DNA from: the human T2T-CHM13v2.0 reference genome, Homo sapiens
NCBI GenBank assembly: GCA_009914755.4
Contig: CP068257.2
Location: 23,008,001-23,072,000 of the forward strand
DNA length: 64,000 nucleotides
Direction: 5' to 3'
Position 1 is the stretch's first letter, and each line of letters starts with the position of its first letter. Below, in pieces: positions 1 through 64,000 of this stretch. The notes under the pieces were generated by a model, which was not told the origin of the DNA, searched no databases, and saw nothing but the letters and a program-made list of their open reading frames with translations. The position numbers were made by a program, and so were the translations under genes.

Positions 1-240
1 GGCACAAAATTACAGGGAGGCTGGTAGTGCCTCTTTACTCTGCAAATCCAGACAACTAAGACATTTGGGAAAGATTGTATGATCATAGGCTTGTATATTA
101 AAACCTTTTAAAAATTACGTTGAAACCTGCAATTTTATATGTTAGACACACTTCATCAATCATAACACTGGAAACAGTAGAATTATTATTCCTCTAAAAG
201 CACCTGCCGCTAACTTAGTGATTAGGGTAAGTGAGGGATT

Positions 241-652
241 CTGATATGGTTTGAATATGGCCCCCAAAATTTCATGTGTTGGAAACTTAGTCCCCAGTGC
301 AACAGTGTTCAGAGGTGAGACCCTAAAGAGGTGATTAGGTCATGAGGGCAGAGCTCATTCTTACTGTTGATTTTACCAAGAGAGTGAGAGTAGCTTATCA
401 CAGGAGTGGGTTCCTGCTAAAAATATGAGTTTAACCTTCTCCCTTTCTTGCTGTCTTTCTTGTACATATGTGCATGTGTGCTCTCCCGATCTTCTACCTT
501 CCACCATAGTATGACATAGCAAGAAGGCCCTCACCAGACACAGGCCCCTCAACTTTGGACTTCCCAGTCTCAAGAACTATAAGGAATAAATCTTTGTTCT
601 TTATAAATTATCCAGTCTTAGGTATTCTATTATAGCAGCACAAAACAGAAAA
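241..652 (+). mobile_element. Ancient MaLR-type LTR (MLT1-like), probably a solo LTR
   Basis: Begins tgatatggtttg...cccaaaatttcatgtgttgg...aggtgattaggtcatgagggcag and ends aataaatctttgttctttataaattatccagtcttaggtattctattatagcagcac. This matches the recalled MLT1/MaLR consensus termini. Subfamily not assigned. Confidence 0.55.
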
Positions 653-3620
653 AGACACTCTCTATAGCACTTGACAAATTCAGTGAAGCCATATGGTCTT
701 AATTTCTAACAAGGTTATATTGTGCAATGGTCAAAGGGAAAAGAACTGGAGTTTATGGTTTGAAAGTAGACAGGTAGATTCACAATATACCAAAGTTTTC
801 CCTTCCCTGACATTTAGTCACAGCAGTGACTCTTTGGTGTTGGGTAAATATTTAGGGTTTTGAGTCAGTTTAGAGGGTCAGAGAGAGGAGATGTAGCAGC
901 AAGAGAAGAAAATAGGGGGTTTCAAATTTTGCTAATGGGAACAAATGGGGTCACCAACAAATAATTTGAGAAAAAGTGTTATCATATTTTGATATTAATT
1001 AGTTTGATATACTATTGACTTTATACATTATCAGGTAACATACACATTACTTACTACTTACTATAGGTTGCAAATAATATTTTCTTGCATGAACCATAGG
1101 ATTCAAATTCTTCGACAATTCAAGGGAGTTAGTTTTCATTTGCAACTAGAATAAATCACTTGACTTCATAAGAGTGAACAGGGAACAGATAGACACTGAT
1201 GCTTATGAAGAAAAAACAGCACTATATAGAAAAACAAAAGGAATATTCCCAGGGTGGCATTCTGACAGAAAGTATCTTTGAATGTCCCCACTGCACGCAG
1301 TGAAAAACATCTTTTAAGACACATTGCAAGTAGTGCTTAAGTAATATCGTTATATCAAAACATGCCATCATTTAAACTTATCTGAATCAGCTACCGATAT
1401 ACAGACTTTCAGTTATATATAATTTCACCAATTTAGTCATTTTACTACAGTCTATGTCAAACTGAATATTAATGTCAAAAAAACCCCAAAACTTCATAAA
1501 AGATGCTTGAAGATGCATAAACATATTTTAATGAATATTTTGACATTATCTAAAATTCCAGACATTTATAAATAATGATTTGGCATTTTGATTTAATTTA
1601 ATTTATTTGTATTTAAATATTTCTTGATATATAATGTGCATACAGGTGTACATGCACAAAGCATTAATGTAAAACTCAATGAATTATTATAAGGGAAATA
1701 CATTTCTGCAACGATGAAATAGAATGAGCTCTGTTCTGCCCCTGAAAACCATTTTTTCCCTCTTCCTTCCCAAAGGTAACCACAATCTTAAGAACTAATG
1801 TTGTAGGTAAACTGTCTTTTTATACAAGTGTTTTTTAACAGAACATTTTAAACATATATAAAATCAACAAAATATGATAATAGACCTGACCCCCAGCCTT
1901 GGCAATTACTAATCATGTACCATTTTTGTTTCATCTATAGTTCAACCCATTCCCCGCCCCTGTTTTATTGTTCTTTCTAGTCATTTTTTGTGAGATAGGA
2001 TGTATATGCATCAAATGTACAATCTTAACTGAACATTTTTAACAAATTAATATGCCCCCATGACCTTTTCCCCTTTAAAAAATAGAAGTACCTCTATTAA
2101 CAATCATTAATGTGCTTGTCAATCACCTGGAAATATTGAAAATCCAGATTTTGATAAAATAGATCTAGGTTTTTTTCTGAGAATTTGTATGTCTAACAAG
2201 GTACGGATCCATGGAGCACATGATAACTAAAAGGTCTCTTCTATCTGAAGTACGTATAATTAAGAACAATTGACCTCAGGTGAAAGGACAAATCGAAACA
2301 CATGTACAATATGCCATCTGTAGGAGCATGTGGTTAATAATAACATGAACTGATGAAACAATTTTATAATGATTTTAATCTAAAATTAGCAAAATCCCTA
2401 TTATGGTTTCCATAGAAATGCTCTTTCAGAGTAAAAAAAAATAGTATGAGAGGGCAATAGTTAAAAACAGCAAAGATTTGGATGTAGGTGTCTTATAAAG
2501 TAAGCTTCAGATTTGGAAGTAGATGTCTTATTAAGTAAGTAGTAGACCCCTCTTCACACTCGTAGGTGGTCTTTGCAGAATTACCTCAAATTCAGTCATT
2601 TACACATCAATTGCACATACTTCTCATAGCTTCCCTTTAAAATGATATTTTAATACCCTTACAAAATTTAACTCCGTTTCTTTATCAAATTAAGTAACAA
2701 AACTTTTATATGATATTATGCATTCCATTTATATTAAACTTAAACTTACACAACTTTATTAGGCAGTGTCTCTGTGTCTAGTACCTGATATTCCTTGGGG
2801 TTCCGCCATTTGCACAGGCACCACAGCTGAGAAGCAGGGATTCACCAGACAGGATAGTCCTTGCGTCTTTTTCTTTCTCAGGGCATGAGTTAATCAGTCA
2901 ATCAAGTCATGTGAGAATAGACCATACATTACCTAGCATAAAAGTCTCATTCCTGGGCACTCTTCTCAGAGGAGGAAAAGACCAGAAAATCCTCTTAGGG
3001 GCCATTTCCTGAAACAAGAGCTAAGGGCTCTAAGGGGTCGGGGCTCCGATCAGAAGGTACAAATTTCTCAGGAGGGAGGAATGAGGCAGTCATTCTGAAC
3101 CTGGATCTCCATCATCCTTTGTCCCATCTCATCCAGGCATTTCTGAGGGGCTGTTCTGAAGCATGTCTGGATGGTGGAGGTTGGGGAACAGTGTGGGCTT
3201 TGATGGGACTCAGGTAAGGTATTTCAAGGGGAGGCAGAAGGTCAATGCTAGCCATCTGGAATGGTGTCCTTGTAGGTAGTGGGTTGCCTCTTTGGGTTCA
3301 AGTCCAATTTCACTAGAGAATGGGCTGGAGAGTCTGGAAGATTCCCATCTCTGATGCTCTGGGGATGGGGTCTGGAAGGAGCTCAGTCTCAAGATCTTTG
3401 GGAAATTATGGAAAGTCTGTTTGGGAACTTGGGAAGACCTGGTGTCTGAATGTTTGATTTGCTGTCCTGGCCACATATATCCTTTGCAGGCAGAGAGCTG
3501 GGTTTGCATTCACATCAACACAACCGTGAGCCAGAGGTTGAAGTGGCCATGGCCCGTATCTTGGTGGCAGGCTAGGGTACATCAAGAGAGAAAATTTCAA
3601 GTCTGTTGACAGCCTTGTTC

Positions 3621-3836
<216 letters not shown>

Positions 3837-4189
3837 TAAATATAAGAAAGTTCTTTTTATATTTGTGTTTTAATGTTTTGAATGTGTTCAGTATTTAATT
3901 TTGTATCATATCACATAGCTATATTGTGAGAAATAATGAGAACCAAGGAATAACGCACAATTTGGGGGAAGTAATATTTCCTTTTCAAGTTAATTTGTGT
4001 AATCATATAGAATGAATAAATATTTATGTAATGGTTAGAATGACAAAGGAGGTAACATTAAGCGTAAGAAAATAACTTTGATTTTTTTTGGACCCATTTA
4101 TCCTTTTTGGGTTTATCACCTACTTCTAAATCTCTTTCCACCATATTCAGATAATTCACTGTGGGTTCTGTTGCCCATTCTCCAAAGTA

Positions 4190-4490
4190 TTTTTTTATTT
4201 TTATTTTTTTGAGACAGAGTCTTGCTCTGTCACCCAGGCTGGAGTATAGTGTGTGATCTTGGCTCACTGCAACCTCCACCTCCTGGGTTCAAGTGATTCT
4301 CCTGCCTCAGCCTCCTGAGTAGCTGGGATTACAGGTGCATGCCACCGTGCCTGGCTAATTTTCGTATTTTTAGTAGAGACGGGGTTTCACCATATTGGCC
4401 AGGCTGGTCTCGAACTCCTGACCTCATGATTCACCCGCCTCAGCCTCCCAAAGTGTTGGGATTACAGGCATGAGCCACAGAGCCTGGCCC
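4190..4490 (-). mobile_element. Full-length Alu (AluS-like) with TSD
   Basis: Starts with a poly-T run then gagacagagtcttgctctgtcacccaggctggagt and ends ...gggattacaggcatgagccacagagcctggccc. Flanks caaagtattttttt / caaagttttttgt form the TSD. Confidence 0.9.
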
Positions 4491-4696
4491 AAAGTTTTTT
4501 GTATGTGCAATTGTCACTCCTACCTTCTGCTCTCAAAATTATTGTTCTTTGAGTTTGATATAGCCAATGCTGCTTCATCATGCTACTGAAACCTGTGCCA
4601 TTAAGTGATGTTCTTGGAGCTGTAGCTGACCACTGTCACAGCTTTTACAAGCACTAGCTCTAGGTATGTAGGTATGACAGGCCTGGGCCTGGAGTT

Positions 4697-4996
4697 TTGT
4701 TTTTTTTGTTTTTGTTTTTTGAGACATGGTTTGGCTCTGTCGTTCTGTCACCCAGGCTGGAACAATGGCATGATCGTAGCTCTTTGTAACCTTGATTTCC
4801 TGGGCTCAAGCAATCCTCCTGCCTCAGCCTGCTGAGTAGCTGGGATTATGGGCATGTTACACTATGCCAAGCTATGTTTTTTATATTATATTTTATATTT
4901 TTTATAGAGATAGAGTCTTACTGTGTTGCCTAGGCTTGTCTTTATCTCCTGACCTCAAGCAATATTCCCACCTCAGCCTCCCAGAGTACTTGGATT
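4697..4996 (-). mobile_element. Alu (diverged, AluJ-like)
   Basis: T-rich tail, then gagacatggtttggctctgtcgttctgtcacccaggctggaacaatggcatgatcgtagctc ... cctcagcctcccagagtacttggat. Confidence 0.85.
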
Positions 4997-5672
4997 TTTT
5001 GTGTAAACCATTAGCCCCAGCTTGAAGTGTTCTTAATACTGATGAAACCTAGCATATATTTACCAACTGGACTCAGTTTCTTGGAATTGCAGTTTGCAGA
5101 GACCATTCTGTGTTTTGTGCTTAATAAGAAATAATCCCACTCTCCTTTAAGTGTATTTCTCTTTGACCTTATTCTCAAAACAATCCTACCTTTCAATCTT
5201 AAATTTTCTAAACAATCTTTTCAATTGTTGGTCTTTTATTTTCTGGAGCCCCGAACCCCAGCTTCCACCACCAAGTCAGATAAAAGTTCATTGAGGCTGG
5301 TCTTGGGAACAGTTTTAGTGATATTTTTAAACTTGTTACTTCCCTCTGATGGCCAAGTTAATATTAATGAAAAAATTGGTAGGTCTTATTCACTCTTCTC
5401 TAAGGTGATTTATTACCCAAGAAACATTCTCTTAAAGCCCTAGACATTTATTATCCTGTGAATTATCCATCTATTGTCAAAGAAAAAAGTATAAATACCA
5501 GTGACTATTAGAAAAATAAAATCCCTAGGCAGTATTGAGACACAGCTGAGATGGCTAAACATGAAATAACAAAAGAGGAAACATCTCCATTTTTACCAGA
5601 TTTTTGTTTTGTCAGCCCATCATCATCTTTTTTTTTTCTAAATATGAAATATGAAGTACATGCTTTGGTTAA

Positions 5673-5987
<315 letters not shown>

Positions 5988-8900
5988 CTGAAATTTTTTT
6001 CAGGTAGTTTTGACAAAGGAAAACAGAAAAAGCAGTTGAATGTTGCCAAAAGATTGCTTGAATCAGTGCATCACAGAATTTAAAATATCAGATGCATAAA
6101 ATATAAGCAAGCAAATTCAGAATTGTCTTGCTAGGTAAGGAGTAAGCATTCAGTGCTTAATAAACCAGACAAAAGGACAGATTTCAGCAAAAAAGATGGA
6201 GTGTTAAGAAGATATGGTGAGACCTTTATATTGAAAGTTTTACAGTTACAAATTATACCAAGGTTTACGGTATACAGACAGTAACTGATGTGGATAGAAA
6301 ATCATATTTGATAACTAGAATGATCACACATGTTCAAAAATGTGGAAGAGTTCACAGACTCCACAGAGGATACTCACATAAGACTTCTAACAAAGGCAAA
6401 GAATATGGTAGAGCTAGAGGAAGAGATTACAGGTAAACATCTGAGATGTGAGGGATAACCAGGACTGACCCACCCCAGAGGGTTTTTATTCACACAAGAA
6501 CGTACATAGGCTCTGAAATGAATTGTCAAGATGAGTTGAAAAGTTGAAAAGCGTTGGTTTCGGAGGACTTCTGGCAAAAGCCTCCAGCTGACTCTTTCAT
6601 GTGTCTCTTGTCTAATTTGTAGGTGAATACTATCCGTAAACATAATGGGCCTGAGTGTCACCAAGAGAACTTTGGACTTTAAGCGGAACATGATGAATCA
6701 TTAATCAATTAGTAACTTAATTAATTAAACTAATTTTAGCCAAGCATCAAATTCTGATGAGAAATTCTGAGAGACAAGGATAAATATCTTCCAGTCCAAC
6801 TGTTAAATAACTGGCTTACACAATATCCTGCCCCCATAGTGTGAATTTGTTGAAGTAATTTGTGTTAGACAAAGAGTTGAGTAAAGTTGTGTCAGCTGCT
6901 AAATTTAGGAAGGAAGTGCCTAGAACTTGGAGATGAAATTAATGAGGAGACATTAGGATTAACAGATGGTAGTGGACTCAAAGGTGCCAGTATTTTTATG
7001 CAGGCATGTAGTCATATATTGATTCACAAGAACTCAAGGAAAGTGACAAAAAGGCTTATTCTAACTTCCAACCTTAAAGCTTATTTTTGAACCTGAGTCT
7101 GCCTTTGTAAGGATTATTACAGTGAGATTAGTTTAATTGCCTGACTCCATCTTGCTTCTGGCGTTGTAGGCTGATTGTCCTCGCTCATTCCTGGGCATAG
7201 GCCAAGCTAACCATGGAAGAAATTTAGTGTTTGATTTAATGTTGAAGCAAGAATAATAGTCCCTTCCTAAAACTGATTCTCTCCTTGTTTGGGGACTGAG
7301 ACTGTCTTTGCAAGATTATTGAAGTCTACAAGGTTGGGATTACAAGAGGAGCCTGAATTCAACTAAAATGTAGATATACAATAATCAGCTATTGCACTGC
7401 GCCTTGCTTTTCTATAACCCCTTACTGCTCAGGAGTCATGTGGTCAGAGGTCTCAAGTTTGTGACTTTTCCAGTTGCTCCTGTAGATAGCATCATTATTG
7501 TGGAAGCTAACATTGGTCTTTTGAGATGTTTTCCAGACTTTTGTGCTCTGGCTCACTGATTCCACCTGGACCCAGGACTCATGACTGGACTGGTTCTGTG
7601 GCCCCATCCAGAGGATGACTCAGCCACAAGGATAGTTTTCCACATGCCTATGACTTCATCCCCCATCCACCAGCAGCACCCATTTCCTAGCTCCCTGCTA
7701 GGCAAATTATGCACGAAAACCCTAGACTCTGAGTTCTTGGGGAGATGAATTTGAAAATTAACTTCCATTCTTCTGCTTGGCTGGCCCTGTGATTATTAAA
7801 CTTTGTCTTTGCTGCCAAAAACCTGCTATTCTCAGTGCATTGGCTTTTCTAAACAGTGGGCAAGATGAACCCATCAGGTAATTATACTTGCTAGTCAATC
7901 ATTCATTTGTTTATTTAATACTCTCTTTACAATTATTCCAAAAAAAACCAGCTAAAAATTCCCTCTTCACAAAAAAATGCATGCCCTTGAGTTAGAAATC
8001 ATCAAGATAATTCTAAACAGTTGCTTTATGTAGAATTGCCAATATTAAATCATGAGCTTTCAGTAAACTACTTGGTAATCTAAAACCTACTTTGATAATT
8101 GCAATTTTATAAATATAGGCAGGCAACAGTCACAAGTTTTTAAATTAAATGGCAAATACAGTGTGCTTTATGTTTGGTTACTTAAAGTATGAGCTCAATG
8201 TCTATAGCTTAATAAAATCTGAAATTTAACTTAAAGTGCAAATATACCTTCTCCATATTATGGATGATGCACTGCTCACCAATACATTTCACTTAAATCA
8301 CAAAAGATTAGGTAATATTAATGCCATGAGTCTTTCCAAATAAAGAATTTTCCATATATATGTTGATTGATAGCCATGAACTCATTCAAACCTCAGGGAA
8401 AAGCTGAGTGATGTCAAGCAGTTGCCAACTATGCAGATTGATCAAAGTAATACCTCATTGCTCTGGAGACAATGACAGGAACTCATGTTGAATTTGACAG
8501 GTTCACTGACATTAGCTCTAATAAGACCACATTTCAGTGCAGCTGCATTAGGCTACAAACTGAACTGCTCCCTGCCAGTAGTCCTGGAAAAGGAGAAATG
8601 ATTCATGCTATCAGATACTGCACAGACAAGCAATGAGTGTTTACTACTTGAATGAGATAGAGTAGACATGCTTTATTTCCTCCATAATCTTCTTTGAATT
8701 GCATTTGCCCAAAACATCCCAGTATTTCAAACAAATAAATACTACCCAAAGTATGTCTCCATGCTCACGGATCTTGCAGAGATATTTGTGTCCAGGCCTT
8801 ATCTGTTATGGCCCCAGAGCTTTAGCCTTTAGATCCATGACCCATGATAGCATTGGATACTCCTAATTAACTACACAGCTTTTAATCAAATTAATATGCT

Positions 8901-9993
8901 CAAATGTGTGATGTCCGAAGAAAACAGTAGACAGAATTCTGAGAACAAAGATTCCTGCGTAAATGCTGCATAGTGAAGATTGTCATTGAGTTCAGCCTTA
9001 ATTTGATGATTTGACTGAAGAAGGGGCAACAAAAGGAGCAAAGCATTTCAAGGAACAGAAAATGAAACAAAATCATGAAAATATTAAAGACCGGGGTGTG
9101 TTAAATGTTCTAAGAGATGCCTGCTCCAAAAGGAACTGTTTGCAATTTAAGGCTACAAATCACACTTAGGGAGGAACACAGTTGGGTGACTCAATGAGAG
9201 AGATTGTTAAAGCCTTGGGAAGGAGGAGGAAAATCTCAATCTCAGCAATGCATACGTTTAAAAAATAACTGTGAATATTTTTAAATTGTGGTATGAAATA
9301 AGAGAAAAGCTTATATTTTAGGAAAAGTTGATCATTTAGTATTGTGAAAAACTGATTGGAGATTAAAGAGTCAGGAGGAGTTAAGATGACTATGACAAAG
9401 CCAGTTTGCCAGCCTGCTGCCTCTGGGTAAATTTTTATTCCAGTCTAAGAAGTTACTGGTAGAAATGGAAATTATGCAAGAGACATAACTGAAATTTCAA
9501 TGAAAAATTAATGTTTGATGATCTATTTAGCAAAGGAGAGAATAATAAGGGAACTTTATTTTTATTTTCTCAAGGGTATTTTAATTATGAAACAAATATT
9601 AGCAAAACGTGAAATGATTGTTTTTCTTAGGTTGGACAACATTGAGAAACATGTTTACTTTTGTTATTGAAAGGCTGCACATGCCCTCAGCTTAAAAAAT
9701 CTATTCAGGATTTTTTTGTCAGATTTTTAATGTATATTTTATACAATTTATTTCCGATCAAACATTTAATTATACTACCTTTCTATGCTGCTTTTTTGGC
9801 AAATTTAAATATATATTGTAGAAATTCTAAAGAGTATCATAAATCTTAATTTCTCTATCATATATCTTCAATAATTACATCTATTTTGCCGTTTTGTATA
9901 AGTTATATCTCCACTCAATCCTCTCTCCCTATCTTAATTATTAATATTTTAGATGTTTTTCTAGGTGAAATTTATTTAATTAAATTAATTGAT

Positions 9994-10286
9994 TATTTTT
10001 TGAGACAGGATCTTACTCTGTCTCACATGCAGTAGTGCAGTGGCGTGATCTCAGCTCACTGCAACCTCCGCCTCCCAGGTTCGAGTGATTCTTCCACCTC
10101 AGCTTGCCAAGCAGTTGGGATTACAAGCATGAGCCACCCCGCCTAGCTGATTTTTTTGTATTTTTAGTAGAGTCCGGGTTTTGCCACGTTGGCCGGGCCG
10201 GTCTCAAACTCCTGGCCTCAAGTGATCTGCCTGCCTCAGCTTCCCAAACTGCTGGGATTACAGGTGTGAGCCACCACCCCTGGCCC
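9994..10286 (-). mobile_element. Full-length Alu with 13-14 bp TSD
   Basis: Degenerate A-rich tail (as ttaattaaattaattgattatttttt on the + strand), then gagacaggatcttactctgtctcacatgcagtagtgcagtggcgtgatc ... caggtgtgagccaccacccctggcc. ctaggtgaaattta occurs at 9961-9974 and 10287-10300. Confidence 0.9.
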
Positions 10287-12263
10287 TAGGTGAAATTTAA
10301 ACATCGTATCTCTTCCACCAACTTTTAGCCTTCTATGATGATTTTTATTTATCTGGCATATTTTTATATATTATGGATATTGAAAGAGGAAATAAGTTGT
10401 ATTAAATTTTGGCAAGGAGGAAAATAAGATGTTGAATACAAAGATTCTCTGAGGAGAATGTCTACTGATAAATAAGAAAACCGTAAGGTGAAAAGATGTT
10501 GTTAAGGGAAATAAAATCAAAGGCCCACTCACGCTCTTCAAAATGTCACTAAAACATAGCGGTATTCATCCTCTTCCTAGGTAATTTAAGCCAGGCTAAT
10601 CTACTTACAGAATTATGGATCGTTAAAATAAATTGCCAGTATTTGCCAATTTTCAAGGTGACCAAAGAGGACTCAGTTTGTCTCCTGTTGCTCTTTTTGT
10701 CCTTGAGGTTGTATGATGTCTCTAAGTCTTGATTGTTCACTATGAGACCCAGTCCCAGCCCCTTCTTCACTGCTGATATTGTTCTCCTCATATGTTCACA
10801 TTTGATGGGTAGATATAAAATATAATGCTGCCTGCATAAGCCACTCCTGGTGGTTTAGACCTAGTGGAGGCAATTAGGTAGGTAGCATTATATTTTCCTA
10901 GTAGAACTTTTGTGCACCTCAGTGATTCCTAGGAGAGAATCTAGCATTACTACTACTAGCAAATTAAGAAAAAAAGCAATATAAGGACAGAATAAACATC
11001 GACTTTCATTAATTTACAATATAGCACTGTTCAGAAAAAAAAATATCAGTGGTGGATACATGTGAAGATCTTCTATAATTTTACGTGATAGCCTCCAAAC
11101 TAACATTTAAGCCACTCGAATTGTGAGGCAATATGATATTCATTAGAAGCTGTGCCAGCTGCAACAACCATTAGTTTGCCATCAAATGAAAAGGCATTCA
11201 ATGTTTCCACTGATCCCTCAGGCCCTAACACAGTCTTTAATGTACAAATCTTCTTAGTTATTCATCCTTTAGAATGTTTAGGTCAGGGAAATTTTAAAAG
11301 ATTTTGAAAGAATATAGTAATAATGATCTTGCCTTCTCTATGTAAAATTTTGAATATTTACTAGATGTGTGGCCTGCTTAAGCACTGAAATATTTTTTAA
11401 GCCATGTGAAATCTTCGTGAAAACGGGTGAGAAGTATATTTTTATAGACTTTGAGATGTAACAAAAAAGACTCAAAATGGCTTAAAATATAGAGAATTGG
11501 CTTTAAATATAGAGAACATATTACCTCTAATTTCAAAAATTGCCAACGTAGATGATAACTTCAGAGGTCCAATACTATTTACTTAAAAAGAAACCCCCAA
11601 GTTGTTTTCCAGGACAGAACAGATTTCTCCTCTTATTTTAATGACGAGAATGTGTTCACTTATTCTTTTCAATCGATTTCTGAGAGGGAGCCTTGAGTTA
11701 AAGATAAAGATGGGATGAAAATCAAATATAAAGATGGAGTGAGTAGGCACCAAATGGTGTGTGAGTGCTATGGTAAATTTAATCATCTTCACCTACAAAT
11801 AAACAAGTTAAAACTTACAAAAGTTCATTCTTACCTAAGATCTACCAATTTATGACTGTTAAAGCCAAAATTGAGAATGATTTTAAATTTTATCCATATT
11901 TCCCCAGTATAATCTATTTTTAATATATTCATTAAGTTTAGATGTATTTAAAAGCTACTAGATAAATTATGTTAGACCTTGAGGTTTAAAAATGAGTGAG
12001 ATAACCCCACAATGAATGTCATCCAGAAAGGCCAAACATATAATAGATTGCATATTAACGAATGCATGTTAAGTGAAAAGATACAAATATGCCCTCACAT
12101 GAGACTGCATAGGGGAGGTGTTAGCAGCAGTGAATCCATACAGGTATGCAGCAACTCAATTATAGTCTCCTCAAAGGAAATAATTCGTCCAAGGGGCATA
12201 AGGCAGAGTGAGAGACTGAGGCAAGTTTTTGAGCAGGAATGAGAGTTTATTTAAAGGTTGCAG

Positions 12264-12835
<572 letters not shown>

Positions 12836-12900
12836 TTACCTGTCAAGCGTTCCTAAAGGAAGGTTATATACCAGTTAAGCTCTGCCTTTTTGTCTCTTAG

Positions 12901-13204
<304 letters not shown>

Positions 13205-14277
13205 TAACAACGGACTGACCATCACGTGATGGTCGCCTGACACTCCTGGAGGGGCCCTTTCCCGCCGTGCTCATGTCTGCCTAGCTACCTACTCTAACAG
13301 AGGGACATATAACAAAGTGCAATGGGACTTGAAGGAAAGGAGACAGATGACCTGAATCACAAAGAATGAGACCCCACATTTATTGAAGTCACTGGGAATC
13401 ATCTAACAGAAAAACATGTGCATCTACAGCTAATGAAAATGTTATTTTCTTTCTCTATCCCTATTCCTGATTTTACGTACTTTTGTTTTTCATTGTTCTT
13501 AATATTTGGTTTAGTTTGTTTTGAGACTTACGTAAGAGCTGGGTTTTATGGCTTTAAAATCTCTACATTAACCATGGACATTTATATAAATTTATCATAT
13601 GCATAAAATCCGAAGAAGAAAATTTATGTACTCATGAAAATGAATGATCTATTTAAAAAGAAAGCAAATTGAAAATGGAAATGGCTATAAAATTATTTCA
13701 TTGGTCAACTGGCAAAATACTCTCAGCAATTTTTCTGACCTATGAATCTAAGCATTTTTAAGTATCATTGCATTGTTATATAAATTCTACTTGTATTATG
13801 CCAGCAGATTTCAAAAGCCTCTCTTTTTTTTGCCTATTGTGAAGGTAGGAATAAGATGTTGTATCAGAAATCCACAGTTGCTTCTGTAGGGAAGGAAAAA
13901 AAATCTTTTTTCTCTACCCATTTTAGTTACAAGTTTGAGGCTCTGTAATGTAGACTAACAAAATGCAGATTAACAAAAAAAAATCCACCATGAAGTTTAT
14001 TAGTGTGCATATTGCAGTTACACATGGGAACACTTAGTGATGAGGAACTCAAAGGGTGATTATAATTGGAGTTTATATAGCATCTTAACAACAAAAAAAA
14101 ATGTAAATTTTTAGGGAAGTGACAAGATAAAAAAATCAAGACTGAGTTTTTAGGGTAGCAAACAGTAGAAAGGTAAATACATGGAGGAAACTAATGGAAG
14201 AAAGGGCTTGTCATGCAGGCTCTTCTAGTGCTATATCTGGGCTGATAGGGTTTAGAGTTGTCACAGATGACTGGTGA

Positions 14278-14340
14278 TTGGTGATTAACTTCTTTCCTTC
14301 TACATAGAGAGTAACTTCTTTCCTTCTACATAGAGAGTAG
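14278..14340. repeat. Local tandem duplication (~28 bp unit x2)
   Basis: aacttctttccttctacatagagagta occurs twice back to back. Confidence 0.75.
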
Positions 14341-16887
14341 AGGACACCTTTATAAATTTTCATCCTGCTTTTAAGCAAATGCGGGAAGGCAGACTTTTCT
14401 TGTATCTATGTCTCAATTGCCTTTAGCTCAAAATAAACCTATGTCAAAGTGGTATATTATTTTAAGATGGTGTATTCTGCTTTCCTTCACTTGAAACTAC
14501 TCAGTAATCAATTACAAAACCAGTAAGAAATTGAGAGTAAGTTTTCATTATAGACCTTGCCAAATATAATAGCTCATAAATCAGCTAATAATATTTATCT
14601 GTGTTATATATTATCAGGTACAGTTAACTCTTTTTTTTAGAATCTTGTTCATTCAAATAATTTATTTAGAAGTAAACAAAAGTAAAAATTTCAAAGAAAA
14701 GTCAAACAAAAGAAAAGAAGAAGAATTTTCTCCCAGGATATGTAACTCATTTATTTATAAAACCATTCTCTCAAAGTATCTAGGATTCTTGAAAGACCTT
14801 GTTTTGCTTTCTTTGTTTGAAGTGAAGAGCTGAAAATAAAATCAATAGGATTACTCCTCCTCAAATTATTCTTGGAAGAGGCAAATAAGTTCTGCCTACT
14901 CTTCAGCCTTAATGAAGAATTGAAAGCATCAAAACTAGTCAAAATTTGAGGCATTAATCTCTAAGGAATGTTCTGACACAGTTCATATTCACAAGTTCCT
15001 ATTATACGGTTTTATTTTAAAATGGTGAAAATTATTGAAACTCAGATGATTAAACAGTCTTCAAAGCTTGAGTACCTTATACACTTTATATAACTGCTAT
15101 GAATATTCTCTTGAATGCTAGTGGAGGAAGGGTTATCCACAGCTATTGTAGAAGTTTTAGGGAATCACATTCTAAGGATTGCACAAAAGAAAATTAATAA
15201 AGCAACTGCTAGAAATAAACCCACATCTTAAGAACAATTTGACAGAAAGGAGAGTCTCCCAACAATTGATGTAGAATATCTAAAAAGGGAATAAAAATAT
15301 AGGACATAGATCTTGGGAAAACAGTATTTCTCAATTAGCGAGATCCAGGGAATGTGCAACTTCATTCTTTTGTTTTAACATGAGGTCTTCTTAGCAGGCA
15401 TATATTCCCAAATCAGAGACAGAGGCATTTAGCACCATTGACAGCCAAATGTCGTTAAATGTTATATTAATATAATTTATTTCCTTTTACCTGATGTCAT
15501 CCTCCCGCAGGCAAACTTCTGCTTAAACTGTATCTTTCATTTGTTTTCTGTAATTAAGACATTTGCTGGTTATCCTAATAGATTTTATACTACTCATTAT
15601 AATTCAGCAAACTGATAGGTTTTATATCAATTTTTGAATTTTCCTAATATGAGCCAACTTTTGAGAGACTGAAACTATCTTAATAGTGCCATAACAGGAG
15701 AGCTAAAAAAAATACCCAGACTATGAATAGTGATAACCACTTTTACATCAAACCAGACTATTCAGTAAACTTCTGCCAGGAAAAAACCAAGTTCACAGTC
15801 CCCTTTCAAATCACATTATTTACACAATGGACAAATCAAGAGGAAGGATTAGGCAGAGTATAAGTATACATTATGGCAGTCAAAAACACTCTTTTTGAAT
15901 GCTTTATTTCTCTGTAAAGTTAATGTGTAAAGTCACACACAAAGACACACCCTCATTCATCACCCCCATGTGATTAACAGAGATGTTCATCACAACAGTA
16001 TTATCTTTTATTTTTAAAATGCAAGTAGATTATCTGATCTTTACTATGGAAAATTGTCATAGAATAGTAGAAGGAATTTCAATTTGATTAAAAGGTGAAG
16101 CAGATTCAAATGAATGAGAAATGTATAAGAGGCAGATTGGGAAATTGGAGGCAGCAGGTTCAACTTCTTAGCTGTCAAAATCTGCCCCAGTTCTGACATA
16201 AATTTAATCATTCATAGACTAATAGAGCCATGGCTTCAAGCACTGAAAAGCAGCTACGACTTTATCCTGCTTCCAAGCTAACAAGGTAGTTTTCACAGCT
16301 TCATACATGTTGGCAAAGGACACAAGGCTCCTGGGTTAGACACAATGGCCTTTTTTACATTAAAGCACAGCACGTAGCATGAGTTTCACGTTCTGGTTGA
16401 CTCCTGTTATCCCCATGTCCCACTAAGCAACACAGAGCAGCCCAGGTAGCTACTGCAGACAAAATAGGCTTATATTACTAATAAGAAACCCCCAATCTTT
16501 CAAAAACAGATGCTAACAAACGTGGCCAGCCATGCACCTTAAAGAAAGCCATTTTCTTTTTTATTCTGGAGGAAAAAAAAACAAAAACAAAAACACTTTT
16601 CCTCTGTCCTGAAGGAAGATACCATTTCTATCCTCTAAGGCTGTATGAACATATTTGAACATACGTAATAGGATAAATGCCATCAATGACTCTGTTTAGA
16701 AGACATGCAGAAACACAAGACCGATTGAGATTTGTCTCTCAACTCATAGTCAATGTTCATTGACCTTCATTGTAATGTAGACATACAATTCAGGTGGAAC
16801 AATAAATACGTAAGGGAGGTTCTACAGAAAAACTTCATGTATAATGATATGTTTGCCTTCAGTGGTCTTTTTTTTATTTTCTATCTT

Positions 16888-16965
16888 CTAATATATATAT
16901 ATATATATATAAAATATATATATTCACTAAAAACTTTGTGATATATATATATATATATATAAATT
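16888..16965. repeat. (TA)n microsatellite, two blocks
   Basis: tatatatatatatatatataaaatatatatat ... gatatatatatatatatatataaa. Confidence 0.9.
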
Positions 16966-18096
16966 TGGCAATGCTATCTCTGTTTTCTTGTTAGAAAAAT
17001 ATTTAGAAATTGAAAATTCAAGTCTGTAGACTCCTAGGTGACTCTTCATATCGTCAATGGCTAGTTTCATGACTCCTATTCTTGTAAAAATACACGGCAC
17101 CATGCCATCAAGGCATAATTATTAGAAAAGAGAAATAACACCATATGTGTCCAACGGGTTATTACAAACTCATGCCTGCATCCAAAAAGTTATTTAACTT
17201 CAGTTTTCAGGATCTCCTTTACCTGAACATGGCTCTGTGTCATAGAGTGCCTTAACCTTGGTCTGTCTTTTTTTGTCACAAATATACAATGTATAAGATG
17301 AGATACTTTTGACTGCAGTTGCCAAAAATTTTGGGTCAGCTAAGATGCGGTGATATTTTTCATGATGTCCACTACGCCACTACATCCCTTCTGTTTCTCT
17401 TCCCTATATCCTATCTTTTCTATTTCCAACACCATAATTTTACAGTCAAACTTATCGTTGGCTTCTTTAAAATCCAAATTCCTGAATGTCAGGGGCTGTA
17501 AAATTTGTTTGAGAAGACCTAGCTCCATAAAGTTCGGTCAGTGTTCATTAAATTCAACCTAATGATTATGCAGTTTTTAAGTACAGCTGTTTTCCATAGT
17601 AACCTGAACATTCGACTAGCAGGAAGGCAAACATATTCTATTTGATTTATGTTTATTTAAACTTGACCATGGTTTTGCTTTATAATAAAAACAGTGCAAG
17701 GCTGCTATAGTCCTTTCAATTTATAATAGAGTAATTTTACCTACCAATGTTAAATTAAGTATTTGACTGCACAAAAAACAAGGAAAGATCTTTGCTTCCC
17801 TACAGACTGCAGGAGGCTTGTTGGCTGAAAGCTCAGCACAAGAGAAGTTTGATAGCATTGATCACTGCCTATCAGCAGATCATTCCAATATTCATGGTAA
17901 CCAGCAACTAAAACAGTAGGGGATGTCCAAACTGTATCTTTTCTCCTACTTATTTATCTTATTTTGTGTCCCAATAGGATATTGCAGTCGTTGTGTTCTA
18001 GACTAAATCTGATGTTACTGAGGGTCTCCTCATGTATCTGCAGGTGTGTTATAACTGAGAGAAAATAGAAAGCATTTTTTTTTTACTCTATACTGG

Positions 18097-18230
18097 TTTT
18101 TTTATTTTATTTTATTATTGTTATACTTTAAGTTTTAGGGTACATGTGTACAACGTGCAGGTTTGTTACATATGTATACATGTGCCATGTTGGTGTGCTG
18201 CACCCATTAACTCGTCATTTAGCATTAGCA
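18097..18230 (-). mobile_element. Severely 5'-truncated L1 (L1PA-like): 3' UTR terminal ~120 bp plus tail
   Basis: T-rich run followed by ttatactttaagttttagggtacatgtgtacaacgtgcaggtttgttacatatgtatacatgtgccatgttggtgtgctgcacccattaactcgtcatttagcattag. This is the antisense of the L1 3' end. ttactct on both flanks is a possible TSD. Confidence 0.8.
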
Positions 18231-18978
18231 TTTCTTGTCATTACTCTTTTAATTGGATCTCACTGGGTGAACTATCAGTAAGCCAAAACCATTGAAAAGT
18301 CTCAAGACAGTATATGCATTATGAAATGGCAAACCAAAGTCATTATTGGGTGTAGAGTATTTTCACTAAAAAACTTTGTAATTAGAAGGAACATAGTGAT
18401 TATCTAATGAAGTTAACCTATTTTATAAATATAAGGGATTATCTCATGAACTTAACCAATTTTTAAATCTGAATTTAAAAAAAGATTAATAAAATAGTTA
18501 CCTCACCAAAAATTTAAAAAAATAGCAAATGCCATCTAAATCCTTTATATTCCACAAAAATTGTTTTTCTGAGTTATTTCCATGAACAGTTCTCTGACTG
18601 CATTAATTTTTAAGTGTTGATATATTTAACAAGATAATACACTTATATATGTTGAAAACATTAAAAAGTTAAATGGCAAAAGATCTGTTTGGGATCTATA
18701 CTTTTCATCTGTCCTGGTCCCATTCACATACACTAGCCATTGTGGCAGCAGCTCACTTTACTAGTTTCCTTGTGTTCATTCAGAATTTCTATGTAACGTA
18801 TTTGATGTTCCCATTCTTCTATGCAAATGTAGCTTATAATGCCCAAAGTTCTGGATATTTAAACCCTACCAAAATATGGTGGAAATGGTTCCTTAATTCA
18901 TAGACTGTGTGTGTAAAATATACACACATATATGTATTATGTATCAGATATGAGTATATATGTGTTTTATACAACACA

Positions 18979-19003
18979 TACTCTCTCTCTCTCTCTCTCT
19001 CCC
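18979..19003. repeat. (CT)n microsatellite
   Basis: actctctctctctctctctctccctcc. Confidence 0.9.
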
Positions 19004-19479
19004 TCCAGCATATCATTTAATTGTATGGATATCTACATTTTATATAATTATTCTACAAGTCTTAGATTTGTAAATGGTTTCCTTTTTTTTGCTATTGTAA
19101 GCATTACTGTTTTGAACATCTTTGTACACATATTACTTTCTTTGTGTGTACATATTAACCCTAGGGCAAATTATCACAAGCGAGGGTGGTACATCAGTTA
19201 TGATATATTTGTAATTTGGTTTTATACTTCCAAATTGCCCTTTGCATGGTCAGTTTTGCAACACAGAGGTGTGTTGGGGGGGGGCACATGTGCACATACA
19301 TGTCTTAGTTTCTCATTGTATCTTCTCTAAGTTTGGGTTTAGAATGTTTCTGGCTTGTTAGTTTTTGCACAGACTTTCATGACCATACATATCCATTGTG
19401 AATTTCCCCATATTTCTTTATGAATTCTACCTTATAAAGCCCCTTATAAAACCATCAGATCTCTTGAGAACTCATTCAC

Positions 19480-19615
19480 TATCACGAGAACAGCATGGAG
19501 GTAACCACCCCCATGATTCAATTACCTCCTACAGGGTCCCTCCCACAACATGTAGGGATTACGGGAACTACAATTCAAGATGAGATTTGGATGGGCTCAT
19601 TGCCAAAGCATATCA
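19480..19615 (-). mobile_element. MaLR-type LTR fragment, antisense
   Basis: gagaacagcatggaggtaaccacccccatgattcaattacctcctacagggtccctcccacaacatgtagggattacgggaactacaattcaagatgagatttggatggg is the reverse complement of the same family seen at 241-652 and 31836-32170. Confidence 0.5.
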
Positions 19616-20266
19616 CCCGGGTTTTCTGAATCAACTTTTTAAAGAAGTATCCTTTTATTCAATGCATAGTTGAGTTTGGCTTTTTGATTCAATCTGAAAA
19701 TACTGTTAATTTAGTGAGTTAAACCACATCATAGTGACTGAAAAGAAAGTTATAGTTAGCTTGAGTTGTGCCATATTGTTATGAATTATGTTTTCTGTTT
19801 ATATGTCTATCATGTTATGTATGTTGTTTTTCATTTGTTTGTTATTGTGTATAGTTTTTTCCTGATATCTAAGAAAGTTTAAAAGTTTGATCTAGTGGTT
19901 ACATTTATAATTACAATTTCAATAATACCATTAGTTAATTTTTAGAAGATATGTATTAAATAATTAGTGAATAAATTTTCTCTTTTTTTCTTGTTCCTCA
20001 TTTTTCTCCACTACATGATTTTAGTGGATTTAACTATCTTTATATACTAATAAATATGATTATATTACTTGACTTTTCAACTGTAAATAGTCTTCAACTT
20101 CCCATTCTATCAGAGGAAGGAGGAATTATTTACCCAGTAGCCTTTTTTTTCCTTCACCAATAACTTTTACAGTTACGTTGTATTTACATTCTTATTCTTA
20201 ATTCCACGGTAATGCTTAGTTCCATGGTAATTTATTCTTAGTTCCATGGTAAATATATATGTATTT

Positions 20267-20333
20267 TTTTTGTGTGTGTATATATATATATATATATGAA
20301 TATATATACACACGCACACACACACATATCTTA
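20267..20333. repeat. Compound (TG)n(TA)n(CA)n microsatellite
   Basis: tgtgtgtgtatatatatatatatatatgaatatatatacacacgcacacacacacatatc. Confidence 0.85.
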
Positions 20334-20464
20334 AACTTACTACCAGTATTTTTGCCTTGTTTCTCCAGACATTCCTTGTTTGTCTTATCTAGAATTGTAG
20401 AAATTTCTAGGAACCCGAAAAAAAAAATACATATATATATATATTATTTGAGACCAAGTTGCTT

Positions 20465-20595
20465 TATTTAAGACGAAGTCTCGCTCTTGTTGCCCATGCT
20501 GGAGTGCAATGGCACAAATCTAGGCTCACCGCAACCTCTGCCTCCCAGGTTCAAGCAATTGTCTCCTGCCTCAGCCTCCCAGCTAATGGAAAAAA
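20465..20595 (-). mobile_element. Alu fragment (antisense, internally deleted)
   Basis: agacgaagtctcgctcttgttgcccatgctggagtgcaatggcacaaatctaggctcaccgcaacctctgcctcccaggttcaagcaattgtctcctgcctcagcctccc, then a jump to ctaat. Confidence 0.75.
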
Positions 20596-21059
20596 ATATT
20601 TTCTGTATGCTCACATTTTTAAATCACTTTTTCCCTATGATTTATACTTGAAGAGCAGTTTACTTTGATGAAAAATTATTGACTTATACTTACTATTTTT
20701 GTGTATTTTCTTGGTAAGTGTGTCTTTGAAGAAATATGTTAGTGTATTTTATTTCAAGGGAGGTTTAATGAATAATTTTAAATGATCATTTTCTATTGCT
20801 GCCCTGTTTTCTTCATCTGGAACTCTGTACATTAATCTTTTCCTTCTGTCTTCTGTAGACTCTCTTTGGTATTGAACGTCTGTGTTTCAGGTTACAGTAT
20901 ATTATATGACAATAATACTCTGAGCATTTTATTAATCTAAAACAAATTATACTTTTTTGACATTCTGTTAGCTCTTACTTTTTCAAGTAGTTGTATTTTG
21001 TCTTTGAATTTTTTAATTTCTGGTTTGCTCTGCTCTTTCAAAGCTGTAATTTTATACAT

Positions 21060-21440
21060 AGTTAAACATACACATACACATAATATGTATTGTATAACTA
21101 AATATACATTGTACATATATGCATATGTATATACAAATGTGTGAATTCATATACATGAATTCATATACATGTGTATTCATGTGAATTCATATACATGTGA
21201 ATTCATATACATGTGTGTTCAAACATAAATACACATGGCTACCTATTTTCATATATATACAGATATTAATACTGAACTGTATATGTCTTTATATGTATGT
21301 ATGTATATGTGTATGTATGTACATACACATTTATGAGTTTATTTCACATCCACAGAAATGTATATGTGTGTGTGTAGCTTACATACCTTAAATGTGTGTA
21401 TATGTCTACAAACACACACATGCACACACTAATACTGTTT
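21060..21440. repeat. Low-complexity (CATA/TGTA/TG)-rich block including a ~17-bp minisatellite
   Basis: gaattcatatacatgtg-like unit repeated about 5 times at 21138-21222, plus long runs of acatacacat / tgtatgtatg / gtgtgtgtg. Confidence 0.7.
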
Positions 21441-22079
21441 CATCTCCTCTGATACATGATAGAAATAATTTGTAAGTACACTTTGCCCCTTTTTTTTCTG
21501 AATGCCTCTATGTGTCAGCACAGTCCAAGTTCCTTTCATGTTGCTCATTAGTGATGAAGCTTCAGTTTGTCAGACTAGCAAAATGAGGAGGACTCCTGGA
21601 GTATGAGCAAGGGTCATATTAACCTTCCAATCTTCACTACCTAAACACTCCTTTGTTCTCCGTTGCACAGAGATTGCTTTCAATAAACTTGGCCTGTGAG
21701 ATTGATTGAGTGGCTCCATCTTCCTGCTTCTTGAACCAAAACAAACGTAGAGAGCCACTTCCACTAGCACAATTCACCCCAGTTTCTATGGTCAGTTTTG
21801 CAAGAGAGATTGCACTCTGAAGTCTTCACCTCCAAGACCATCGAATCAATTTTCAAATTGTGTATGTGTGCAAACAAACTCTTTTTCTGTAAGGGTTTCT
21901 CTTAATATCTTAGTTATGGCAATCTTTATTTGTATTCTGCTTGTTGTACATTGAACATTGTATTCATCCTTTGATAACTGATAAATTCTACTTTTTTTGC
22001 ATTGTCATAGTAACAAAACTTTGTCATGGAACATTGCTTCCCACAACTCTAACTGTATATTATTATTTTTAAAAAACTT

Positions 22080-22660
22080 TATATTTTGCCATAATTTTAG
22101 TTTTCAGAAAAGTTGCAAAGATAATCCATAGGGTTCCCAAATACTTCTCCCCGTCTCCCTTAATATTAACATTTTATGTTACTATGAGAAATTTATCACG
22201 ACCAAGAAATAAATATTGGAAAATTGCTATTAACAAAAGTTCAGATTTTATTAGAGCTTCACCAGTTTTTCAATGATTATGTTTTTCTATTCCAGTATCC
22301 AGTCCAGGACACCACACCTTGTCTCCATAATTTATTGTACCTTTGACATTTCCTCAGTCCTTACTTGTTTTCAAAGACCTTGACAATTTTCAGAATCACT
22401 GGTCAGGTATTTTGAAGAAGTCTCCTAAATTTGAGTTTGAGAATTTTTTTTCATAGTCAGACTGCATTTACGGAATTTTGTGACAAATATCACAGAAAGA
22501 AAGTGCCATTTTTATCACATCTTATCAGGTACACATTATATCAAAATGATTTAACACAGATTGTGTTAATCTCAGTCACTTGGTTAAGGCAGTGTTTGTC
22601 AGGTTTTTTCCAATATAAAGCAACCTATTTTATCCCCTTACTCTATGGAAGCAAATAAGC
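22080..22660 (+). mobile_element. Old interspersed repeat, family unassigned (ERVL/MaLR-internal-like)
   Basis: Resembles a frequently seen ancient repeat (…aaagttgcaaagataatccatagggttcccaaatacttctcc…gtccaggacaccacaccttgtctcc…gaccttgacaattttcagaatcactggtcaggtattttg…cacttggttaaggcagtgtttgtcagg). The classification is from memory only. Confidence 0.3.
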
Positions 22661-23219
22661 AAGTCCAGCCTATACTCCGAGTGGGAGGGATTCTAGTCAA
22701 TCTCCTGGAGGAGAAAGTATCTACACCTGTTATTTGGAATTTTCTGTAAGGATCATGTATCTTTTATCTTCATTTATTCATTTAAAATCATATAATACTA
22801 TGGACTTATATATCTTAATTTTTTATACTGGGTTATAATCCTATACTTCTTTATTTATTTTGTTGTTCAAATGTCTCACGCTTTTGGCATTGGGAGCTTT
22901 TCAGGTTGGCTCTGGTGTCCGTTTGACATACTCTCATCCTTCCGTCTCTTGATTACTTCCTTGCCTTCTGCCATTACAGGATATGCCATGTTCATTCTGT
23001 ATTTTGTCTTCCCTTGCTATAGATTTGACTACTTCTCATAAGCATCTTTGATTCTTTGACTGAAAAGGTATGAGAATCAAGATCTGGTCTCTGGGTTTGC
23101 CTGTTGAGCAGTTTATAAAATAGGAGCAGAGGTCTGGTTCTGATGATCTTGGCTTTTGCTATAAATCTCAATCTTCAAAGATAAAGATTAAAAATATCCT
23201 TATTGTGGAAGTTATATTA

Positions 23220-23600
23220 AGTATGTTAATCTGCTTGGGCTGCCACAAGATACCATAGGTTTGGTGGCTTACAAAAACAGGAATGTATTTTCTTGCAGTT
23301 CTGGAGGCTAGAAGTTCCGAGTTCAAGGTGCCAGTAGGGTTTCTCCTGAGGCCTCTCTCTTTAGTTTGCAGACTACTTGCTATGTCCTAGGATGGACTTT
23401 CCTTTGTGTAGTCACACATGGAGAGAGACTGGGAGATCTCTGGTGTCTCTTCTTCTCATAAGAACATCTGTCCTATTGGATCAAGGCCCAGCCTTCTGAC
23501 CGCCTTTAACCTTATCTCCTTAAAGATTCCATGTGTAAATACAATCTCAGTGGGATAAGCATTCAATATATGAATTCTAGGGGACACAATTCAATCCAAT
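23220..23600 (+). mobile_element. Old interspersed repeat, family unassigned
   Basis: …gcttgggctgccacaagataccataggtttggtggcttacaaaaacaggaatgtattttcttgcagttctggaggctagaagttccgagttcaaggtgccagtagggtttctcctgaggcc…ctaggggacacaattcaatcc. This matches a widespread mammalian repeat consensus I recognise but cannot name with confidence. Confidence 0.45.
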
Positions 23601-26600
23601 ATGACAGGGAGAGAAGGCAGGGAAATTCTGGGCAGAAGAGGGCAGGTCCCCAGCAAGGGCCCCACCCTCAAGCTGAAAAGCCTGGAACCATGGCCTGAAG
23701 GGAGAACTTACAGCCCTGTTTTTCTGCTTCAATGTTGTCTTTTCCAAAACAACCCATGGCCCTGCCCTGCCCCCATCCTGTGCCCATAAAACCCTCGAGC
23801 TCAGACAACATGGAGAGGAGAAGGAACTGGATGCCTGAAACTACAGTCAGACATCAGAGAGAAGCAGCTTGACTTCAGAGGGACAGCTTCACAGTGTAGC
23901 TTCGAAGAGGAGCCGGGCTGGTGAGGGCCGGACTCCAGGGGAAGATTATTTTCTGGTTACATCCTCTTTTCAGCTCCCCTTCCTGCTGAGGGCCAGTTTC
24001 ACTGGCAATAAAATCCCCCACAATTACCATCTTCAATTTGTTCATGTGACCTCATTCCTCCTGGACACAGGGAAAGAACTCAGGGGCCACAAGTGTGGGT
24101 GCTAACGTCTGTCACACTGACTCTCTCCACTGAGCTGTTAACACTGAAGCCATCTGTGGATGGCAAAGCTAAAGGGGCAGTGTAACACTTCCTCTGGGGC
24201 TTCAGGGTTGGTGGGCACTCTCTCCTAGACACTGCCATGGGACCAGCATGAAGTTCACTCTTGCCAGCACCCAAAAGCGCTTGGCTTGGCTCCTGCACCT
24301 GCCCACCTGCACTGCCCCTCCCGCAAGGAATGGAGCAGCGAGTGAGTGGAGTTCATCCCTGCTGTGCCCGTGCACTTCAGTTCCTGCCTGCAAAGAGTTC
24401 AGGGAAATATTCAGTTTCATCAACATTGGGAAAGGCATTAAAGAGTTGAAGAGCAATGCACTTTTCCATGCCTTGCAAAACACCATCTATACAGGAATTG
24501 ATAACCAGGGAATTTGGCTGCTTCAGCAGTAGAAAAAACTAACAAATGGTCTGAGTTGAAAATATGGCTTTAACTTTTTCTTCTTGTTCTATGTGAGGCC
24601 CTTAATACATTAACCATAGTTTGACATATAATATATGACCAAAATTTTATTTTATATTTTTATTTTTTGAGGAAACTTTCCTCTGATACATCAATGCTAC
24701 TGTAGGAAATGAAAATGCGAATGAAAAATTAAACATTATCTACCACTGAGGGCCTTGAGATTACTTTGAAACAGATTATCAGCCTGTTTAAAGAAATTAT
24801 GAAAAAACATCAAGTTATTTCTGTTTTCTTTGACAATTATATTGTATTATGTGTGCTCTTCAAAATACCAGTAGAAGTGCTTGCCTTTCCCTGCTACAGT
24901 AGGTAAGAAAGGCACCAAATTGAATATAAAATGTGATCACTTTTTCTTTTACTCTCCTTCTTTCCACAGACTTTCCAGTAAAGTCAAAACAAACAAATAG
25001 ATGTTTCATTAATAATTTTATGAGTGCTTTTGTAAAATCTGATAAACATTTAGAAACAAATTAAGGGAAATGAACAAATAATGAGACCAACAGATGCACA
25101 CAACAATAAAAGCAATCAACATTGATTCTAGTTTTGCATGATGGTCCTTGGTGTCTTGTCTGTGTTTTCTGATGATTAATGCCTCAGGAAAACAATTTAC
25201 AGAAATCAGTATTGCAATTATTTTCTGTATCTTTTTAGGGGTTAGAGACATTGCTAAACTGTAACTGACAAAGTGATAAATCTGCACACTTTACAAATCT
25301 ATCAATTCTTATGTTTTATTTAACTATTTTCAAATGCAGCATTGTGTGAAAGCTACTGCAATAAACATTTTATTGGAAAAAATTCAAACACTTAAAGTAT
25401 GTGCTATATTTTAAGAAATAATTCAGTGATACATATAAGTCAAATGATTATTTTCTGTTAAAAAGTTAAATACAGTACAGTATGTACTTATTGTACTAGT
25501 AGTCAGGGGCAGAAGTGTGGGTGCTAACATGTTTCAGGACAAATGTCACTAGAATATCTTCAAGGCCTAGAGTCTGATTAGTAAATTAAAGGACATTTAC
25601 TTATGAATGTTTGTAATATGATATCTGCAAATTTCCTTTTACATGAAATTTGAATTATTTTTAAAGCAAAACTCAGATAAAGTTATTTCATGCATATACT
25701 ATTTAGGAAATTTGCTTTGCTTTACAACATCTGTTTTAAAGACAGTATACTACACATTTTGAGAGACTGAACATAGGTAGGACACATAATCTATCCTCAA
25801 ATTTTTGAAGCTTCCAAACAAGTTTGGTAAGGTCATGTATTTCACAATGCATTACAAATTGCATATTTGATAAACACATGTGCTTATAATTTGTCAGACA
25901 TTATTGTAAATATTTTACATCTATGCCCTTAAAATGCCCTACACAAAGGGACAAAGACATGGAGTCACAAAGCTAGGATGCAAACTCAGACAAACAGCTG
26001 AGCCTACTTTCTTAAACTCAATACTATTGTTCAAAATCTACTCCAGAATAGGCATTCTAATGGGAATATATAAAGCATAAGGTATTCTTGAGTGATTACT
26101 AGAATTATCAATAGAACCATAGACAGAAAATAAGACTGGAAATATACTGTTTTTATAGCTATGAAAGTCAAAGAAACGAATTTGAGTTGAATCTGTCATC
26201 ACTAATAAAAATTTGGTGGGGGAAGAAAAGTACAAGATGATTTCTTAGCACAGTATAGGTGTAAATTTATTCGGTTAATTAATTAAATATTTGCTTATTA
26301 GCAAACTATGTATTAAATGCCTATCATAGGTTCAGGCTTTGGGATGAGCCATGCAATAAAAATGAGAAAACAAAAAACACTGGAATCTATGGAATACTAA
26401 ATATAAGTAATATTGGGACTCATTTGTGCTTCTGGCAGAGAGAAGAAACACAAACCAGGATTATGTAACCATCATACCCAGGATTAAGTTTACATTTATA
26501 TTCATCTTCTGACAGGACACATGAGATGTCTGGATCAGAAAACAGATGTTTTATTACTCCCAGCAACATAAGTAGCCAGAGTAGCATCTTGCATTGCATT

Positions 26601-27099
26601 GGTTCTTTACACTCAAGTTTCTCATTAGGTGAAAAAATGAAGATATTCACCTGTGTATGTAGTGGGGTTTGCACTACCGGGAGAAAATTTGAAATTATGA
26701 GACCTGGAGTTTATCTAGGGAAGCTGGCACATTGGCCTGTCCTCACTTCTCAAGAAAGAAGGACAAAGACCTTTGAACGAATCATCTCTGTGAGGGAAAA
26801 GGATAATCCCTGGGTTTAATTAATCTCATAATATAAACAAATGTCTCCAAAAAAGACTGGGAAGACATCTATGGGTTTATTGCTTTAGAATATGATATCA
26901 GGAGCTCCAGGATTCTCATAGGCAGAATCCATGGGGATCTTTGGCTCAATGTTAATCTGTATATGCATAGAATAAAACTATGTGGCAATGAAGGAAATAC
27001 AGAAATACCATAAACTGAAGATCCTCAGAGTTCACACTTTGGTAGATATTTGACTTTTTCCAGGCAGAGGAGAGAGAACATTTAGAATAAATGGGACAG

Positions 27100-28152
<1,053 letters not shown>

Positions 28153-28269
28153 TTAGAATAAATGGGACAGTCAATAAAGAGGCTAAAGGCATCTAGTCTT
28201 AATAATAAAGTTAAACAATTGCTAGAATTAAGGCCACTTTATAGTTGTTCTAAGTAAAAATCAAGCTGC

Positions 28270-28625
28270 TATGAACTGAACGTTTGTGTTTCTTCAAATT
28301 GCGTACATTGGTGCTTAAATCCCCAATGCAATGGTATTTGGAAGTAGAGCCTTTGGAAGATAATTATGTCATGAAGGTGAAGCCCTAATGAATAGCTTAG
28401 TGACATTATATGATGAGACAAAAGAGAAGTGATCTCTCTCTCTACTCCCTGCCACGTCGAGATACAGGAAGATGGCTATGTGCAAACCAGGAATGGGGTC
28501 CTCATCAGTTACTAAGTGCCTTGATCTTGGCGTTCAAGAATCCAGAACTGTGAGAAATAAATTTCTGTGGTTTAAGCCATCCAGTCTATGGTATTCTGTT
28601 ACTGCAGCCCAAACTGAAACACATG
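28270..28625 (+). mobile_element. MaLR-type LTR (MLT1-like)
   Basis: …tgcttaaatccccaatgcaatggtatttggaagtagagcctttggaagataattatgtcatgaaggtgaagccctaatgaatagc…ccagaactgtgagaaataaatttctgtggtttaagccatccagtctatggtattctgttactgcagcccaaactgaaac. Confidence 0.6.
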
Positions 28626-30087
28626 CTGATCTGCAAGAAATTTAATTGACTGGCAAGATAAACATGAACACTTCTTAAAGGAAGACAGTTAAATCTAAAA
28701 ACTCAACAAAGTAACACTCATAATATGTGGCATGAAATAAAGTTTAGTTGACATGTGAAGAAGTAACAGTGTTATCCATAATTGGGAGAAAAATCTGTCA
28801 ATAGAAATTGACACAGAAATGTCAGAGATGATGGAATTAACACACAAGCTCATTAAAAACTTATTAACGCAAAGCTTTTAAGGAAACACTGAACATGATG
28901 AGAAGATACATTTAAATTACTTTTAAAGGGAAGTTTGTGAGTTGATACATATAATGCAATAAGGAAATAAATCATCAGATTAATTTATAAGCAGATATAC
29001 AAAGGAGAATAAAATGTTAGTTAAGTTAGAGACATAACAATAGAAATCACAGAGAAAAAATATTTTTTAAAAATGAAAGAGCCTGATGGTATATAAAGGA
29101 ATATTATAACACTGAATATAAACAGAAACTGGGAAAGAAATGGATGTCAGAAAATATTTGAATAAATAATGGCAAAACATTTCAAATTTAATGAGAGTTA
29201 TAAAACCATGAAAATTATAAAATCTATTAAGCTTAAAAAACAAGCAAACACTAGAAATATTAAAAAATCCAATCAAGACACATCAAAATCAAACTGCTGA
29301 ATACCAGCATCAGTGAGAAAATTTTATGATCATGGCTAGGAGGAAAACACATACATTCACTAAAAAATAAATACAAGTGAGATCAGAAACATTGCTGCAA
29401 CATGTTAAAACAGAAGACAATAAAACAGCAGTTAAAAGAACCAGAGAAAGACTGATTCATCGAGATTGCCTTTCGATTAAAATGTATTTCAAAAAGGAAA
29501 GAGACAACAAGAATTAAAAATATGGAAAAACCCCTAAAACTGGACACTAGAAAACTTTCATATCAAGAAGAGTAAGTTCTTCAGATGAAGAAAATAATAT
29601 AAGGCAATCTATGCAGAAGGGAAACAGAAAGTCAATAGTAAATATGTAACCAAATATAATTTTTTTTCACAACTTTGTTTCTTTAAACAAGAAAGAAACA
29701 AATCTATTACAGGATTTTAAACAAATTTAGAAATTAAAGATACCATAAAAACGTCAAAAAGGATGAAAGGGATGTTTGTATCCATTAAGTTGTATAATAT
29801 TATTTGAAAGTAGATGATAATATGTTAAAGATGCAGCTGCAGTCTGTAGACAAACCACTGAAATGTGATATAAACAGATATCTCTAATAAGGCATTAGTG
29901 GATATGAAATGAATACTAAAGAAAATAATCAAAGCAAATGCTGGAAGAAAATTGAAGACAGAAATATGACAGAAGATAGATTTTTTGGTAATAGATTTTG
30001 GAAAATAGATTTTATGTCAGAATAGATTTTTTTTTTTTAATGAGAGAAAGATGCCCAAGTATTTATTGTCTACAAGAAGCTCACTTT

Positions 30088-30166
30088 AGCCGAGATTGTG
30101 CCACGCCACTGCACTCCAGCCTGGGCGACAGAGCCAGACTCCGTCTCAAAAAAAAAAAAAAAAAAA
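30088..30166 (+). mobile_element. Alu 3'-terminal fragment with poly-A inside the old L1
   Basis: agccgagattgtgccacgccactgcactccagcctgggcgacagagccagactccgtctc followed by A19. Confidence 0.8.
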
Positions 30167-31069
30167 GCTAACTTTAAATATAAAGATTCAGATAGGCAAA
30201 AATGAAGCAATAGAGAAAAATATATATTCTTACATTAACTTCAAGAAAGCTGGAGAATCTATATTAATTTCAGAGAAAACAACTTCAGAAAAGGGAAAAT
30301 TATGAGGAATGAAGAGAGACATTATATGACAAAATGATTAATTCTTAAAAAACTCATAATAATTAATAATGTGATTGCACTTGAATAAAGCATTAATAAT
30401 TATGATGCAAAAACTAATTAAAAAATGGAGAAGTAGATAAAACCAGTATTGTAATTGGAGACTTCAACAGTCCTCTAGTAGTAATTGATGGACAAGCAAG
30501 CATAAAATAGGAATACAGTTAACCTGAAAAGCACTATTATCAACTTAATTTAATTGATACATTTAGAACATTCCACCACAGGAAAAGCAGAATGCACATT
30601 CTTCTGAAGTTCACATGGAACATTAATTAAGACAGACTAGTTTCTTGGCCATAATGCACACTTTAACAATTTTGTATAAAAATAGAAGCCACACGAAGTA
30701 TTTTCTCAAATCTTAATGCAATTTAACTAGAAATCTATAATGAAAGGTAGCTGAAAAATTCCCAGGTATTGGAAGTTAAACAGTTAGACTTCTAAATAAT
30801 ACATTGATCAAGGAAAAGATCTGAAAATAAATTTTAAAATATACTGAACTAAGTTAAGATAAAATACAACAACTCAGATTTGTGGGATGCAGCAAAATCA
30901 GTGCTTTGAGGTAAAGTTAAAGCATTAAATGGCTGTATCAAAAAAGAAGTAAATAAAATAAACACTCTAAGCTTCTGCCTAGGAAAAATAGAGAAAGAAG
31001 ATACATTTAAGCCTAAAGCAAACAGAAAAACAGAATAGAAATAAGTTAGAGCCTGGGCTATAAATGCAT

Positions 31070-31130
31070 ATGTGTGTATATATATGTGCATAAATGCATA
31101 TGTGCACACACACACACACGTGGATTGCCA
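31070..31130. repeat. (TG/TA/CA)n compound microsatellite
   Basis: atgcatatgtgtgtatatatatgtgcataaatgcatatgtgcacacacacacacacgtgg. Confidence 0.8.
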
Positions 31131-31689
31131 GGAAGAGCCTTTGTAACTGCCTTTGGTCAGGCCTTAAAACAAAACAAAACGTACACACATAAATTTTTGG
31201 CCATAAACTGGATTCCTCACAGGTCTTAGAAAAAATGAATAACTGTAAATATTCATTTTAGAAAAAAATTAGAAACCTAAAATTGATATGCTAAGAATAT
31301 AACTCAAGGAGTGATCAAAATTAAAATAAAAAAATCTAAAGACTGTAGGAAGAAAGATATAAGTGTAGAAATTAATTGAAAAGAAATGGACCGAAAACAT
31401 AAAATATTTAGAGACACTAAAACATGAGAAAATCTCTTGCTAATGGTTCAGTGTTCTACTCCAATTAGTCTTTTTGCAGTAACAAAAGAAGAACAAATCA
31501 CTTTAGAAATAAATACATACATGAACATAAAACATACATACTAGTAAAATATGTCCATGAAGAAGTAGAAAATATGGATAATCCTTTAGCTGACAAAATT
31601 TTGGAATCATTAAAAAGCTTCCCACCAAAAAAAAAATGATAATGCATAGATGGTTTTCTAAATGAATTTCAGCCAATACTTAAGGTATA

Positions 31690-31835
31690 AAAGTTTTTTT
31701 TAAAATTTTTTATTTCCACAGGTTTTTGGGGAACACATAGTATTTGGTTACATGAGTAAGCTCTTTAGAAGTGATTTGTGAGATTTTGGTGCACACATCA
31801 CCTAAGCAGTTTACACTGAATGCATGTATTAGTCT
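31690..31835 (-). mobile_element. L1 3'-UTR-like fragment (older L1P subfamily), antisense
   Basis: ttttatttccacaggtttttggggaacacatagtatttggttacatgagtaagctctttagaagtgatttgtgagattttggtgcacacatcacctaagcagtttacactgaa matches the antisense start of older L1P 3' ends as I recall them. The motif continues at 32170-32215 (acaatttgtagtcttttatccctcacccc). Confidence 0.45.
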
Positions 31836-32170
31836 GTTTTCACGCTGCTGACAAAGTCATACAGAAACTGGGAAGAAAAGGAGGTTTAATTGGACTTAAG
31901 AGTTCCACATGTCTGGGGAGGCCTCAGAATCATGGGAGGAGGTGAAATGCACTTCTTGCATGTCAGTGGCAAGAGAAAAATGAGGACGAAGCAACAGCGG
32001 AAACCCCGGATAAACCCGTCAGATCTCGAGACTTATTCACCATCATGAGAATAGCACGGGAAAGACAGGCCCCCATGATTCAATTACCTCCTCCTGGGTC
32101 CCTCTCACAACACGTGGCAATTCTGGGAGATAACATTTAAGTTTAGATTTGGGTGGGTACTCAGCCAAAC
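31836..32170 (-). mobile_element. MaLR-type LTR (MLT1-like), antisense
   Basis: gtctgttttcacgctgctgacaaagtcatacagaaactgggaag…cccccatgattcaattacctcctcctgggtccctctcacaacacgtggcaattctgggag…atttgggtgggtactcagccaaaccatatca is the reverse complement of the family at 241-652. Confidence 0.55.
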
Positions 32171-32214
32171 CATATCAACACAATTTGTAGTCTTTTATCC
32201 CTCACCCCTCCCAC

Positions 32215-32397
32215 TCTTTCCCTTGAGGAAAAGAAGTTATTATACAAAAAAGATATGTGCGCACGCATGTTTATAGCAGCACAATTCACAATTGTAAAAA
32301 CGTGGAACCAACCCAAATGCCTATTAATCAACAAATCAATTAGTGAATAACAAAATTGTGGTGTATATATATCTATATATATAATACATATACATAG

Positions 32398-32430
<33 letters not shown>

Positions 32431-32460
32431 GAGGATGGAATACTACTCGGCCATAAAAAG
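32215..32460 (+). mobile_element. L1 ORF2 C-terminal fragment (older subfamily), sense, with embedded (TA)n(CA)n microsatellite at ~32368-32440
   Basis: Translates as …EEKKLLYKKDMCARMFIAAQFTIVKTWNQPKC…MEYYSAIK, which corresponds to L1 ORF2 …KDTCTRMFIAALFTIAKTWNQPKC…MEYYAAIK. Confidence 0.6.
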
Positions 32461-35400
32461 GTCTAGAAAATTTTAAGTTCTGTAAAATGCAGTAGAGAAT
32501 AAAACAAGATGGGAAAGCCTCAACTAATTTTGTAAAACTAGTCCAACATTGTTATCAAAATAAGCCAAGAACACTATGACTTAATAAAGTTACAGGTCAT
32601 TATCATTTAAGACCATATATGCAAAAATTCCATGTCAGATAAAAATAAGACTAGGTTACAACTAGATTGGAATATTTTATAGAAATAAAATATTAATGCA
32701 CTTTTTAAAAATTAGTAAATTAATCTGATAAACAGAATATATAAAGAGCCATATGGTTATCTTAATAAATATCAAATAGTTCTATAAAATCCAATATCTA
32801 TCATAATTTTTAAAATATAAACATTTTCAATTTAGTAATAAAAGGTAACAGTCTGAATCTTGTGAAAGGTATCTGTAAAACCAACAGTAAATGTCATACT
32901 GATGAAATATTAAGAACCTTTCTGTTACGATCAGATAAAAAATAAAATGCATGCTGTAACCCCTTCTATTCAATATTCTTCTACGATAATTTTGTATTGT
33001 TGTAGTAATATCGAGGAAAGAAAATCTAAATTCCATATGGATAATTAAACAAAGTGTGATTTAGGAACACAAAGTGAGCTCTAATGAAATAAAATAATGT
33101 GTTTAGCACAAAGTCGGAATATTGGCTTTCCTGGGGGAAAGAGAGGAAAAGAGACATGATGATACAAACAGGAATCGAAACAGGAGATTTTAGAAACATG
33201 GTAACATTCTGCTTCTTAAATTGGATGGTGAATGTGCTAGTATGTATTTTATTGTTTCAAACTGGATATAGAAGTTATCTGTACATTTGTATGAATAATA
33301 TATTCCGTAATAAAACTTTTCATTAAACTAGGAGACAAAAATAAGTCTAAGGTTACACAATGTCCAGTTCTGGGCTTTCTTCATCTGAATTGTATTGCCT
33401 ATAAATTATAATATAATTCCAATCATTATTCTCTTGCTCATCACAATATTTCATTCAAAGATAAAACCTTTTTAGATAATCCATCCTTCGATATAGCTAA
33501 ATGCCTGCGCTTATGTATTATGCAGAACCCGACATTTTCAGCCTGATCATAGGAGTTGAACTAACTCATTCCAGGTCAGAATTAGTGAACATTGTGTCTA
33601 TCCCTATAATTACCATTTTTAAAAATCTCATTAGGGTAAATTTTTCAGAAGTTGTGAATACTGCTCTTAGAAACAATAATTTTAATTTAAATTCTGGTAT
33701 GTAGGATGAAGGGGAGTGAACATAAGGTGAAAGAATATGTAAATTGACCCCAGCACTACTTTAAAATTAAGTAAATGTCTTTACTAAAATGCAACAAAAT
33801 CTTAAAGTATCTTAATTGTATTTTTTTTATATTTTGCTAGAAAAATCACTGAGCATTCTGTTGACTAGATCAGTATTTAATTTTTAACCATTTTCCAAAG
33901 TCAAACGTCTGTCTTAAACTTTAAGTACTGAAGTTAACACGATGCTAAAACAATTTTAGAAAAAATAATTTCTGCCTTTAAAAGGTACTTAAGCATGTTC
34001 TTATAATACTCATTATATTCCAATTAATTTATACTCCATGAATCTCAAAGATTGAAATTAAAAAACATATGTCGATCTATATTAGTGAAGACATACTGCC
34101 CTCTTTTGAACAAAGTAAAATTTCAGGGAAAAACGGTTTTTTTACAAAGCAAAATCAGAGTGCATAGAAAAAATAAATGCAGAGATGATGGTAAACAAAG
34201 AAGATTACCTTGCACATTTTATAAAGATTTTAAGAATGCTGAATTTGATTTTACTTTCTCAAACTTTTAGTATGTGTGTTTGTTTACTTTCATGATAATT
34301 CTTAAATGCATTTGAACACAGTTTGCAGTTTAAAGAATATATCTATACATATGGAAACCCTTGTCTTAAAGATATCTAATGATTGTTTTAAGTAATAAAA
34401 ACTCTGATATTCTCTGCAGATTCCACCTGAAGTAATTTATCACCATTTTGTTATTGCTATTATTCACCTCTATGAATGCTTTTTTACTTGACAAGTCTGT
34501 ATCCGTAGTTTAGCAACGAGGCCAGAACAATAAATCTGTCACTGTGTGATACACTCTGGGTACAAGTTTATGAGATTGTCTCCATGTAGATGGCTACCTA
34601 AAATTATTCTAGAATGTCATAACTCTATTAACTTTTTCTCTAATTTTGTAATATTTGGATATTCTCCGTTAAAAGAATAAATGTGGAAATTTTATAATTT
34701 TCATGTTTTTTAAAGAAATGCCAACACTTAGCATGACAAAGGGAGCTAAATCCTCATTCTCTATTCAATATTATTGCTATAGATGTTTTAATACCTGAAT
34801 TTTTGAGTGAAAGTCGATGAACACAGAATGGATATTCCTGTAATAAACAACTTTATTGCAATCACTAGCTTAAATAGTTATAGTACTCACTTAAATTGAT
34901 TTTAAAGATGAATTTAATTATTTCCATTCACTAAGCCCTATTCTGTGATGTGAAAGTATGTTTCTCTGGAAGAGTGAAAAAAACAGTTTTTTTCTGCCCT
35001 TTGATTTTTGCCCTCCCTGGTAATGGAAAGTTAAAAAAGCATATGCCTTTTTGTGGTCAAGTGTGAATGACTTTCTAAGATAGCCAACAACTAAGAAGTT
35101 TCATTGGTAAATAAGAATGAAAATGAGATTTCAATGTACAATGAATCATCACTACTTCTACTGAACGATGGGCACCTTTAGTTCCTGAACAGGATGATCA
35201 AGAGAATCATCAACGGGTTGGGCATTTCAGAAAGAAGATGAAGTGTGTGTTAGTGGAGGAAGCTAGCCAAGAAAGCAACGATCTAATATAATTAGGAAGA
35301 GGCTTTAGAAAAGATGGGAATGGAGACAGTCTGTGCTCAGAATTCAAAGACACAAATAGGAGCTAGGGTACAAATTGGTTATTTATCATGCCCTCTAGAG

Positions 35401-38400
35401 AAGAAGCACAGACTGTACTTAGTGCATATTCCCTCACACTTTACCTGTATCTCCAAGAAAATCAAAACAAAACGAAACTTAAACAATATGATGATGACAA
35501 CAGCAACAACAAACTCTAATATCCGTAATTTAGGGCATGACCTACCCAACAAGATAAAAATAGTTCCTCCTGACAGACTAAAGCCTCCAACTTTACATTA
35601 GACCCCTCACGAAATGACAATCAAAAAGATTCCTAGGTTTAACTGGATATTGTGGACACGAAGGCGAGTATTTTTCTGCAATTCTAAAACCCCTTTTTCA
35701 ATTTTGACTAAGTCCGCAGTATAAGACTCTCTCTTTTTGAAATCCAAACATAAACAGGACCACTAGAACCTGGAGAAATCTCTTCAACAGCCTTCTTTTC
35801 TAGTCATCTCTACAAAAAAAGAAGTTTTTTTTTTTTCTATTTATACATATGTGATCTGGAATCCTTGGAACTTAAACTCAACTTCATGGGAAATGTAAAA
35901 ACATACTTTTAAATTCTAACTCCATCTTTGACCAGATTGCAAAGGTTCATATCCCTTGCTTTAGGGCAAGAGCTGCCACTGCAAAACCTACTGATGCTCT
36001 TACTGACTTAGTCCTAGGCTGCCCATTGACTTCATGGCTCCTTATGCAGTGCGTATATTATTGATACTTCTAACTGAGAAAACACTACACTTTTAAGACA
36101 GTAGATTAATGTCTTCTCAGAATCTCTTATCCTTTCTCTTCCACATCACTATTCCCTGCTATAACACCCAAAATCCTGCCACAGTGGGCCTTACCGGAAG
36201 GGAATTCTCACTATTGTCTTACTCAGGGAAGTTTCTTTATTTTACTCAAATTTATTAAAGATTCCCATTGAGAACCCTGACCTAATATTTTTTGTTGAAG
36301 GATCATGCCTCAAAATTGAAACTGGAAGTTAACCAAAAGGATATGTTATCACTAATAAAAGTTCTCCTTTGTTTTACAGTACTTTACATTAGGTAAAATC
36401 AGCCCAGATGGCAGAAATTATTGCACATACTAGGGACTGTCAACTAGTCAACAGTCATAGACCAAGCCTATATACAAATAACAGATAACCTTCTCAAGCA
36501 GTACTTGGCTTTGTTATGTTTTGGAAACAAAGGATGTTGCTTCTTTTGCTGGAAACTCCATCAGAAATAGGCAAGTTAAGAAACTTTAAAATTCATTTCT
36601 ACTTCTTAGTGAGGAAATTATTACAAAAGTTGAGACCAATGCAACAAATTTCTGACACAAGTAGTAGTGGACAATCTCATTGTTCTCTATTTCTTGATGT
36701 CTAACCATGGTGGCTTCTCAACTATTAATAATATGTCATGCTATTATTTGGAGGTACAGAGATAAAGCATGCAAAGTAGAATAGGCTACACATTTTCTTT
36801 TAAAAAAAGTTACCTGACTGTCTACAACTGATTTTTATCACATTTGGGACTTACTATCTTGGCTTGTATTGGGCAATTGGGGTTCTTGTTCCAAATTATC
36901 TTTGAGGACCTATTGATTATTCTCATTTTTGCCGTAGTGGTCATGATGTTAGCTCATTGCTTTACATCCAGAGTCTTAAATGCTTCTCTGTAGTTTCCCT
37001 CTTATCAGAAAATCACCATCATAATACAATAGCAAAAAGCTGGAGAAGATCTATTGATACAGTTGATTATGGAGACAACTGAATGATCTCAAGCAGTAAA
37101 GACCTGGATCCCTAACCTTTCATTTATTGGTAAATCTCTTACAAATGACAGTAACGAAAAGGGAAACTGAAGGACTGAATATACAATGGGCAATTACGAA
37201 ATACTATAGGGTAATTGATCTCTGACTCACAATTTCTGCAGTAACCAACCCAGGAAGTCAAAGCATATCCTCTTTAGCAGTCAGCACAGAAGGACTAAGA
37301 ACCCGTGACAACAACTGCTATCTTCCCTATTTTTATCCCACTTCCAACTCAGGGACAATCATAGAGAGCCAATTATGCTTTCCAAAGTAATCATATATTT
37401 CAAGTTAGCCCTCTTCAGCTTCTCCAGCCAAAAACCTCCCATCAGAGCATTCCTGAAACTTTCTCCTGTGTTCATTATAGAGCTTTCCCTCTCCTCTCCT
37501 TGCATTTGAGTCTCCACCGAAGGCAAATGATGGCAGCTGAATCCCTTGTTACATGAAGTTATGACTACATGGCTTTTGTGTTTCCTTATTTACGTAGACT
37601 TCATTTATTGCTATATCTGCACCGAATAGCATCTCTTTCTAATCTATTCTTCTCTAAGGATACAATTGTTTTTTTTTTTTAAATAAGTGTCTTATTTTGA
37701 CGGATCACTCTCTTATAATTCCCTTATAATACTCACACATAAGAGAAGTCTTCATCTATGTCCCATTTAGTATTAAGGATTCACAATTCATTATTTGATC
37801 ATCGGTCACAAGAATAGTGGCTGGCTACATTATTTCTGGGGCCCAAGTCCCAACACTCATTAACTGTGTGATCTTAGGTCAGTGACAACTCATCTATCTT
37901 TATTTTATTTACTTATATTTACTCATCTATGCCTTATTGTGTAATGGGAATAATGACTCTATTTTCTTGATTGTCTTGAGATAATTAAATGGATATTCTT
38001 GAGATATTAAATGAGATAATTAAATAAGAAACAGAATTTAACATGATTCTCTAATGCACAAAAAGCATATAAAATATACCTATTAAAATGCTTATAAAAA
38101 GTAGCTATTTTATTGGCTATTATTATCAAGTTTAAATATCTGACAACAGATATCCAACATTATAAGAGGTTTCTCTTACAGCTAAAAGCATTACATTTCA
38201 TCATTTCATGAATCAACTTACTTTTACTGAAAATAATATTATAACATAAACTCGTATAATTCAAATATTTTCCCCTTGAATTAAGTACCTATAGGTAATG
38301 ATCAAGATTTGAAAGTAGAAAAACAAAGTATTAGTTTTCTGTTGTGCTAATTATATAAAATCCCCTTGAAAACCAAATCTAATTTACATATTGTCATTGC

Positions 38401-38688
38401 ATCAGTGACTTTGGTTTCAATACAACAATGGACAACTTATTTTTTTTAATCCACCCTGTCCTCTACTTTCCCCACTTAACTAATCTGTAGAAAAAAATAC
38501 ATATCATAAAGTGCATTGTAATAATACGCATCTCACCTATCTTACCTTCAGTTCTGTGTCTCTGTTCATTTTCATTTTCTGCAGTAACCAAGTACTACTT
38601 AAGAAACTTTGAAACTATGCACACCAAAACTCTTTCAAGAACCAATTTTAGTGTTTACAATAGTTAATAATAACCACAGCTGTACTAA

Positions 38689-38997
<309 letters not shown>

Positions 38998-39585
38998 CAC
39001 AATCTCTTTTTTTAAATAAGTAGAGCAAAAGTATTATTGAAAATCCTCACTAATTTTTAGAACTTACCATAATCTTCAGGGATGTTTGTACATAAATTTT
39101 AAATCACATCGCCATCACAGTTTCTTGACAATTATCAAATGAAAATATAAGAGACCAGAGTATTTCTACCTTAATAAATGTATTTAATTGTGAAACTGGC
39201 AACTACCGTGTAAAGCTTGTTATTTGCTTCACTGCAGAGTAAAGAAGTAGTTATATTAAAGAAAAAATAGTATACACTGAAAGCTTAGTGTATTACAGAA
39301 ATATTTGATGACTGACACCAGCAAAATCCAGGGTGACTCTATCTACACAATAAAAATAGGCACTTGCTTTATATGATCATCCCCAAGAATTTCGGTTCTT
39401 ATTAAGTGATATAAGAGTATGCTTCTTTCTGTTACCTGGAATCAATGGTTATTTCCAATTATCATTATTAGTCTTTTGGATAAAACTGTATATCATAAGT
39501 GCTTTCTCAAAAAAGAATATATTTTACATATGAATATAAAGTTACACTAAATTTAAATTTAATAAGATAACATAAAAGGGCAGAT

Positions 39586-39907
<322 letters not shown>

Positions 39908-40573
39908 CAGATGGAAGTCAGGAAATTTTACATGCAGAATTTTTTACCTAAAATTTAAAAAATGAATGATGCCAAGGTTTATATCAATTTGAATTATACC
40001 TATTTCCACTCAAATGTATTAAATAAAAGAGAAAGATAAAAAACTTAAGCAAGAGAACACAAACTTTATATTCAGAAAGGTAAACTACAGCTGTCTTTGA
40101 CAGTTTTAACTACAAAATTTTATAATAACCACATTTTCAAAAGATTAGGTGTAATTTTATATAATACATAATTTATTAGTCACAATTTATAGGCTATTAG
40201 AAGTTTGACATGGATAAGTGTACTAAAAGCATTTTGAAGTTGCGAAAATCAAAATATCATGTCCACCTTATATTTTTATCATGGTAATAAGATAATAGGT
40301 TCTTTGGGTAATGGAAAGAAATCATAAGTGTGTAATAGGTTAAAATGAGAAAATGTATACGTTGTGGATGTAAGTAGGAAAGTTATCTTTCCAGTATTAT
40401 TTCTATTCCATAATATCTCAGAAAGCTTTGCCCAGTTATTTGAATTTCTCTTTCATAAAACAGTAAGCTGGATAGTTTTATTGGTTGGTTGTTGATTTTG
40501 TTCTTATATGACTAGTAGAGAATATACTGTACTAAAAAGTTTTGGAGAGAGGCAAGCTCAGTTGGAGGTTGAT

Positions 40574-40680
40574 GTTATAGTGTAGCCTCTATTTCCAATA
40601 ATTCATACAAATATTTATAACAATTGGTGTTATAGTGCAGCCTCTATTTATTTCTAATAATTCATAAAAATATTTATAAG
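40574..40680. repeat. Tandem duplication (~54 bp unit x2, ~90% identical)
   Basis: gttatagtgtagcctctatttccaataattcatacaaatatttataa followed by gttatagtgcagcctctatttatttctaataattcataaaaatatttataa. Confidence 0.75.
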
Positions 40681-41384
40681 TATTATGTTTTCTTTCCAAG
40701 CTTGAGGAAATACTTTACTATTTAATTGATTAATTGAATAAAATACAATACATAAACTTCTGTTCAAATCATGAGTTGTATGTTTGTTTAAACGCCAATA
40801 AACCAAATTATCAGCCCACAATAACTCACTAAGTAATAAATTTATTATAACTAATGAATAACTGAAGTTTATTATAATTTTAATTTAACTGATTTCCATT
40901 TGAATCATATAGATTTGTCACTTTTTAATGGGTCCTGCTGTTTTGAATAGAACTCACTATTCTCAAAAAGATAAGTTTATCTGAAAATGTCCATATTTGA
41001 ATCATAGAAAAATGTAATGCTATTTTTGAAGTGTATTTAATTTATCTGTTCATAAGCTTCACTGAGATAAATTGTGAATGGATTAAAAAATATTCCTTTT
41101 ACATTAATTTTTGGGGGATTGTTGAGTGCAATTTTCAAAGTATAAGTAAGGAATTTCTGCAGCTGTTTAGTGTGCTTTTTATGATATCAGAAAAATTGTT
41201 CATCGTAATAAACAAACCCTGTCTTCAGCCCTGTGTCTGAAGTGCTCTTCCCCAATCAACACTAGGGATTGAACAAAATTGAGAAAAGACAAGGAAACAG
41301 GAAAAGGAGACTGTTGCTCAACTGAAGATTTTAGAGGTGTGACCTTCTATAGATGAATTTAGAAACAAATTGCTATGGACTGAA

Positions 41385-41700
41385 CTGAAAATTGTTGTCT
41401 TCCCAGAATGCATACATTGAACCCTTAATCCCCAGTGTGGTAAGTTTTGGAGGTGGGGGCCGTTGGAAGGTAACTGGGGGGTCTAACTGGGATCATAGGG
41501 GTGGAGCCCCCATGCTGGGATTAGTGTTTTTATAAGGGATTGAAGAGACCAGAGTGCTCTCTCTTTGTGCCACATGAGGAGGCAAGAAGAAAGCCAGCTG
41601 GACCACCAGATCTGCTAGTACATTGATCTTGTACTTCCCAACCTTCCAACCTTAAAGAAATAAATGTTTGTTGTTTAAACACCCAATAAATGGTCTCTTG
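41385..41700 (+). mobile_element. MaLR-type LTR (MLT1-like)
   Basis: …gaacccttaatccccagtgtggtaagttttggaggtgggggccgttggaaggtaactggggggtctaactgggatcataggggtggagcccccatgctgggattagtgtttttataagg…tgtgccacatgaggaggcaagaagaaagccagctgg…gatcttgtacttcccaaccttccaaccttaaagaaataaatgtttgttgtttaaacacccaataaatggtctc. Confidence 0.55.
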
Positions 41701-44517
41701 GAAGAGCACATCCTAGTGACTATGTCACAAACAAATCAAACATGTAAATCAATATTTTGATTAAAAACAAAAACAAAAATATGAACCCTTATAATTGTCA
41801 CAAGTTCCATCATCACTAAATACATTTAATTTTTTCATCAATAAAAAGAGGATTATTAAATTACTTTAAGACTCTAAGTCATAAACAACATTTAATTCTT
41901 GATAATATAAATCTAGAAAGCAATAGATTTAGTCTAATAATTTAACTACGTTGAAATGCTATGAACTTGGATTAAAATTGAATTTAATAATACAATTTTT
42001 AAGGTAATCTGGAAAAAACTTCCACAGTATTACTTTTTGTAATTTCCTAATTTTTAAGTCATATTAACTCTAATAAAGCTAGATATAGCAGTCTAATGAA
42101 TGTAAATAAAATATAACCCTGTAAATACAAGATATTGTTAACACTTAAAATAACAAATGGTAACAGTGGAATATATAGTTGCCCAGATTCATCATTTAAG
42201 TCAGATTTTAGAAAATTTGAATATCTCAGATTCCTAAAACAAATCTTATACTTGGGATTAGCAGTAGTGATTCTAACGATCCATGCTAAATGAAAACATT
42301 GTATTGTAAATAAAACCATAGAATTTTAGTTGGGATAAAGGAGCTAATATTTGCACAAAATATTATTTCCTACATTAGCAACATTGAAAGAAAAACTGGA
42401 ATTATGTTTTTCTAGACTAGCAGTATTGGTTAACTTTTAACAGCTTAGGTCTTAATGGAATGTCATCAACTTCATTTAGCTGTTTTATTTTGCCGTTGTT
42501 ACTGGAGTCCACTGCTCTTCCTCGATTTGTTCCTGACAATTTTTTTCATGAAAAAGAAACTAAGAAATATGTAAGAATATTTAAGCAAAGCACAGGATGT
42601 ATCTCTTTGCACATGAACCTAATGCTGTAGTAATATAATTTCACTAATGTTTATTTTGATATATCAATCATCTAGAGTTATCTATAATGAATACATTTTA
42701 GGTTTGCAAGACGGTGATGATGAACCATTATGCAACAGTGAGTATCTCACTTTAAAATTTAAAGACACTACCTGGACAAATTTAAAATGCAAATTTCACA
42801 TCCTAGGAATTTAGCTCATGGTTAGCTTTCCTGAAATAATTACTTCCAAAAGTCCTGAATAACTTACTGAAATATTTTTTCCTAGGCAAGCATTATATTC
42901 TCTTTTAATTTCAAGGTATTATTATTTATATATTTTAAAAGCTATTTAATTTACCGAAGTTGAATTACTCACCAGCAAGCTTCTAGAAGGTATTAAATAA
43001 ACGAACGCATCTAAAGCTCTTACTGCAATGACTAGCCAATAATGACCATTCGGTATACATTAGCCATTATTAAAATTACTCATTCACTTGTAATTTAAAA
43101 TATTCTGAAGCCTGACTATAATAGAGCCAATTTTGCCTTCATTTTTTCCTCCACCTTCCTACACGTACTTCTATTGCTACATTCTCAAAATGGCATCATA
43201 ATTCAGAGATTATTTTAAACTCTGAGATATTCATCACTTCTAAAATTGTCAGGTCTTTTTTATCTCCTCTAGGTTAACAGTTAATGAAGATTCTCAGCAG
43301 GGTGTTAAGGTAGCAATTACAGCAGAAGTTTTGAGCTGCCAGAGCTCAGTTGAAAAGCAAATTCTATCTCAATCAAATCCCTATTGAGAAAGTGAAAGCA
43401 AAGGAAAGTGTAGTCTCTACACTGGCATGGTATCTGTAATGAAAAGATTTAATACTGCTGCTCTTATACCCCGGCAACACCTATTCTCAGGAAATTTCAA
43501 ATAAAAGTATCCATTTTTAGATTTCCTACATATTCTGTTCTTGGGATATGATCTACTGTACTTAACATTTGATTAAGATGAGATAGGTACGATTATTCTT
43601 TTTTGTTTTTATTTTTCTAATCACTACAGTAAGTATAGTAGCTGTATACAATTTGAAAACGACTGAAGGTTATAAATAAAGCAGTAAAAACAGGTTGCAT
43701 ATTACATGCTATAGGATGACATACTTATTCCAGCTAAGAGCAAAGTCGTCATAAAATGTATGTTTAGATTTTGCTTGTATCTAAATGTTTGATAATACTC
43801 TTCGGGTCTTACAGATGAACAAGCCAACTTCCATCAGTTAAATAGCTTCCCAAAGATCTGAGTAGCAAAAATACCAAGGTGCAAATTGTACTGATTCTAA
43901 GACTGATTTATACAATGTGAAAATTATTTTTCAAATGGAGAATAATAATAGTAGAATAAACAATAAGAATAAATGATAAAAAGGGACAGCCTTCTACGTA
44001 GATACCCTCTAAAGTAGAATTTACCGTTGCCAGATGTCTCATTCGCAGGCCAAATATTGGACAAGCTTTAGCATATGACTCACTCACTGACTTAACAACA
44101 TTTTAATTACAATTCAAATTGAAGTAGTTTAATTTATAATAAGGTGATGACAACCAGGTAACGTTTTCCTTAATACAAAATGAAAGTTATAAAGACTCTG
44201 GAATAAACTACTTGATTGTCTCCAGACTTGTAACTGGAGCAAAGTATACAATGTAGTTTTATTGATATTTTCATTTACTTTTAAAGAAATTAACACTTAA
44301 AACTTCATTTTTCTCAAATGAAAATAAAAGGCTCTCATGATGTTGAAAGTGTTTCTGTGCTTTAAATATTAAAATGAGAATTACTTACATCAAATTCATA
44401 TCTGAAGAGACTTTGAATAACACGTCTGAAAGGTTTTCATAAATGTTGTAAAATCATGAATCAGAGATGAGGTGCAGCAGGGGCCATTTGGGCAGGCGAA
44501 AGTACTGTAAGTTAAAC

Positions 44518-44818
44518 TTTTTTTTTTTTTTTTTTTGAGACGGAGTCTCACTCTGTCACCCAGGATGTAGTGCAGTGGTGCAATCCTGGCTCCCTGCAAC
44601 CTCTGCCTCCTAGGTTCAAGTGATTCTCCTGCCTCAGCCTCCTGAGTAGCTGGGATTGTAGGCACCTGCCACCACGCCTGACTAATTTTTGTATTTTTAG
44701 TGAAGATGGGGTTTTGCCGTGTTGGCCAGGCTGGCCTTGAACTCCTGACCTCAGGTGATCCACCCACCTGGTCCTCCCAAAGTGCTGGGATTACAGGCGT
44801 GAGCCACTGCAACCAGCC
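44518..44818 (-). mobile_element. Full-length Alu (AluS-like)
   Basis: T19 then gagacggagtctcactctgtcacccaggatgtagtgcagtggtgcaatcctggctccctgcaacc…caggcgtgagccactgcaaccagcc. Confidence 0.9.
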
Positions 44819-45184
44819 AACATTTTTCATGAATATATTAATGAACTAAACTGTAAAGTAAAACTTCCATGGTACACAGGTTGGTTTGGAACTCATCCCT
44901 GCTGCTTCTTTTTCCAGATGTTTCTTCAAAATAGTTATATCACTTGTACTTTCAGTTGGTCATTGAAAACTGCTACATTGTGCTGAATACAGGGAATATT
45001 CAGTGCTCATTTATAAATTTTCACTTAGAAAGTATCATTCATATTACATTAGATAAATTTCTAAATATTGAGAAAACTTGGCTGTTGAGATGTAATTCTT
45101 ATCTATTTGTAAAATTGGATTCTTTCCCAGTATTTATTTCCTTATCTACAGGCATGGTCAACAACAACAAAACACAATCAGATT

Positions 45185-45998
<814 letters not shown>

Positions 45999-46004
45999 AC
46001 ATAT

Positions 46005-46375
46005 GTGATTCAGCCTTAAAAACGAAGACAAATTCTGACACACGTGATAACATGGATGAACGTTGATGACATGCCAAGTGAAATAAACCTGTTAGAAAAG
46101 GACAAACAGTGCATGATTCCACTTGTGTGAGGTTCCTTGAATAGTCAAAATCATAGAAACAGATAGAATGGTGGTTGCCAGAAGCTGGGAGAAGAAATAC
46201 GTGGGCTTAGTGTTTGATGGGTACAGAGTTTCAATTGGGGAAAATGAAAAAGTTCTAGAGGCGGATAGCAGTAATGGTTGTACAACGATGTGCCTGTACA
46301 CAATGTCACAGAACTGTACATTTGAACATTAAAATGGGAAATTTAATTTTATGTATATTTTAACACTGCACATAT
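46005..46375 (+). mobile_element. L1M-like 3' end (ORF2 stop and 3' UTR), the downstream half of the element at 45185
   Basis: …ctgacacacgtgataacatggatgaacgttgatgacatgccaagtgaaataaacctgttagaaaaggacaaacagtgcatgattccacttgtgtgaggttccttgaatagtcaaaatcatagaaacagatagaatggtggttgccagaagctgggagaagaaatacgtgggcttagtgtttgatgggtacagagtttcaattggggaaaatgaaaaagttctagaggcggatagcagtaatggttgtacaacgatgtgcctgtacacaatgtcacagaactgtacatttgaacattaaaatgggaaatttaattttatgtatattttaac matches the L1M 3'-end consensus as recalled (…tggtggttgccaggggctgggg…ggtacagagtttcagtttgg…gatggttgcacaacaatgtgaatgtacttaatgccactgaactgtacacttaaaaatgg…). Confidence 0.6.
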
Positions 46376-48204
46376 ACAGAGACATGGACTCTGTATGACT
46401 TTAATTTACAGTATAATTTCACCCCCTCCAAAACCACAATATTTTTGGTTTTATTCTAATAATCAGTAAAACTATTCAGCAGGCAAATATATTTATTTTT
46501 TCCATGAAGAAAACTATATAGAAGTATAATATGGGAATAATTGTCCTACAAAGTCCCAAAAAGAGGCCATTCGATTGTCCTCTCCTGAAAAGGATTTAAA
46601 TGAGCGTTAGCATCTTTATAAACCAAAGCAATTAGTATCCGTGCGGTTTTGTCCTTTCCTCAATATGTGATTAAAGCTAGATTTATATGCTTTCAGCTGG
46701 CCACATTTCTTAGTCAAATGAAATTTTTCATGTAAATGATTCTCCAACTTGAATTGGACCCACTCAAAAAAAAATTCTTGTCAGAAATGCAAATTGAACA
46801 GCGTCTTAAACAGAAGCACTATCTTGGGAAAAAAAACTCAGAATGTATATTGAAATCTAAATGGCCGCCTCTTTTTACAGATAAGCTCATTCAAATGTCA
46901 TTCAAATGTCTTTCAAAAACTGTTGCTTTATCTGTGAAAAAAGATACCTGTGCTAGCTGGTTAGCACTGGAGTTTTCCTAATGTTTTGCTCTGTCAATAT
47001 TTCCTTATCAACAAATGAACTCATGCGATGGTAGATGCAGAATTGAAATACTGCAGTGATTATGCGTTAACATCTAGTATAGTTTTATTTTTCTAATTTT
47101 AGCTTCAGTAAAGTAACGACACATCTAATTTTTTTAATATTTGACTCAAAATAAAAGGATCTGAGTTCAGGAATTATTGTCCAAAAAAAAAGATTGTCCT
47201 AAAACTAACATGACATAATGGGAACAGCAGTGGCCAGGAAGTAGAGACCTATAGATTCTTTTTCCATAAATGAGCTTTGTGGTCTTGAGACTGGCACCCT
47301 AATATCTCACGACGGCAGTGAAACTTGTTAAATAAGAAGAAACTGAATGGAAGAGTGTAAATTTAATAGCAAGGTTTTCTGGTTTTGGCACTTATTATAA
47401 CACCTTTTAAATATAAGAACTTGGAGGAAGAATCTTAAAGTCTCTCAGCCATTTTATATAATTAGGCAAAGATACACAGTTGAAATAGACAAATCTGACC
47501 CATTTTTTTCACAGGTCAAGACGTTATACACTATTTCTACATCAAATGTTCTAGACAGAACACCCGTTAGGAACAAGCAGGGAGAAACTATTTCTAGGCA
47601 TTTTAAAGGTCCTGGTTTAATCTGTGGAATAAGATAAAGGCCCTAGTTGCACAGTCCAGGAGATGGCCCTAGCCTTGCCAGGGAAACCTTGCAGGTCAGC
47701 ACTAATATTCCCTGAGATGTAATCAGGGTTGGGAATAAGAAATCGCCCTAGTGCCTTACCCAGTTAAATATTACCTGAAGCCCAAGGTTGGAGTTACTGT
47801 TACAATAAACAAGCAAAGAAATAGATAAAGCCGGAGAAAGTGAAAGAAAACAAGTTTAAAGGGATGCGATGATATTTTTTCCTCAGAGAGTTTATTCCCA
47901 TAAAACCTACATTTCCAGGTATGACAAAGTAAATTAAACAGTGAAAAAAATTAAAAAAAAAAAGGTCTTTCTCTAAAACTTTGTGGCAAAGCTATAAAAC
48001 AACTTTAGGCTTAAGATTTCTTGCAGCTAAACCTGATGAGAGAGAGACATCGGTCAAGGTGAACACTCTTATTCTGTCTCCACTGGGAATCTGAGTGAGA
48101 TAGTCAACTCATCAGGATAAAAATCAGCAACCAGCAATAGGATGGGATGATTTTATAAAAAGCTTAGTTCGTTAAGGAAAGCAAACACATTTCTTGCTGT
48201 TATT

Positions 48205-49490
48205 TTCTTCTTGTTTTAAATTATTATACTTTAAGTTCTGGGGTACGTGTGCAGAACGTGCAGGTTTGTTACATAGGTATACGCGTGCCATGGTAATTTG
48301 CTGCAACCATCAACCCGCCACCTACATTACGTATTTCTCCTAGTGCTATCCCTCCCCTTGCCCCCAACCCCCAGACAGGCCCCAGTGTGTGATGTTCCCC
48401 TCCCTGTGCCCATATGTTCTCATTGTTCAACTCCCACTTATGAGTGAGAACACGCGGTGTTTGGTTTTCTGTTCCTATATCAGTTTGCTGAAAATGATGG
48501 TTTCCAGCTTCAACTATGTCCCTGCAAAGGACATGAACTCATTCTTTTCTATGGCTGCATAGTATTCCATGGTATATATGTGCCACATTTTCTTTATCCA
48601 GTCTATCATTGATGGGCATTTGGGTTTGCTCCCAGTCTTTGCGATTGTAAATAGTGCTGCAATAAACATATGTGTGCATGTGTCTTTATAGTAGAATGAT
48701 TTATAATCCTTTGGGTATATACCTAGTAATGGGATTGCTGGGTCAAATGGTATTTCTGGTTCTGGATCTTGAGGAATCACCACACTGTCTTCCACAATGG
48801 TTGAACTAGTTTACAGTCCCACCAACAGTGTAAAAGTGTGCCTATTTCTCCACATCCTCTCCAGCGTCTGTTGTTTCCTGACTTTTTGATGATTGCCATT
48901 CTAACTGGCGTGAGATGTTATGTCATTTTGGTTTTGATTTGCATTTCTCAAATGACCAATGATGATGAGCTTTTTTCATGTTTGTTGGCCACATAAATGT
49001 CTTGTTTTGAAAAATGTCTGCTTAGATCCTTCACCTAATTTTTGATGGGGTTGTTTGTTTCTTTCTTGTAAATTTGTTTAAGTTCCTTGTAGATTCTGGA
49101 TATTAGTACTTTGTCAGATGGATACATTGCAAAAATTTTCTCCCATTCTGTAAGTGGCCTGGTCACTCTGATGCTAGTTTCTTTTGCTGTGCAGAAGCTC
49201 TTTACTTCAATTAGATCCCATTTGTCAATTTTGGCTTTTGTTGCCATTGCTTTTGGTGTTTTAGTCATGAAGTCTTTGCCCATGCCTATGTCCTGAATGG
49301 TATTGCCTAGGTTTTCTTCTAGGGTTTTTATGGTTTTAGGTCTCACGTTTAAGTCTTTAATCCATCTTCAGTTAATCTTTGTATAAGGTGCAAGGAAGGG
49401 ATCCAGTTTCAGTTTTCTGTATATGGCTAACCCGTTTTCCCAATAGTATTTATTAAATAGGGAATCCTATCCCCATTGCTTGTGCAAAAT
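48205..49490 (-). mobile_element. L1PA-like 3' portion (ORF2 C-terminal ~1 kb plus 3' UTR), antisense
   Basis: The sequence from ttattatactttaagttctggggtacgtgtgcagaacgtgcaggtttgttacataggtatacgcgtgccatgg…tatggctgcatagtattccatggtatatatgtgccacattttctttatccagtctatcattgatgggcatttggg… to …ccaatagtatttattaaatagggaatcctatccccattgcttgtgc is the antisense of L1 ORF2 from about KQWG..DSLFNKWCW to the stop, plus the 3' UTR. The supplied minus-strand ORFs 48514..48795 and 49035..49346 are L1 ORF2 remnants. Confidence 0.9.
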
Positions 49491-49492
49491 TA

Positions 49493-49950
49493 CCAGCCAG
49501 CATCATAATGACAGGATCAAATTCATACATAACACTATTAACCTTAAATGTAAATAGTCTAAATGCCTCAGTTAAAATATACAGACTGACAAATTGGATA
49601 AAGAGTCAAGACCCATTGGTGTGCTGAATTCAGGAGACCCATCTCACGTGCAAAGACACATGGAGAAATATTTACCAAGCAAATGGAGAGCAAAAACATA
49701 ACAAAAAAAGAGAGCAGTTGCAATCCTAGTCTTTGATAAAACAGGCTTTAAACCAACAAAGATCAAAAGAGACAAGGAAGACCATTACATAATGGTAAAG
49801 GGATCAATGCAAGAAGAAGAGCTAACTATCCTAAATATAGATGCACCCATTACAGGAGCACCCAGATTCATCAAGCAAGTTCTTAGAAACCTACAAAGAG
49901 AGTTAGACTCCCACACAATAATAGTGGGAGACTTTGATACCCACTGTCAA
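49493..49950 (+). mobile_element. L1 ORF1-end/ORF2 N-terminal (endonuclease-domain) fragment, sense, directly abutting the antisense L1 above
   Basis: aaaattaccagccagcatcataatgacaggatcaaattcatacataacactattaaccttaaatgtaaatagtctaaatgcctcagttaaaatatacagactgacaaattggataaagagtcaagacccattggtgtgctgaattcaggagacccatctcacgtgcaaagacacat… translates as MTGSNSYITLLTLNVNSLNAPVKRYRLTNWIKSQDPLVCCIQETHLTCKDTH…KEDHYIMVKGSMQEEELTILNIDAPITGAPRFIKQVLRNLQRELDSHTIIVGDFDT, which is the L1 ORF2 N-terminus. Confidence 0.8.
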
Positions 49951-50861
49951 TATTAGATCAATTTGCTGTTATTGTCTATCTTTGCTACCACTGGGCAATT
50001 TTCTTTTTTTCAGAAATAGAAATTAGAAAGCAGTAACTCTTTCCACAGAGATTATGCTCAGTTCTAGGTCATGTGTCTTTTGACCCTTTTGCCTAACATA
50101 AGAAGTCTGTTTTAATGCACTGGAGATCAAGTTTTCACAAAACAACATTGTGATTTCACAAATGCTTTACTAGAAAGCTAAAAATGAAGCAGTGTGATGG
50201 TATTTTATTTTAGATCAATTCATGCAAGCATAACCTTACATGGTAGACTAAAGCTTCATGAAGTCTAGTTTGATTTCTATAACCTGGATATTTAGAGCTG
50301 CTGATTTATGAAGACTAGTTAGAAACCTGAATTTTAGTTATTTTCCCCTCAGGCATTTTGTGATGTACTTGTTTCATGCAGTTGACGTTCCTTGCTTTGA
50401 GAAGCACAGAAATAAATACCAATCAGTCAAACAGATAACCCTGGAAAAATGATATAGATATTTCTCACACAGAGAACAGTGGCAATTGGGTTTCTGCCCA
50501 TTACTGTGTCACAGGTTTTCTGAAATGACTTCCTATGCTGCTCTCCCACCAATGACATTTATAATGGTCTCTATTCTTTCTGAAGGAAGACGCCTGGAGG
50601 ATGTGAGTCCTTTGATTCGAAGAAGCTCACAGTACTCTGTAAGATTCTAATTATAAATACAAAACATTAAAATGTTTTGCCCATTATTTTCCACTATTTT
50701 CACTCCTGTTTATTGAAAACTAATGAGATAATGCGTTTTCAAAGCACACTTAAATTATTGAACTTTAAAATACAGTAACCAAATTATCATACTCCTAAAG
50801 CAATTTTCAATCTTTTTAAAGTATAAAATAGTACCTGAAAAGAGCATAACACTTTTTTAAA

Positions 50862-50950
50862 TTTAATTTTTATTTATAATTAGCACACGGTATTGTACAT
50901 ATTCATAGGGTACAATATGATGGTTCAATGCATGTATAGATAGTGTAATG
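50862..50950 (-). mobile_element. Terminal ~90 bp of an older L1 (L1MA/L1PB-like) 3' UTR, antisense
   Basis: ttaatttttatttataattagcacacggtattgtacatattcatagggtacaatatgatggttcaatgcatgtatagatagtgtaatgg resembles the reverse complement of the older-L1 3' terminus (…caattttatttgtcaatt…). Family recall only. Confidence 0.45.
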
Positions 50951-51300
50951 GAATCCAGCCATTCTATTACTGGGTATATCCAAAGGAAATGAAATTGGTA
51001 GGTCTAGCAGACATCTGCACACCCATGTTTATTGCAGCACAATTCACAATAACCCATATATTGTATAAACCTAAATGCCCATCTAATGATGAATGGATTA
51101 AGAAAATGTCATACATATACACAATGAAATACGATTCATCTACAAAATAGATTGAAATCCTGTCATTTGCAGCAACATGGGTAAATCTGGAGGACACGAA
51201 ATAAGCCAGGCACAAAAAGACAAACACTGTATCATCTCACTCATATGTTGAATATAACCTGTTACTTCTTAGGCAATAAATAAATGGAGATTTTTTTTTT
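50950..51300 (+). mobile_element. L1 ORF2 C-terminal fragment (older subfamily), sense
   Basis: aatccagccattctattactgggtatatccaaaggaaatgaaattggtaggtctagcagacatctgcacacccatgtttattgcagcacaattcacaataacccatatattgtataaacctaaatgcccatctaatgatgaatggattaagaaaatgtcatacatatacacaatgaaatacgattcatctacaaaatagattgaaatcctgtcatttgcagcaacatgggtaaatctggaggac… translates as PAILLLGI.PKEMK…DICTPMFIAAQFTI…KMSYIYTMKYDSSTK…ILSFAATWVNLEDT…, corresponding to L1 ORF2 …PAIPLLGIYPKEMKS..RDICTPMFIAALFTIAK…KMWYIYTMEYYSA.KK.EILSFATTWMNLEDIMLSEIS…. Confidence 0.75.
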
Positions 51301-51523
51301 TTACTTACAGCTTTGATAGAGCATCAATGTTGAGCCATTGAAAAATCTGATGGAGCAGAAAGTTTAATACTAAATCTAACCTCTGGCAGATATTTAGGAC
51401 AAAACACCCAGGGTTCTCGAGTTACTTTGGTCTCATAGTGGAATTATAGAGATTATTCTACGTTCTTGAAAAAGGGATTTCAGATGTCATTTTTCCTTTC
51501 TTTGTCTGATATAGAAAGTTATA

Positions 51524-51834
<311 letters not shown>

Positions 51835-53990
51835 TTATATAGGTGGCTAAACTGTCTCATCCTGCTCAACTTATTGATTAAATCCTCCTCATCCTGATTT
51901 TATACTTCAGCTGTCAGTCAAGTTGGGAATCACATGGTTATTCTTTCACTCTACCATGCTCATGATGACTATGTGATTACTGGGTCATTTTGTCAGGGAA
52001 ATTACAATCAGTAAGGGACAAGGATTCATCTTAAATAAACTCTTACATTATTATTTCAGATATTGGTAATAAGCATTTTAAATCTGGTCATTTTGTGTTT
52101 GTGTGTGTACCATCCCCTAATATAATAGATTTCTATTCTAATTATATAGTTAGGTATAATTTTGACAGTGTTCACCATAAAAATATATTTTTAGGTATTT
52201 TTAACTAAAATATTTATATGAATACTGTTACAGCTGGAGGAATCAGGGATAAATCACTTAAATTCTACAAGAAATATATAGGCTTAAAGAATAGAAAGTG
52301 GGGATAATGAAGACTACTTCGTGGCTCCTTCCAACTCCAAACAAATGTTTATAAATACATTATCATAATATATTATAAACATCATATATGACATTATAAA
52401 TAAAATGCACATTAAATAAACATATATATACAGTATACAATACATAATAAAACACAAAATTATGTGTGTCATATATATTTATAATTCTTGATAGGACTGT
52501 GAATTTTGAGGAGCTAAATTAGTGAGTTGAGGATTGTAGGCTATGAAAGGACCCACTCTACGCAGAATAACAAAACATACATTTGAGAGGCCTTGAAAAT
52601 GTTTAATTTTTATGGAATGATATTATAGTGGATTGCTCAGACTCAGAAACTGATGTGATGGGAACTTGCCCAATTATATCTAAAAAGGATAAAGAAAATT
52701 AAAGGACAAGTGTAAGACCTCTAGAAGAGATATTTTATAGTCTTCTTATGGCAGAAGTGGTATTAAATGCCAAAGAATGACTGATCTTTTGAAACTTTTG
52801 TCATTTTTTACAATTATCACTTTTAAATAAAAATTTTATAACAAAACATTTTGAACTTGACTTTGAGGAAGACAAAGTTTGTCAAAAGGCCATATATTTT
52901 GCAATTTATTTTCAATCCATGACATAAAAACATAAAACAACTACTGTGATATTAAGTAAATTTAAGGAGAATCTTGGTGATTGTAGGTGAATATGATTCA
53001 AAATATTTAAGCCACATGTCTTCAAAAGATTATAAAATAAAAGATTTAATAAATTAATAAAGTATTAAGTAAATCAAATTCAAACAAGAACATGATTTCA
53101 GTTTTTTTCTGTAATAAGACAAATTAGAATTGATTAGTGTATTTTGTTGGATGTTTATTTAGCAGGTATCAGAGTATTGGAGGAGAACTAATATCACCCA
53201 GTCCCCAAATAAATATTTTTCTATACTAAGTGTGAGATTAGCTTATCTCTCTGTTACTAATGGAATAGATAACTAGAGGTTCCTATTTCATCAAGCATGT
53301 GTAAGAAAGAGAAATCAGAAAAATAAATTCTCCAATGTTTTTATTACTGAAGTAAAACAAGTTTATATTTAACAACAGCATAATCACAGCAGAAACTATG
53401 CCAAATGCATTTTACTTTGGACACATTGTAATTTTCTATATCCTCACTGGATGAAATCATACTCATCGTTGCTTTTTTGAAACCCCATATGTTGAACTTG
53501 CATATGATGATTCAATATTGAACACACATTTCTTCATAATATATAAATATGATTTCAATATTTTGAAGAAAACACATTTTTTTATTATTTGCATTTGTCC
53601 AATGAGCTGGATACTTGGCATTTGACAAATGTGAAAACTCTATTAAGAAAAGGTAGTAAGCGTGTGTGCCAACAACACACAAAATTATTTATTTAGAACT
53701 GAATATATGTTAGTCACTGTACCAAATACTTTATGGTTTCTCATTAATCTTCAGGCAATTACATGGTGTACTGCAAAACCCATTCTGCTCAACTAGCACT
53801 AACAAACTTGAATTCAGATTAACTATGAGACTAAGCACATCAACACAATAGGCTTATCCCACCACCATATTTGCTTAGACTCATGAGAGATATAGGTCAG
53901 TCAAGAACACAGCAGAGTAAGAGCTCAGGATTTACGAATCCAGTTTCAGATTCCCCAGTCACTCCTAATTTGGGATCTGTGTGATCACCA

Positions 53991-54041
53991 GAAAATTGTG
54001 CACGTGTACCCTAAAACTTAAAGTATAATAATAAAAAAAAA
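53991..54041 (+). mobile_element. Extreme 3' tip of an L1 (~40 nt plus A9), maximally 5'-truncated insertion
   Basis: gaaaattgtgcacgtgtaccctaaaacttaaagtataataataaaaaaaaa is the L1PA 3'-UTR terminal motif (…ctgcacattgtgcacatgtaccctaaaacttaaagtataataa(a)n). Confidence 0.6.
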
Positions 54042-55685
54042 GTAGCCAGAATGGGCATGGGTGAAATAGAGTAGTCATCCTTTCTAAGACTTTGCTGCTT
54101 TCAAAAATACCTAATCACTTAGTTCTCCCACTGGTACCAGGCCAGTTCTTATTTTCTAGGGCAGGTGCAGCTCAACAATAGAATCTTGCAATGAAGTGCT
54201 GGTATTTGATCCTAAACATAGTAGCATAAGCTGGATTCTTATTTATTTTGGGTCAGATATGATGATGTTCTTATAGAATACATTCTGTAAATAAAAATAT
54301 AATAATATGCAATGCAGATGTTACAGAAATATTAAAGCAGTGTTTAGCTTACCAAATATCAGTAAATATCATTTTGTCAACCATGACAAGAAAAACAGCC
54401 TTTTCCAGGTACCCTAAAGGAAGATAGCAAGTATATATTGCAGTCCTTCCAATGCAAAAGGAAATTAAGTTTCTTCCTCCAAACATAGGAATGGGAATAG
54501 AAAGCATGAATCAAGTTGTTTTAATCACCTCGTATTGGAACTGTTGCGGAGTGGGGCTCCTACCCTGGGGTTTTGGTGAGAGCAGAACACATGACCACAT
54601 AACTCTGGACAGGTAGGTTGACAGCAGTTTATTAGGCACTAATAACTCACAGCCTTCTGGAGGAGGATGCCACATGCATGCAGGGCCACAGAGGACTTGT
54701 GCCCAGGAATAGAATAACAACCAGGGGTTGTGAGAGGCAGGCTTTGCAGAATCAAGAGACTGAGATTTCCTCTGGTTTCTGCAGGAGAATGTGAAGAGCT
54801 TGCTTTAGTGACACTGTGGGCTGACAGGGAGCCAAAAACTGCTACTTGGCAATAAGCTGGAACTGTGCCTGATTGCCCTGGTGAGGAGAGTCGTTTGGCT
54901 AGAAGACCTTATCCATGGAAGCAGAGTGGAGAGGGAAACTTGTGGTTAAGCTATCCTAGGCCCTTCCAATTTTACCAGATGTCAACACAGCACATGTATT
55001 GAGCTTTCCTTTTAGGCCATACGTCACACAAGTTTATGATGGCACATCTGTCCCATAATCCCACTGGACATCATAAACAGCTCTCACCATAAGTGGCACA
55101 ACAGAGGCTATTGGTGGAACCAGATTATTCAAGTCATAATAATCAAGTTAGCATCCAGGATCCATCTGCTTTTCTCGTAAGCGAAGCATGGTTGCTGGCA
55201 ATTAATTTTCCTCATTGAATCATTAGTTTTATTAATAATGTTTGATATTTGTTATGGAAGAGATTTGGGGGTATTCTATAGCTTTCTATTACACATGATC
55301 AATTAAAATTGGCAAAAGACATAAGTATTCACTGTCTAACCATAGGTCAGCTATAGCAAAATCCTCTATTCTGATATCTATTTCAATTATGAATCTATGT
55401 ACAGATATTTTTCTGATTTTCTAAATTTTCCTTTCATCGTAGCTATTACTTTCTACCACACAATTACCACACCTTGCATTTTGACTTTCAGCCCTCTATT
55501 AGTACTTCATGTCCTTCTACAGACATTGCAGGTCATCATGTCCCAGTTTCTGATTCTCCCATCAGGCTGTATTACCTTCCTTATACCATTCAGTTGCATT
55601 CGTTTTAGAAGCTTTGGCTCCTCTGCTGAAAATCAGCAATTATATTCTCCAACTTCTGCTTAAAATATATATATATTTATATATT

Positions 55686-55795
55686 TTAATTGTCAAATAA
55701 AAATTGTGTGTCTTTATGGTATACAGCATGATGTTTTGATATATGTATACATTGTGGAATGGTTAAATCCAACTTCTATTTTTAACATGATCTCC
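55686..55795 (-). mobile_element. Older L1 3' UTR terminal fragment, antisense
   Basis: ttaattgtcaaataaaaattgtgtgtctttatggtatacagcatgatgttttgatatatgtatacattgtggaatggttaaatccaacttctatttttaac corresponds to the reverse complement of the older L1 3' terminus. Confidence 0.5.
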
Positions 55796-56930
55796 AGAAA
55801 TTTTCAACAGAACTTTCCCTACAACTAACCAAGAATAATTTATTTAATATCCTTGCATCACAATTTTGTCCGAACTGCTCTCTCCAAGCTTTCTCTTATG
55901 CAAAATTGCCTTTGACATATTGATATGAGGATGTGGCGGTCACTCCTGCTTCTAACACCCCTGTGCAATAGGCTCTTCACTCTACAAGCATCAGTGGTCT
56001 TTAGTTAAAACTGACAAACTAAACAAAACATGCTTCATCTAGTATCAATTTTTTTATTTATTTATCTTATGAAAGCATGTAGACTAGGAAGAAAAATGCG
56101 CTATCCATAACAACAGTGTATTGTAATTTCTGTAATTTTCAAACAAAGTTTCCAAATGTTCCCAAATTACTAAGGTTGGGACACACATCATCAAGAGGGA
56201 AACTGAGTGGGCTCCCAGAGATCAACACAGAGAACTCAAGAGACATTTTGGTTTTTGAACCTCACTAGTTATGAAGTCTTTCAGGAATACTGACTATCTC
56301 CTATTTTCTGATGCAGATGTATATTATTAATATGAGTGATATATCATCTGATTAATACAATTTGCAACAATGAGCACATGTTTATAGTAACCTAGACCAG
56401 ATTCTTACTTATCTTAGATCCCTTAATTAAGAGTTGAAAGAAATGTGTTATCAAGGACCTAATTTTTAGGCATCGCTAAGAAGAAACATAAAAGTATCAG
56501 AAATATTTGTTAGTCACTTCCCTCCTATAATTTGTTTGGCAGTTTTTAATCTTATTTTTGTTGCTTAAGAATTTCCTAAAATAAAATTAAATATACATAT
56601 ATGTTTTCCCTGAATAATTCTGTCTGAAACTCAATAAAATCTTTCAATCTGCTATTCAAATCTATTATTCACCCAAAAACCAATCAGAAAACACATCTGG
56701 TACTTTTTTGTACTCATTGCCTCTTCCCATCTGACTTATTTTCTTTCTTGATCTTTCAATACTCACATATTAGATCTATAATACCACTTGTTTTCCAATT
56801 ATTTCCTCTACACCATTGCCTCTTTTTGTATTTTTACTTCAAATTATTTCTTTTGTTTGGTTTTCATCTCTTTATTCAGATCTCAACACTGGCCATTTCC
56901 TTAGTTCATCTACAAAAATCTCCTTCCATG

Positions 56931-57238
56931 ATTTATTTATTTATTTATTTATTTTTAGAGCTGGAGCCTTGCTCTGTTGCCCAGGCTGGGGTATAATAGT
57001 GTGATCTCGGCTCACTGCAACCTCCACTTCTGGGGTTCAAGCAATTCTCCCGCCTCAGCTTCCCAAGTAGCTAGGACTGCAGGCGCACACCACCACATCT
57101 GGCTAATTTTTGTACTTTTAGTAGAGATGGGGTTTTAACCATGTTGGCCAGGCTGGTCTCAAGCTCCTGACCTCGTGATCCACCCACTTCAGCCTCCCAA
57201 AGTGCTGGGAGTACAGCTGTGAGCCACTGCACCTGGCC
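56931..57238 (-). mobile_element. Full-length Alu (AluS-like) with TSD
   Basis: (ATTT)n-type tail then agagctggagccttgctctgttgcccaggctggggtataatagtgtgatctcggctcactgcaacctccacttctggggttcaagcaattctcccgcctcagc…gtgctgggagtacagctgtgagccactgcacctggcc. The flanks ttccatgatttatt / tttcatgatttatt form the TSD. Confidence 0.9.
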
Positions 57239-58567
57239 TTCCTTTCATGATTTATTAACCTACGCTTGATGAAATTGATCTGTTACTTCAAGGAAAGCTC
57301 AAATAGTCAGCATCTGCCTGTAATTGTGAGAGACCTAATTCTGAAGTCTGTAATTCAGGATCTTTCCAGAGCCTCCCGTAGAGCTTGTTGCTACATCTCC
57401 CCAGGTTCCCCTCTGGCCCAGAGAAGATAGTTTCTGCACTGATCTTCTTTTTCAAAGCTTTTCCTTATCACTAAACTCAATGAAACAGTCATCTGGCTTC
57501 AGAGACTTCCTCTGTTTCATGCAGAAAAGTGATTATTAAGTGATGTGTGCCTTAAAGAGAATTTTATATCTCTCCTTTTATTTACAAAGTATAAGAACAG
57601 TGATAGATGTTGTTTGTTATTGTTGCCTTTTTGTAATTTACATCCTTGGGCCTTTTATTTTCTCTCCTTAAACATCATGTATTTACATCAAGTAAAACCA
57701 GGCACCAACCTTGAGACAGTATTGTAACATAATATTTAATATTTAATTTAGGGAATATGAAAAGAATCTCCACCAAAATCTCAGTCACTAGTTGACCTAA
57801 TGGACACAATTATCTTAAGAAGCTAACTTGATCAATTATTTAACCATATCACTCTTTTTATAGATAGCTGAGGTATGGCATTTTAATAATTAATCAGGAA
57901 GGATACATATAATTTAATATCTATTTTGGAAAAAGCTTTCATATGGGTCTAAAGATCATTAAGCAATAAAATTTAAGTTGAGTTGGTACAACATAAATAC
58001 ATATACATGCTTCAAAGAAGATGGGTGAATTTTTACAGTACAGTGAAAAGAGGAACTGGATTAAGGAATAGTTAATAAGTTTTTCTGCTGAAGAAAGTTA
58101 TTTGGTTCCTATACCCAGAATACCCCATATCTTTATCTTTCATGAAGGCATTTCATCTCTTACTGACAAATCCCAAAGCAACATGTTACGTTCCCATCAA
58201 ATTAAAGCGAAGACCAGAGCTTCATTGACTCAAGAGAGAATCTGTACCTGATCAATGAACTGTCATTTGTATCTTCTAGAGCATATTAAAAGAAAATAAG
58301 GATTCCAACGTGTGACATTTCATAGATTTGTGCTTTTTGTTATAATGTATGTAGATTTCATGAGTTGTATGTACATTGTTTAACATATGCTTTGGAACAT
58401 TGCATTAATTCTGAAATTTAAAATCAGAAGACATGGCAATGGATAAAACATTTATATGCCTTTATATCATGAAGATACAGTTCCAGCTTTGTAATTTGGG
58501 TGACAAATGAGTAATAACTTTTTAAGTCAGTAAAAATATTTCATCTCTTTAGTCGGTGTCTGTGAAA

Positions 58568-58646
58568 CAGAGTGATAGAGAGAGAGAGAGAGATACAGAG
58601 AGAAAGAGAGAGAGAGAGACAGGGGCAGGGAGAGAGAGGGAGTGAG
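58568..58646. repeat. (GA)n polypurine microsatellite
   Basis: gatagagagagagagagagatacagagagaaagagagagagagagacaggggcagggagagagagggagtgag. Confidence 0.9.
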
Positions 58647-58877
58647 TCATGTGTTGCTATATAAGCTATATAACTTACTGTTTCATATATACCAGCTGGG
58701 TTTCTCATAACTACCAGTAGCTTCCATGGAAATTTCTTTTATAGGTTAGTGATATCAGACCACTGCAGTATAACAGTTTTCACTCCCAAATTATTACATG
58801 ACACACTAGAATTTTCACTGGTAGATGTTATAATTTAAGTCAGTATTGATTGTTCTATCCTTTTAAAGATCAGTTTC

Positions 58878-59714
58878 TTTTTCAATTTTTATTACAGGTT
58901 CAGGCAGGACATGTGCAAATTTGTTACAAAAGTATATTGTGTGATGCTGAGGTTTAAAGGACAAATGAATCTATCTCCTAGGTAGTGAGCATAGGTAATT
59001 TTTTAGTTCTTTCTTCTCTCATTCTCTCCCCACTCTTGTATTCCCCAGTGTCTATTGTTCTCATCTTTATGTCCATGTATACTCAGTGTTTAGCTCTCAC
59101 TTATAAATGAGAACATACAGTATTTGCTTTTCTGTTTCTGCATTAGTTTATTTAGGATAACAGAATCAAGCTGCTGCAAAAGCTGATTATATTCTTTTTT
59201 ATGGCCGCATAGTATTCCACGATATATGAACTACTTTTTCTTTATCCAGTCCAGAGTTGATGGGCACCTGGGTTGATTCCATGTCTTTGCTATTGTGAAT
59301 AGTGCTGTGATGAATCTACAGATGCATGTGTCTTGTTGGTAGAACAACTAATTTTCCTTTAGGGATATACTCAGTAATGGAATTGCTGGATGGAATGGTA
59401 GTTCGACTCTTTGTTCTATGAGAAGTCTCCAAAGTGCTCTGCACAATAGTTGGACTAATTTACATTTCTTCTGACAGTGTATGTGTTCTCCTTTCTCTGT
59501 AGCCTCACCAGCATCTGTTGTTTTTAAACTTTTTAACAAAGGCCATTATGACTGTTGTGAGATGGTATCTCATTGTGGTTTTGATTTGCATTTCTCTAAT
59601 GATTAGTAATAATCATCTTTTTTATGTTTATTGGCAGCTTGCATGTCTTCTTTTCAGAAGTGTCTGTTCATGTTCTCTGCTCACTTTTTAATGGAGCTGT
59701 TTTTTGCTTGTTAA
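58878..59714 (-). mobile_element. L1 (L1PB-like) direct 3' segment: 3' UTR plus last ~600 nt of ORF2, antisense. This is the tail-proximal part of a twin-primed insertion.
   Basis: The sequence tttttattacaggttcaggcaggacatgtgcaaatttgttacaaaagtatattgtgtgatgctgaggtttaaaggacaaatgaatctatctcctaggtagtgagcataggtaa…tatggccgcatagtattccacgatatatgaactactttttctttatccagtccagagttgatgggcacctgggttgattccatgtctttgctattgtgaatagtgctg…ggtatctcattgtggttttgatttgcatttctctaatgattagtaataatcatcttttttatgtttattggcagcttgcatgtcttcttttcagaagtgtctgttcatgttctctgctcactttttaatggagctgttttttgcttgttaag is the antisense of …[34 protein letters not shown]…[13 protein letters not shown]… to the 3' end. Confidence 0.85.
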
Positions 59715-61392
59715 GTTCCAAAAAAACTGAGGAAGAGAGACCCCGCCTTAATTCACTCTATAAAGCTAGCATCATTGTGATACCAAAACCTGGCAGGGAG
59801 GCAATGAAAAAGAAAAACTTCAAGCCAATATCTCTGAACACAGATACAAAAATTCTTAACAAAATATTAGCAAACTGAATCTAGCAGCACATCAAAAGTT
59901 AATTCCCCACAATCAAGTAGGCTTTATCCCTGGGATGCAAGGTTGGTTTCCACATATACAAACCAATAAATGTAATTCACCACATAAGCATAATTAAAAA
60001 CAAAAAAATGATCATCTCAATAGATGCAGAAAAAGCTTTTGATAAAACTGAATATTCTGTTATATTAAAAACTTCAACAAACTAGGCATCAAAGGAACAT
60101 ACCTCAAAATAATAAAATCTATTTATGACAGACTCACAGCCAACATCATACTCAATGGGCAAAAGCTGGAAGCATTCGTCTTGAGAACTGGAACAAAACA
60201 AGGCTGCCTACCATCACCAATCCTATTCGGTGTAGTACTGGAAGTCCTAGCCAGAGCAATTGGGCAAGACAAAGAAAGAAAAGGCGTCCAGATAAGAAAA
60301 GAAATAGTCAAACTATGTGTCTTCACTGACAATATTATTCTATAACTAGACAACCCTAAAGATTCTACCCAAATGTTCCTAGACTGATAAGCAACTTTAG
60401 TAAAGTTTTAGGATACAAAATCAATGTACAAAATCAGTAGCATTTCTATATACCAGTAACGTTCAAGTCGAGAGCCAAATCAAGAACGCAGTTCCATTTA
60501 CAGTAGCCAAAAAAGAATAAAATACTTAGGAATCTAGCTAACCAAGGAACTGAAAGATTTCTACAGAGAGAAATACAAAACAGTGCTAAAAGGAATGAGA
60601 GATGATACAAGCAAAAGGGAAGACATTCCATGCTTGGGGATAGGAAGAATCAAAATTGTTAAAATGGCCATACTGACCAAAGCAATTACAGATTCAGTGC
60701 TATTTCTAGCAAACTACCAACAAACTTTCCACAGATTTAGAAAAACTATTCTAAAATTCATATGAAACCTAAAAAGATTCCCAATAGCCCAAAGAGTCTT
60801 CAGCAAAAAGAACAAAGCCGGAGGCGTCACACTGTCTTTCTTCAAACTATACTGCAAGGCTGCTGTAACCAAAAGAGCATGATACAGGTAAAAAATAGAC
60901 ACATAGACCAATGGAACAGAACAGAGAACACAGAAATAAGGCCACTCACCTACAACCATTTGATCTTCGACAAGTCAACAAAATAAGCAGTAGAAAAAGG
61001 ACTCTCTAGTCAACAAATGGTGCTGGGATAACTGGCTAGCTGTATGTGAAAGAATGAAACTGGACCATTACCTATCATTATATATGAAAATTAACTCAGG
61101 ATAAATTAGTCACTTAAATGGTAGAACTCAAACTATAAAAATCCTAGAAGAAAACCTAAGAAATACCCTCCCTGATATCAGCCTTGGCAAATAATTTATG
61201 GCTAAGTCATCAAAAGCAAGTGCAACAAAAACAAAAATTGACAAACAGAACCTAATTAAACTAGAGGACTTTTGTCTAGCAAGAGAAACTATCAACAGAG
61301 TAAACAGATAACCTACAGAAAGGAAGAAAATATTCTCAAACTACACCTCCAATAAATGCTTAATTTTAAGGAAGGAAACATCCTAATATACA
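59715..61392 (+). mobile_element. L1 ORF2 reverse-transcriptase-region segment, sense on the + strand. This is the inverted 5' segment of the same insertion.
   Basis: Translates as …[45 protein letters not shown]…[21 protein letters not shown]…MIISIDAEKAFDK…[29 protein letters not shown]…KEDIPCLGIGRIKIVKMAILTKAI…[21 protein letters not shown]…WCWDNWLA…[31 protein letters not shown]…EKIFSNYTSNKCLILRKE. This corresponds to L1 ORF2 from about …TLPNSFYEASIILIPKPGRD… to …[21 protein letters not shown]. The supplied plus-strand ORFs 59624..59878, 60583..60765 and 60762..60986 are pieces of this. Confidence 0.85.
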
Positions 61393-64000
61393 TATCTTAG
61401 TTTTCAAATTTCTATTTTATTTAAATATGTTGTATTAGCTCTGCAATAAAATTACAAATAGTATTTCATCCTCTATTTTATCTGAAATCTCACATTTACA
61501 ACCAACCTCAAAGGCCCTGTTAAAATGTATCCTTTTAATTTATTTTCTTTTATTCCCATTGGATCTGCTGTGAAACACTATGCCTAAAACTATTTGGGAA
61601 GGGAAAAATGCAAGTAACAACTAACAAATGTATAGAATCTTTATTTTTGTGGTTAGGAAATTTTATTGCCAACTTAATGTTCATGATTCTTGTTTTATTG
61701 TCTGTTAACACACAGAAAGAGTCTTTAAAATGAGAATTTCTATTTTCATTGAAAATCAGTATTAACTGTACTTTGTACCATATCGTGGCAGTCTGTATTC
61801 AACTTACGAATGCTCTGCCTCCTGAGTGTGAGAGATAACAGGAATCCTACTGAGCTCATTATACTACTGGCCAGAGTGATTTGCTTATGGCCAAAGCAGA
61901 TAGATAAAGATATGCAATGCAAAGAATTGTCAGAAAGTCACACAATTAAATAGACTATTGTCATAATGTTATATATTACCAATGATTTTTGTTATAAATG
62001 TAATAATTACTTATTAAAACTATACTGATATACCTGTACACATATTTTTAAGTAATGAAAGCTTTACTCTCCCCACCACACAGACTTAAGAAAGAATTAC
62101 TGTTAAAAGTTTGTTGAATATTTGTACAAACTTTATTTAACTAGTCACCAAGAGAACTAGAGACATAGACATAGAATGACTAGGTAGTTTTAAGACATAT
62201 ACACAGCACACATTTAGGGTATGAATAAATCAACACTTCGGCCCATAACATGGACCAATTGGGGACAATTTTAGGCCATTGTTGCAAACACACACAAAAA
62301 TGAATCCCAGATAAATTAACAATTTTAAAGCAGTAACCATAATAATACAATAAAAAGTCAATAGCAGCTAACGTTTGTTTTCTTCTAGATAGTATTTTAT
62401 TGTATATGTATTAACTCATTTAATACAAACCCACTATGTTTTAAGTGCGATTATCTTGGTGCCATATTTAGTTGAGAAAACTAGGACATGTTAAGTAACT
62501 CGTCCAAGTTCATACAGCTTATAGAGGGTGAAAGCTGATTTAAGAATGATGACACCATAGAAAATTTGGTTCCCCCAGTTTTTGGCCCAAGGAAGAGCTT
62601 CTGTGATGTCTTGCATTTCCCTTTTTGCAACATTCATAACACTTACAGATATTTTACTATATCAGGTCAGCACCTGTTGTACAGATGGTCCAAACTCTGA
62701 CACTCAGAACAATTTCTAACTTATTTTTGATCCCTAATAGTGAGTGACTGATTTTCTTAGTCCCCCCCAAAATTGGCTTTCTAAATTGCCAATCGAAATT
62801 TCAGCAGTATCTGTTGGGCTGTTTATGATTATTCTTATTTTTTACTTTAAATAATGTCTTCTTTTTCTCTCATTTTTTTTCATAGCAATATGATTTTTCT
62901 TCACATATGAATCAGGCTTAGGAATCTTACTAATAAAATATTTACTTCATGTTAAAACTACTTTCCTTTCTTAAAATCATTATTGTTCATTTTGATCCTT
63001 TTGGCTCTAATAACTTAAAAGTGTTCCCATCACATTTTTCGGTATGTGAGCAAACGTTAAATGACATAGTGGGGTCGGTATTTGCAGCCTGTGGACTACA
63101 CCTGTGTATTGTGAAGTCCACTGAATGGACTTCTGGAAGATTCCAAATCCTGCCTCACCATCCCTTAGCATAAACTTAGTGAGGTGGGGAGCTCTGGTGA
63201 TCCGAGGGAAGTCTTCATCCTTTAAGGAGCCGGCAGTTGGGAATGGAGATCATGTCGACTTCTTTTGCTTCCATAACAAAGCTAAAAGATTTGGGGCATG
63301 AGGGTGCATCCAATGTGGCATGTATTGCCAACTTCATAAATGCTGATTATTTCCCAACAGCATCCCAAGAGTTGATGTTCCAGTCATGTCATCTGGGGAG
63401 AGAACTCTGATGAAATTCCGGAAGTCCGTTGTGCTGTGCGTTCTCTTGTCCCTAATTCATCTCTTCATCAGCCTCTGCCAGTGAGATCTCTGGATAACTG
63501 TGCCTTAGAGCTACGGTTGCCTGTGGGAAACAGAAAAGGGTTATCATTAAAGGAGCATCTGTTAGAGGGGTGTTCTTGTTCTGTTTTTGTTTTCTCAGCT
63601 TCTCTATTTGGTGTCCATTCATCACAAGGCAAATTATATTAACTATGTGTTCTTATTTTCTGTATTCTTTATGATCTGGCATTTGGGAACATCAGACCCA
63701 CTATAGACGCAGGGAGAGACTGCCCCTTCCAGGGTTAGCTAATTCTTAAATACAGCAACTTGTGTAAAAGCATGCCTTTCATATGCAAGCCAACCACTCT
63801 CTTTATCTCACCCTCACACACTAAGCCAATATTCTTCTGCTCTAAATCATCCCAAGCCTAGGTATCAGACAACTAGGGACAGCCTCTATCCCCCGAAGCC
63901 CACCAGAATTACTGAATCTAACCAATCCTAACCCATGCACCTTGTCCTGTCCTGCCTTTTCCACAGGAATCCCAATACAGACTCTGACTAAGGCTTCCCT

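What the first reader, a model, noticed from the sequence alone, without database searches (positions are those of the whole stretch)
58878..61392. L1 insertion with a twin-priming-type 5' inversion; inversion junction falls within the same ~20 bp of ORF2
Two L1 segments of the same older subfamily (L1PB/L1MA-like) lie head-to-head. An antisense segment (58878-59714) runs from the 3' UTR tip back to roughly the codons for …[18 protein letters not shown] sense segment (59715-61392) ends at …EKIFSNYTSNKCLILRKE, the same ORF2 neighbourhood as …[14 protein letters not shown]. So the inverted segment covers ORF2 from about …PNSFYEASI… to …IYKELKQ, and the direct segment starts essentially where the inverted one stops. 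A near-zero gap or small overlap at the breakpoint, with the inverted piece lying 5' of the direct piece in L1 coordinates, is the diagnostic signature of twin priming during target-primed reverse transcription (Ostertag and Kazazian model). This is one of the clearest structural stories readable in the window. It is a mechanistically informative insertion, not a novel system.
Basis: partly seen in the sequence, partly recalled or inferred. Interest (0 to 1): 0.55.

Follow-up and report, generated by a model that had tools for sequence, protein, structure and literature searches.

The report
Old L1 insertion with inverted 5' part
This is a decayed, 2.5-kb primate LINE-1 retrotransposon copy whose front two thirds were inserted backwards, the well-known "twin priming" by-product seen in about one in five L1 insertions, so it is real but ordinary.

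Summary
Window 58878-59717 (- strand) is the 3' end of an L1: ORF2 aa ~1059-1275, the 3' UTR, an AATAAA signal and a short A-run. Window ~59716-61371/61392 (+ strand) is ORF2 aa ~497-1052/1062 in the opposite orientation. The outer end of the + piece and the inner end of the - piece map to the same spot in ORF2. Depending on how the decayed ends are aligned, they range from a 9-nt overlap to a 19-nt gap (39 nt at most). Both pieces are equally diverged from an L1HS ORF2 reference (76.4±1.1% vs 75.4±1.7%) and from a contiguous L1PA-type copy in the same window (72.0% vs 71.2%). No further L1 sequence flanks the pair, so the + piece has no 3' end of its own. This is the expected product of twin priming during target-primed reverse transcription. 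Three points stay open. Candidate target-site duplications abut both ends but are no better than chance in these AT-rich flanks (p 0.07-0.44). The L1PB/L1MA label could not be tested because no consensus library was available. No orthologous empty site could be fetched. The phenomenon is already known and common, so interest is low.

The parts
58874..58882 (-). Remnant poly(A) tail. It reads A5 (58882->58878), possibly continuing as GAAA (58877->58874); these last four bases may instead be the start of the target-site duplication.
   Evidence: Sequence read directly. It lies immediately 3' of the L1 3' UTR on the - strand.
58883..59089 (-). L1 3' UTR of about 207 nt, with the polyadenylation signal AATAAA at 58893->58888.
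   Evidence: it aligns with gaps to the 3' UTRs of two L1PA-type copies in the window (same overall layout, divergent middle, lacks a 9-nt CCTGCACGT segment). blastn at normal stringency aligned only its first ~50 nt.
59090..59717 (-). Non-inverted (poly(A)-primed) cDNA piece: ORF2 C-terminal region, aa ~1059-1275 plus the stop codon, with frameshifts and stop codons.
   Evidence: tblastn aa 1066-1272, E 1e-38. blastn against L1HS ORF2 nt: aa 1059-1237 at 75.0% and aa 1254-1275 at 73.4%. 71.2% over 685 nt against the in-window L1PA copy.
59714..59720 (.). Physical inversion junction. It joins ORF2 aa ~1059 (antisense) to ORF2 aa ~497 (sense). TTCC at 59716-59719 can be assigned to either piece, giving 2-4 nt of possible microhomology.
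59716..61371 (+). Inverted (internally primed) cDNA piece: ORF2 aa ~497-1052, covering the RT domain and part of the C-terminal segment. It is contiguous, with no nested insertion.
   Evidence: tblastn E 4e-134. blastn against L1HS ORF2 nt: aa 501-1043, 75.2% over 1631 nt. Pfam RVT_1, E 1.1e-5, on the translated 60087-60344 fragment.
61372..61392 (+). Ambiguous 21 nt. It is either the last part of the inverted piece (aa 1055-1062 after a 6-nt deletion) or target DNA / priming microhomology.
   Evidence: Local alignments to two references run through to 61392, but at only ~64% identity in this tail.
58857..58877 (.). Candidate left copy of the target-site duplication (ATCCTTTTAAAGATCAGTTTC). 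It is not statistically supported.
   Evidence: it aligns to 61380-61403 with two 2-nt indels, p 0.09-0.44. A shorter core ATC(TT)AGTTT gave p 0.12-0.28.
61380..61405 (.). Candidate right copy of the target-site duplication (ATCCTAATATACATATCTTAGTTTTC). It is not statistically supported.
   Evidence: If it is real, the first-strand nick on the + strand would be ...GTTT(T)C/AAAT. That matches the TTTC/A variant of the L1 endonuclease motif listed in PMC12016303.

Best explanation
One L1 retrotransposition event in a primate ancestor produced a 5'-truncated, 5'-inverted copy by twin priming. Shown: the composite holds about 2.5 kb of L1 (ORF2 aa ~497 to the 3' end) in two abutting, oppositely oriented pieces that together tile L1 with no more than tens of nt missing or duplicated. 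Only the - strand piece has a 3' UTR and A-tail. Inferred from the established model (Ostertag & Kazazian 2001, as described in PMC2837659 and PMC12016303): ORF2p endonuclease nicked the window's + strand. The T-rich 3' end primed on the L1 poly(A), and reverse transcription ran from the tail to about ORF2 codon 1059, giving window 58878-59717. After the second strand was cut, its 3' overhang annealed inside the same RNA near codons 1052-1062. It primed a second cDNA that ran upstream to about codon 497, giving window 61371/61392 back to 59716. The two cDNA ends were then joined, with at most a few nt of microhomology, at 59717/59718. The copy has since decayed (about 75% identity to L1HS ORF2, many stops and frameshifts) and has no function.
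For: Opposite orientation and L1 identity. Coordinate adjacency: Z = aa 1052-1062 and X = aa 1059-1066. For two unrelated fragments of a ~6-kb element, agreement within ±50 nt has a chance of roughly 1-2% (inference). Equal divergence of the two pieces from two references, while a control L1PA copy is uniformly 88-90% across the same regions. The + piece has no 3' end of its own: no ORF2 or L1 3' similarity anywhere in 61393-64000, and none in 51200-58877. Independent L1 insertions normally keep their 3' ends. Each piece is contiguous with no nested repeat. There is no long inverted repeat between the pieces, as expected for non-overlapping L1 segments. Piece lengths of ~840 and ~1660 bp are the same order as the germline medians of 571 and 751 bp. 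46% of 5'-inverted insertions have the two cDNA ends within 20 bp, and the base rate is 18-22% of L1 insertions (PMC12016303).
Against: No statistically supported target-site duplication brackets the composite (p 0.07-0.44), and two mutually exclusive candidates exist. The exact gap or overlap cannot be fixed, because the last ~20-50 nt of the + piece align poorly. No subfamily consensus and no orthologous empty site could be examined.
Confidence: 0.88

Rival explanations
1. A conventional 5'-truncated L1 (~2.5 kb) inserted in one orientation, and its 5' two thirds were later inverted by a chromosomal rearrangement (NHEJ or a replication-based mechanism).
For: It would also give two pieces of equal age that are contiguous in L1 coordinates.
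Against: One breakpoint would have had to fall within a few bp of the L1 5' end, because no more than ~6 nt at the internal junction are unassigned to L1 and no flank or TSD sequence is carried into it. Such an exact coincidence is improbable beside a mechanism that accounts for 18-22% of L1 insertions (PMC12016303).
Confidence: 0.04
2. Two independent L1 insertions, or an L1 inserted beside or into an older L1, happen to lie head to head.
For: L1 fragments are dense in this window. A second head-to-head pair at 48380-49960 is not contiguous in L1 coordinates.
Against: The + piece would be a 3'-truncated L1 with no tail and no continuation anywhere in the flanks. The ends coincide in L1 coordinates within tens of nt. 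The divergences are indistinguishable.
Confidence: 0.03
3. Dual priming or template switching used two different L1 RNA molecules of the same subfamily, one priming at each end of the staggered break.
For: Dual priming is proposed as a possibility in PMC2837659. For same-subfamily RNAs the sequence outcome looks the same.
Against: A second RNA would normally be primed at its poly(A), not internally. There is also no reason for its start to coincide with the stopping point of the first cDNA.
Confidence: 0.04

Closest known systems
L1 5'-inverted insertions made by twin priming (Ostertag & Kazazian 2001; surveyed in PMC12016303 and PMC2837659)
   Same: There are two abutting L1 pieces in opposite orientation. 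The 3' UTR and A-tail are on the non-inverted piece only. The inverted piece comes from the L1 sequence immediately upstream. The gap or overlap between the two cDNAs is small. The piece sizes are typical.
   Different: Nothing differs in structure. Because the copy is old (~75% identity to L1HS ORF2), the TSD, the endonuclease site and the exact gap or overlap can no longer be read with confidence.
Older primate L1P lineage copies (L1PB / old L1PA; L1P families active 7-80 Mya per PMC13174262)
   Same: The 3' UTR has the L1P-type layout and aligns weakly to L1PA-type 3' UTRs. ORF2 is clearly L1. The copy is far more diverged than two L1PA-type copies in the same window: 75% against 89% identity to L1HS.
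   Different: The subfamily name could not be tested because no Dfam/Repbase consensus was available. From my own recollection the 3' terminal sequence ...TGTAACAAAyyTGCACATGT.CC...CTGAACCT..AATAAAAnTTGAAAAA resembles L1PB. That is a lead, not a test.
Twin-priming variants with large internal deletions or 5' poly(T) (PMC2837659)
   Same: The general mechanism is the same.
   Different: Here the non-inverted piece is long (~840 bp) and there is no large internal deletion, so this is the classical form and not one of those variants.

Membership tests
LINE-1 (L1) retrotransposon copy | Sequence homologous to L1 ORF2 (reverse transcriptase and C-terminal segment) | tested here: met
   tblastn against human ORF2p (checked against PDB 8uw3_A): E 4e-134 and 1e-38. 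Pfam RVT_1, E 1.1e-5, below the curated cut-off, on an 89-aa fragment.
LINE-1 (L1) retrotransposon copy | 3' UTR ending in a polyadenylation signal and an A-rich tail | tested here: met
   AATAAA at 58893->58888 and A5(GA3) at 58882->58874 on the - strand. The 3' UTR aligns to L1PA-type 3' UTRs. The tail is very short, as expected in an old copy.
Twin-priming (5'-inverted) L1 insertion | Two abutting pieces of L1 in opposite orientation, with the tail only on the non-inverted piece | tested here: met
   The junction is at ~59717/59718 with no more than ~6 nt unassigned.
Twin-priming (5'-inverted) L1 insertion | The inverted piece derives from L1 sequence directly upstream of the non-inverted piece, with only a small gap or overlap between the two cDNAs | tested here: met
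   The outer end of the inverted piece is at aa 1052-1062. The inner end of the direct piece is at aa 1059 (1066 conservatively). That spans a 9-nt overlap to a 19-39-nt gap.
Twin-priming (5'-inverted) L1 insertion | Both pieces come from the same L1 source (same subfamily and age) | tested here: met
   76.4±1.1% vs 75.4±1.7% identity to L1HS ORF2 nt. 72.0% vs 71.2% to an in-window L1PA copy. Subfamily models were not available, so this shows equal divergence, not identical diagnostic sites.
Twin-priming (5'-inverted) L1 insertion | A single target-site duplication brackets the whole composite | tested here: inconclusive
   Candidates abut both ends (58857-58877 / 61380-61405). An alternative pair is 58853-58870 / 61410-61428. 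Neither exceeds chance in AT-rich genomic nulls: p 0.07-0.44.
Twin-priming (5'-inverted) L1 insertion | L1 endonuclease cleavage motif at the tail-side target (TTTT/A, TTTT/G or TTTC/A) | tested here: inconclusive
   The + strand would read ...GTTTC/AAAT, but only if the abutting TSD candidate is real (motif list from PMC12016303). This depends on the unproven TSD.
Twin-priming (5'-inverted) L1 insertion | An empty (pre-insertion) site in an outgroup, with both pieces present or absent together | not testable with these tools
   No primate or mammalian genome collection is available. An exact 29-mer across the junction found nothing in metagenome contigs.
   No Dfam/Repbase consensus is held. 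The Genetics 2022 reconstruction paper holds no sequences in its stored supplement. Only relative age was shown: the copy is much older than the window's L1PA-type copies.

The most novel reading that the evidence does not exclude
The two cDNAs may really overlap by ~9 nt: AAATTTACA-like sequence lies both at 61384-61392 and, reverse-complemented, at 59709-59717. That would make this an ancient example of the overlap class. PMC12016303 notes that the size distribution of these overlaps resembles that of TSDs and speculates on a shared staggered-cleavage-like mechanism. Nothing here goes beyond the known twin-priming framework.
Probability: 0.3. Interest if true: 0.12.

Novelty: already known. 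Interest (0 to 1): 0.07.

Why it matters
It matters little in itself. It is a clean, readable example of a common by-product of L1 integration: a 5' inversion by twin priming. About one fifth of L1 insertions have this form, so very many such copies must exist among the ~500,000 L1 elements of a primate genome. It is useful for annotation, because two RepeatMasker-style fragments should be joined as one insertion event. It also serves as a teaching example.

Tried and rejected
(1) TSD search. I ran local alignments of the flanks under four scoring schemes, with and without positional anchoring, against genomic and AT-matched nulls. Nothing was significant, and two incompatible candidates appeared. 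(2) I tested whether the + piece extends left to 59693 (GGAGCTG matches ORF2 codons 486-488). I rejected this because 59697-59717 fits antisense L1 better, score 28 ungapped against 17 gapped. (3) I looked for intrinsic inverted similarity within L1 between the two joined sites that could have guided the junction. There is none beyond chance, p 0.78. (4) I searched for L1 continuation in the flanks, which would indicate independent or nested insertions. There is none. (5) A scan of metagenome contigs for the junction 29-mer, hoping for host-derived contigs from other primates, gave 0 hits. (6) An Rfam scan of 54000-64000 gave no hits. (7) I looked in the literature library for L1 subfamily consensus sequences. 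The Genetics 2022 supplement holds none, and Ostertag & Kazazian 2001 (PMC311219) is not held. (8) Amino-acid identity to ORF2p (50% vs 40%) at first suggested unequal ages. I rejected this because frameshifts depress the single-frame tblastn identity of the - piece, and nucleotide identities are equal.

Full report
**What is there.** The window is primate DNA. It holds 18 Alu-like matches and several L1 fragments. It aligns gap-free over residues 1-1275 to 8uw3_A, with a handful of substitutions, so ORF2 residue numbers used here are the standard ones.

tblastn with this protein finds two adjacent L1 pieces in opposite orientation. On the + strand, 59702/59716-61371 covers aa ~491/497-1052 (E 4e-134). 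On the - strand, 59701-59102 covers aa 1066-1272 (E 1e-38). A translated fragment of the + piece hits Pfam RVT_1 at E 1.1e-5. The - piece continues into a ~207-nt 3' UTR with AATAAA (58893->58888) and a short A-run (58882->58874). No intact ORF remains.

**Where the ends fall in L1 coordinates.** The test for twin priming compares the outer end of the inverted piece (Z, near window 61371-61392) with the inner end of the tail-bearing piece (X, near window 59717). I used three references.

- Protein: Z = aa 1052 and X = aa 1066, so at most 39 nt are missing.
- A contiguous L1PA-type copy in the same window (reverse complement of 48300-49520), which reads straight through ...[25 protein letters not shown].... 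A local nucleotide alignment puts Z at reference position 199 (window 61392) and X at position 202 (window 59709).
Their translation has zero mismatches to the verified protein, but synonymous sites are unverified. blastn gives the + piece as 59733-61344 = aa 501-1043, and the - piece as 59717-59195 = aa 1059-1237 plus 59158-59095 = aa 1254-1275. Local alignment extends Z to aa 1062 at 61392 after a 6-nt deletion, and puts X at aa 1059 at 59717.

The last 21 nt of the + piece (61372-61392) align at only ~64% and may be target DNA. The honest range therefore runs from a 9-nt overlap to a 19-nt gap, or 39 nt with the most conservative X. For two unrelated fragments of a ~6-kb element, such agreement has a chance of about 1-2% (inference).

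**The physical junction.** Window 59697-59717 fits antisense L1 (17/20 ungapped, score 28) better than sense L1 (score 17, gapped). The + piece begins at TTCCAAAAAA (59716-). L1 has no intrinsic inverted similarity between the two joined sites (p 0.78).

**Same age?** Against the in-window L1PA copy, the + piece is 72.0% identical (350 nt) and the - piece 71.2% (685 nt). Against the L1HS ORF2 nucleotides, the values are 75.2% (1631 nt) and 75.0% (535 nt). By region, the pooled values are 76.4±1.1% and 75.4±1.7%, while the control L1PA copy is uniformly 88-90% over the same regions.

The lower amino-acid identity of the - piece (40% vs 50%) is an artefact of frameshifts in a single-frame alignment. 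The pieces are thus equally old, and much older than the window's L1PA copies. The 3' UTR aligns only weakly to L1PA-type 3' UTRs. From memory, its terminal sequence resembles L1PB. I could not test the subfamily name, because no consensus library was available. L1P families are dated to 7-80 Mya (PMC13174262).

**Surroundings.** No other L1 ORF2 or 3' sequence lies in 51200-58877 or 61393-64000. The + piece therefore has no 3' end of its own and no 5' continuation on the far side of the - piece. Each piece is contiguous, without nested repeats. No long inverted repeat links the pieces, as expected for non-overlapping L1 segments.

**Target-site duplication.** Candidates abut both ends. On the left is ATCCTTTTAAAGATCAGTTTC (58857-58877), and on the right ATCCTAATATACATATCTTAGTTTTC (61380-61405). 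Their core is ATC(TT)AGTTT(T)C. If real, they imply a first-strand nick at ...GTTTC/AAAT, one of the accepted endonuclease motif variants (TTTC/A; PMC12016303).

None of the alignments beats chance in AT-rich genomic nulls (p 0.07-0.44). A different, incompatible pair (58853-58870 / 61410-61428) scores about as well. I therefore report the TSD as inconclusive.

**Mechanism.** The anatomy is the classical product of twin priming as described in PMC2837659 and PMC12016303. A poly(A)-primed cDNA (here ~840 bp) and an internally primed, inverted cDNA (here ~1660 bp) are made from one RNA and then joined.

In that survey, 18-22% of L1 insertions carry a 5' inversion. In 46% of these, the two cDNA ends lie within 20 bp of each other. 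Overlaps have a median of 12 bp. Germline median piece lengths are 571 and 751 bp. Rival explanations each need an unlikely coincidence and together get about 0.1 probability. They are post-insertion inversion with a breakpoint exactly at the L1 5' end, two independent insertions with a 3'-truncated L1, and dual priming by two RNAs.

**Verdict.** The feature is a decayed, non-functional L1 copy made by a well-known and common mechanism. It is already known and of low interest.

Noticed in passing
window 48380-49960: This is a second head-to-head L1 pair. An antisense L1PA-type 3' piece (49483->48427, ORF2 aa 923-1275, 88.9% identity to L1HS ORF2 nt) directly abuts a sense piece (49484/49508-49957, inter-ORF spacer plus ORF2 aa 1-~155, 83.3%). 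The relevant ends are ~2.3 kb apart in L1 coordinates and the identities differ. It is therefore either a 5' inversion with a large internal deletion or two separate events.
   Followed up: partly
window 58569-58646: An imperfect (AG)n microsatellite, 39 copies at 72% matches, lies ~230 bp left of the L1 tail.
   Followed up: partly
They show the window is primate. The nearest lies 1.6 kb left of the finding and accounts for the GC-rich bump at 56900-57350.
   Followed up: partly
window 27234-27799 (+ strand): This is a young L1PA-type 3' fragment, ORF2 aa 1104-1263, 92% amino-acid identity to human ORF2p. It suggests a catarrhine or hominoid genome. It is flanked by Alu fragments at 27109-27232 and 27968-28136.
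   Followed up: no
window 30430-31053, 45169-45536 and 50955-51248 (+ strand): These are older, more diverged LINE fragments. 30430-31053 has 28% amino-acid identity to ORF2p. 45169-45536 has 39-53% across three tblastn segments (50% over aa 1064-1111). 50955-51248 has 51% amino-acid and ~70% nt identity. They are unrelated to the finding.
   Followed up: no
window 59624-59878 (+ strand): An 84-codon ATG ORF runs across the inversion junction. It reads antisense L1 and then sense L1 in frame. It looks like a chance ORF in decayed repeat sequence.
   Followed up: no
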